Assembly (NCBI RefSeq): GCF_963921235.1
Contig: NC_086097.1
Span: 14,508,001-14,572,000 of the forward strand
Direction of reading: 5' to 3'
From: Mobula hypostoma
Taxonomy: Eukaryota
DNA: 64,000 nucleotides
A program made the translations under genes and the position numbers. Of this stretch, positions 1 through 64,000 are shown piece after piece (position 1 is the first letter of the stretch; each line of letters starts with the position of its first letter). The notes beneath the pieces were generated by a model. That model had not been told where the DNA came from. It saw only the letters and a list, made by a program, of their open reading frames with translations, and searched no databases.

Positions 1-38
1 TGGTGCTCATCTCATGCTTCCAATGGCTCTTAAGAGTA

Positions 39-255
39 ACACACACAAAATGCTAGAGGAACTCAGCAGGTCAGACCACATCTCTGGAAAGGAAGAAAGA
101 GTCAACGTTTCAAGCTGAAACCTTTCTTCAGGATGACTTTGGCCCAAAATGTCAGCTCCTTCTTCCTTTCCATAGATAATCCCTGACCTGCTGAGTTCTT
201 CCAGCATTTAGTGTGTGTTACTCTGGATTTCCAACATCTGCAGAATCCCTTGTGT
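39..255. mobile_element. Fold-back pair of Penelope-like element 3' termini (non-autonomous, hammerhead-bearing)
   Basis: 39-132 (acacacaaaatgctagaggaactcagcaggtcag...) is the reverse complement of about 140-217 (...ctgacctgctgagttcttccagcatttagtgtgtgt). Both match the 3' end of the element at 9555-9655. The minus strand of 101-132 reads CTGAAGA-aaggtttcagctt-GAAACGTT. Confidence 0.8.
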
Positions 256-529
256 CCAATAGCTCTTACTCATCCACATAACCTGTATCCAATCCACTGC
301 TTTAAGTGTAGCTCCTAATTCCCCCTTTGGGCACCAATGAACAACTTTGCACAGTAAAGTAACAGAGTCCAAAGAGAAAATTCAGCTGAAAGATCGGTGC
401 CTTTGTTAGTCTTGCAACAAATAAAATGAGTGGAACTCCCCAATAACTTTTCCCATTTTCATGCATTTACCTAGTTCTTTCCAGCTTATACATATGGGGC
501 TGGAAATCCTGTTCTCATTGTTGCAAGAG

Positions 530-865
530 TGATATCTCTCTTTCCCTTGCGGGTGAGGGAGAGCTTGTCTGAGATGTTGAAGTGTTGGGATGGACAGTAG
601 TTTTTGATGGACTGTAGATCATGGGTTTTGCTATTGCTTGCATGGTTGGTAGTGGGGGGCTTGAAAGTGGGGGGGGGAGGAAGAGGGTTGATGCTTTTGC
701 CGCTACCTGTGCGTGGGAGGGGGAAGGGAGCTTTAGGGATCTAATGTTTTCTGTCATTCATTCTTTGGGGATCTTTTTCTGTTTCGCGGATATCTGTGTA
801 GAGTAAGAATTTCAGGTTGTATGCTGTATGCATTCTCTGATATAAAATGGAACCATTTGAACCAT
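530..865 (+). repeat. Unclassified interspersed repeat, copy 1
   Basis: Colinear with 57320-57655; shared tail gagtaagaatttcaggttgtat..tgtat.cattctctgata...aaccatttgaacca. Confidence 0.75.
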
Positions 866-1411
866 TTAGTCACTGGTGCTAAACTCACAGATAAGAAAAA
901 AGGTCACACTGCTGTAGCTTACTTGAGGCCAAGTGACGTCCAAATAACCAAGTGGAGAACAATCCAATATATTGCACAAATGACTTAGGATTTGTTTCTA
1001 TGTACTGGCATTTCTTTACAGTTTACCAATGAACAATTTCATAATGTTCACAGGTCTCCCACACCATTCTGTAGTCCCAATAAAGAACTGTTTCTTCCAG
1101 TGATATTAAGCTTAGAGATGGCATCACAGAGCTGGGACCCTGGTATTAAATCTCAGGCTCCCAAGGCTAATCTGTGAACATGTCCACAGTTTTTTTTAAG
1201 TGTTTACAGTTCCATGTACACATGCATGCACAATGACAAACCTAACTTAATCACATAGATATCATGGTCAAGTTAGTTTCAACCTCTGGATCACTAGCTC
1301 AGTCATAAAGCCATCAGACCACAGTATCCCTGATCGTATGCAATCGTATATAAGCATGAAATATATACAAACCATTTGATGTTGCGATGTTTGCCGAGCT
1401 TGGCAGTTAGC

Positions 1412-1455
1412 TTTCAGACATTTCATCACCAGTCAAGGTGACATCCTCAGTGCGC
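1412..1455 (-). ncRNA. Minimal type I hammerhead ribozyme motif (family 2)
   Basis: Minus strand reads gcgca-CTGAGGA-t-gtcacc-ttgact-ggtgat-GAAA-tGTC-tgaaag. Core boxes are intact; the ACGT palindrome has decayed to ATGT and stem I is weakened. Confidence 0.65.
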
Positions 1456-1782
1456 GGTTACTGGTGGTTCTCTCTGGGAGTGCTCGTGTTTCTATAGCAC
1501 CCCCCCCCCCCGTTCAGTTGCCTTAGTCCTGATTGGCTCCCCCTTCAGTTAACCTTTGAATTCTATTGGCTCTTAGGAGTTCGTAGATGGCACCTATTTT
1601 GATATGTTTGTTTACAGAGTTATCAGAAGAGAACTATGCTTCTAAAAACACTTTGAAGAGCCAAAGAAATGTGAGCCAATAGAATTCAAAGGTCAACTGA
1701 AGGGGTAGCCAATCGGGACCGAGGCAACTGAACGGGGTGCTATATAAACACAAGCACTCCCAGAGAGAAACACCAACAACTG

Positions 1783-1824
1783 CTCTCTGGGGATGTCACC
1801 TCGGCTGGTGATGAAACGTCTGCA
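1783..1824 (+). ncRNA. Hammerhead motif with mutated core (CTGGGGA)
   Basis: CTGGGGA-t-gtcacc-tcggct-ggtgat-GAAACGTC-tgca. The conserved A6 of CUGANGA is replaced by G. Confidence 0.55.
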
Positions 1825-2373
1825 AGCTAATTGCCAAGCACAACATCAAACGCCTCAACCCAAGCCACCAATATTCACCACCATCATATACAAACCATGG
1901 TTGTGTTCATTAGTATTGAGAGTCTACATTGCAAAGCCACACACCTCCAACCCAAATTTCACAGACAGAAGCCCCTTAAAGGGGAGCACAAGTCATCAGA
2001 ACACTTTTTCAGAACAGTAATGAAGATATTACATCTAGTTGAACAGAGAAAATCACAAAAATGTCTCTTCAGATGCTTTTGCAATGTACTAGTGGCTGAA
2101 TGCAGTATTAATCAGCCGCTCACTTGTATCAAAGTGCTATGTAAATGGTAACGCATTGCCAGCTCTTGACTGGACAGTGTGAAATGAATAATTAATGCCA
2201 GTTTGTTATTGCCAAGAGTGAAAACATAGAAGTACATGTGCTTCATGTTTACTTACTAAACAAATACCCAGCTTCATTCAGGTGAAACACAGTGACAGCC
2301 TTATTAAGAAACGATTGCATTCCTAGAAAGTGTCCTGTATTGTGATTTTCTATTATGCGGGGCCATGTCTTAA

Positions 2374-2640
2374 GAGTCATAGAAAAGTACAACAGAGAAA
2401 CAAGCCTTTCAGCCCATCTAGTCCATGCTGAGCTATTTAAACTACCTATCCCTATCCACCTGTACTGGGACCACAGCCCTCCATACCCCTACCATCCATA
2501 TACGTATCCAAACTTTGCTTAAAAACTGAAATCGAGCTCGCGGGCACCACCTGTGCTGGCCGCTCATTCCACACTCTCACCACCTTCTAAGTGAAGAAGT
2601 TTCCCCTCATGTTCCCCTCAAATTTTTCACCTTTCACCCG
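2374..2640 (-). mobile_element. CR1/HER1-like LINE 3' end fragment
   Basis: Reverse-oriented CR1-type 3' sequence (cattccacactctcaccacc...tgaagaagtt; gagtcatagaaaagtacaacag). The first 150 bp are closely repeated at 3785-3935. Confidence 0.75.
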
Positions 2641-3004
2641 TCTGCTTGTCTGTCAAGAAACACAAGTTACAAAAAATAAATGTTCTGCTTATTTATGTAC
2701 TTCTCTCAATAAAAATTGTGGAAGAGCGAATTTTATTCTGTACCTCAAAAATTTTGGAATGAGATTTATAAATTTCACGATATTAAACCTGATTCTGATC
2801 CTAAATTCTGTTCCCGTAACCCAAGCAGTCAGAATGCAGGGGTCCTCATGTTCAATAACTGAGAAAAGATGTGGACATTCTGGTCCTGTTTTGCCATTTT
2901 AACAAGCATACCAAAAGGTCAAAGTGCACATGTGTACCAGATGAAAGGACATGACGGTACCCAACAGTGTCTATTACTCAGTTTTTACTTACTAATCAGG
3001 AATG

Positions 3005-3073
3005 CAATTAGCCACATCTGGATTCTCAATTAGCCACATGTGGCTATTGTCTAATGTATTGGACAACGCCGCA
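3005..3073. mobile_element. hAT-Charlie (MER3/MER33-like) terminal remnant
   Basis: tagccacatgtggcta palindrome followed by tattggacaacgccgcag, resembling the MER3-type terminal inverted repeat. Confidence 0.45.
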
Positions 3074-3784
3074 GTAAATCAACTAATGAGCAGCATTTTG
3101 TAGGATCAAGCAAGTGGCTCAAAGGTTAAACCTTTGCCATATGCTCCCTTATTCCAGGGGTCTGTGGATCGCCCTGACGAGGTTGGGCTAATGTGAACAA
3201 AAATACCTGTCAAGTAGGTGGCATCGTTACACAGATCCTTTCACTGTATCTGCGCTAATGAGCAGTGAGAAAGGAAAGCTGCCGTGGACACACACTTAAC
3301 AATCAGTCAAAGGGCAAGGCCAGTATTAGAGTGTGGAACTACACTGGCGACATTTGCAAATGACCTAAATAAAAATCGGCAGTGACAGAGCAGCAATGCA
3401 GATTAAACTGTAAAAAAAAAGGGCACAGCATAGAACATCTTCGGTGTCAGCTTGTTTTAATATTTCTTTTGATCCACTGAGTTGCTTATTAAATCATTAA
3501 TGGCTTTGAATATGACACCACAATTGTGACTTGAATATGGATTAATAAGCATATTATCCAGGAAAGTAGTATGCACTTTACTATAAGCAGTTTAAAAAAA
3601 AGCGTCTGGCTATGTATCGCAGCCTTGTAATTCTACACAGCAGTGCCATAAAGCTTATGAATAAAGGTTATCAGGTTAACATGTTGTCTCCTTCCCTCCC
3701 TCCGCAGCTACTGCCTGACCCGCTAAGCATTTCCAGAGTCCTCTGCTCTCACCGCAGCAATTTCCCGTTTCAGAACCTTCCTCA

Positions 3785-3935
3785 TATACAGTCAGAGAAA
3801 AGTACAGCACAGAAACAGGTCTTTCGGCCCATTAGTCTGTGTTAAACCATTTAAACTGCCTACTCCCATCGTCCATAGCCCTCCATACCCCTACCATCCA
3901 TGTACCTATCCAAACTTTTCTTAAACGTTGAAATC
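3785..3935 (-). mobile_element. CR1/HER1-like LINE 3' end fragment
   Basis: Colinear with 2374-2535 (agaaaagtacagcacagaaacagg...ccctccatacccctaccatccat). Confidence 0.7.
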
Positions 3936-4212
3936 TTTTGAATTACTATTTAATTAATGAAGTGAATTGCAACAAACTTAAATTAGAAAATTAATTTTAA
4001 AAAAAATTACAACAAACTACTAAAGTAACATATTCACAGATGGATCTGTAAGGTGCTATGTAAAACATTTGCCAAAATCAGCACATGGTTTGAATGCAGT
4101 GAAATGCAGCGGTTGGTAATTTCTAAAATTTATGTAGGTAGAATTACTCTACATCCTTTTTCCTATACATTTCCTACATTTGACTTAAGATGTTTCAAAA
4201 GATGTTTCTATC

Positions 4213-4503
4213 TACTTATTGTGTTTAGAGATACAACGCAGAACAGGCCCTTCCAGCTCAATGAACCGCACGGACTAGCCATCCCCTGATTTAACTCCAG
4301 CTTAATCACAGGACAATTTTAATGACCAATTAACCAACCAACTAGAATATCTTTGGACTGTGGAAAGAAACTGGAGCACCTGAAGGAAACCCACACACTC
4401 AAGGGAAGAATATACAAACTTTCTTACAGAGGACATCAGAATTGAACTTCAATGTTCCAAACTGTAATAGCAACGTAGTAATTGCTTTATTACCACGGTG
4501 CTC
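4213..4503 (-). mobile_element. tRNA-derived V-SINE (HE1-like)
   Basis: Reverse complement of the SINE at 12793-13080; V-domain ctttggactgtggaaagaaactggagcacc. Confidence 0.85.
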
Positions 4504-4894
4504 TGTGCATCGATACATCTTTTACCATGACCAGTAAATGTCTATTTTCTCAGCCATGGCAAGCCAAGGAAAGTTTTATAAAGGCTACTTAGCAAGATGT
4601 CATTGATTGTTTAAGCCCCAGAAACCTTCCTGTGAGATTATTGGTATGGACGGTGTCCATCTCGTCTTTGGAGAACACACAAACAGTTCCATGGGATCTT
4701 TTACATCATACGGAGAGCCTAACTCCTCATTTGAAAGACCTGCTGTACATGTTTTAGTGGGTGTTGCTGGGGAAAGAGCTGCAGGTTCAAAGATCAATGT
4801 AATTCATGAAAAGCTCAAGCTTTAGAAATAATCTCGTCTAGTCAGAGGCCGGTTCAACATTTATCAGGTATCAGAGGCTAATCTGAAAGTAGTT

Positions 4895-5165
4895 TATGAG
4901 ATGATCCTGAGGATGGAAGGCTTAACATATGGAGAGTATTTAATGGCTCTGGGCCTTAACTTGCTGGGGCTTAGAAGAATGACGGGAGATCTCATTGAAA
5001 CCTACCGAATATTGAAAGGCCAAGATAGAGCGGACTAGGAAAGGATGTTTTCAGAAGTGGGAGATTCTAGGACCAGAGGGCAGATTTTCAGAGTATGATG
5101 CCCCTTTAGAACAGAGATAAGGAGGGACTTCTTTAGCCAGAGTGTGGTGAATCTGTGGAATTCAT
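4895..5165 (+). mobile_element. CR1-like LINE ORF2 C-terminal fragment
   Basis: Decayed RRMxGDLIETYRILKG coding block (agaagaatgacgggagatctcattgaaacctaccgaatattgaaaggc), homologous to 15590-15840. Confidence 0.85.
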
Positions 5166-5280
5166 GAATGGAGTGGACTGTTGAGATTTTGCCCAACTTC
5201 TAGACTTTTCACACTCAGCTTGGTCTTGGATTTGTTTTTTTTTCTTTGTTTGACCTGCACATTTAAGCTGTAGTCGCTTT

Positions 5281-5875
5281 TCATGAGTTTGAGTTCAATG
5301 TCCATTCAGAAATCAGATGGCGGTGGCAGGGGGAGGGGATGGGGGGGGAGAGGCTGTTCCTGAAGTGTTGAGTGTGTGCCTTCAGATTCCTGTACCACCT
5401 CCCTGATGGTAGCAATGAGAAGAGGGCATATCCGAGGTGATGGAGGTCCTTAATGATGGATGCGCCTTTTTGAGGCATTGCCTGTTGAAAATGCCCTCAA
5501 TGCTGGGGAGGCTAGTGCCCTTGATGGAGCTGGCTGAGTTTACAACTTTCTGCAGCTTTTCATAATCCTGTGCAGTGGCCCCTCTGTACCAGACGGTGAT
5601 GCAACCAGTTCCAATGCTCTCTATGGTACACCTGAAGAAATTGTGATTGTCTTTGGTGACATATCAAATATCCTCAAACTCCCAGTGAAATATAACCGCT
5701 GCTGTGCCTTCTTTGTAATTGCATCAATACATTGGTCCCTGGATAGATCCTCAGAGATGCTGACACCCAGGAACTTGAGACTAATCACTCTTTCCACTTC
5801 CGATCCCTCGATGAGGACTGGTGTGTGTTCCCTCAACTTCCCCTTCCTGAAGTCCACAATCAATTTCTTTGTCAT
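5281..5875 (-). mobile_element. Rex1/Babar-like LINE, RT C-terminal region and 3' end (pseudogenic)
   Basis: ORF 5621..5944(-) contains TKKLIVDFRK...VERV.SLKFLGVSISEDL...KKAQQRLYF, typical of this clade. ORF 5281..5478(-) continues with ALFSLLPSGRWYRNLKAHT.HFRNS. Confidence 0.85.
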
Positions 5876-6244
5876 GTTGCACCCTTCTAGAGACAAGATT
5901 GAGTTGTCCAACTTGGGGAACCTTAATTTCTTAGTCTGTATCAATTGTCCATCAGTGACATTATCCTGCTTTTGTTCTTTTTAATTTCTTTGGAAGCGAA
6001 GGATGTACCCAACCTATCCTGACTTCCTGCTCTACTGTGACTCCAAAAATAATCTGCTGTGCTTTACTGTCACTGGTACAAAAATCCCAGGCCCCTCTGA
6101 CTTGCAGATCTACCTTCACTAGGAGGTCTCCAATGGTTCAAAAAGCTGGCTGACTCTCACTTCAATACGGCTGCCTGATAAAGCTCATCTTGTCAGTGAT
6201 GCTCACTTCCCATGAAGGAGAATAAATGTGACTTCAAGAACAAG

Positions 6245-6450
6245 AGTTTCCTCCAGGTGCTCTGGTTTCCTCCCACATTCCAAAGAAGTACATTTAAGGT
6301 TAGTGTGTTGTGAGCATGCTATGTTGGCACCAGGAACGTGCAAGACACTTGTGGGCTACCCAGCACAATCCTCACTGATTTGATTTTACACAAACAATAC
6401 ACTTCACTGCATGTTTCCACGTATATGCAAAAAATAAAGTTAAATTTTAA
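6245..6450 (+). mobile_element. 5'-truncated V-SINE with an alternative tail
   Basis: V-domain tttcctccaggtgctctggtttcctcccacattccaaaga, followed by a tail unlike the main family. Confidence 0.7.
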
Positions 6451-7324
6451 ATCTTTATTTTTAACACAATGCAAACCTTGTCTCAGAGAAAAAAATATAT
6501 AATCTCATTTATATTGCTATCGCTCAGTAATATCTAATTCTCAGGAACAAAAAAATGAAGCAAAGAGGATAGGAATGATCATATACATATATTTGCAACG
6601 AGAATTTAATTTTATTCCAAACATATAAATACTCTCTCTTTGCATTTCGCTGGCAAACGCTCTCAAATAAATAGAGAAAATTGCACTGCAAAAATGTTTT
6701 CGTGTTAGAGTGAATCATTGGCTATAATTAGTGTGACCAGTCTAATAAAACCATTACAAGATGGAGGTCAACTAGCTCTTAGAACTGTTAATTTTAATTT
6801 AAATGTATTCATCATTCGCTCTTAATGGCCTCATTCTGCGAACAGCGCTTTAATAAATATTGCTGAATTACAGGTTAAATAGTTAAATTAAATTATTGCA
6901 ATTACAACACAGTGCAATTGAATATAGTTTACCTTTCTGTATTTAAGGGGGAAGGGAAGTAGGGAATTTAAAATCGACAGATTTCAGATTAGTTTGACGT
7001 GATCAGTACTATTGCACCAGCTGTGACTTTATGTTCTTAGGAAATCTGAAAATAGATATTGCGCAGCCAACACAGACTGTAGTGAATGCTTGGGTTGCAC
7101 AATAACATCCAAAAATGCACGATAATGCACTGGTATACACTTAGTGGCACCACACAAATTATCCTCTTTAATTACAAAGCACCTCCCTACTTATGTATCT
7201 CTGGAGAATGAAGAAAACTGAACACAGTTGAATTACTTAAAATTCTCCCTCTTCAGTCACCTGACATCTGAGGATGGTATACCATTGAATCCTGGGATGC
7301 TGACAGGGCTTTGAGGATGGAGGA

Positions 7325-7760
7325 GATCACTGCACACGACTGGAAAAAGCTGAAGAAGGTTGAAAGCCAGCTCCATCATGGACACCAACCTCCCAACAAC
7401 GAGGACGCCTTGAAAAGGCAGTGCCTCAAAAAGGCGGCATCTGTTACTAAGGACTCCCATCATTCAGGCATGCCCTCTTCTCATTGCTACCGTCAAAGAG
7501 GAGGTAACACCACACACCTCAGCATTTTAGAACAGCTTCTTCCTCTCTGCCATCAGATTTCTGAATGGACAATGAACTCATTTACACTACCTCACTAATA
7601 TCCCTCTCTTGTTGCACTACTTAATTTATTTATATATATGTATGTATGTGTGTGTTTAAATTTACATGAATTTCTTACTGCAATTTATAGTGTCTTTATT
7701 ACGTATTGTCGCAAGAAAATAAATTTCATGACATATGCCAGAGATTTAAATCCGATTCAG
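7325..7760 (+). mobile_element. Rex1/Babar-like LINE 3' fragment
   Basis: Homologous to the reverse complement of 5300-5580 (CLKKAAS..KD.HH; gaacagcttcttcctctctgccatcagatttctgaatggac), ending in an aaatttcatgacatatgcca...gattc tail. Confidence 0.8.
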
Positions 7761-8635
7761 CTTTCCCTCATGGAGGAATCTGAAGTCGGGAGGCTGTGGT
7801 TTCAGAACAAAAGGTCATTCACTTAAGGCAAAACAGGAGGAATTTCTTCTCTTGCAATTCTCTGATGGCGATGGAGGCTGACACATTGAATATCTTCCAG
7901 GATGATGTAGACAGATTCTAGTCCACGGGGGAGTTGAAAGTTATAGGAGACAGCCAGAAAAATGGGGTTGTGTCCAAGATCAGATTAGCTATGAACTTAT
8001 TGAAAGGACTTGTTGGGAGCCATATGACTTCTTTTTGCAGCTATTTCTTATGTGGAATTACTTTATATTTATTGCACACAAGCTGGCCATTCCATCCATT
8101 TGGTCTAAGTCAGTACTACTGCACCACGTAACCACATCTTCCACGTCAGCAAATCTTGCAATGAGAACAGTTACTGATCCAAACAAATTTGCTCTGTTTT
8201 CCCTCTTATCATGAGTGCCGTGCCTGGTTAACAGTGATAGAGAGAGCAACAAGCGAGAGTTCTTTTGGGATGGATATTCACTCTTCAGAGACCAGAGGGC
8301 CTTTTTTGCCAAGCTCAGCTTTCTAACACAGCATTTGACTCTTGCAGGGGTCAAACAGCTGTTTCTGAGTAAATTAAACTTCCAACTAATTTTCCTTGTT
8401 CAGCCTCTTGTCATAAGCAAATGCACAATAGGGTCCTCATTGGCCCATTGTTTAATCAAGTGAAAACAATGGGGTCCACTTTGGCTTAATTAAACAATAC
8501 ATTCACCCAGACTGGCGAATGTAACTGAGAAATATCACATGTATGTGAAGTCACCAAGTAGCAAAATAGCAGTCGGGCTTGTTAGGAATGGTCAGGGAAT
8601 GACAAGACGAATGACAGAAAAACAGGATGATGACT

Positions 8636-9257
8636 AGGAATAGGGTTCCCCTGGTCCTCACCTACCACCCCACCAGCCTCCGGGTCCAACATATTATTCT
8701 CCGTAACTTCCGCCACCTCCATCGGGATCCCACCACTAAGCACATCTTTCCCTCCCCCCCCCCGCATTCCGCAGGGATCGCTCCCTACACAACTCCCTTG
8801 TCCATTCGTCCCCCCCATCCCTCCCCACTGATCTCCCTCCTGGCACTTATCCGTGTAAGCGGAACAAGTGCCACACATGCCCTTACACTTCCTCCCTTAC
8901 CACCATTCAGGGCCCCAAACAATCCTTCCAGGTGAGGCATCACTTCACCTGTGAGTCGACTGGGGTGATATACTGCGTCCGGTGCTCCCGATGTGGCCTT
9001 TTATATATTGGTGAGACCCGACGCAGACTGGGAGACCGTTTTGCTGAACATCTATGCTCTGTCCACCAGAGAAAGCAGGATCTCCCAGTGGCCACACATT
9101 TTAATTCCACATCCCATTCCCATTCTGACATGTCTATCCACGGCCTCCTCTACTGTAAAGATGAAGCCACACTCAGGTTGGAGGAACAACACCTTATATT
9201 CCGTCTGGGTAGCCTCCAACCTGATGGCATGAACATCGACTTCTCTAACTTCCGCTA
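8636..9257 (+). pseudogene. Penelope-like ORF C-terminus: Cys-rich linker and GIY-YIG endonuclease, one frameshift
   Basis: RNRVPLVLTYHP...KHIFPSPP, then a frameshift in the C-run at about 8750-8763, then AFRRDRSLHNSLVHS...PGTYPCKRNKCHTC...FTCESTGVIYCVRCSRCGLLYIGETRRRLGDRFAEH...VATHFN...RLEEQHLIFRLGSLQPDGMN. The RT core is missing. Confidence 0.92.
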
Positions 9258-9554
9258 TGGCCCCACCTCCCCCTCGTACCCCATCTGTTACTCATTTTTA
9301 TGCACACATTCTTTCTCTCACTCTCCTTTTTCTCCCTCTGTCCCTCTGAATATACCTCTTGCCCATCCTCTGGGTCACCCCCCCGCCCTTGTCTTTCTTC
9401 CCGGACCTCGTGTCCCATGATCCTCTCGTATCCCCTTTTGCCTATCACCTGTCCAGCTCTCGGCTCTATCCCTCCCCCTCCTGTCTTCTCCTATCATTTT
9501 GCATCTCCCCCTCCCCCTCCAACTTTCAAATCCCTTGCTCACTCTTCCTTCGGT

Positions 9555-9592
9555 TAGTCCTGACGAAGGGTCTCGGCCTGAAACGTCGATTG
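9555..9592 (+). ncRNA. Minimal type I hammerhead ribozyme (family 1), core intact
   Basis: Stem I tagtc/gattg; CTGACGA at 9560-9566; stem II agg-gtctcgg-cct; GAAA at 9580-9583; palindromic ACGT in place of stem III. Predicted cleavage after GUC (C9587). Confidence 0.85.
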
Positions 9593-10011
9593 CACCTCTT
9601 CCTATAGATGCTGCTTGGCCTGCTGCGTTCACCAACAACTTTGATGTATGTTGCTTGATGACAATCCAGTCCTTGCCTTTGACTTCTGCAATGGACGACT
9701 TGTTTGACTGCAACTTGCCTGCTTAGCTTATAGGAATTGTACCTGTGGTTTTGAAAATCCTTTGTGCTTTAGAAATTGTTTTCAATTTGGAAAACTTCTA
9801 TAAAAGATAGAAATCCTCTGTGAGTTTTAAATGTGGTTTAAGAATTTTATCTAAATTAAACATATATCACTAAAAATAAATGAACTGTGTTTAAACTACT
9901 TTGGCAGCTGGAAGTATCTTCTCCTTCGTGGGGGGGACGGGGGCAGAAGAAGTGGTTGAGGAAGCTATATTAACAACATTTAAAAGGTACATGAACAAGA
10001 AAGCTTTAGAG

Positions 10012-10092
10012 CAGGGATTCCCAGCCTTCATTATGCCATGGATCCATACCAGTAACTGCGGGGGTCCGTGGATTCCAGGTTGAGAACTCCTG
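10012..10092. mobile_element. hAT-type MITE (about 80 bp) inside a CR1 3' fragment (about 9940-10200)
   Basis: TIRs cagggattcccagcc / ggttgagaactcctg; 8-bp TSD ctttagag (10004-10011) / cttcagag (10093-10100). Confidence 0.8.
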
Positions 10093-10929
10093 CTTCAGAG
10101 GAATATGGGCCATAGCAGGTTAGTTTATATGGGGATGATATGCTCAGCAGGAGGCAGTTGGGCCAAAGAGCCCAGTTCCATGCAGTGCAACTCTATGACT
10201 CCAGTTCCATGCAGTATAACTCCACCACTCCACTTGGTGCAAGTTAGGATAAGAGGCAACAGGGATCTGATCAGAGGGCGGAAGACAAGACCCAGCAGGA
10301 TTTTCTTAGTACTGTTAAGTGTGGAGGTACCAAATCCAGCATGGATGAATGAATAACACAGCAAACATGAATACATTTTGTACTTGAATGACAATTGTTA
10401 TTAGACAAGACTTAAACAAAGCATACTGTCAAAGTCTCAGCTATTAAAAATATGCTAAAAATACAATGCTGCAGTGAGAAAAATAAAACTTTTCCATGTT
10501 GTTGCACCAAACTTTCCAGAGTGGCTAATCGCAGCAGCTTAGTGAACTGTCAAAGCTGCTCTGACCCAGGAATTGCTCCTCCGCGAGAGTCACACACCAC
10601 CTCTTTCTAAATTGTTTCATTGTTCCAAGAATATGCCCCGCTTTTGTTTTTATTTAGAGATATAGCGCGGTAACAGGTCCTTCTAGCCAAACGAGCCCAT
10701 GCCACACAATTACACCCATGTGACCAATTAACCCCCTAACCCGAGATCAGTATCAACATTTGTCTGACTGTACGCCCGGAACATTACAGGAACCATTGTT
10801 GTGGTTGTTGTCAAGGTTTGGCTTAAGCTTCTTCAGTTCAGAGATCTGAACTGGATGCAACGATAAGTGTGGTCTAGAGGCAATGATTCTGGTGGTCAAT
10901 GATCTTTATTTAGTACCCAAGTTCCAACT

Positions 10930-11292
10930 GTGGTGGTGCACTGGAGAAGTGTCTCTACCAAAGGAAGAGCGAGGCACTCTCTCCCTCGCTAGCCCGTAGG
11001 TCACCCTTGGGCAAGGTGTTGCACCCGCTTAGCCCCCGCTCAGGGTCACATAAAGCCATGGGTGGATGGTCGTATGAGCAGATGGAGCACATCACAAGTC
11101 CTGGTTACACGACCACTGCAGGCAGACAATCACGGAAGAGTACTCATAATGGCTGGGGTCACCCACCTCGTAAAGACACTGCCCAGAAGAAAATCATGAC
11201 AAAACCACTCCTGTAGAAAAATCTGCCAAGAACAATCATGGTCACGGAAGGACCATGACAGCCCACATCATACGACACGGCACATAATGATG
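10930..11292 (+). mobile_element. RTE-derived non-autonomous element
   Basis: RTE/BovB-like 3' motif aaaccactcctgtagaaaaatctgccaagaacaatcatgg, ending in acgacacggcacataatgatga. Confidence 0.55.
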
Positions 11293-11309
11293 AAATTCAC
11301 AATCTCACA

Positions 11310-11685
11310 CTCTCTTGAGGGGTGACCTGATAGAGATACATAAGATCATGAGGGGCATTCAAAGTGTGAAATCACGAAGCACATGTAACGAAAACACATA
11401 TATTTTCCCAGGGAGGTTAATAACCTATCCCAAGAGGAGATAGGTTTAAGATCAGAGGTGAGAGATTTAAAAAGATACATCAGAGGCAGCTTCGTCACGC
11501 AAAGGTACTTGGAATGAGACGCCAGAAATAATGGTTGAGGTGTCACTTCAGCAACATTTAAGAAGGGTCTAAATAAGTACTTGGACAGGAAAAGTTACTT
11601 TGAACAAAATGTGTAGATGGGACGAGCTCACTGGAGCAGCACCATCAGCATGGACCAGATGGGCCAAATGGCCTGTTTCCATGAC
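11310..11685 (+). mobile_element. CR1-like LINE 3' fragment
   Basis: ttgaggggtgacctgatagagatacataagatcatgaggggc (LRGDLIE.HKIMRG) through the gggccaaatggcctgtttcc 3' hairpin motif. Confidence 0.85.
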
Positions 11686-12289
11686 AACACACAGACACTG
11701 CCTGATGCCCTGGTATTCTTTACAGAATATTACAAAACATTAGACAGGCACACACAAAATGTATAGGTAGTGAAAGAGTAATCGTGCTTCCCCCAGCATT
11801 ACTTAACTCTTCTGACTTCTGTCTCTCTACCCACTCTACAATACAGCTCTACTAAAGGGAGACAAAGATTCAGGAAACGTCTCTCTGACCCTTCAGACAA
11901 ATAAAACCAGCTCCGGATGAACGAGTTGTTTTCCAACAAACAAGAAAATGAGCATCATGTGGTCCCATCATCTCAACGTGCAAATCTCCGGAGGGACATG
12001 AAACATAAAGCAGTTCCCACTGGACAGCAAACAAGCTGGGGTGGCACATGTTTTGAAGATATAACTGACCTAACCTTAACCCAGTCAACTATAGATTCAC
12101 TTACCCTCACTAATTAAATCAACTTGGAAAAAACAGTCTGAAAAACATCCTTGCCAACAGGTGTCAATGGAACGGGAGCTTGGGATGGCCAAGGTTTCGG
12201 AAGAAATAGTTATCCTTACACTGGCTTTGTAAAATCCCACTACACGTTTCATCTGGACAAACTATAGGTAGTGAAAAGCCTACACTGAA

Positions 12290-12540
12290 TACAAAGTGGT
12301 TAAGTTACTGGATCAGTAACCAGGGACATGAACTGGAGATCCTAACATGTTAAGTATGAACCCCAGAACTGCAAAAGAGGAATTCAAATAATTAAATAAA
12401 TCTTAGGGAGATTTCAAAAAACTTGTATCTATACTGATTACTGGGTTGTCAAAAGAACCTATCTGATATACTAATTCCCTTCAGAGAAGGAACTCAGATA
12501 CCCTTATCCAGTTTAGCCTGTAAGTGTGTCACTACTCAAC
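12290..12540 (+). mobile_element. Old tRNA-derived SINE of a second family (decayed)
   Basis: agtggttaagttactggatcagtaacc head and ccttcagagaaggaa...cccttatccagtttagcctg body. Similar relics at about 33310-33640(-), 34290-34560(+) and 47700-48020(-). Confidence 0.45.
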
Positions 12541-12792
12541 TCCACTGTCATCACTCAGTTCTCTTCTCCCCAATCGGGCAGATTATACAAAAGCTTAAAA
12601 GTCTGTGCCACCAGACTCAAGGAAGGTTTCCACCGTAAATAGACTCCTGAACAATGAAATGGACTTGACCTCACAATCTATCTAGTTGTGAACTTGCACT
12701 TTATTATTTACCTCCACTGCACATTTTCTGTAGGTTTTACACTTTATTCTGCTTTTTGTTATTTCTATATCTTATTCTGGCTCAGCTCGCTC

Positions 12793-13080
12793 TGGGGTGG
12801 CACAGTAACATAGTGGTTAGCACAACGCTTTACAGTACAAATGACCAGGGTTCAATTCCCACCACTGTCCGTCAAGAGTTTGTACGTTCTCCCCATAACC
12901 GCATGCGTTCCTCCAGGAGCTTGGGTTTCCTCCCACAGTCCAAAGACGTACCGTTTAGTAGGTTAGTTGGTCAATGTAAATTGTTCTGTGATTAGACTCT
13001 GGTTAAATTGGAGGTCGCTAGCCTTGCAGCTCAAAGGGCCGAGGGGCCTGTTCTGCACTGTATCTCAATAAATAAATAAA
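12793..13080 (+). mobile_element. Full-length tRNA-derived V-SINE (HE1-like)
   Basis: Pol III A box (taacatagtggttagc), B box (ggttcaattcc), V-domain gtacgttctcccc...ggtttcctcccacagtccaaagacgtac, CR1-like tail and (aata)n end. Confidence 0.9.
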
Positions 13081-14384
13081 TTGATCCTTTAAAGGGGACT
13101 GGTGGGCATTCGGAAGTTAGGGGAGAGACATGAGGCTGCAGTGCTATATTGAGAACTAACCCAGGAATCTGAGCAAAGGGGTCTTCCTTGCACCAACACA
13201 CAGCCATTCAGCTCCTTGAACCTCTTCCACCATTTCATTATAAAGGTGGCCCTTATGTTAGAGGAGGGGTTACTTTCATAGAGATTCCAGGTAACATGAA
13301 GCCACGTTATGAAAAACAGCTGAAAAAACTGAACTGGTACATTATTTTTTCCCAGGCAGATTTTGCAAGAGTGAAATTTATTCCATTTGTCAAAGTTTCG
13401 ATGAGTGATTTGTGTGTTCTGTAAGAGCGCATTTCTGTAACTTGAATGGCCATAATGCAGGTGCCATCAGTATACATTGAGTCTATCTACTCACACCTCT
13501 TGCTCAATGTACTGTGAAATGATTTGATCTGAATAAGCAGACAAGCTTTTCTCTGGATATTGGTACATGTGATAATAATCAATCAATAAACCAACTCCAA
13601 TCAATACAAGGTTTGAGATTTCCAACCTATCTCCACCCACCCACAACATTTTGGGGAAAGCAATTCCAAAATTCTACGGTACTTGGGCATCCAACTGAAC
13701 AGCTATCCTCTGAACATGAGCAGATGACCTGCTGGCTTCTGATCTACATGTTCGAGATTCAAGATACAAAATTGTTCATTGTCATTCATGAGCAAGAAGA
13801 GAACAAAATGATTGTTACTCTGGATCTGATGCAGCGTAAAAAAAAATCACAATAAGCACAAAGAACACAATGGAAAAAACAAAAAAACACAAAAAAATAT
13901 GTTCAGTTAGGTATCAGGGATAATGGTAAGACACAAGGGAAGAAGTACACATATTGAAACATGGTGCATCAAGCAAATAAAGCATCAAACACTAGGAATT
14001 AAAGAGAAAAACAATGACATCATGTTTACCTAATGAATGACACGGGAAGGGTTCTGGGAGTGACATGCATAACTGTAATCAGTTGTTGCAAAGCAGCGAT
14101 GAAGAAAACAGGCTTCAGAGCCACTCTGCCGATCAGCAGAGCACCAGCCTGTGGTGTCACTACTCTCGTCAAACTGCACTTCCATCAGTGCTTTCACCAC
14201 TTAATGCACCAATGGCAGGGTCCAGTGCCACATGGCTGACCATGTGTCCTCAGAACGATCAATGTAAAAACTTCAACAAAACCCCACCCTGAAAGGGAAG
14301 ATCACAGAGGAGTACAAGTTTGTATGCAGATTGGAAGATCACCATTCAATGTTATAACCTTGGCTACGGGGAGGAGCAGTTTAG

Positions 14385-14739
14385 GGTAGTGGTGAATATT
14401 GGTGGCTCGGGCTGAGGTGTCTGATGTTGTGGTGTTCGCCGAGCTTGGCAATTAGCTTGCAGACGTTTCATCACCAGTCGAGGACATCCCCAGTGTGCAC
14501 TTGTTGGTGTTTCTGTCATGCAATAGACGCCATCTACAAACCCCGAAGAGCCAAAGAAATGCAAGCCAGTAGAATTCAAAGGTCAACTGAAAGGGTAATT
14601 AATCAAAACCGAGGCAAGTGAGCAGGGATCTATATAAACACGGGAAACACCAACAACTGTGTACTGAGGATGTCACCTTGATTGGTGATGAAACGTCTGC
14701 AAGCTAATTGCCAAGCTCAGGGAACACCACAACATCAAA
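14385..14739. mobile_element. Palindromic Penelope-like element with two hammerheads, copy B (opposite orientation, internally deleted)
   Basis: 14385-14513 is the reverse complement of about 1767-1885. 14644-14739 is the inverted partner of 14423-14513. The spacer shares gaagagccaaagaaatg and agaattcaaaggtcaactgaa with copy A. Confidence 0.85.
14660..14701 (+). ncRNA. Minimal type I hammerhead ribozyme (family 2), core intact
   Basis: Stem I tgta/tgca; CTGAGGA at 14664-14670; one extra t; stem II gtcacc-ttgatt-ggtgat; GAAA at 14690-14693; ACGT palindrome. Predicted cleavage after C14697. Confidence 0.8.
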
Positions 14740-15034
14740 CTGGGAACGGAGATAGGAATTTGGGAAGTCCTTCTGCCTGAAACTTCACAGCTCCTAAAAG
14801 GGATGCAGACAGCTGTACTGGTGAGGCTGTGCATTACTTTGGAGTTCAGAGGGCTGGGAGTTAACCCTCATCTCTTCAGCTCTGAGTTTGAACACTGTGC
14901 TGCTCATGCCTTAGTCTAGAGTGGAAGCACATTCACAAGGCCACAGCCTGGGCTACCCCTGGTAACAACTCTCATATGTATGTGCAGTCGATGATAAAGA
15001 TGTCCCACTGTCTTTAACAACGAAAAGGGAGCCT

Positions 15035-16030
15035 TTTCTGGTTAGATGCCGGTGACTAGTGGTGTTCTGCAGGAGTTGGGGTGGGACCACTTCTTTACAC
15101 ATATACGTTAATGATTTGGATGACGGAATTGTACAAGTTTATGGCCAAGTTTACAGACGATACAAAAATTGGTAGAGAGGCAGGTAGTATTGAGGAAGCA
15201 GGGAGTCTGCAGAAGGACAGATTGGAAAAATAGGCAAAGAATTGGCAAATGGAATACAGTGTAGGGAAGTGTATGGTCATGCACTTTGGTAGAAGGAATA
15301 AAGGCATGGACTATTTTCTACATGCCGAAAAATTTCAAAAATCAGAGGTATAAAGGCTCTCGGGAGTATTTGTTCAGGATTCCCTAAAGGTTAACTTGTA
15401 GGTTGAGTCGGTGGTAAGTAACGCAAATACAATGTTAGCATTCATTTTGAGAGGACTAGAATATAAAAATCAGGATGAGGCTTTATGAGGCATTGGTCAG
15501 ACCCCAGTTGGAGTATTGTGAACAGTTTTGGCCCCTTATCTAAGAAAAGACGTGCAGGCATTGGAGACGGTCCAGAGGAGGTTCACAAGAATGATCCCAG
15601 GACTGAAAAGGTTAACATATGAGCAGCATTTGATGGGTCTTAGTCTGTATTTGCTGGAGTTTAGAAGAATGAGGGGGGAATCTTTAAAGACCAAGATAGC
15701 GAGAATGTGAAAAGGATGTTTCCCTTGCTGGGGGAGTCTAGGACCAGAGGCCACAGCCTCAGCATAGACGGATATCCCTTTAGAACAGAGATGAGGAGGA
15801 ACATCTTTATCTAGAAGGTGGTGAATCTATGGAATTCATTGCAATATACGCTGTGGAGGCCAAGTCATTGGGTACATTTAAAGTGGAGGTTAATAGATTC
15901 TTGATTAGTGAAGACACCGAAGGTAACAGGGAGTAGGCAGGAGATTGGGGTTGACAGGTTTAATAAATTAGTCATGATGGAATAGCGAAGACTCGATGGC
16001 CAGAGATTCTTAATTCCGTTCCAGTGTCTT
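15035..16030 (+). mobile_element. CR1-like LINE, about 1 kb of decayed RT and 3' end
   Basis: VTSGV.Q..., YVNDLD, KFTDDTKIG, WQMEYSVGKCMVMHFGRRN and ORF 15528 APYLRKDVQALETVQRRFTRMIPGLK; many stops and indels. Confidence 0.92.
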
Positions 16031-17954
16031 GATGGAACTAAAATTTGACATTGAACCAGTAATGGAGATGATCAAAACCTTGGTCAAAGAGTCAGGATTT
16101 AAGGAGCAACTTAATGAAGGAAAAATAAATTATACATAATTTCAGCAGTTGTAAAAAGTGGCTTTCAACAAATAAGGATAAGCAAAAGGCCGGAATAAGA
16201 GGAACACAGATATCCCTGAGGTTTACAGCTATCCTCAGATTATAAACATCGACTTACAGATACCAATCTCAACGAGCTCCGATATTATTAAATTTATAAT
16301 TCCAATGTACCTACGTACGTTTGTGGCAACAACATGCAGAACTAGTTTCCGCTTTCTCTCAGTCTCGGCCCAAAAAGTCAGCTGCTTACAGTATTCCTCT
16401 CTAGAGACGCTGCCTGACCTGCTGGGTCCTTCTGTCCATCAGGCTTCTGAACCAGTGTGGATAACTTCACTCACTCACCTCAAAACTGAACTGATTCCAC
16501 CTTCAGACTCACGACAAGGACTCTACAACTCATATTCTGAGTATATACTCTACATAATAAATAGTTCTTCAAAAACTATTTTCCTGTAAATGCCTGCAAG
16601 AAAATGAATCACCAGGTAGTATATGATGACATATAGATACTTCGATAATAAATTGACTTTGATTTCTGAGGACAGAGTGCATGGGAAGATGCATGAAGCT
16701 ACACAGCAGTATTTGTGTAACTGGCTCCTCAGGCTGGCACCTCAAACCATCTATAACCACCCTGAATTCATTTTGTGCATTCTTGCTGCTTCCTTTCCCT
16801 CCCACCCTGCCAACTGGTTAAGTCGGTAACCAAAGGTCATTCCGCAGTCTTAATTTCCTCTCGGTCAAACAAAAAAATGTCGACAACCCGTGAAGGCACT
16901 CATCAGTTTAATGGCAAACAGTAAAGGACTTATGCTCAATTATCATTGGAGGTTTTTTTTCCACCAGAGTCTGTGCTATCTCACCAGATAATTTGCTGAC
17001 ACTTAAACAGCTTTAATCAGTGAAGTCAGTTCCTGAGGAAAGATATCGTCACTCTCACTTAACCTCTGAAAGCTTCTCGGCAATTTACTAACAGTTAAAA
17101 ATCAACGCTGGCAAGGCCACAAGGAAGTGCTCCATCTGGCATTCAAATCTAAAATCACTTGGGACCTCTCACCAAGGTTAGCCTTCCTTGGAAGTCACAC
17201 CCAGTTTCAATTTGACCCCCAGTCATTCCTACATAGAACATAGAGGCTTCTACAAAGGCCAAACTGTGTGTCAACCCACAATAGGAGTCTATGTCTGAAA
17301 CAGGTCCAAAGTCAACACTTACTCAAAGGTGCCTTTTATGGTTCATAAGTTCTGATTTACATTTCCAAGCCCCTTCTATAACTGAAAGCCTCAAAATGAT
17401 AAAAATTCAAAATGTCGCTCAAAAAGGTAATGGCCAGACTTGCCCTGCAAACAACCTACAACCAATCGGCGCAACCACTCGATCCCTCTTCTGTGCTGAG
17501 GTGACAAGCTTTTTTAAGAAGACAGTACCCTCTGTTTGGACATCATAAAGCAAACCTCACATCAAGGACATGATAGTAACATTGAAATGTGAAAGGGTCT
17601 GAGGGTGTTTGACATAGTAGATGTTGCAGATGACCATCTTCCCTTACGTAGTATGTCCAAGACTATGTGGCATCATTTCAGAATAAGGTGCCATCTGCTT
17701 AAGGAGGGACTTCTTTATTCTGAGGGAAAACTCTCAACTCCATCGAAACATAGAAATGAGGTCCGCGATAAAGACAGGTCAAGACAGATAGTTGGACCAG
17801 GAGAACAAAGGGTTTGGGGCACAGGTATATGGATAAAGTGGAGATCAAGTTCAGCACAGCAGATGCTACATGGCTAATTCTGGTTTCTCACGTCCTTGGG
17901 GCAATATTTTTCTGGCACCAGAGAGGCCGATTTTTAAATGAAATACGAAACATA

Positions 17955-18088
17955 AACATGAAAAAGTCTACAGATGATGGAAATCCAGAGCAACACACAC
18001 TAAGTGCCAGAGGAACTCAGAAGGTCAGGCAGAATCTATGGAAATGAATAGATAGTCAGCGTATTAGGACAAGACCCTTCTTCAGAAG
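17955..18088 (-). mobile_element. Penelope-like terminus fragment (family 1, decayed hammerhead)
   Basis: cagatgatggaaatccagagcaacacacac...aggaactcagaaggtcaggcag...aagacccttcttcag. Confidence 0.75.
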
Positions 18089-18229
18089 ATCCTAAGTACT
18101 TGGACAGACATGAAAGATCTATGGCATTGTTTTCAGGAGCTGCACTAGTGTTCTACAAAACTGGTTACTCTTCAGTCAACACTATAAAGCAGAATAACAT
18201 TTTGCTGTGTGCAGGATCTTCTCACATGC

Positions 18230-18620
18230 AAAGAGGCTGATACATGGGTTTGTTTTCTCTGGAGACAAGGAGGCTCCTTGGTGACCTGAGAGAGGTATTT
18301 AAAATTACAAAAGGCATAATTCAGGTTGATGATCAAAATCTATTTCCCGTGATAAAGATTTCAAAAACAAGAAGGTATAAGTTAAAGGTGAGTGGAAGGA
18401 GTTTTAAAGGGATTTTTTTTCAAGTTAGAGATTAGTTAAATTCTGGAATCCACTGCCCAAGGAAGTGGTGGAGTCAAATAAAATGACTATGTCTAACGGA
18501 CAGGCATTTGACCAGGCAAGGAATAGAAGGATGCTGACTTTGCAGAGGTAAATGTGATTAGTGTAGAGGTTGGCATGGACGTTGCGGGCTGAAGGACTTA
18601 TTTCTGTTTTGTACAATTCT
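18230..18620 (+). mobile_element. CR1-like LINE 3' fragment
   Basis: ORF 18244 MGLFSLETRRLLGDLREVFKITKG; 3' motif gggctgaaggacttatttctgt. Confidence 0.85.
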
Positions 18621-20197
18621 GAGTCCTTTGGCTATTGTTCTGCTTTGGGAAGTCCTGGCACCAGGAAAGGCCCTACATGAATGCACAACTGCACCTTGGA
18701 ATTACCGGCAAGAGAACTTTCTTTATTGGCACAAAATAATGGGAAGAAGGTGAGAGGACGCATAAGAAGTGCCCTGGGGCCAGTACCTGATTAGCAGCAT
18801 AAAGCAAAATGGAGTCCCTCGAAGCTTTTACATCACAATGTCATTATCAGCAGAGCAGAAGAATGCTTACAGCTTGTTGCTTGCTTGTGTTGCCTCGATA
18901 TTGGTTTTACCATTGGTTTTCTTAACCCTGAGCCCAAAGCTTCAAATTTATATGACACCAAATCATCCACTCTGTTACCTCACTGCACCCACCACAATGT
19001 GCATGGCTGCCATATCTGCCAATATTGTCATCCTTCCTCCCTCATTAGGAACAGTTCTTTTGGTGATGGTTTAAAAAAAACTGTACTCGAAACTCCTTGT
19101 CGTGAATCTGTCATCTACTCCCATGAAGAAAGACAAATCCCTGAATTAACAAGTCATCTGGGGGGTGCCTCTGACAAAACAGAACTCCTTCCACCTCACG
19201 CTGTGGTGTTAACCAAGACTCTGTGCTCCACAGTTGGAGGTAGCTTCAGAAATGTTATTGCTGCTATATCACTCCCTTCACGTGGGGAGACAGCAGATCC
19301 CACTGAAGTATTTTGAAAACTCAAGTCACCAAGTGAGGAACTCAACCTGCAGTGTTCTGACTTAGAGGTACGAGGACCACCAAGTGTGCACAGCTGAAGA
19401 GGCAAATTCCTGTAGATGAACGAGAGGGAGGTATGGTGGGGGTGGGCAGAAAGAGCTAAGATAGACCAGGCAGGGGTAGAAATTCACCCAAGATTGGGTC
19501 ACTTTTATGCTGTTTGTATGGACTGCTTGGGGGGGAAAAAAATCAAGCAATTTATTCCTTGCCGCACCCAGCCCATCTCAGCAGAAACATTTTCTGCTGC
19601 CTACGTCCGGAAGACAAAAATTGCAGATTGAATTATCTTTAAATGATATCCATTTTATTGTGTCACTTGACAGCAGCCGGGTCTGAGTTAACATGTTCTG
19701 TGTGAGTGAGGTTGCGAACTCAAGCTGTGTTAAATTGACCTGACAATTCTGCGAGATAGCTCTGTTATTTAGCCCTGCAGTTCATTAGTTTAAATCTGCC
19801 ACTTGCTGTTGGCAGGCTCTAATTTCACACCTCGTCTTACTGACGTTGCATTCATTGCGGTAATAATCAAACAATTTCCACCCCCCTCATCTCTTCCTTG
19901 TGGAAAGCGTTGGATAATAATGACAGGAGGAAAAGCTGACTTAATATCAACATCAAACAAGATGCTTGCGCTATTGTTTTTTTTGGAATGGGTGACCACT
20001 TTATTTGTTGTTATTCATCGTTAGTAAAAGTCTCCAAAGGGTCAGAAAAAAGTCTAAAAGCGCCTGTCTCCAAACTCTTGGGATCTGTGACAAAATGCCC
20101 ATTTAATTTGCAATATGTAAGCATTTAAAGGCAAATCATTTCTTGTGAATGGATTTTCAACAGAGGTAAAACTTTAGCGAACGCTATTTATACAATG

Positions 20198-20712
20198 TGG
20201 GGTGCCACGGTAACGTAGAGGTTAGTGTCACGCTATCACAGTTTGGGGATTGGAATTTGGAGTTCAATTCTGGCTGTCCCTTGTAAGAAAGTTTGTACAT
20301 TTTCTCTGGGAACCAAGTGGGTTTGCTCCGGTTTCAAAGGTTCAAAGATTCATAGTACATTTATTATCAAAGTATTTATGCAGTATACAACCCAGGGATT
20401 CATCTTTCCCACAGACAGCCACGAGACAAAGAAAAATATCAACCCCCCCTCCACCCCCACCAGATGCAAATGGCAACAACAAAGAAAGAGTGAAAAACAC
20501 AGAATATAAAACCCGAAACTGGAAGAGTCCAGGCATATTCAGTTCAGCACCGTGTTTGTTATCTGCAGGCCACCCCAGTTTCCTCTCATAGTCCAGATGT
20601 ACTAACTAGTAGGTTAATTGGTCATTGTAAATTGTCCTGTGAATAAGCTAGGGGGTCAAGTGAGTGGTTGCCGGAAGGGCCTGTCCATTCTGTATCTCCA
20701 AACAATAAACAT
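20198..20712 (+). mobile_element. V-SINE interrupted by a minus-strand insertion (20336-20574)
   Basis: SINE head at 20198-20335 resumes at 20575; ccggtttc / ccagtttc flank the insert. Confidence 0.75.
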
Positions 20713-20854
20713 AAAAGTAAACAATCTGCTGGAGGAACTCAGCAGTTCAAGCAACATTTGTGGGATGAAAAGAATGGTTGACATTTCAGGTCAAAAGCCT
20801 GCATCAGGTTATTTCTGCACAGAGGGAAAAGATTCTTCTCTGGAAATATACAAA

Positions 20855-21168
20855 TTTAATTTTTATTTCATTTATGTATTTAGTGATACATCGCACTGTA
20901 CACCCTACTAGCCCTTCGAGCCGCGTGGCCCAGCAATCCCCAACAAACCCGATAAAATCCTAGCCTAAATCATGGGACGACTTAGAATAGACCAATTAAC
21001 CTGCCCAGTACGTCTTTGAACTGTGGGAGGAAAGCAGAAGACTCAGAAAACCTGCGCATTCCACAGGGAGGACGTACAGAGAGTCCTTACAGAGGATGCC
21101 GGGATTGAACACCAATGCCCCCGAGCTGCAATAGCGTTGCGCAAATCGCTACACCACCGTGGCACCCC
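20855..21168 (-). mobile_element. Full-length V-SINE
   Basis: Reverse complement of the family sequence (gtacgtctttgaactgtgggaggaaa...gggattgaac...ctacaccaccgtggcacccc). Confidence 0.85.
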
Positions 21169-23445
21169 ACCGATTCTCCAGATCAGGGCCAGCTGACAAC
21201 CCTTCTTGCAACATTCAGTCAGTTTTGCAATATTCAATGTGCCACATTTAATTTCTAACTTTTCAACCAGTTCCTTCTAAACAAAAACCGCAGACCAAGC
21301 AGGGTTTCACCATGTGTTAGTTAATCGTCATGGGTACTACACTTGCCATATATAATCTGGTAGATCCTATTTGCCCTGTCAGATGCCATTTACTCCCTCA
21401 CACCCCATCATGAATCACTTTATCTTTCTAACAAAAAAAATAAAGAGAAATAAAATTGTTTTCTTCCTTGAAGTCACGTTAAGTTTTTTTTACCCAGATT
21501 GGCTCACAGCAGAGTCCTGGAGATTAATTTATGGTTCTTCAAGTGGAGTTCCCAGAGGGTTGGCAACACTTGACTAGCATAACTAGGCTGTGGCCAAGTT
21601 TAGATTATGACATGGTCTATTAGTCTGGCTGTATCAATTTTTATTCCAATTTGTCTAGCTTGTTTGCACCAGCAATCCCTCAGCATGAACATCGCTCTCA
21701 AACCCCATGAGTTCGACCCCCATGCACTTGAAATTCAGAGACAATCTCATCAAAGCAAATGACTGTTCATTGACATCCAGCCTAAGCACAGAAAACAGGC
21801 CTCTTCCAAAAATATTACATACTGTACCTCCAGAATTTCCCATTAAATCTTCAAGCATTTCCCCCTGTATATTTAATCCAATACAGAGAGAGAAACAAAA
21901 TATTAAGTTTTAAGTTTATTCATAACTCTGGGTAGAAATATTTCTGAACACATTTTAGATCTCTGGTTTAATGGTACACAGCATGAGAGAGAAAAAGAAT
22001 TGTATTATTTCTGAAGTTGTAATGTGAAGCAATTTCCTATTATACAATTCTGCCAAGCACGTGTTACTAGAGATTTAGCGTAAATATAGCACCTTGCTAA
22101 TTAGATTTTCTCTGAAAGTCTGCGTATCTTTCCTCAACCTCAGTGAAAGTGATTAGTGTGGTTTCATGGTAAATGGAATCTATCTGGGAAGAAATTGATC
22201 CTAAGAGGAGATAATCCTCTGATTCTCTGTCGTATCAATACGAGCCAACACGGAGGAACTGTTTTGTTTGAGTGTGTGTGTGTGTAAGTGTCAGATCCCA
22301 GATAAATGGTACCTGGTATCAGTTCATCTCCAATATTTACTGAGTGATTTATATAGTTATCAGACAGAGGAATTGGGAAACAGCTGCTTTCTATCGGTGT
22401 GCTCACTGTACCAGCGCAGTCCTGTTATCAAAAGCACATTCCTAATCAACAAGCATCTGTTCCTCGTTTTCATTTACAGACATGTTGTTATTTATGCATT
22501 AATCTTCACCTCTAGCAGAAATACAGCTTCATGGCAGCAAGCCTCGACAGATAGAGATGTACCAACGCCTTGAGGACAGAATTAATGACCCTCACCCCTC
22601 CTATAAAGTCGAGGCACACACCCCCATATTAAAAGCCAGCCTTCTCTTTTAAGTCAATTTTATTTTTCTCTAAAAAACGTACAACCCTCCAACCTTGTCT
22701 CTATTAATTCTAAGGAAGCCTGTTTTGGTCGGAGTTGAGTGCATGAGGGGACATTTTCACTTTTAAAACAAATCTTTGCTGTCCACGCACACAATGCACC
22801 CTTAAGCAACAGATTAATGACCCTATTCTCACCTTTACAAATGCTAATCCTTCACTGTTCAACTTAAATGCCTCTGTTTAACGCCTCAACAGTTCACTAA
22901 ACACTGAAGTCTAACCAGTGTAAATGTCATATTCTGCCAACTCACCCTTCACGATCTTAAATTAGATTGAAAACTCGACACAGGGGTTAAATGGTTTCAA
23001 TTTATAGGGCAGAGAGAGAACCAAAGTCTAGCATGGAAACATTCACTTAAGTGTACAAACCAAGTAAATTTTAGGTCCTTGTGGTTAAATGAGGTTGCCC
23101 ATATCTCTATATACTGTTAGCTATTCATCCAGAAATGTTGTTGGAACACCGGAAGGGGTGTGAGCCATTATTCACTGGGGACTCACTCTGCATCCACATG
23201 TACAATAACCATCAATGCAGAAAGGCGACAGTAACAATGGTAAATGAACAAGTTAAATAGAAAGCTTCAGACAAGCAAGAGAAGGCTGCATCCATCTTGC
23301 CTGACCTACAGGAATCCATTACCCTGCAGTTTACTGGCCAGTATAATATTGAATAAATATGGGCTGTTTTCTCTGGAACATCTGAGGCTGAGGAGAGACC
23401 CAGTAGAAGTTTACGAAAATACAAAAACACATTGATAATGTAGAT

Positions 23446-23870
23446 ACAGGAGATTCGGCAGATGCTGGAAATCCAGAGTAATACACACACAATATTAGAG
23501 GCATTCAGCAGGTCAGGCAGCATCTATAGAAAAGAATTAACGGTTGATGTTTCAGGCTGAGATTCTTCATCAGAACTGGAAAGGAACACCTTCTCATTCT
23601 GGCTTCTTTCACCTTCCTTTCCAGTTCTGGAGAAGGAATCTGATAGGAGAGGAGAGTGGACCGAGGGGAAGGGGAGAAGGATGAGCATCAGTGGGATGTG
23701 AGGCCAGAGCGGGGAACAGAAGTGGGGGGGGAGAGATATTTTTTGCCGGAAGGAGAAATCGATAAATCGATGCTCAGGCCATCAGGAAGGAGGCTACACA
23801 GATGAAATATGAAGTGTTACTCTTCCACCCTGAGAGTGACCTTACCATGGCAGGAGGCGGCCATGGGCCA
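23446..23870 (-). mobile_element. Older Penelope-like fragment: end of GIY-YIG ORF plus hammerhead terminus
   Basis: 23770-23845(-) decodes to KVTLRVEE*HFIFHLCSLLPDGLSID, homologous to 9165-9245; 23446-23580 is the terminus. Confidence 0.8.
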
Positions 23871-23874
23871 ACTT

Positions 23875-24360
23875 CTATTTACTTATTGAGATTGAGCGTG
23901 AAATTGGACCTTCGAGCCACGCTGCCCAACAATCACTGGTTTAACCCTAGCCTAATCACAGGACAATTTACAACAACCAGTTAACCTGTACATCTTTGGG
24001 AGAAAACCAGAGCACTTGGGGGGAACCCCACATGAACACAGAAAGAACAAACAAACTTTCTTACAGATTGTTCTTCCTTTCCGCGCCTCGTGGTGCATTG
24101 GGTGGCAACCTTGCCATTCTTTCGCATTTTGATTGTTTTCAGAGGCCAGGTTGCTAGCTTGATGCTCAACCCAGCACAGATGGAAAGCGTGCAAGGAGCC
24201 AGCAGGATTTGAACCCAGGACCTCTCACCTCGAAGTCCAGTGCAGATGGCACACCAGCGCCAGATGTCTTTTCTTACAGAGGACGCTGGAATTGAACTCC
24301 AAACTCTGATGCCCTGAGTTGCAATAGTGTTACACTAACCGCTACGCTACAGTGGCGTCC
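23875..24360 (-). mobile_element. V-SINE with a nested second tRNA-type SINE (24068-24269)
   Basis: Host SINE is split at tttcttacaga, duplicated at 24057-24067 and 24270-24280. The insert has a minus-strand B box (ggatttgaaccc). Confidence 0.8.
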
Positions 24361-25326
24361 CTCGGTTCTTGGATGTGACATATCAACACTGCTTCTATCT
24401 TGATGGATGCTGCCTGACCTGCTGAGTGTTCCCAGCTATTTCACATTCCAGCATCCACAATTTTTTTTCAATTTTCATTATAAATTCTTCATATTTCTGG
24501 TTTGTGCTTGGGAAAAACGTAATTGAAATTCAGTAACACCCCTCAGGTCAAACGGTGCCCAGCTTACATCAGAAATAGTTAGATTTATTTGTAGAAAATT
24601 CCTCTCTAATTTACTTTATCTTTCTGAAGGAAGAAGACCAGTAGCTGGGGTAGAGTTCCACAGAGACCAAACACCTAGGAGCCCCAGCAAAGCCGTTGTC
24701 ATCCGCTAACGGACCTCCAGAAACAGCTCAATCACTTGCAGACTGCCTGTCAATCACAATCTAAGCCAACATCGATTTATAGAGTTTGCTATAACTATCA
24801 CTGCAGTCGCCGTTCCACTGGACTTTATGGATTGCGTGTTGGTAAACAATCATACATTGAAGATCTAACCAGGTCTGTGTTCCCCAGGGACCAAGTGGCT
24901 AAAGTTGCCTACATAATAAGAAATAACTGACTATGTTAACAGTGAGGGAGCATTTTGTCACCTCGCAAAGATTATCTTCATAAAGCAGTACAACGTAGGA
25001 ACAGTCCCACGATGTTACGCAGAACTAATTAACTAGTAATTAAATGCCGAACTAAAGGAATTCCTTCTACCTACACCATGTCCCTATTCAAAATTTATAA
25101 TTCAAGATCATTTCCGGTACACAAGTGTAAAGGAGGACAAGAGACTTGTTACTCTGGATCCAAAGCAACATCCTTCTATTCTCCGCACGCTGGAGTCTCG
25201 TAAACACCTCTGTTGTATTTCTATCCGCTACCACCCCGGAGCGTGCTCCAGGACCCTCCACTCAATGTATTGAAAACAAACTTGTCCTGGACATCTCCTC
25301 TGCATTTACACCCTCTCACCTTAAAT

Positions 25327-25393
25327 CAGGGGTCCACAAACACCTTGCTTAATGGCTTAGTTTCACAGCATAAAAAAGGGTTCGGAATCCTTG
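25327..25393. mobile_element. hAT-type MITE inside a CR1 fragment
   Basis: Perfect 8-bp TSD ccttaaat at 25319-25326 and 25394-25401; reverse-oriented relative of 10012-10092. Confidence 0.75.
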
Positions 25394-26395
25394 CCTTAAA
25401 TGCACACCCTCCTGTATTCAGTAGATGTCAGTACACCTTAATTTTTTAGAAAGGTTAAAAATGCTAAGAATAGGTTTAGAAAACTAATAATTCAAGGTCA
25501 ATGGTATCATCCTTAACTAATTTCCTAACCCTAGTTGCCATTATGAAGAGGCTGATAAGCCTTCTCCTTCCACCACTGTGGTCCCTGGGATGAGGGTCAG
25601 TTTGTACACTGCTACTGGATAAGGAATTGCGGAAATCTGACCTATCAACCTATAACTGATGATATCACCAGGTTTTCCTCAATCGTACCACTGTTACCCT
25701 CGCGCCAATGCATGTGTTGCTGGTTTCCAATGCACAAGCCACAGATACCTGGTAAAATTCCCAACATGCACCCCTGTGGGTTTGCAAAATAAGCCTCTTC
25801 CCCAACAGGTCTATGTAAAGGACAGCATTAAAATGTTTGAACAAATTTCCATGTGAGCAAGGACTAAAACCAGCCATTCTCGAAGGCCAGCCCTACACCC
25901 CTCCTCACCTTTGCTTTTCAGAAGGCTCACTCCAGTCTCTCTTTGATTAGCCAAGTGGCAGCAAGTTATCACCTCAGGTTCCTGACCATTTGACTCAGGG
26001 TGTACAAGTAGTGAGAATATAGAAAAGGCAGAAAGAGAGAAGGTAAGTTGAGAGAAGAAAAAATATGAAAACAGAAAGTGACAGAGAGAGAATAATAGAC
26101 AAGAGTTCTTTTTTTTACCAGAGAGTTTTAATTCTAAGCAAGAATATTCTAAAGGCTTTCTCTATGATAACAATTCCAGACCTTCCTGCTTCAATTCTCA
26201 ACACTGCTGGTTCAAAAGTAAGGGTCCTGTGATTTTAACCATTAAATAAACCACAGAGAACGAAACAGAAGATTTTCTTTAAGCATGATCTTGAGGAGAA
26301 AACAAGTGCAAGATAAAATCTAGTAATTTGCTCTTTTTTGTGTTTGATTTAAACAGGCAGCAGCATAGCTTCATACGTCGGCTTGGCAAATTGAG

Positions 26396-26440
26396 GAGAG
26401 AGAGAATGAGAGAGAGAGAGAACGAGAGAGAGAGCGAGAC
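26396..26440. repeat. (GA)n microsatellite, imperfect
   Basis: Read directly from the sequence. Confidence 0.9.
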
Positions 26441-26624
26441 TGCAGACTCAACCTTTCTCCTTCATTCCCGCTAACCTCAATACAGTAAGATAGTATTTAT
26501 TTGCCCATTATTTCTCTAAATTATTTACATGGTGGTTTTGATTAACTGCACACATTTAAGGCTGTAGTGTAAAAAAAAACCTGTGGTTTAAAATAGCTTA
26601 GAAAGTTCTGATTTAATAACAGAG

Positions 26625-26670
26625 ACACACACGCACGCACACACACATGTACACACACATAGACACACAA
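26625..26670. repeat. (CA)n microsatellite, imperfect
   Basis: Read directly from the sequence. Confidence 0.9.
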
Positions 26671-26869
26671 TTAGCTCAGCTTAATCTGTTCAGTTGCTCA
26701 GTTCCCCAATTTCTAGTCTAAATCTTGGTTTTAAACAGAGGAGAGTTTACAAACACTTAAAATTCCTTTAGAATAAAAACAGGTAATGCTCTTTTAGGCG
26801 TTCATTCAGCTGTTGCTTAGAAACAAGGATCTGAGAGATCGGCACAGATTTGAGGCTTAAATCTACGTC

Positions 26870-27145
26870 TGTCACGGCAGTGCTATGCTTGGGGGTTGCT
26901 GCGGGGTGGAGATGCCATATTGTGGGAAGACGTTGGACCCAAAGGCTCATACTTCCCTCTCCAGCAGACCTAAAAGATGCCCGTGACACTACTTGGTTAC
27001 TGTGACTTTGCTATTTGTGGGTCCCCACTGTGCACAAATTGACTGTTGGGTTTTCTACATTAAAATAATGGTTATAATTCAATACATATTTAATCATCTA
27101 CAAAGCTATCCAAAGGTTGTTAAAGGCGCTACATAGGAAAGCAAA
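26870..27145 (+). mobile_element. DeuSINE-like (SacSINE1/AmnSINE1-type) relic
   Basis: gctatttgtggg...ctgtgcacaaattgactg...ttctacatta...aaaggcgctacata resembles the 3' half of this family. Similar relics at about 4640-4760(-), 57030-57250(-) and 59170-59400(-). Confidence 0.5.
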
Positions 27146-27334
27146 TCACCCGTTCTTTCCAGCATATAAATGTTTTGCACATTTGTATTACTTTAATTAT
27201 TGGTCCTGATACAGCCTTTTAACCCAAAATGTCGACAATGTTTTAATACTTTAATGTAGGCTTTAACACACGGGTTTTCTGCTTACTTGACTAACAGCTA
27301 TTTTAGGCTCAATAACATGCCATGGTTTGTGACT

Positions 27335-27612
27335 CATTTTATTTAGCAATACAGTGTGGAGTAGGTCCTTTGAGCCACACCACCCCAGCAACCCCAAACA
27401 AACCCAATTAACCCTAACCTAACCGCAGAACAATTTACAATGACCAATTAACGTACCCGGTACGTCTTTGGACTGGGGAGGAAATGGGAGCACGCGGAGG
27501 AAACCCACGCATTCCACAGAGAGAACGTAGAGAGAACAGCACAGGAATTGAACTCTGAATTCAGGAACATCCAAAGCTGTAATAGCATCGTGCCAACCAC
27601 CGAACTACCATG
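27335..27612 (-). mobile_element. V-SINE
   Basis: ggtacgtctttgggactggggaggaaatgggagcacgcggaggaaacccacgc, the reverse V-domain. Confidence 0.85.
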
Positions 27613-28774
27613 CACAAGCCTTCCAGTCAAAATCAGCACCAAATGGACTTCCCTTCTACTGGATTTAATCTTGCACCCATCCCCAAGTGCTCCAGTGTCA
27701 AGACCTGTTGCTTTGCACAAGTACGTCATGCACATCTTGGGAAGTCCATTTTGGGAGGTTGAAGAGAAACACCTGCTTTGCAGATGCAGAAAGCTCCCAG
27801 GAGCCTGACGAAGGAGTTCCGGTTTTTGTTCAGCAAATGCTGCCTGTGGAAGAGTGAGGCTTTCTTTTGGGAACTGCTGAACATGGCCTGGGAATGGGAT
27901 TCAGTTGCTCACACCATTCTGCCTCTCAAACCAAGTATTTTCTCCCACAAGTGTACGTAGACAAGACAGTCATTCGTATGGATCACTATGTTTCTAATTC
28001 TACATAGCTGCTGCAGAGAATGCTTCCTAGCAAAGAGTCTTTCACCAAACTGAAAGCAGAAGATGCTAGAAATATTCGGCAAGTCCGTCAGCATCCATGG
28101 AGAGAGTGACTTTTCATCAGGGTTTCTTTTTTCCATTCTTTCTGCGCATATTAACTTTTTCTAACTCGGCTGCAAGGTCATTAACCTGAAACCTCAGCCC
28201 TGCTTCTCCCCCCATAGAGGCCGCCTAGTCAACTGAGCATTTCCAGCTGTTTCAGTTTCACTTGAGACCTTGGAGAAACTAGGGCCAGTCACCCCTAGGC
28301 TTTGTCGGGGCATTTTCTTCTACACCAGGACAAGAAGCCAAGAGGCTCCAAATGGCTCCAAGGAGGCAAGACAAGGTCAGGCTATGAATCCTGTGGCTAG
28401 CTGTCTGCTCCTGGCTTCCACAGATGTGAAAATAAGGGGAGCTAATTCTACCTCCTCTGGTTTCTAATGCAATTTAAACACGGGTTGTGAATTCATTAAT
28501 TCTTTAAACAGTAAGAAGAGGCTATTACTACGTTCCTTAAGTAACACAGAATGGGGTAGCATGGGAACAAGCCCTTCGTCCCACAATGTCTGTGCCGAAC
28601 ATAATGCCAAATTAAACTTAATTCCTTCTGCCTTCGTCACTTCATTTTCTGTATATTAACGTGCCTAACTGTTCAACACCAATATTGAATCTGCTTCCAT
28701 CAATATCCCCGTGAGCTAGTTCCAGGCACCTGTCACTTTCTGTGGAATAAACTTGCCCACACATTACCTTCACC

Positions 28775-29215
28775 TGATTCAAGATTATCTAATGTCATTT
28801 CCAGAACACAAGTGTAAAGGAGAACAAAGTAATTTTTACTCTAGATCTGATGCAGTACAAAAAAACACACAAGATAAAGAACATAATAATAAAAAAACAT
28901 AATAAGTATAAATATATAAGATAGCTTGTAGACATATATTGACTGTATGTCCATAAAGTGATGCTAGGCACAGGAGTGTCTGCACATAAGGCGTCTTTGA
29001 CAGGAATTGATTAAGAAGTAGTGGTGGGAGTGAAGGAGTGGGTTAGTGAGTAGAGGTGTTGATCACTCTTACTGCTTGGGGAAAATAACGGTGTTTGAGA
29101 CTGGTACTCCTGAATTGGATGCTACGTAGCTTCCTCCCTGATGGGAGTGAGTCAAACAGTCCATGAGCAGGGTGGGTGGGATCCTTCGTGATGTTACTGG
29201 CCCTTTCCTGGCACC
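28775..29215 (-). mobile_element. Rex1/Babar-like LINE 3' fragment (second subfamily)
   Basis: cttccctccctgatgggagt...gggtgggtgggatccttcgtgatg parallels 5395-5460. The tail ttcaagat...acacaagtgtaaaggagaacaa recurs at about 13755-13900 and 25100-25170. Confidence 0.65.
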
Positions 29216-30118
29216 TTTCATCTCCCTTAAACTTCGCTTTCTCGCTTTAAATACATGTCCCTTCTGTTTATTGCATGACATATTGTGTACTGTAATACAT
29301 GCTGGCAATCAGCTAATTTCTCATCACATAGGAATTAGATTTCTTTATTGATTTGCCCATTTCATTTCCCGCCCTCGCTGCACGTTCACTGTATTGTTGC
29401 TCCTACTTCTGAACACTCCAGTGATCTAAGGTGACCCTAGCCTGTAAAACGGCCCATTAATCACTGACTTAATGGGCCATAATCACATAACAAGTGCCTC
29501 ACACCGTGTCAATGGCCGATTCCCAAACATACCCAAGAGTGGGATGATGTGCCAGTTTAGTGGTGCGTGGCAGTGAAACTGACGTTAACCAGCAGCCCTG
29601 CTTGTGACTTCAATCCAGGTTTATGAGTCAGAATCCTGGTTCAAGGGTATCATTTCAAAAGCAGCTAATGCCCATGTCTGCAGAGATGGCTGAGGGGTCT
29701 CTTTGTTGGCATACAAATATATGTCAGGAGACTGGAAAGGAATTAGACTCTGGCCTTCAGCACTTATGATGTCATGACGGATCCATTACCGGCTGCATTT
29801 TTGTTTGGGCAGCACCTAAACGGCAACTAATTTCCAAAGAAAATGACCATCTCTGCCTCTTGAAGTCAAATAACTCAGATTCTGGTAAGATTTTGATCCT
29901 TCAAAATAATACTGTACCAAGTAAGCACACAAAAATCAGCCAAGCCAGCTCGTTGGTATCTGCAAGAGGGCAACAGCAAACTCAAGGGTCGCTAAGGGCA
30001 GAGGTTTCACATCCCTGACACGTCCCCCATCCCAGCCAACCAACATCAGTTAACCTTACAATCAATGGCCACAGAAGCTAGGCTCCGCAAATCTGCGGTT
30101 CTCGGTAATTCTCTGAAC

Positions 30119-30195
30119 CCAGTCCGTAGTCGTACGGCACAGAGCCAGTCCGCAGTCGTACGGCACAGAGCCAGTCCGCAGTCGTACGGCACAGA
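30119..30195. repeat. 26-bp tandem repeat, 3 copies
   Basis: ccagtccgcagtcgtacggcacagag starting at 30119, 30145 and 30171, with one substitution. Confidence 0.95.
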
Positions 30196-30234
30196 CCAGG
30201 CTCTTTACAGTCTATCTTAGCCATGCATCCAAGG

Positions 30235-30480
30235 TGGGCCCGGTAGCTTTGCAGTACCAGCGACCCGGGTTCAATTCCCGCTGCTGCCTGTAAGGAGTTT
30301 GTACGTTCTCCCCGTGACCGAGTGGATTTCCTCCCACAGTCCAAAGACGTACCGGGGGTTGGTATGCTAACTGGTCATTGTAAATTGTCTCCTGATTAGG
30401 CTAGGTGGATTGCTGGGCAGTGTGTCTCGAAATGTCGAAAGGGCCTATCTTGTGCTGTATTTCAATAAGTAAATAAATAG
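30235..30480 (+). mobile_element. V-SINE
   Basis: B box gggttcaattccc, V-domain and aataagtaaataaata tail. Confidence 0.88.
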
Positions 30481-30789
30481 AATGCACATCTAAACTAGTT
30501 GCATTTGCCCAAATTTGGCCCATAACCCTCTAAACCTTTCCTATTCATGTACTTATCCAAGTGTTTCCTGTTGCCAGAGGACAACTACCTGAGGCATCAT
30601 ACAGGAGTGTAGTCAAACAGAATTTGATATCAGGCATAATGGTGCTGAGGTAGAAAACCAGTCCAAAGGGTTGCTGCTTGAAAGAACACCTTAAAGGAAG
30701 CAGGATAAATAGAGGGGCAAAGAGATTTTGGGAGCAACTTTTCCACAAACTATTGTATCTAAAGTCATCTCCACAAATGTTGGAGCGAT

Positions 30790-31400
30790 TATTCAAAGAT
30801 TCAAAGAACACTGACTATAAAAGTATGTATACAGTACACAGCCTCGAGATTCGTCCCCCTGCAGACAGCAACGAAACAAAGAAACACCATACAACCCGTT
30901 TAAAGAAAACATCAAACACCCAGAATGTGAAAAAAGAACAAATACGTAAATTGCAAAACGTGAGCAAAATAACACACCAAAAACAATAAACATCTAAGTA
31001 TGAAATGGTATAGGGGTGTTCAGTCAATGGTTGACTGCAGGCTACAGAGGCAGTTTGCGATGAGACACCACAATGAAATCTTGCAACCAGAAACTAGAAT
31101 CACGGGCAACACGAATGGCAGACTCCTCCAAAATGAATTCAAAGCCACGGACACTAAACATCAAACCGCAGACTCCTCCAAAACAAGTTCAAAGATGCGC
31201 ACACTAAACATCAAATCGCAGAGTCCTCTGAAACGAGTCCAAAGCCTCAGACACTAAATATCAAACCGCAGACTCCTCCAAGAAAGAGTCCCACTTGCAG
31301 CCTGGACCCTATTCTCCTGCACCTTCCACTGACAGCAGCAAACAATAAGGAGAGGGACACCTGCCAAACGCAGGCAGAAGGCACGTTTGACTGGTCTCCC
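30790..31400 (-). mobile_element. Unclassified retro-type repeat containing a 50-bp tandem array
   Basis: Left end ttcaaagattcaaag...aagtatgtatacagtacacagcctcgagattcgtc matches the insert at 20336-20430; internal array at 31118-31291. Confidence 0.6.
31118..31291. repeat. 50-bp minisatellite, about 3.5 copies
   Basis: gcagactcctcc recurs at 31118, 31168, 31218 (variant) and 31268; acactaaacatcaaa recurs at 31151, 31201 and 31251 (variant). Confidence 0.92.
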
Positions 31401-32786
31401 TCATTGAGGGTGTCTGATAGGGGAGAACAGGAGGACATAGGACATAGATCAGAACTTGAGAAAGGAGCTGAGGCAGAGAGGGCTGAGAATGGTACTACTT
31501 AAAAATGATCACGTAGGATACATTGGGAAAGAAAGGATATTCCTAAGTACAGAGCAGAAATACTCCAGTCTGGCTCAACAGGCTTTAACAGGAATTCGCC
31601 GAGGATAATTTAAGAGAATGCCTTTGAAATAAAAGCAAAGAAATTAGCAAGAGTATCGGAGTAGAGGTCAACTCAATCAGCGAAGCAATCATTAATTCCG
31701 CTCCGAGTTGTTGCTCCACTGACTTGATATCCCTTGGTATTCAGGGGAATGCCGGCTTTAATTGGAATATTGGAATAATTCTCTAATACCTGTCTCAGGG
31801 ATCGGTGTGATTTTGTCTCTTCTGCTTGTTTTTTCCTTCTTCTCCTTTTAAAAAGGAAAGATTCTACTGGTGAAGCTGTAGCAGGACAGGTAGTTAATTA
31901 ACTCTAGACAGTTATGTATAACCCCGCATGTGGCAGCCACAGCTTCCTGCTTTGTATGTTACTTTTTAAATCCAGCCTCTTACGAGTGCAGAAGTTGTTA
32001 CTGGAGATAATTCCTGGACCTGCAACCCTGCAGTATTATGTGCATCCAGATTGCTTCCTCTGCCACTCATGGTTAGGGACGTTTGTCATAGAGTTGTCAC
32101 GGCGGATAAAAGAAAAGCACAAAGAAAAATTTAGTCAAGAGTGACAATCAATAGGCGCTGGCTTCTGTTAACAAAATTGCCTATTTCTAGAATGTATGTT
32201 TTACATAATTAAGTGGTTTCTGTTACCTTGTCCGGCAGCAGAGCTATTTCTTCTCTCTCTTTCTCATGTGCACCTACATTCGGACTTCATTCTTTGCCTC
32301 ACTTTTGGCACCCAACCTTCACCAAACTAATCCCATCCCCACCGCCACCCCTTCCCCAACACTTGTAGTGGAAAGCCTCTTCAGAAGAGGGTCAAGGACA
32401 AGAAATTTCAGAAAGAAGAATCCCATCACTCGCACAGGTATATGGATAGGTAAAGGTTTGGAGGGATATGGGTCAACCACAGGCAAATGGGAGTAGCTTA
32501 TATTGGCATTTTGGTCAGCATGGACTAGATGGGCCGAAGGTTCTGTAACCGTGCTGAATGACTCTATGACTCCACTAGAGATGCAGCTGTCAATGAATCA
32601 GAAATATGAAAAAACCACATGGAGCTGAACAAGCTACATCAAAATCAGGGAAATTCTTGCCCTTTCATTGTAAAATAATCCAATTATGTTTTCTGGATCT
32701 CTGTGATGCTCTGCCTATAAGTTCCCTTTATTCCATCTATTTCCTGGTCCCAGAAGTAAACAGATTATATGATTTCCTGATTCGAT

Positions 32787-32905
32787 GAGTCCTGATGAAG
32801 GATCTTGCCCCAAAACATCGACTACTTATTCCCCTGCCTGCGAGTCCCTCCAGAATTTTGTGTGTGTTGCTCTAGATTTCCAGCGCCTACAGAATATCTT
32901 GTGAT
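32787..32905 (+). mobile_element. Penelope-like terminus fragment, hammerhead with G12-to-A change
   Basis: gagtc-CTGATGA-aggatcttgcccc-AAAA-catc-gact, then ttttgtgtgtgttgctctagatttccagc. Confidence 0.8.
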
Positions 32906-34579
32906 TATGAATTCCAATGCTTTTACATCTTAAATGATGCACAGACTGGAACTAAACTTGCCATCTTATTCAGAGAAGCTGTGAGGATGCCAAAGACTGG
33001 TTTTGCCCTTTCAATAGTGACGGTGAAACCAACCACTTTTGAAGCATAACTGGTCTGTTTCCTCAACAGGGACAACTTTGAAGCCGGCTGACAACACATA
33101 ACTGTCCGCACTTTTGGGAGGTAAGACTAGAAAACCGCCCTATTCCACAGAATGACCATCCCATCCTGGCAAGCCCAAGAAGTATTTCTATTATTCTGAA
33201 AGGGTTCTACGAAAGATAATTTTGTTTTTTTTTTCAATTGTCTTCAGCACAGCCCCTGAGTGCCAGATAACTCTGAGTAGTTCAGGAATTTGTGCAATTG
33301 TCTTTCTTTGAATATTTATTCCTGGAATGTGGTTTTTCTGGCAAGAGCAACATTTATCACTCATTTTTAGATGCTCCAAAAAATGAATGGAGCATTTCAG
33401 AGGCAGGTAAGTTATTAGAGTCACAAGCAACCCAGGCAAGTCAGAACTACAAACTTCTTGAAGAACAGAAACAAACTGGCTGGCTTTTTACAGCAATCAG
33501 GTAGCCACAGCACTTCTATGTAAAACTCCTCAATTTATTTTTAATTCTGCTGCTCCTATGGTGAGGTTTGAATGTGCCTTTAGATCATCAGCCCAAAACT
33601 CCAGATTGCTGGCCCACAATGCTGGAACACTGGCGTCTATCCCACGACTGAGGCTAATCGCTCCTTTTCTCTTCCTTTTTTTCCCCATTGGGAAAAGCAC
33701 GATGTTTTCCTGTGGTAAAGCTGTGGTTAACTCCCTTGGTTGTCTTTTATGACTGCACTTCAAAAAGAAACAGGGTACTTTGGCCAAAGTGTATACACAT
33801 GGTTTTCGTGAAGCACCATTTGCTCACTGGCAGCTGAGCGCACTGCCATTAACTTTCTCATTGGCCAACATTTTTCCTTTGGTTTTACATGAATCAAAAG
33901 TGAGGTGGTTAACCTAGAAGATTACACGAGTGTGCTTGTGTGCAGGAGTGCCAGGTGAAGGGAAATTTCTCTCAGAGGGGCAGCTGACACGGTGACACAG
34001 CAGGTGGGCCGCTACCTCAGAGCGCCAGCAACCCAGGTACAATCCCGATCTGGGGTGCTATCTGTGTGGAGTTTGCAGGTTCTTCTCGTGACTGTGTGGG
34101 TCTCCCTGAGTGCTCCAGTTGAATAGCATCTTGGGAAATGGAATGGTTAGGACAGCATAAAGTTGACAGGCAGAAGGGCTTCCTTCCATGCTAGATAACA
34201 ATACCCAATCATTGGTAGTCACCAATCAGCAGCAGACTCTGCACTTAGTGACAGATCTGGCAATACTGGGCCAAGATATCCAGCTGGGTATGGCGGCATA
34301 GTGTTTATGTTATCGGACCAGTACTTTTGACCAGGCAGTACAAGTTGATTCACTCAGTGACAGGCTTGGGTTGTAAAATTCAGTTGGTTACATATGGAAT
34401 AAAAGTATCAGTTACAGTGATGAACCTACAAGACTGTCCTAAAATCCTACCCTTTGCCCTTACCCGATTTGTCCTATCGGTTCCAATGAACAGATTCCTG
34501 TGCTCATCCCTGCAATCCTATCTGGTCATTCTTAGCTGCCTCAGAAAAGGTCCACAAAGCCATTTTATTTCATTTAGAC

Positions 34580-34636
34580 CAGGGCTTCCCAACCTTTTTT
34601 ATGCCATGGTCCGTGGACCCCCGGTTAAAAAGCCTA
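34580..34636. mobile_element. hAT-type MITE (internally deleted)
   Basis: cagggcttcccaacctttttt atgccatgg...gtggacccccggtt, same family as 10012-10092. Confidence 0.7.
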
Positions 34637-34644
34637 ATTTGGAG

Positions 34645-34895
34645 ATATTTTATTTAAAGATACAGCACATTAAAAGGCACTCCCGGCCCAACGAACCCAC
34701 GCCTCCCAATGACACCCACGTGACCAATTAACCTATTAACCCGTACGTCTTTGGAATTTGGGAGGAAACGGGAGCACCCGGAGGAAACCCACACCGCGGT
34801 CATAGGGAGAATGTACAAACTCCTTACAGTGGTGGGACTTTACTTGGGTCGCTGACGCTGTAATAGCACCACACTAACAGCTACATTACCCATTT
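34645..34895 (-). mobile_element. V-SINE subfamily copy
   Basis: gtacgtctttggaatttgggaggaaacgggagcacccggaggaaacccac. The tail variant acccacgtgaccaattaacc also occurs at 10645-10745 and 44255-44490. Confidence 0.85.
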
Positions 34896-37065
34896 AGCTC
34901 AAGGACAGTCAGAGAAGAAATTTAGGACATGCTGCTCAATGTAAACTAATTGCAAGAACAAGAAGCTGAGGTGTGGAGACCCATCCTGTGACTGAACACA
35001 CACAACAATGGCACCTGTGACTGCTCCCTGAGTACAGGGACGGTTAACCAACACTTTGCTGATGACGTCAATGAGAAGACATGTCCACATCTGAAAACCA
35101 TTCTCTCGGGCAAACTGTTTCTCCCGAATCCTTAAAGAGGTTTTGTCACCTCTCCCTTAAGGAGGTTTTTCTTTGTTGTTTGCTTTCCTTGAATATGTTA
35201 AAAAAAAAGGCTCAGCTGACTTAGCCTTCAGCTAAGTATTAAATGTTTTCTGTAGAGTTACTGGAGAAAATTGCTATTGAGGTGGACTGCCTGGAAGAGG
35301 TGCAAGCTGTCAGAATATTTGACTGCCAAATGGTGGCCTTGTTCTAGCCCCCTTTGCTGGACATTGCTCCCTGGCGCTCACTGGGATTTTCCAAAACCGT
35401 GGGACGGATGCTGATCGACTCCAAGTAGTTCCACGGGTTTGGTGGGAAATGGCAGAGCGCAGAGAAAGGGTTGCCAGTGGATTAGCGGTAAGGAATGTTC
35501 TGGTAAGGGGTAAGGATTGGAGGCAACGTGACGATGCAAAGAAGCTAGCGCCAAGCAAACGGCACAGAGGCAACTGCGTTGCTTCCGCCAAATGATTTCT
35601 TCTCCCCTTTTTCACGCTCCCATTCAAATGGCCGGCAGCCCTGCCAGCACCTCAGCCCATGGGAGCTTTGTCCATCAGCAAGCTCAATGTTTAGGCAGAC
35701 AACATGTGTGCCCAGGGAAGAAGCTGGACTGCAGCCTGATCGTGTCCTGGATCAATACCAGTGGTGGGCACCTTCCCACTGGCAAACCGCTAGTCAGAAC
35801 CCCAGAGCTGAGCAGACGAACACTGCAACAGCTTTTATTATTCTGACAGCTTTTTTTCCAAGGGAAGCTTCTCCACTGCCACCTCTCTTCCTGTCTCAGT
35901 ACAGTAAGGTACAACTCAAGTTCAGGCACTCAATCAGAATTTTGGACTGTGCAAACCCAGGTCGGCTCAGATTACAGAATTGTTGCTTTTTTATGACTAG
36001 TGGCGTTCTGCCATGGTTAAGTGTTGAGCTCCTGGCTAAGCTTCTAAATTTGAGATTTTACTTTTATGTTTTTACATCACATATATATTTTAAGAGAATG
36101 TAAAAGGCCTTTTTTTTATTAAAATGAACTGTTCCCTATGGATTTTCAACAGAGATCCAAATCCGGAGAGTAGTGGAATTTCGTAATTTATACAGTATTA
36201 GTCATTTTGATCTGTTTTTACTACATACATTAAACTTGTGGCCTATCAAATTCCATGAAAAACTCTCCAGAGTTATTCCCCAGGATTTTGTACTCTGAGC
36301 TCCCTCCACACACAACGCCCCCCCCCCACCACTAATCCACTTAGAGCCAGGGGGCTTTCTTTAAAGGAAAAGATCTGAGGGTACGTCTGGCATTAATTGT
36401 GCAGAGGGCGGGAAACTGGCCCATTTTCAACCAGGTACCGCGCTGGCATCCGAAAACCAGCTGGGGCCAATCGTGGGGTTTGGCTTTACTGTTCCTAATT
36501 TAATACAGGGTCACGACAATCTGCAGGAGCGCAGCAGGGCTGTCACCGGATGGTGTTACAGCATTCCACAACACCTCTCCTTCTCACCATCACTCATCTG
36601 CCTTGCACCCGTGACCGAGGAGCTACAGAACATCGAGCTTTGATTTCCCCTTAAACCTGGGATTCAGGTCCCTAGCTCCTCACCAGTGTTGCCAGTATGG
36701 ACGCATGCAGCATGCAGACAGGCTCTACAACACACTCATCTTGAGTGGATTGAAGGGCCTGTTTTCCCCACCAACACCTCCCTTCTTCAACCACCCACCT
36801 ACACACTCGGGGCAATTTACAGCGACCAACTAACCTATCAATCACACATCTTTGGGGTGGGTCGTATATGGTGACATATACGTACTTTGATTACAAATAT
36901 ACTTAAAATTTTTGAACTTTTCTCCCACCAGGTCATCACTGAAATTGTAGAGGATGGGGAGTGTCAGCTGTTCCTGGAGTCTTCCTGGTCTGTCAGGTTT
37001 AGCATCACCTACTAACCCACTAAGGAAACACCGGACTACTAATTCAAACACAAAAGAATGCAGAT

Positions 37066-37392
37066 GCAGAGATTTTGTAGATGCTGGAAATCCAGAACAA
37101 CACACAAAATACTGTGAGGAATAAACAGTCTACATTTTGGGCTGAGACCCTTCATCAAGACTCCTGAAGATTTTTGGCCCGAATCGTCGACAGTTTATTC
37201 CTCTCCGTAGACGTTACCTTGCCTGCCGAGTTCCTCAAGACTTCAGATGCTGGAATCTGGAGCAACTCAGTGGGTCAGGCAGCATCAAAAGAGGGAAATT
37301 AATAGAGGTTCACCAAGACTCAAATCAATCCATCAGAAGGGTCTCAACCCCAAACGCTGAGTGTCCATTTCCCTTCATGGATACTGCCTGTC
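37066..37392. mobile_element. Two adjacent fold-back Penelope-like terminus pairs
   Basis: gaggaataaacagtctacattttgggctgagacccttcatcaagact is inverted against ggcccgaatcgtcgacagtttattcctc. A second decayed pair follows at 37243-37392. Confidence 0.75.
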
Positions 37393-38359
37393 CCACTATT
37401 TTCTTGATATTTGTTGCTTATTTACTTATTCATTATTATTATTTCCTTCATTTTGTATTTGCACAGTTTGTTGTCTTTTGCACACCAGTTGAACACCCAA
37501 GTAGGTGCAGTCCTCATGGTTTTTATTCTATAATGGATTTACTGAGTATGCCCGCAAGAAAATGAATCTCAGGGTTGCATATGGTGACATAAAAAGTACT
37601 TCAATAGTACATTTACTTCAGACTTTGAACTTTCCCCCAGCGCCTCTTGTGCTGGACGCCTAATTCATCCCAGTTACACCACCGGGCCCCAAGCACTGGC
37701 ACTTGTTCCTTGCCAGGGTGGTATCACTGCACCGAAGAAGGCAATCACTTTCAAAGCTCACAGGAGGAGTGCAGGTCCTTAGTGGCTGAGTTGCAGCCCA
37801 TGAGACGCAAAGGCAGCAAGGTGCAAAAACAAGTCATCAGATTGCAAGTTCCAGCCCTTAGCTTGCATGTCACAGAGGGACGAAGGGAATCCACTCCCCA
37901 GCAAGGATGACACCACCCGCCAATCAGACTTCGACAGGCATTAACCTTCAGCTAATGCTTGCCCTAACCATACAAAATAAGAGAAATAGAAGAAAGAGGA
38001 GCAGAAGAAGGCCATTCCACCCTTCAAAGCTTGCTCTGCCATTCTGTAGGATCTTGGCTGATCACCTATCTCAACATTAGTTCAAATTTTCAAAGTAAAT
38101 GTATTATCAAAGTACATATCTGTCACCATATACAACCCTGAGATTCATTTTCTTGTAGGCATTTAGAAGTCTCTTTCAATGACTTCTGTGGGTTGGTGTT
38201 CTATATTCTGTGTTTTTTACTCTTTGTTTTCTCAGTTTGTGCGATTCTTTTTTTTGTATGTTGGGGGAGGAGAGGTACCTCTAATTTTCACCTTTTCTGT
38301 TTCTCCAATCTCATTTGATTTTTTCAAAAATTTGGCTTATGTCAGTCAGTCTACCTTTA

Positions 38360-38637
38360 TGGAGCAGCATGATAGCATAGTGGCTCGCACAACGCTTCAC
38401 AGTGCCTTCGACCCGAGTTAAATTCCTGCCGCTGTCTGTCAGGAGTTTGTCTGTTCTCCCAGTGACTGTGTGGGTTTCCTCTGTGTGCTCTGATTTCCTC
38501 CCACAGTTGGTAGGTTAGTTGGTCATTGTAAATTATCCCGTGATTAGGCTAGGGTGAAATCAGGGGTTGCCAGCAGCATGGCTTTAAGGGGCGGAAAGGC
38601 CTGTTCCTTACTGTATCCCAATACATAAATAAATAAG
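38360..38637 (+). mobile_element. V-SINE
   Basis: A box tagcatagtgg, V-domain and aaataaataa tail. Confidence 0.85.
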
Positions 38638-39760
38638 TCTATAGGTTGTGGGGTCAGGATTGACAATAGCGACGACTGCAAGAATATAAGAGTGATGGAT
38701 GGAAGAAAGGAAATACGGAGTTAGTATCTGTATTTTGCTAGGCTGAACTCTTTCTTTTATATATTTTTTCCAGTGTATTAAAGACAAATAACAATATTTA
38801 AAAGACATTTGGATAAGCACACGGATAGGAAAATTTTAGAGGGATATGGGACAAATTACCAGAGGGGGTCACCTTGGCTGGCATGGACAAGTTGGGTTAA
38901 AGTGATTGTTTCCTTGCTGGTTCACTCAATAACTCTTTCCAGACCACCTGATCCTTTTGCATCTAAAAATTCATCCATATTCTTTCGTCAAATTTTCAGT
39001 AAGCCTGGCTTTACAGCTTCCATGGTGACAAATTTGAAGGGTTCAACATTTTCCTAGTGAAATTTCTCCTCATCTCAGTCCTAAATCTCTCGCTGGTAAT
39101 CTGAGACCGCGACCCCTTGCCCCAGACAACCGCACCAGGGGAAACATCCTCCTTACATCTAGTCTTTCTACCCTGTCAAGAGTTGTTTAAAGTTTCAATT
39201 ATATCCCCTTTCATTCCTCTAAGCTTTGGTGAATACAAACCTAGGCAGACGTTTGAGTCATCCGGTGATCACTGCACCATGGGCTGGAGTTCATATTAAC
39301 CCTAAATGCCCAAGACCTCCAGACCACTGGTGTGGCACCACCATTTCCTCAGGGATGTGCCCCAGTCTCACTCATGTGCCAAAGAAAGGTACAAAACACA
39401 GACAGCAGCTGTTTAAGGGAGTAACATCAGTGTTTACACAATGCAATCTGCTCCGTGTTGTCACCTGGTTAATGAGATTTCTTTTGAAAAACTTTATGCT
39501 CGTAACCTTGTGCTGCGCCCGACAGATTTGCCCAGTCAGCTGCCGGTCCACTCAGCCGCATTATGTCAGTCGACTCGCGCTTCAGCACCTGTCCCTACTC
39601 TAGAGTGCAGGAGGTGCAATCATTAGCAAAGGTGATCCTTCTGTCAGCTGGTTTTAATTATAATGCTCACTGAAACATTTTATTTCATCGCAAAGTACCC
39701 ACTTTGGCCAGTGTTATGAAGGGACTTAGGGAATTTGCTGGCCTGCTCAAGTATGTCTGG

Positions 39761-39765
<5 letters not shown>

Positions 39766-39802
<37 letters not shown>

Positions 39803-39803
39803 T
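39766..39803. repeat. (CA)n microsatellite
   Basis: Read directly from the sequence. Confidence 0.95.
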
Positions 39804-40824
39804 ACCTGCAGTGACAGTCTAAACTGGCTGCAGGTGACAGACAGCACCCAATCGCAAGAATCCACCAGTTTTCCATGAATGGAGTGTGCCCAAATGCAAC
39901 ATAATGGCTTTCAGTTGCTCATTTTATGGGATCTGGGCATCACAGGCAAGGTGAGCATTTATTGACCATCCCTAACTGCCCTTGAGAAGGTGGAATAAGT
40001 TGCCGTATTAAGTTACTTTCAGCCCCTCTAGGGAAGCTTCTCTCAAACTACTGTAGGCCAGGGAATTCTAGGATTTGGACCCAGTGATGGGACTGCCTTA
40101 TGTTCGTGAAGCGGGCAGGTCAGTGACTTGGAAATTAATACCCAGGTTGTTTCAGTGCGAGCCACGCTGCAGTGGTTCTGGAGTCCAATGCGGGCCGGAT
40201 CTCCTTGCCTGAAGGAACAACGGTGAACCAGACATTCTCTGTTTTGCCTGTTTAACCTCTGGTCCTCCCCCTCCCCCACACAGAGCTTCTTCCCCAAGGA
40301 GCCTCCCGTCCAACTAGAGCTGGTCAGTGTTAGCAGGGTGCTTGCTTCCTTCAGTCTCCCCTCACTATATAAACGCTGGCCATGACGTGTCCCCCTGAGA
40401 CTACCGTACAACTGAGAAGTCCTGCTTCCACCCCAACTCCCATCGTTGTATTCACTCAGTGCTGGCTTCATCTCTGATGAGTGACCCAACAAAGGAATTA
40501 CTAATATTAAGCAGGGCTAATATTAAGCAGGGTTCCTGCACCTGACAGCTAAACAATAGGCAACCAACTCCGAGTGCCACCAGTCAAATAAAAACACGAT
40601 TACCTGTGTATATGTTGGGTTCTCTATCATGCCTTCAAAAGCCACACACATAATTGGGTAGATATCTGGTTGAACCATGCATCAAGCAGAGATTGGTTGA
40701 TCTGGGTTTGGCAAGAGGGTTAGGGTGTTGGGGAACTAAGGCAGTTCAGTGGCTGTTAAGAAAAGTGAATAGCCACAAACTAACCAAGTTGCAGAACAAG
40801 ATCGAGGGCCAGAATGGCCCATTT

Positions 40825-41215
40825 GGAAGTCTGCATGCTTCAGTCACCCAGAGAACTATATCGGCTGGAGTCAGGGCTTTATACTTTGCCTCTTGGTAGG
40901 GTCACCCATGCCAAACAGGTCAAAGGTCAGAGGCCAGACTAGGAGTAGTCCACTGGTCCTCCAGGTTCGGGGGTTCAGCTCAGGGCTAACAACCCTGACT
41001 GGTAAAGCAAAACTGTTATGGAAGTAGCAATTAAATATCATTCTATATCTGTGTGTGACTTAACCTGAGTCTTCACTCGGGGTTTACATAAATGACAGTT
41101 GATAAAACCAAGAGGAAGCGACTGACATGATGAAAGAAGCCGTGAACACTGCCAGAGATGGAGGGCCTTTGTTGCTGCCCTAAACGCCAGAGGTGTAATG
41201 GGCAGTAAGAAAGTT
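40825..41215 (+). mobile_element. RTE (Expander/Rex3-like) bipartite non-autonomous element
   Basis: 5'UTR-like ggtagggtcacccatgccaaacaggtcaaagg...ggccagac joined to a 3' tail gttgctgccctaaacgccagaggtgtaatgggcagtaag. Second copy at 42733-43020. Confidence 0.65.
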
Positions 41216-41444
41216 AAAATGTCAAATACCAGGACCACCATGAGTCAAACAGCTCTCCTGAATTTTGAAAAAAAAACACGAGTTCAACGAGAATTATATG
41301 CTGTTGTGCAAAACCAACTCCAGGAAGGGCGGCAATGTATTTGTCACTTTGTGTTTCATTCTACCTGCAGTGGAAGGTCTGAAAATGAAAAATCAAAGTA
41401 AACTGGAGAGAATTGTGTACTTATTCATATATTTATACTTACTT

Positions 41445-41655
41445 ATATTTAGACATATATATATTTTATATATATACACACACATACATACAAATACAGT
41501 ACATACATACACACACACATATATACATACATATATATTTATTTACTGTATTCAGTTTTTTTCTCTAATATTATGTATTGAATTGTACAGCTGCTGCAAA
41601 GTTAACAAATTTCATGACATAAGCCAGTGATATTAAATCTGATTCTGATTCTGAA
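41445..41655 (+). repeat. (TA/CA)n low-complexity tract plus Rex1-type 3' tail
   Basis: Ends in aaatttcatgacataagccagtgatattaaatctgattctgattctga. Similar tails at 44690-44895 and 56525-56775. Confidence 0.75.
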
Positions 41656-42184
41656 TCCGGCCTATCCCCTGCTCTATAAAGCACCGCAACTTCTCCCTCT
41701 TTTATAAAGAACCTGGTATATTTGTGCCTACTCACACATCTGTTACAGTTTAAAATATTTTTCATGGAGAAAAAAATTATACATTTCGCCACAGTCTATC
41801 ATGTATACATGTCCTGCCAAATGGGATGCGAGATTGCTTATTTGCTCAGCTGGGTGCAATAGTGTATCTCTGAGCAGGCAGCTCAAATTCCCTGCTAAAA
41901 AAAGAAGCTGTCAAACAGAAACAAGTTTACACTTCCAGTCTAACAATGATTTTAAAACAGTCAACACGGTTCTGCATTGAATCCTGTCATCGGGATGTGT
42001 CCGCATCCAACAAGAGTCAAAATGTCTTCCGAAATATTCCTTCTCCCACTCGCCTGGAATGAGCCACAGAGGAGATCCAAAGGCAGGTGTGGGGAACACG
42101 TTTGTTTATTTTCTTACACGCCATCTCCCCTCCCCCTCAATGTCAGCCAGTCCCTCCTCACCCCTGCGAACCATGTCTTGTGTT

Positions 42185-42445
42185 GGGGCTGCACGGTGGC
42201 GTAGTGGTTAGCACAACGGCTTATGGTACAAGCGACACGGGTTCAATTCCCACCGCTTGCCTGTAAGGAGTTTTGCATGTTCTCCCTGTGACCGGGTGGG
42301 TTTCCTCCCGGAGTTCAAAGACGTACCAGCTGGTCACTGTAAATAGTCCTGTGATTAGGCTAGGGTTAAATTGGGGGATTGCTGGACAGCGTGGCTTGAA
42401 GGGTCGAGCGAGCTTATGCTGCACTGTACCTCTACAAATAAACGA
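42185..42445 (+). mobile_element. V-SINE
   Basis: A box tggcgtagtggttagc, B box gggttcaattccc and V-domain. Confidence 0.88.
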
Positions 42446-42732
42446 ACAACCACTTGAAGCTTATCTCTATGACCACTTGGCAACAGCCTTCCTTCAGGTT
42501 TCAAGGAGAGGAATCCGAAGGAAGCTCTGATTCTCTGCTGAGACCCAGCAATAACAGACACACCATACAATCCTTAACGCAGCGTTCAATCAGACAGACA
42601 CAGCTACCTCGCCCAAGAATGGTGAAACTTCAGGGATAACGTAAAATGCCAATGCTCCTTGTTTACTGCAGAAGTTGGTGTGAAGAAAGTGGTGGGAAAG
42701 TACAACAAGCAATCGATGTAACGCTACCAGTA

Positions 42733-43020
42733 TTGGCCTCCAAGGGGACCACAACCTTGCCTTAGGGTCTGGAGGCTTGTGTGCCTCAATGACCCTGAGA
42801 GCTATTTTGGCTGGAGTCAGGGCCTTGTGCTTTGACTGTTTAGGTAGAGTCACCCGTGTCGAACAGGTCAAAGGGTAGAGGCCAGACCAAGAGTGGTCCA
42901 TCAGTCCTCCAGGTTTGGGGGTTTAGCTCAGGGCCAACAATCCTGACTGGTCAAACAAAACTGTTACAGAAACAGCAAAAAAGCTGCCCTAAACACAGTG
43001 GAGTAACAGGCAGTAACTAC
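42733..43020 (+). mobile_element. RTE bipartite non-autonomous element, copy 2 (5' end retained)
   Basis: accacaaccttgcc...ggaggcttgtgtgcctcaatgaccctgagagcta, then colinear with 40860-41030. Confidence 0.65.
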
Positions 43021-43026
43021 CATTAT

Positions 43027-43325
43027 TGGGGCGCCTCAGAAGTGTAGAGGTTAGCGCAACGCTATTACAGTTTGGGGGTGGAGTCGGAGTTTAGAACTCC
43101 ATTCTGGTTTATGAGGCAAGAAAATTTGTACGTTCTTTCCGTGACCACGTGAGTTTCATCTCGATGCTCCAAAGATGGACTGACTGGTAGGTCAATTGGT
43201 CATTGCCAATTGTCCTGTGACTAGGCTAGGGTTAAACCAGTGGGTTGCTGGGCGGTGAGGCTCGTTGGACTGGAGAGGCTTGTTCCATGCTGTATCTCTA
43301 AATAAATAATTATAAAAATAAATAA
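43027..43325 (+). mobile_element. V-SINE
   Basis: Head agtgtagaggttagcgcaacgctattacag and tail ctgtatctctaaataaataa. Confidence 0.8.
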
Positions 43326-44254
43326 CCTGCTTTTACACTCTCAGTCACAGGCACAGGCACCTCTAGAAGTTTGCCTAGGAGGGTTAATTTCTCGTACTGA
43401 CAAGAGCAGAATTGGTAAATTGCGCTCTGCAGCTTCTTCTTGCAGAAGCTGGTGAATCTCCGGAATTTTCTATCCCGAAGAGCTGTGGAGACTGAATTTC
43501 AAAAAGGATGCAGGTAAATTTTTGAAAGATTGGGGAATCAAGGAGAACAGGGAACTGGCACAGAAGATGAATTGAGGCCTGGGGCACATCAGCCACGATC
43601 ACATTGATGGGACAGGCTTGAAGGGCAATGTATCTGACTCCTGCTCCAATGTTCTTATGAAGCATTAGGGCTCTATTAACTTTCCTTTAAGATCACCAAT
43701 GGAGAGTAATTATTGAGCCATTTAAAACACCCTAAAGAAATAATGTTTGCAATTATTTAACAATTCTCAATCCAAGAATCACAAACTAGAAAAAGACATG
43801 TTTTGGGGCCCAGAATTCCTAAAATTAGGAAAATAAGATTATACCAGATATTGGGAAGGGTGAAGTTTTGACACAGTTGGAGCTGGTACATCCCAGAACA
43901 ATAGTATCACTATGTTTTAAACAAACCAGATGAAACTTGCAGTTTAAAAAAAAACTGAGGTAACCACAATCAAGACCACATTTCAGTTCTGATTGGGGTC
44001 TATGACTGGTAAGAGCCTTTGGTTTTTATTACAGCAACTTTGGAAGACCCATGGTTTTAGAGAGAGCACAGAATAGAGTGATTAAAGTCCACAGAATCTC
44101 AACCGACATCACAGAGGATGGCCACCTTGATCAGTCTGGGGAAATACTAAATCATCTACCTTGCTTTTGAATTCAGATTTTGCTGCCATTTTGTTGTACC
44201 ATCTCTAATGGTCCAAGGAAGATTTATTTTTAAAATTTGAAGTGATATTTATTT

Positions 44255-44490
44255 ATTTTACTTATTTAGAGATACAGGACAATAACGGACCCTTACGACC
44301 CAACAAGTCCCTGCCACACACACACACCCATGTGACCCATTAACGATTTGGAATGTGGGAGGAAAATGGAGCACCCGGAGAAAACTCAAATGGTCACAAG
44401 GAGAACATTCAAATTCCTTACAGACAGTGGCGGGAATTGAACCCCGCTACCTGGTGCTATTATGCTAGCCACTACGCTACTGTGCCTCCC
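44255..44490 (-). mobile_element. V-SINE
   Basis: ttggaatgtgggaggaaaatggagcacccggag...gggaattgaaccc. Confidence 0.85.
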
Positions 44491-44511
44491 CACTGGATGC
44501 ACTGGATAAGC

Positions 44512-44660
44512 AACACGAAACCGTTTGCAGATGCTGGAAATCCAAAGCAACACACACAAAATGATGAAGGAACTTAGCAAGTAAGGCAGCATCTGTGGAA
44601 ATCAATAAACAGTCGACGTTTTGGGTCGAGACCCTTCTTCCGGACAGGAAAGGAAGCAGG
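44512..44660 (-). mobile_element. Penelope-like terminus fragment, decayed hammerhead
   Basis: Minus strand gtc-CGGAAGA-agggtctcgaccc-AAAA-cgtc-gactg. Confidence 0.8.
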
Positions 44661-46004
44661 ATACATAATGGGATTAGTGCAATGATGTGATTCCCACACT
44701 GAAAGTTTTAGGAACAGCTTCTTTCCCCTTTGCCACCAGACTTGTGAATGGTCCATGAATCCATGAGTGCTACCTTTTGCACTATTCATTTAATTATTTT
44801 TCATTATAATTTACAGTTGTTTCTGTCTTGCACTTGCACTGCAGCCACAAAACAATAAATGTCGGTGATAATAAACCTGATTCTGATTCTGAATAGAGTT
44901 TTTCAGCACTTCAGGGGTCTTTGACATTCAATCATTAGTTGCTCTGATTGGTTGCTTCTTGCACTACTCCTCAAGCACCAGGAGCTCCATCTTGTCATTG
45001 CTGCAGACTCACACTCAAAGCACAGAATGCAGTGACCATTTGTCCACCAGGGGCTCAGAGCCCCTTGGTGTTGATCCACAACCCCCACCCCCCTCCCACC
45101 ACAACCAGACTTGGGGTCAACCTTTATGTTCCCACGTAACCACATGGTGTGCACACATGTGCAGTGATCCTCTTGCCTCGAGAGCAACGGAATAAAGAAC
45201 AAAATGGCTGCCGGTTTGTTTACCAGGCTACATGGCACCACATCTGAAGTGTCACCAGTTAATCTGCTCTGTACCTGACAATATTTAATTTATGCACTTT
45301 ACTTTGATTATGCATAATTCAACTGTAGATTCTATTCTTACTTTCAGGTTATTGTGTGTTATATGGTTTATGTGTACTACTGTGCTTTACACCCTGGTTC
45401 GGAGAAAAGGTGTCTCATTTGACAGTATAAATGACAATAAACTTGACTTGATATTGTTTGCTTAAGCATTCTTGTTAATTTAAATAATTCATTACGGGTT
45501 ATATGTATAAATATGTGAAATGCATACGTCATCATGCTACCATGTGATATGTGCGCGCCTCCCTTAAAGTAAACATGAATTTAGATTCACATTTGAGACC
45601 CCCGCATCTCCCTTTGAATTAGCTTAATGTTTTGAAGCTACAAAACATAATACGGTTGGTGTCATGAAGCACAGAGCAATGCTGAACCAGTGAAATGATG
45701 TCATGTGAACCGGAGGCTGCTACACCCTCCAGTACACGCTCAGGCTTTTTCAAAAATATGCCATCTTTAGGCCTTTTTTTTTGCCTCTGTTGCATTACTA
45801 AGCTTTTCCACTCTCAATCTGTCACTACTTCCATTGACACCAATCATTATTCCTACCATCTGCTAACCACTGTGAATTATAATTGTGAAACTTTTACTCA
45901 GGTACCAACTTCCCTCTCCTTCCACAGCAACCTGAATTGATGCAGCACCTTGCTGCTCCAGTGGTGTTATGATCCAGCCTTTGTGCATGGCGAGTCATAC
46001 CACA

Positions 46005-46153
46005 GATAGAGCTCTTAAAGATAGCGGAGTGAAGGGATATGGGGAGAAGGCAGGAAAAGGGTACTGATTGTGGATGATCAGCCATGATCACAGTGAATGG
46101 TGGTGCTGGTTCGAAGGGCTGAATGGCCTACTCCTGCGCCTACTGTCGACTGT
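46005..46153 (+). mobile_element. Well-preserved CR1-like LINE 3' tip
   Basis: gggatatggggagaaggcagg...gatcagccatgatc...gaagggctgaatggcctactcctgc; related to 43520-43660 and 60240-60475. Confidence 0.85.
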
Positions 46154-48954
46154 CACGCAATGCCACAAAGGTTAACCATTCAGAGATGTCGGAGTATTGG
46201 AACCAACAACCAAAGGCGCAGTTGGAGACGTAGATTTTAAAGGAAGGGAGGGAGGTATACGACTGCAAAGAGTTAGCAGGGGAATTCAGAGCATCAGGAT
46301 GAAGAAATGTCTGCCAGTGGTGCAGGAATGGGCAAGAGGCTAGAATTGGGTAGTTATCTGTATTCTTTTAGAACTTTAAGAAAAAGTTGCTAATGCTTCA
46401 TAAAGATTAAATGGGATAACACGCCACTATTAAACAGCAGACAGACAGGAGGACTTTATAACTAATAATCCCACACAATGGGTTCAAAGCCCGAATCCAA
46501 TACAGGCCCATCCAATAACGAATGGTACACTACAACCGAAGTTCTGCCCAGGCTGGAAATCTGAAAGGAAAGCAGGAAAAGCTGGAAGGACACCACAGGT
46601 CAGGTAATATCCACAGAGACAGGAGCAGAACTAATGTTTCCAGTCAGTGACCTTCCATCGAAACTGGTGCCTGGGAATGGTTGACTTTCATCTCTTGTGT
46701 TTGAATTAGCAATAGACAGAGGTTCTGCACTGTGAAGGATGTGCCAACTAATTCATCTCCCTTCCCTTTCCCATTCCCTGACACAATTATAGATTTCTTT
46801 TCTACCCCCTTTCCCCTGCCTCAGGTACATGGCCCCATTCCCTTCTGAGAGCTCCTACTGAATCAATTTCTTCCGCCCTCTCAGGCAGTGAATGCCTTAA
46901 TCTTCCGAGGCTGGTGCCGTCACCATCTAGAACGGAAATACGGAATGTTTTATGTGTGAAACAGCTTCCGCGCCCTTCCCCCACCTCTCCCCTCAACATC
47001 CCCCTGTGCCTCAGCCTCACCACCCCTCCAATTTCACCCGGCTTGTTTTCAGTTGAGGAAATGGGCCAGGGATAACCCCTGGCAACACTGTGTACAATCC
47101 CCATGTATTTGCCGTATAGTCCTGTCATCACCTGTAGGCCCTGCAGCAAGAAGCATCTGTTTTTTATTCCCATTCACTCACTCGCGCGTACTAAAAAAAA
47201 ATAAGACCAGCTCTGCCTTTACTTTTGAACGTGTAGATAGAAAAAAAAAATCAGTTTAAAAAAAGAGCCATGGTGAGTGTACTCAGCTCCAGTTACGGCC
47301 TAGCCTAAATTAAAATGGCTGCCGCTCTTTCCATTAGATTTAAATGAAATCAAAACCAGATGAGGGTTGAGACATCAGCCCTTTATCAGCACATTACACT
47401 CGCCTTTCCAAGTGTAGCATAAAGCAATGCTGGTGGTGAGGGAGGTAGAGATGGTGGAATTGAAAAAAAATGTTTCATAAGTACTATTCCTTTCCTTGTA
47501 GTTTTCCATTCCAAATGGCATACACAAGCAAAATATAAGGTCATAATCTATGAATGAGTTGGAAGGGAGGAATATAAAATGAGGAAAGTGGACTTTGTAA
47601 AGCTTTTCCCTCAACTCAGTTCTTTTGTGGGACTTTCAATACTTTTTAAATATATTACTGCCACTGCCTGCCTCAAAACCTCAAAAGACAGTAACTGGGT
47701 TTTTACGAGTGCCTCGTGGTTGCAATAATATCAAAATTTTATGTCTGGAGTTGTAAAAGACAAAATTAAAATTTCTTTTATGCACAGGGTTGTAAAGGGT
47801 GCAATACCCTTCCCTGGAGGGTGGTGGGTTGTTGACTATTTTCACGATCCATCGACTTCTGTTCACCAGGTAAGAGGGGCCAGGCAAGGAAAGTGGACAT
47901 GAAACACATGGTTGGCCTGAGGGATCGAGTGATCTGTTGCTGTTTCTGTCTCACGTGTTCTCAGCTTCAGTGATGGGATTTGAAATCCTGAGTGAGTCAG
48001 GCCTCCATATTATAAAACCCACACAAGCCAGAGACTCCATTGAAATTCTTCACTCGCAATGGAATTAAAACGCTTATTGCTTACAAGTTATCACACAGTC
48101 TGCAAGAAATAGCCCGGCTCCAATTCATTCTGATACAACACTTCAGTCTAAACAACTATAATGATTCCATAGAGGTGGATTAAACAAATTTTAATCATGC
48201 ATCACATCAAACACGAAGAGTATTTCAGTTTTGACAGCACATTAGCACTGCATAAAAAAATAGTGCTCTGCAGTCTTGATCTCCCAAGCGTAACAGGTTA
48301 TCATAAAGTGCTTTTTGCACGACTGTGGGATGTCTCAACACACACGTATCCACTCATATATACACACACACACACTCACATCTCTGCAACAAGATATTCT
48401 GATGTACTCTTTCAAAATCAAACACCACCTCTGATTTTCCATATATATCATGGGAAAGGTATCCTTTAAATAGCACTGGATACCCACCCGCTGTTTGCTG
48501 CAAACAGGGGATATGCTTGCTGCAGTGTTCCAGGATCTGCTTGTGCAGGGAAGATCGGTAATCGATTGGGAAGAGGGATGCAAAGCCTGCTCACCTTGAC
48601 TTTGCAAGGATGCTGGTAGGTCTGGGAAAGAGCAAGTTTCTCCAGAAAGTAATGAACAGGCTGTGAATACGATGAGGGTTGAGAAGATGTGGACTAATTC
48701 AACATATTATGAACAAAAAATGGCAGTAGCCAAGTTAGTTAAACAGAAGCAAGATGGCAGTCACTGACCTGACTGGGACTGGTCACCACACAGTGAGGAA
48801 TAGGTGAAGGTCAGGCCCCACTGTCATGCCTCTCACCATGAGTGCCTTCACTACCTAGTGAACCCCCGATCTCACTCCACCATCAGTGACCTATAACTCC
48901 CTCCCTACCTCTTTCATTAATACTATTAAAACACCTTGGTCAAATACTAAGGGC

Positions 48955-49046
48955 CACGTGCAAAATGCTGGAAGAACTTAGCAGGCCAGGCAGCGTCTGT
49001 GGAAATGAAAGAGTTTACATATTGGACCGAGACCCTTCATCAGAAT
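48955..49046 (-). mobile_element. Penelope-like terminus fragment
   Basis: caaaatgctggaagaacttagcaggccaggcagcgtc...ccgagacccttcatcag. Confidence 0.75.
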
Positions 49047-51704
49047 TGGTCAAATATCCTTGTACTTCCTTTGCGACTTGATGATAGAATTTGCTTAAAA
49101 ACACCTCCACAAAGTAGCTTGAAACGTGTGGGGGGGGGGCAGGAACAGAAGGATATTCTGCTGGAGGACAGGCCATGGAGAATAAACCAGCTGAGTTCAA
49201 CAGCTGTTTGCCAAGTCGTCATGGAATTATTACCGGATAGGATAGAATCATTCAGCCCATCAAGTCAATGTTGTATCTGAGAATACAGCCTCATTCCACA
49301 ACACTACTACCATGCAAATTATGATCTGAAGTGCCTAGTCAACTCCCTTTTGAAATCCTCGATTCACCACCCTTACAGCAGCAAATTCCAGATCATAACC
49401 ACTCTCTGTATAAGGCTCTCTACATCTCATAATCTGTAATTTTAAGTCTGTGCTCTCTGCTCCTTATATCATCCGCCAATGGGAGCACCTTCTTTCTCAA
49501 CATGAATAAAGCAGCCGAGGTCTCATCAGCCTCTATCATCTCCAAGGGGAGTATCTTCAACTTCTCCAGTGTACCTCGCCGCAACAACAAAGCCAGGCCT
49601 TGGCTTGGGAACATTCGGCTTCAAAATAAAATTAAACAGAAAGAAAATAAATGTTTAAAGTTTTTAAAAGTCAGGCTACTAATTTCTTGCAAATGCCTGT
49701 AAGACGATGTATATCAAGGTGGTATATGGTAACATATGTACGCACTTTGATAATAAATTTGACTTTGACATTGATTGGCTTTTGGAAGGATTACCCATTT
49801 CCCTATCATCTGTGGTATGTGCCTTTTCTGAAGATATGCCTGGCTGCCATATGGTTCCAAAGACTTCTAGGAAATGCATCTCTGAAAAAAACACTCCCCC
49901 ACATGAGTGAGGCTCAATCTCAGTTCTGCACGTATTAATCCTTTCCTTGTACATACACGTGTAAAATGTCCAATACATTCACTTGCTGGAGAAGCATGTA
50001 CCTTAGAGAGACTGAAACTCCAGCGTGTCATGAATCAGCCAAACTCCTTTATTACCAATACAAGTTGTGATCAGCTGACTTCCATCTGTTAAAAACCTCA
50101 GTCATAAAGTTCTTTTTTAGAACATTTCACGGCGCACCCAATGAATATAACACTATAAAATCAACATCGTTCAGCATTTAATGTACAAACCAACTATGAC
50201 ACTGCCAGTACAAACATCGCACTGGTTCTACATGAACTGCAAAGCAAAAACGATTTTCCACAAATTCCTCAATTTATGTGCTCACCCTGAAATGGGGGGG
50301 GGGGGGCAGGGGTTGCAGGTTTGATATCCCAATTCATCAGATTGGCATCACATTAGGGTGCCAAGTCACTGTTTCATTTCTGGGCCACAAAGTGAAGGGA
50401 CAATTCCAAAATTCCAGAATAGTCACTGCCCCACACGTCACAACCAAATCCACACCTGGTGGCACACACACCGTGGACGTTTGAACACTCAGCATCCTGC
50501 TTTGAAGTGCCCATGCCACCTGCACCCCTGCCAGCACCCCCCTCCCGCCAACACACATACACCTGGGCATCGACATGCCCAGCCCCTGAAAGCAAGTTAA
50601 CTCCTGCGCTACCCACGCTGGAAGACTTGAATAACACAGGCAGCGTAATTTATAAAGCGGAGCCCCATGACACTTCTCTGAAGGGTTCCTGATGAGGCAT
50701 CTTGGAAATTCATTCCCGGACTTCTCCAGGCCAGTGCCTTAGTATTTGGCAACTCTTGTGGATGTTAGAGTTTCCACTGAGGAAGAGAGAGTGCTGGACT
50801 GGGCAGATGGCTTGCCAACATTCACAATTGCAGCTAAAACATTAAAAAAAATAACAAATAAAGGAAACCAAATGTGTTATATAAATAGAGCATTGCTGAG
50901 TAACCACAGAATGCAAAACAATCTCTTGAACAAACTCACTGAGTATTTTTGGTATTCAGCATCTCCCTGGAGGAAGATATTCCAACCCAATCACAATTAC
51001 ATCCCAGTTTTGTTTTTCATGTGTTTTAACCTCCAAGCCAGTTGCAATGATTATGGTGGTTGGGGTGGGGGCGGGGGGTGGGGAGCACTGGCAACAGTGA
51101 GTGTTCAAATCCTCACAAGGCATCTTCAGAGAGACGGTGCAGACACACAACCTTATCCTGGAGTGGTACATCTTAAAGTAAGGTCACATCAACCACTGCC
51201 AATCGTATGTCATGTGGAACGCAATGGAATTTTGCAGAAACAGGTACAGTTTCTTCACTTGTATTCTTCAGGTGGAAACACAAGAGTGCCTTCACAGAAA
51301 ATTACGAACTTACAAACAATTCATTGATGCTGGGATTCTCTAGAATGGTTCTGAACCACAGTCAGCTTCAGTCACAAGGCCTCAGATGCAGGTTGTGACA
51401 GAAAGATACACTGACTGTAATTGCAAAGAGTACTCTGCAGCCTAACAACTGATTATTAAAACTAACGATAATATGGACTTGTACTGCACCTTTGACAAGT
51501 AAATCAATCTAAAATGCTTTACAGATTTTTAAACATAGAATATAGAACAGCACAGTACAGAAGTAGGCCCTTTGGCCTACTATGCTGTGCCAAATTCATT
51601 AAACTAGTAATTAAATGGCTAACTAAACTAACTCCTTCTACCTACACAATGTCCATATCCCTCTATTCACTAACCATACCACCAAACAACTATATACAGA
51701 TAAA

Positions 51705-51990
51705 ATTTTTCACAATTCCACCAGGGGTAGGCCCAAGCCCGGCTGCAAAAGGAGAAGGTTTGGATCTTGGGCGACCAACCCCATCCCATTAAAATCTCAG
51801 AGCTATGGGAACACCAACAGAAGCTCCAAAGCTCTAATCCCTAGGAGAGAAAAGATCTTCGCCTAGAAGACGTATTAAGTCTTATGGTGAAAGTTGAAGC
51901 CACAGGGCCAATCAGCCTTTAGCCCAGGACAGAGCGCCACTGTTGATGGCCTATGCCCCAAAAGGAACGATAGGTTTAGGAAGAAGAAGA
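51705..51990 (+). mobile_element. Short RTE-like element with a decayed twister-ribozyme-like 5' motif
   Basis: cccaagcccgg...aaaaggagaaggtttgg...caaccccatccc at the 5' end; gatggcctatgcccc...gaagaagaaga tail. Confidence 0.55.
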
Positions 51991-53929
51991 GAGATTTTGT
52001 GTACAGCTGAGTTTAAAGAGAGGCTTGAGAGAAAGAGGCAGGAAGACAAAGATGTTAAAATGAGGACACATCCAAGTTTAGGATAGGACTGAACAAGGGA
52101 GGTCGGCAGGTGTTGAAGGATTGTGGATCACCAGAACAAGTTTAAGTAGGATTATGAGAACAAGGGTGAGAATTATCAAACTGCAGAAGGACAGAGTTAG
52201 ATAAAAGAAAATATTAAACTAAAGTTACAGCGGCTAACATTGGAACAAGTACAACAGGCCGGATCATACAACGTAAAGGTGATCAGAAACAGCAAAGGCT
52301 CCATTGTACCACCAACCTTCGCATGCAGGTAATAGTATAATTGCACTTGCACTCTTCCATTGACATTTCACTTGCAAAGGAATAACATCAGCCAAAGATT
52401 CATTCACTAAATTTACCCAACAATTTACCTCAAATAGAGAGAAAAATTCTTCACATTCCACACTGTCCCTAACTTTAGCCCAAACCAGCATTTAAATTGC
52501 TAAATTACCAACTGCGTGAACATTTTGAGCAAATTTTGGAATATGCTTGAAAAAAATACAAGCAACTGCAAACGTTAGGCATCTGACACAAAAAATGCTG
52601 GAAGAACTCAACAAATCAGGCAGCATCTGTGGAAAGGGAAACGTTTCATGTCTGAGGCCATACGAAAAATTTCAACATGGCAATTCTTTCCTTGCTTCCT
52701 GTTACAGTACGCACCCACCCACGCCGGCTTCTGGGGTTTAGAACATTCCAATTCTCTGGAGTATGGATTGCTGGCATGGCCCATTTAAAGAGCCAGGCCC
52801 TCTCCGCTAATTGGTGGCCATGTTTTGATACCAGGATTTTAATATTTAAAGAGCACCTGAATTCATGTTTGGTGCTTAATCGTCAGCTCAGCTTTAGTCC
52901 AGTCTACAGTTGTGTTTTTTGAATTTCTGTATTGTTCAGATTTTCGCCTAACATCTAGTCAAGAACCCTGCTCTCATCTCAATTCCGAAGCCGTAACTCA
53001 AGTCTAGCTTCAGATACTCCAGCACTTGGGTCATTACCATCCTCACCTAGGTCCCTCATCACATTGCCCATAGTTGTTGAAGTCAAGTACTGAACAGAAC
53101 TATAATATTAATCTTACTTTCAGTGTTGTGTGTGTTAAATATACTGCGTTGTGCAACTTGGTCCAGAGGAACATAGCTTCATTTGACAATATACATGTAC
53201 ACAGTTGAAATGACAATAAATTTGAACTTGACTACTGACACCTAATTCTCTCTCCAACATGTCTTTCCCTTCTTTTGATGAATATGTAGTACTCAGTGTT
53301 ATTTCTCCCTTTGCACATATTGGTCCTGTTATTTTTTAAATTTTTTATATTTTTTATTTTATGAAACATCTTTTTTTAAATAATGCTATTATTGTTCTGC
53401 TTTTGACATTTTTTAACGATGTACTGTAGCAACCTGTATTCCTTTCCTCGATTCATTTGGAATGGAAAACTAAGCATTTAATGACAGTCTTCATTTTATT
53501 AAATTGCAAACTGATTGAAAATCTCAGGAGATAGAGAAATTATGAAGGGTTAAATCCCCGATAACCAACGCAAATCTCCAGTGGTGTACAATCACTTTAA
53601 CCCAGACTTAACAACATACTCACTGTGGATACTTCATTTCACTTATACAGAGGAGTCTTTTGCACCTTGTCATTTATTTTTATATAGTAGTCAAAAATTC
53701 AAAATGTTTCTTTCTTAAATAGGCTGTTCACCCAGATGGGTCGGGGAATTAAACAGCAGACCTACGAACAACACACACCTTTCATACAGGTTAATAAAGA
53801 AAAAATACCAATAGTTTTATTAATCAAAAATTAAGTCTAATCCCAACCTGGCTCTCATTTTGTCAAAGTAAACATCCTTTACTGAAGTAATGTTTCATTC
53901 CACACTTCAATCACCTGCTCTGAGGAGTT

Positions 53930-54170
53930 ATTTATTTATTTAGCAATACAGCATGGAACAGGCCCTTCTGGCCCAACAACCCAACTATTTAACCCTCGCC
54001 TAATCATAGGACAATTTACAATGACCAATTAACCTATTGATCAGTATGCTTTTGGACTGTGGGAGGAAACCCAGACATTGACGGGGAGAATGAACAAACT
54101 GCTTACAGACGGTGTCGGAATTGAACTCTGTACTCTGACGCCTCGAACTGTTGCGCTAACTGCGGCGCCC
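53930..54170 (-). mobile_element. V-SINE
   Basis: (ttta)n start, ggacaatttacaatgaccaattaacc, ctttggactgtgggaggaaacc. Confidence 0.85.
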
Positions 54171-55054
54171 CACTCTGTTCAGTTCCTTCCCCGCGCCCCC
54201 CCCCGCCACCACCGTGCAAATCAGCTTGCTTCGTAACAGTTTCCTTCTAAACCTGTTCCCTTTTGCCTTCAACCAGTGGAAAGAAACTGAGACCCTGCCT
54301 GAACTTCTCAGAAACGTGAAGGCTCCTAAATGGCTTTCTCTAAGAGTAAAGCGACTGGGCAGGGATTTTCGGTGGTGGAAGCAACCCAAGGTCTAAGCTA
54401 GAAAGCAGAATGGGAGTTCCATTTAATGGAATTCTCATTCTGTGGAGATGTGACAACAACAACACTGTTGACAGCCTCTCCTGCGACTATTATACTCCCA
54501 GTCAAAGAATTATCTTCTTTTTTTATGAGTAAAGATGTTTTATTATCTGCCGTCTCTTGGGCCTCTACGTTTTATTAATAGTTTATTTATTTGTTACTGG
54601 CTACATACAGTATATTGGAATTATATTATGCTCCTGCCTCTGTTACACAGCATTCTGTGTATATAGAACATAAATTCTCCCACTAAACGATGGGGAAGCA
54701 ATTGCTTTATTTTTCTGTCCTGTCATGTTCTTTGTTTAAATTCTTGAGTACAGTAATAGGCATACTAGGCATGTACATAGACAATGCACGTTTCCCTGTT
54801 CTGAATTACAGGTTCATCTTGCACTTTCTTAACCTGCACACTGAATGGAATTCACCTCAAGGAGTCATGCTGGTGTTGGAATCTAGCTCAGTGTGATCAG
54901 CTGAACTTTCCCAAATCCACTCCTGTAACCCGGCAATTATAAAGAACGTAACGGAGGATAGGATTTCTATCGGAATGTCCGGACTCTGTCATTCCATACT
55001 TTTGGTAATCCAGGTGGATTTTTAAAATATATAATAGTTTCCATATAGAAACAA

Positions 55055-55103
55055 ACACACACACACACACACACACACGCGCGCGCGCGTGCGTATACGT
55101 ACA
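55055..55103. repeat. (CA)n(CG)n alternating purine-pyrimidine tract
   Basis: Read directly: acac...acacgcgcgcgcgcgtgcgtatacgtac. Confidence 0.9.
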
Positions 55104-55752
55104 CTCATTATTAGGTAGACCTGTACACTTGCTCATTGATGCAAATATCTAATCAGTCAATCATGTGGCAGCAACTCAATGCATAGAGGAACGCAGACAT
55201 GATCAAGAGGTTCAATTGTTGTTCAGACCAAACATGGGGAATGGGGAAGGAAGAAATGGAGAAGAAATACGATCTAAGTGACTGAACATGGAGTAATTGT
55301 AGGTCTTCTGGCATTTTCACGCACAACAGTCTCAAGAATTTACAGAGAATAGTGCAAAAAAAAAACTCAAAACATCCAATAAGGGACAGCTCTGTGGGTG
55401 AAAATGGCTTGTTAACGAAAAAAGTCACAGGAGAATGGCCAGACTGGTTCAAGCTGACAGGAAGGTGACAGTAACTCAACTAACCACACGTTACAGCAGT
55501 GGTGTGCAGAAGAGCATCTCTGAATGCACAACATGATGAACGTTGAAGTGGATGGGCTACAGCAGCAGAAGACTACAAACATACACTCAATGGCCACTTC
55601 ATTAGGCACAAGAGGTAACTAACAAAGTGGACACTGTGTGTATACATATGAAAGCCCACACATTGGGTTGTTGCTACATGATTGGCTGATTAGATATTTG
55701 CATTAACAAGCCGGTGTAGAAGTCTACCTAATAAAGTGGCCTCTGGATATAT
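55100..55752 (+). mobile_element. Internally deleted Tc1/mariner-type DNA transposon
   Basis: Inverted ends (ttattaggtagacctgtacac...tgcaaatatctaatcagtcaatcatgtggcagcaac against gttgctacatgattggctgattagatatttgca...gtgta..tctacctaataa). Transposase remnant RMARLVQADRKVTVTQLTTRYSSGVQKSISECTT**TLKWMGYSSRR at about 55432-55572. TA-rich flanks. Confidence 0.8.
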
Positions 55753-57319
55753 AAATATCTGTGTGTATGTATGTATAAAATATATGGCTAACTATTCCGC
55801 CTTTTGCCATAGATGTTTTAAAACGCGAAAGGCAGAAACCAGAAGAACAAGTTGTCTGGATCTGGATAGATTAAAATCTCTCATTGCTCTGACAAACAAA
55901 AGATAATATGAAAGCAAACTATATATAAAATAAATTCCACCTCTAAATGCCTGGGTTATTGTGTTTTTCTACCTGGTCATCTTAGATTTTTTAAACGAAA
56001 GCAAAAGAAAGTTTACCGCTGATTTCCTCCAATGTGTGTTGGAAGACGAGAAGCGACGTGCACTGGGGCTTTAAGCAGGCACTCTCCAACTAAAGGACTA
56101 CTGTCGTCCCCAGCTTATTCTAGCTGAATCAACAAGAAAGGTTCCAGCTGACCGGCAAATCAAAGGTGGTTTAAATGGTTGCCTTGTTTCCCTCTGCAGC
56201 CCTCACCTTCCCATTTCTATCCCCACCCAGACCCTACCTTTTCCTATTACACTCGTTGAATCAAAACATTCATAGAGCACAAAAATAAAGATAAATAGTG
56301 TTAACAGCCATGCCCATGAACCCTTGCCTTGAAGAGTCTGGAGACTTGAGCAGGACTTGAGTAGAAAGAGGGTGGAGAACTCCCAGGGTCAAGTTCAAAA
56401 CAGAGAATGGGAGTTTCAATTAATGGACATCTCATTCGAAGTTATGACTCCAGGATTTCCTCAGTGACACTGACAAAGTTGTGGGCAACTGCTTCTACAA
56501 AGAATTACTTTCTTTTTTTAATGATTCAGGAACAGCTTCTTCCCCTCTGCCATCCGATTTCTGAATGGACATTGAACCCATGAACACGACCTCACTACTC
56601 TTTTTTGTTATTCCTTTGCACTACATATTTAATTGAACTATGTTATATATATCTATATTTACTGAAATTCACCGTTTTCTTTTTCTCTCTTTTATTAAGT
56701 ATTTTGTTATACTGCTGCCGCAAAGTTAACAAATTTCACAACATATGCTGGTGATATTAAACCTGACTCTGATTGATATTTAATTTATTTATGAGTGGAG
56801 GGGGCCAAAAGTTTGCTACGTGAGTAAAATCTGAATGAAGACAAAACCCGAAACATTTTCATCCCATCAAGAACTATCTGAATGCCATACAGGGTTTCAC
56901 TGCCACAAAACTGGTTTAAGCATTGGCATTTTTTGGAGTGAAGCATGCACAAAAGTCAGTTTATACAATGGAACGTCCCACAATTATCAAACTGATGACA
57001 ACGGAGATAATTTATTTTTGTAACTGAAAGAGGAATATTGACCAGATCACCCCATCGTTCTTCAAAATATCACCGTGGGACCTTTCACATCCACCCTGTC
57101 CAGCCCTTGAGTTTAACATTCCCCCTAATGGGCAACATCCAGTTATCGTGACACTCAGGGGCACATTTGGTATCTGCTCTCAGGTTTCTGAAGGAAGATT
57201 TGAAGACCCCTGTACTCCAGCGATCCCTCTCTCTCGACGGTGAGTGAGAGCCTATCAGTCCATGTGTTGGTGGGCTTGGAGAAGTGATGTGCACGATTGT
57301 GACATTGGAACAGTGAGCT

Positions 57320-57655
57320 GTTGGTCTCTTGTTGTTGCAGGAGCGATCTCTCTCCCTCTCCATCGACTGAGAGAGAAAGCCTGTCTGAGATACCGAAGTG
57401 CTGGGTTTTGGACTGTAGTTTTTAATGGACTCCAGATCAAGGTCTCTTTGGGGGCTTTTGCTTCTGCTTGCATGCTGAGGGGGTGAGGTGTCAGTGCTTC
57501 TGTGTGAGGGGAGAGGGGGGCTTTGGGGTTCTGATGTTACTATCTTTCACTCTTTGGAGTCTTTTTTGTTTCGTGGATGCCTCTGTGAAGAGTAAGAATT
57601 TCAGGTTGTATACTGTATACATTCTCTGATATTAAATTAAACCATTTGAACCAAT
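57320..57655 (+). repeat. Unclassified interspersed repeat, copy 2 of 530-865
   Basis: Colinear similarity, for example gagcttgtctgagatgttgaagtgttggg against aagcctgtctgagataccgaagtgctggg. Confidence 0.75.
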
Positions 57656-58534
57656 GAAACGGACTCAGAAGCCTACCAAATGAGCTACAAGTAACGCAGG
57701 ACAAAGGGTTAAACTTGACACTCAAGCAGACATCTGTCCGCTCTTCTTGTGTTCCCTGAAACCTGTCTGAGGTAACGTTGCATGATAGCACAGTGTGTAA
57801 AGGATTTGTAGACCCAGCCGCAAGGAAGCAGATAATAAATTCAACAATCCAACAACTGTTTGAACTGAGTGAAATATTTCAAGACCTTTCACAGGAGTGT
57901 TACCTCAGACAAAACCGAGCACTAATCCTCTTGAGGAAGTGTTTAAAATTGGAAAGAAGCAGGGAAACTTGAGGAGAGAGTGTGAGAGCTGATGGCCCAG
58001 GCAACTGGCAGAGTCCTCTAACCGGGGTTAAACTCACACTACCTGATTAATAAGGCACAGTACGGCTAATCCAGGACCACAAACTGCAACGTAAAAGGCA
58101 GTTTGAGAGCTGCCTGTCACAAAGCTGCATCTTTCAAAATTAGCTCCTGCTTTAATCACACCTTGTAGACATTGTAACACAGGCTTCTTTGCCAAAAGTT
58201 GCTGAAGGTTTAAGCTCGCTGCCAACAGATCCCAGCTTTGAAATCTTGGGAACCAAGCCTAGTTCCTGTCAAAATTTTCCAACAACCAACTTAAGGTTCT
58301 GCACAACTTCAGTTTTAAGGTTCCACGTGAGCGTTTCTATCGACAGGTTATGGTGAAGGAAGGGAAAGAGGAGTCTAGTATCCTCCAGCTGCCCCAGGTC
58401 AGCAGGAGGTCCACGCCCGTGCAAGGCATTTATTTTCGCTCCCTTTCCAATCCCTTGGTACAATTCTACAAAGGCAAATACACAACCACACTCTTGCTAT
58501 CCGGTTCCTTAAGGTTGCTAGAGCCACCTTATTA

Positions 58535-59105
58535 AGGGGTAGTCGTGGGGATAAGCTCCCACTGCCTATCAAATACTCCCAACGGCATGCATCTCAAATA
58601 GCCTCTGACAACCACATCCAGCTCCTGGCCTTCATCTGTGGCTCAGCCATTAAGCCTAGCAGAACCTTTTCTGCGGGCAGGCGAAGGGGCAAAGGCAGGT
58701 TACTGATGCCTTAAAACCAGGTGCTTCGGGCAGATGGGGCTCATCAGCCGTGGTTGGCAGCTCATCTAAAAGGAGAACTCTGATCTCAAACCTCCACCGC
58801 CTTGGGGCCATACCCATTCATGATGAAGTCTTCGGTAGTAAAACCCTGAGGGGAAAATCTAGAGCTGGAGTCTCTAAGGCAGTCCTACACTGATTTCCAT
58901 GTTGACTGGTGACTCCTGGTGCCAAACTGTACTGGTCTTTGCCGTTCCTTTGGATTCATCAGCTGCGTGGAGAGGGGGAGTCTGCTGCACCAGAGCAGCC
59001 TGCTCTCCATATCGTACTGCCCTGGCTCTCATACTGGGTTGCTTATGACATAGACAGCTGGGACGCCATACACATGGTCAACCCTGGCCAACAGAGGCCT
59101 CAATT
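58535..59105 (+). mobile_element. Probable RTE-type non-autonomous element with a structured 5' region
   Basis: GC-richer block beginning gtggggataagctcccac (hairpin), with motifs resembling RTE 5'UTRs and no ORF. Confidence 0.45.
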
Positions 59106-60159
59106 CTTGGTACTTCTACAAAGGCAGATAAGCAACTCTGTTCTTATGTTGTCCTATTTCAGGATGTTGCAAGGAAATTACTTTGAAGTGCAGTCGTTCT
59201 GGTACTATCAGAAAAAAACCATCTAACTTTCACACAGAAAGATCCCACAAAAAATTTAGTGGTCACCGGACTGTTTGAATGATATTGGCTGAAGGGTAGA
59301 CATTGGCTGCTCCACCGGGAAGTTTGTTTGAAGTTATACCACCGTATGCCTTTATGCCATGCAATCACATGGCCACTTTAGTCAAAACCAGATCGGGGTT
59401 GATCACACGTTCCAGCTCTTGGCCCATGGCCTTGTTGAGTGTGATCTTCAGGTGAGCAAGAACCTGAGCCGCCGCAGGCACGGTCCACTGAGTTTAAAGC
59501 TTCCACTCAAAAGTATCCTCCTCAGTCGGGATTTAGCGTTCAGGTCCCTAACAAGCTAACAAACTGACCTAGCATCAAGAATGTCTTCCACTGCTTCGCC
59601 GTTGCCAGGATTAGTCAGCACACAGGGCAGCACCCAGCCCTGGTACCGGCACACTCTCTGCCCGCAGGGATATGGGGCTGTGGATATGGAGCAGGGACTC
59701 TGGTCAACCTCCAGCCACCTCCTCACCCTCCCTTCTCCTGTAAGTAGTGGATAAGGCTCCTTCGCTACCCTCACAGACACAAGGGAACCCAGGTGCTGGA
59801 ACCTGGAACCAAAAGCAAACCATTGGAGGAATGAGCCATAGAGCTCCTCCAGCCATTTGGCTTTTGCTGCCCGTAGAGTAACTCAGAACAGAAGTGCTAT
59901 CGATCCAGAGCAGCACTGGCTGACGAGGTTGCACCAACTTGACACACAAAAAGCATAAGCCCATAACGAGAGCTTACTCCAGTTGTCAGCAAATACCTTT
60001 ACATCATCCTTCACCTTCAGCGGGCATCAGTTCCAATGGCTAACTTATAAACTAATCACAACTTGCCAATCCTTGTTAGCTTATTTTGGATAGAAACTAA
60101 AGCGGCCTTTTTATCCTGTCTTCCTTCATTAACATAATAATTCATTCTTCAGCTTGACG

Positions 60160-60240
60160 CAGGGGTTCCCAACCTTTTTAATGCCACTGAGCTTCACCAT
60201 TAACCGAGGGGCGCGTGGTGCCCAGGTGGGGAACCCCTAG
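60160..60240. mobile_element. hAT-type MITE
   Basis: TIRs caggggttcccaacc / ggtggggaacccct. Confidence 0.8.
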
Positions 60241-60522
60241 TTGCCAGAGGGTGGTGAATCTGTGGATTTCAGTGCCACAGATGGCTGCGGATGGCAAGTG
60301 ATTGGCTATATTTAAAGTGGAGGTTAATTGGTTTCTGATTAATCAGGGCATCAAAGGTTATGGGGAGAAGGCAGGAGAATGGGGTTGACAGGGCTAATAA
60401 ATCAGCCATGATGGAATGGCAGAACTGAATCAATGGGCCAAATGGCCTAATTCTGTGCTTATGTCTATGGTCTCGGTGACACCATTTATTGTACAAGCAC
60501 TCAACTGTGTTTCAGATTAATC

Positions 60523-60588
60523 CAAGGGTTCCCAAACGTTTTTATGCCATAGAGCCTTACCACTAACCGAGGGGTCAATGGACCCCTG
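60523..60588. mobile_element. hAT-type MITE
   Basis: Same family as 60160-60240; 8-bp TSD gattaatc (60515-60522) / gattaatg (60589-60596). Confidence 0.75.
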
Positions 60589-61334
60589 GATTAATGTCTA
60601 CCCGATGCTTTGCTTTTTTTACCATTTGACTTCCAGCTTTCTAACCAGTACAATTCATTGAGCTGACACAAAGAGACAAAGAGACATGTCAAAAGGCAGT
60701 AAATCGGTCATGAGATCAACAGACAGCTGAAATGCTCTCTGCTTCCATCATTTTGCACTGTGTTTCCCGTGTCCTAAAGCAGCACAAACACACACGGTAT
60801 TAATTCCTTCCCTTTACTAAGGGTCTGTAACCTGGGGCTTCTCACAGATATACCGTCACACAATTACCTCATTGCTACTTAGGAACGTGAGAAAAGAGCA
60901 AAAAGGAGCAGGAGAAGGCCATTAGATCCTTTGAGGTTTCTCCACCATTTGACCAGATCTTGGCTGGTCTACCGCAAAGCCATTTTCATGCCCAATTTCC
61001 ATATCGTTTCATTCCTCCAGTTTCTGGAAATCTGTTTTGAAAACAGTCAGTGATTCCATCTCCAAAGCCCATTGGGGAAAGAAAATTGCTGAGTGATGAA
61101 AACTTTCCTCATTTCAGTCCAAAATTACCTACCCCTGAGAGTCTCTAGCCTCAAGTTCTACACAGCCTCCTAGCATCTATCCAGATGATTTATCTGAGAA
61201 TTTTGTACGTTTCAATGAAGTCATCTCTTGCTCTTCTGAACTCTGAAGAACTGCCTGCTCTATGTTTCACGTGGCAGGCCCGCCATACCCGGAACCAGTC
61301 TAGTTCATGTTTGCTGCCCTCCTCTACAGAAAGC

Positions 61335-61446
61335 ATTCCAAGATGCTGGAAATCCAGAGAAACACACACAAAATGCTGGTGGGCCAGGCAGCATCTATGG
61401 AAAGGAATAGAGAGTCGTTTTGGGTCAAGACCCTTCATCAGGACTT
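61335..61446 (-). mobile_element. Penelope-like terminus fragment nested in CR1
   Basis: Minus strand aagtc-CTGATGA-agggtcttgaccc-AAAA. Confidence 0.78.
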
Positions 61447-62424
61447 CATCAAAACATAAGGTAAGGTGAGTGAGAACATAACTTCATGCAGTCTCATTAA
61501 AGCACTTTGGTAAGGTATCTTTACTCTTTACCTAAATCCTCTTTCGTGCCTTCCTAATTGTCCACTGCATTTATGTTAATCTTCAGTGTAGAAACACAGG
61601 CGCCTCCACCTGAAACTCAACACACCCCAATCTCTCACCGTTTGCACTGCAGTTCTACCTACTGAAGCGGATAACTCTCACAATTTTCCACACAGCATGC
61701 TGACTGTCATGGTGCTGTTCACTTGAAGTCCTTTAGCATCATCATCACCATTGCTACTCAGTTCCCCTCTTCATTTCATGATGTCAGCAAACTTAGAAAC
61801 TTTCATCCACCTCGGCCTACTCATTGATGTAGATTGTGAATAGCTAGGCCTGTATATTGTTCTTTGCATTAGTCACAGCCTGCTAACCTAACAAGGATCC
61901 ACTTATTCCATTCCGAATCTTTGCTTTTTATCCTCTGTTTTGGTTAATGTCGACACAGTACCCAATGATGATGATCTGTTAATGAATTCTGACTCCACAC
62001 CTAGAGTCATAGAGTCACAGAGCAAAGATACAGGCCCTTCAGCCCATCTAATCCATGCCAAACTATTCCCGTCATCTTTTTGTACCTAGTTCCACAGACC
62101 CGCCAACCTGTAAATTGCTTCAAATTCCATTTGTATTGACCAACTTGCTGAGGCAACGTTTTCTGAAAATCCAAGCACACCACATCCACTGGTTTCCCCC
62201 CCTCACCTATTTCACTGGACACATTCTCAAAATGATTTCCCTGCCATAATTTGTGTCACCTTTGCTCAGTATTAATATTTTCTACGTTCCTGGATATCAG
62301 CTTCTTCACCCTTACTTCTACTCATTTGCCCATCCACTGATGTCAGAGCTACCTTCCAATTTGCAGGAACCATTCCAGAATTCATAGAGTTTTAGAAGAT
62401 GATAACCGGAACATCCCTTTCGCT

Positions 62425-62728
62425 TGGGGCGATACGGTAGCACAGTGGTTAGCACATTGCTTTACAGTGCCTGCAAACTGGGTTCACTTCCCGTCGCTGC
62501 TCGTAAGGAGTTTGTACTTCTCCCCGTGATTGTGTGGGTTTCCTCCGGGTGCTCTGGTTTCCTCCCACAGTCCAAAGACGTACCGTTTGGTAGGTTAACT
62601 GATCATTGTAAATTGTCCTGTGATTAGGCTAGGACTAAACTGAACGACTGCTGGGTGGCGTGGCTCAAAGGGCCAGAAGGGTTAAATCTGCACTGTATCT
62701 CAATAAATAAAATAAATAAAAAATAAAC
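62425..62728 (+). mobile_element. Full-length V-SINE nested in CR1
   Basis: A box tagcacagtggttagc, B box ggttcacttcc, complete V-domain gggtttcctccgggtgctctggtttcctcccacagtccaaagacgtac and (aata)n tail. Confidence 0.9.
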
Positions 62729-64000
62729 ATTCTCTATCTGTAAGGTCTCCTTTTCAAAAACTCTAGAATGCAAGTCATCAGGTACCTGGGATTTATGAGT
62801 TTTCCGATTCTTTAAAGTAGTGTTTGTTTTCTAATACTAATTTCTTTGACTTATTCATTTGAGCTGGACTTTTGCTCACCAGAATTTCTGGGAGACTTTT
62901 TTTTTGCATTTTCTTCCATGGACAGTTAGAACACATTGTTTCATTTCTCTGCCAATTCCTTATTTGATCATAAATTCCCCTGCTTGTAAGGGACCTTTTG
63001 CCTTGTTTCTATTTACAAACTTATGTCTAGAAGCCTTTGCTGTATTTTAAAGAAATCTTGTTAGTTTACTCTAATTTTATTTCTCTTTCTTAATCAATCT
63101 GTGGTTCATCCTTTGCTGCATTCTAATACAGTTTTAATCCTTAAGTTTTTCTGGCAACTTTATGGGCTTTTTTTCCTTTAGATTTAATATCATCTTTAAT
63201 TTCTCCTGCAATCCATGCTTGCACTATTTTCTGTTGTGTCTTTGTGCCTTAAAGGAATGCGTTTACACTGAAAACCGTGTATTATTTCTTGAGAAGTTAG
63301 CCGTTGCCTATCCACTTTAATACTCTTCCCAGACACCAGAAGCTAACATTCCCCAAGCTACCTCCGTGCTTTCCTTTATTTAGATCGGAAACCCTGGTTT
63401 CAGATTGCACTACATCCCTTCAGAACTGAATGTAAAATTCCATCAGATTATGGTCAGTCTGTCCTTGGAAGTCGCTTTACAAGATTATTAATTAAGCCTT
63501 TCCCATTAAACAGTAAAATTGCTTGTTCACCAACACAGTGATTCTGAAATCCACACAGTAACTACTCCAATATTAGAATTTCATTATTAGTACTAATTTG
63601 ATTTTAGATTAATAGTCCCCTCCCCACAAATGTCAAAAATCCTAGAATATTTAGCTGTCACTTTTGGTTACCAGACAGCCATATTTTCTTCAATGGAAAT
63701 TTTCAGTAAAATTAATCAGATCTATTTGACAGCTATCTTTGCGATTAATTCACATACCTTGCTGTAAATTTAGCTATAGATAGATTCAGATATAGTGTCT
63801 TTTTTTATATTTGGCTTTGTAACATTTTTCCACACTCTAATCTCATTCACTGCTCGTCTTTGCTGTTTAATTTGCTTAGCAGGTTTTTTTTTTAAAACTC
63901 CGCTTTCAGCTTTGTTTCGCTTCTTCCTCACTCCGTTCCCACTCCCTTGGCAATTTAAATCCTCCGGCTTGCAGCCGATACTCAGTGATCTGTGCGGCAC

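Follow-up and report, generated by a model that had tools for sequence, protein, structure and literature searches.

A probable head-to-head pair of truncated Penelope-like element ends within a single target-site duplication in Mobula hypostoma

In the stretch of Mobula hypostoma DNA that we analysed (the window, 64,000 nucleotides), a 510-bp unit with inverted arms consists, in all likelihood, of two 5′-truncated 3′ ends of one Penelope-like element (PLE) family, placed head-to-head within a 13-bp target-site duplication (TSD). As a whole, we consider it highly probable that this stump was made in one retrotransposition event by the family's own RT/GIY-YIG protein and that this copy (copy 1) has since decayed neutrally. 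The palindrome was likely built afresh on landing and not copied as a self-contained element. Copy 1 is an ordinary, decayed remnant of an abundant family, and its arrangement has been known for PLEs since at least 2013-2014.

The features of copy 1, and of a second insertion further along the window (copy 2), are as follows.

1363-1375, no strand: left copy of the TSD, AT-rich; base 1375 can be assigned to the element or to the TSD
1376-1648, minus strand: longer arm without tail, the 5′-truncated 3′ end of a PLE (ORF end and pLTR)
1417-1450, minus strand: left-arm hammerhead motif, minimal type I, with an intact CUGAGGA core
1568-1648, minus strand: what is left of the PLE ORF C-terminus, from the part that follows the GIY-YIG domain, with one in-frame TAG
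1649-1655, no strand: 7-nt filler at the head-to-head junction, non-palindromic
1656-1885, plus strand: shorter arm with tail, the 5′-truncated 3′ end of the same element
1709-1748, plus strand: CCAAT (1709) and TATATAAA (1741), promoter-like pLTR motifs read from the sequence
1787-1820, plus strand: right-arm hammerhead motif, minimal type I, with CUGGGGA as its core and a disrupted stem I
1793-1885, plus strand: 31-codon frame through the tail, opened by an ATG where hammerhead stem II begins; putative ORF N-terminus
1851-1885, plus strand: one-sided 35-nt PLE tail, no counterpart in the left arm
1886-1898, no strand: right copy of the 13-bp TSD, exact repeat
14389-14740, no strand: copy 2, second head-to-head insertion of the same family, by sequence match
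14389-14517, minus strand: tailed arm of copy 2
14522-14740, plus strand: tail-less arm of copy 2, starting inside the ORF end

Arms, junction and target-site duplication

The exact 13-mer ATATACAAACCAT stands at 1363-1375 and again at 1886-1898 (100% match), precisely at both ends of the element, and a null of random 60-nt window pairs spaced 510 apart gave an exact repeat of at least 13 in 1 of 1000 pairs, in agreement with the perfect 13-bp TSD of the original prediction. Contigs of four sequencing runs, from four organisms, were placed on positions 1000-2300 (2538-3459 contigs per run), and their summed depth was 295-23,000 inside the element, unevenly distributed, compared with 4-13 in the covered flank bins, figures that are not to be read as copy number. 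The family is a high-copy linear element that continues into the ORF beyond either cut: its loose ends lie at 1648 (40-73 contigs per run, continuing into the ORF), at 1656 (67-119) and at 1839 (89-132). From 1886 on, the loose ends are heterogeneous and A/T-rich (46-62 contigs per run, agreement 0.41-0.43), and such A/T-rich sequence behind the tail end would fit an AT-rich target preference of the family.

Since contigs exit the unit at 1648 and 1656, the arms end there with 7 nt between them; matches to the family end at 1648 and resume at 1656, and the 7 nt belong to neither arm. A source for this filler was sought in the near flanks, where the left held none and one 7-mer at 2130 was deemed a chance occurrence. 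The 510-bp unit with inverted arms that had been predicted therefore stands, but not its symmetry, pictured as arms of about 190 bp around a spacer of about 100 bp: the true arms are 1376-1648 (minus strand) and 1656-1885 (plus strand), on either side of the 7-nt filler, and 1851-1885 is unmirrored. This tail is present in copy 2 as well and in the family contigs that run past 1375 (41-61 per run).

When aligned, the arms are identical at 155 of 175 bases (about 89%), and thus differ at 11% of sites, with three indels besides. The left arm holds a 15-bp deletion and an 8-G expansion, and the right arm, which is more strongly 5′-truncated, has a 12-bp deletion after 1839. Among the 20 mismatches, 13 are transitions and 7 are of the CpG type. 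At the homologous positions 1517 and 1728 both arms carry the same minority letter, 86-88% of the family depth in run X1 reading otherwise; this shared 12-14% letter fits one source and, along with the one TSD, bears out the single insertion event that had been proposed. The CCAAT at 1709 and the TATA-like TATATAAA at 1741, both reported before, were found again in the sequence, and the TATA equivalent of the left arm is mutated at 1492.

The left junction was bridged in three of the four runs, with 0, 8 and 25 differences in 438-486 flank bases for organisms A, B and D, respectively. Pieces over the right junction reach 22-30 letters into the element, under the 31-letter threshold, and the left junction alone was counted. 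No empty site was seen in the four runs, among 15 of 592 joints, and scans for family motifs in viral contigs (one scan) and metagenome contigs (two scans) gave 0 matches, with no full-length partner recovered.

The ORF end in the centre and the hammerhead motifs

The centre of the unit had been taken for a non-coding spacer, free of any ORF. Most of that spacer is 1568-1648 on the minus strand, with the reading FLEA*FSSDNSVNKHIKIGAIYELLRA, and the claim fails on two counts, as 1648-1568 (minus strand) matches the end of a PLE ORF and a 31-codon ATG frame is found at 1793. The spacer peptide, with X at the stop, was queried by phmmer against 1.84 billion proteins and had two matches, P0002 and P0003. 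P0002, from a tapeworm, is made up of PLE-like C-termini in tandem, and its first-match E of 9.4e-11 is inflated by the four repeats; a search with its repeat unit yielded 11 proteins (658-1017 aa), of which 10 were used (P0025, with other domains, was left out). RVT_1 was present in all three proteins scanned for domains, and GIY-YIG in two of the three, just under the cut-off and directly upstream of the motif.

By tblastn, all 10 proteins match the window from exactly 1648, with 43-52% identity over 27-35 aa. A profile of the same proteins places 1648-1568 at the top of the window with an E of 1.8e-4 (the reversed-window control reached 0.063 at best), an E-value that is biased because the protein set derives from the spacer peptide's own match. 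With the 43-aa spacer peptide itself, none of three candidates from a word-index protein search held, and Pfam gave 0 matches. As read by hand translation, the contig continuation past 1648 is a check on the ORF identity that is independent of the protein search: the loose end (agreement 0.70-0.77) reaches 30 letters beyond that point and translates as AQANTKQARE, continuing the reading frame of the FLEA codons, and in P0024 the corresponding residues are ANTKQARE. Likewise, contigs that leave the unit before 1656 run into sequence of the ORF end (IEIDAIYEP), not into the centre of this copy. The ORF-end match in 10 of 10 proteins, together with the motifs in the arms, upholds the Penelope-like origin with pLTR hammerheads suggested in the original prediction.

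The other phmmer match, P0003, was dropped as a low-complexity tandem repeat that looks like a chance match. P0002 is annotated as a tapeworm hypothetical protein; it contains about four tandem copies of a PLE ORF end and probably represents a gene model drawn over repeated PLE fragments.

On each strand of copy 1 there is a CUG-R-N-GA ... GAAA-Y-GUC motif whose stem II has 6 bp, and the motif occurs in all four arms of the two copies in the window. The predicted hammerhead on each strand is thus present as a motif, but not as an intact ribozyme: the left one has U at 15.2, a stem I of 2 bp and an extra U preceding its stem II of 6 bp, and the right one, with its predicted cut site at 1820, has A6G at 1790, where A makes up 93-97% of the family depth and the family core is intact. 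The scan with Rfam hammerhead models that had been called for gave 0 matches at gathering and no hammerhead among the 10 matches at E up to 10, the sole Rfam matches being generic miRNA hairpins far below their gathering scores. Minimal hammerheads (min-HHRs) have been defined by a relaxed descriptor, and are described as cleaving poorly and needing a same-strand partner (PMC4209133).

The unit has a folding energy of -301.6 kcal/mol (z = -24.9), which none of 100 shuffles equalled, and the long hairpin foreseen for a read-through transcript is supported by this predicted fold. In the read-through RNA of either strand the predicted pairing probability of stem II is 0.0; it is 0.5-0.8 in most single-arm RNAs and 0.05 in the shortest right-arm RNA. 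Both hammerheads would accordingly be masked in the read-through hairpin, as far as the fold predictions go. As there is one hammerhead per strand, no dimer is available in cis, and copy 1 is predicted to be inert, neither cleaving itself nor moving as a unit. By analogy with the anole Poseidon element, in which the ORF start is placed in the same way, the frame 1793-1885 is likely the ORF N-terminus, and this layout, with an ATG at stem II, may point to the Penelope/Poseidon clade, a placement for which it is suggestive only.

Origin of the head-to-head arrangement

Copy 2 is joined through a 4-nt filler and has no TSD that we could find, the longest exact direct repeat at its ends being 4 nt. 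The tail-less ends of the two copies stop at one and the same base, but the junction and both arm lengths are different. Because it shares the layout and neither the junction nor the arm lengths, the palindrome would be an outcome of insertion and not a fixed unit. In both copies the shorter arm has the tail and the longer, tail-less arm has extra ORF sequence, so that neither arm is a plain copy of the other.

Such structures have been described for EN+ PLEs. An inverted 5′-truncated copy with a one-sided tail of 30-40 bp is reported for PLEs (PMC8557442), as are inverted pLTRs with TSDs of 8-10 bp, and PLE copies with and without a TSD (PMC3846280). What we found agrees with this description: derivation from an ORF with RT and C-terminal GIY-YIG, a minimal type I hammerhead motif within the pLTR, an inverted 5′-truncated copy placed head-to-head in two of two copies, a tail of this size at one end alone in both, and a short TSD that is not always present (13 bp in copy 1, none in copy 2). 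The units in PMC3846280 and in the Fig. 2 legend of PMC8557442 resemble copy 1 in the head-to-head inverted 5′-truncated copy, and further in the 30-40-bp tail at one end, the short TSD, the TATA-like motif of the pLTR and the ORF start within the pLTR. Unlike them, copy 1 has two truncated pieces that are both under 300 bp, a TSD of 13 instead of 8-10 bp and a non-palindromic junction.

Dual min-HHRs about 100-700 bp apart on opposite strands are also on record (PMC4209133). The Schistosoma PLE remnants of that study share with copy 1 a min-HHR without helix III, an extra nucleotide before stem II and the opposite-strand pair, the motifs being 337 bp apart here. The present case differs in its vertebrate host, in a stem II of 6 bp with G10.1-U11.1 and in the mutations of both motifs in copy 1. 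The Poseidon element PAc of Anolis carolinensis (PMC11167929) is similar in layout, with an ATG at the start of stem II, an AT-rich target, a cleavage site some 25 nt past the start codon and two 3′ endpoints that bound the tail.

In regards to mechanism, the PAc protein cuts and extends both strands in vitro, and two internal RT start sites bound the tail of this element, whose ATG lies at stem II (PMC11167929). For copy 1, the family enzyme would have cut both target strands in a staggered manner, 13 nt apart, and each target 3′ end would have primed reverse transcription on element RNA, one from the outer start site, which takes in the tail, the other from the inner one; both cDNAs would have stopped early and would then have been joined via the 7-nt filler. 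This two-primer step, which draws on two copies and on an in vitro study of another species, is plausible, though it falls slightly short of probable. We would also tentatively extend it to head-to-head PLE insertions in general, which may arise by double target-primed reverse transcription: each strand of the staggered cut would possibly serve as primer for a separate cDNA, begun at either of the two RT start sites. The origin of tandem and inverted PLE structures has been called an open question (PMC8557442), and in the main-text literature searched no statement of a double target-primed model for the inverted pLTR was found. If true, non-nested arms, a fixed tail-less endpoint and non-palindromic fillers would be a genomic signature of double priming that could be counted over the many stumps of the family, and the long-unexplained inverted pLTR would be accounted for. 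With both ends, the junction and the TSD within 500 bp, copy 1 is handy material for setting two-strand priming against fold-back.

The mirror arm of the same PLE stump could also have been made by fold-back self-priming, with cDNA or an antisense strand as template, after which the endonuclease would have removed the tail on one side; this alternative contests the two-primer step only and not the identity of the unit. In rotifer PLEs, palindromes seen where inverted copies meet have led to a fold-back proposal (PMC3846280), the tail has been ascribed to EN-mediated resolution (PMC8557442), and the minority variant common to both arms is what copying predicts. However, we consider it rather unlikely here: no stable hairpin forms at the junction of either copy (-2.3 and -3.2 kcal/mol), and the tail-less ends of both copies coincide to the base, which is what a fixed RT start predicts. 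The arms are non-nested and the junctions non-palindromic in two of two copies, which favours two primers over fold-back.

The stump reading also has to be weighed against the original prediction, a non-autonomous, retrozyme-like palindromic family that is transcribed, cleaves itself and retrotransposes as a 510-bp unit. The clean TSD around the whole unit, the strong predicted hairpin and a 1648-to-1656 joint found in every run speak for such a family. This joint was present in 3, 1, 2 and 2 contigs of the four runs (eight, the letters between not given), which we read as longer head-to-head copies or the orthologue; most joints labelled as opposite strands near 1566-1617/1656 were set aside, since linear copies give them in view of the 15-bp deletion of copy 1. 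The prediction nevertheless appears very unlikely, as the centre is ORF sequence into which the family continues at both cuts, in tens of contigs per run at 1648 and at 1656 up to 119, and as the sibling copy differs in junction and arm lengths, in place of a fixed monomer copied as a unit. The junction was uncrossed among 32 of 13,370 pieces, from which copy 1's own centre is absent too, and the joints are many and different. The animal non-LTR retrozymes of bioRxiv 10.64898/2026.07.22.740005 are similar in having a type I hammerhead in pLTR-derived sequence and no intact ORF, but they are described there as head-to-tail tandems with same-strand hammerheads, whereas copy 1 is head-to-head, keeps ORF sequence and has one hammerhead per strand, inverted, with stem II unpaired in the predicted read-through RNA. 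The likeness to retrozymes is therefore lost with the lack of same-strand tandem hammerheads. Two independent insertions, or a recombination of opposite copies, that came to lie head-to-head by chance would suit a very abundant family and the 11% difference and three indels between the arms; given the single exact 13-bp TSD around both arms, the same 12-14% minority letter in each and the repetition of the layout in copy 2, we find this highly improbable. The chance that the unit derives from a DNA transposon, whether as a MITE or as a foldback element bearing long terminal inverted repeats, is practically negligible: it does have inverted arms and a TSD, but its ends are not inverted repeats, owing to the 35-nt one-sided tail, it includes a retroelement ORF remnant and a variable junction, and its TSD is neither TA nor 8 bp. 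In annotation, such stumps, which resemble MITEs, miRNA hairpins and retrozymes, belong filed as PLE insertions.

Other repeats in the window

The 3′ end of a second, unrelated PLE family lies at 8740-9600 on the plus strand, with a GIY-YIG ORF (Pfam E 1.2e-4) that is 95% identical to a Mobula hypostoma predicted protein and a min-HHR-like core at 9560; 23506-23866 matches this second family. Single hammerhead-like cores were seen at 23573 (minus strand) and 32792 (plus strand). At 33-224 there is an inverted pair with 78-nt arms (82%) and a hammerhead-like core at 131 (minus strand), unrelated to the family studied here and probably left as a stump by some other PLE family. The repeats at 37110-37369 are inverted and nested, and their hammerhead-like sequence is degenerate. 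Longer-range inverted pairs with arms of 42-74 nt, at 20197-21170, 36859-38162 and 55108-55734, are probably opposite copies of common repeats. A Pfam scan of 80 of the 210 ORFs of at least 70 aa gave one match, which is repeat-like. The minus-strand stretch 5624-5980 matches Pfam ALKBH8_N (E 1.3e-4), a model that presumably often marks C-terminal fragments of LINE RTs.
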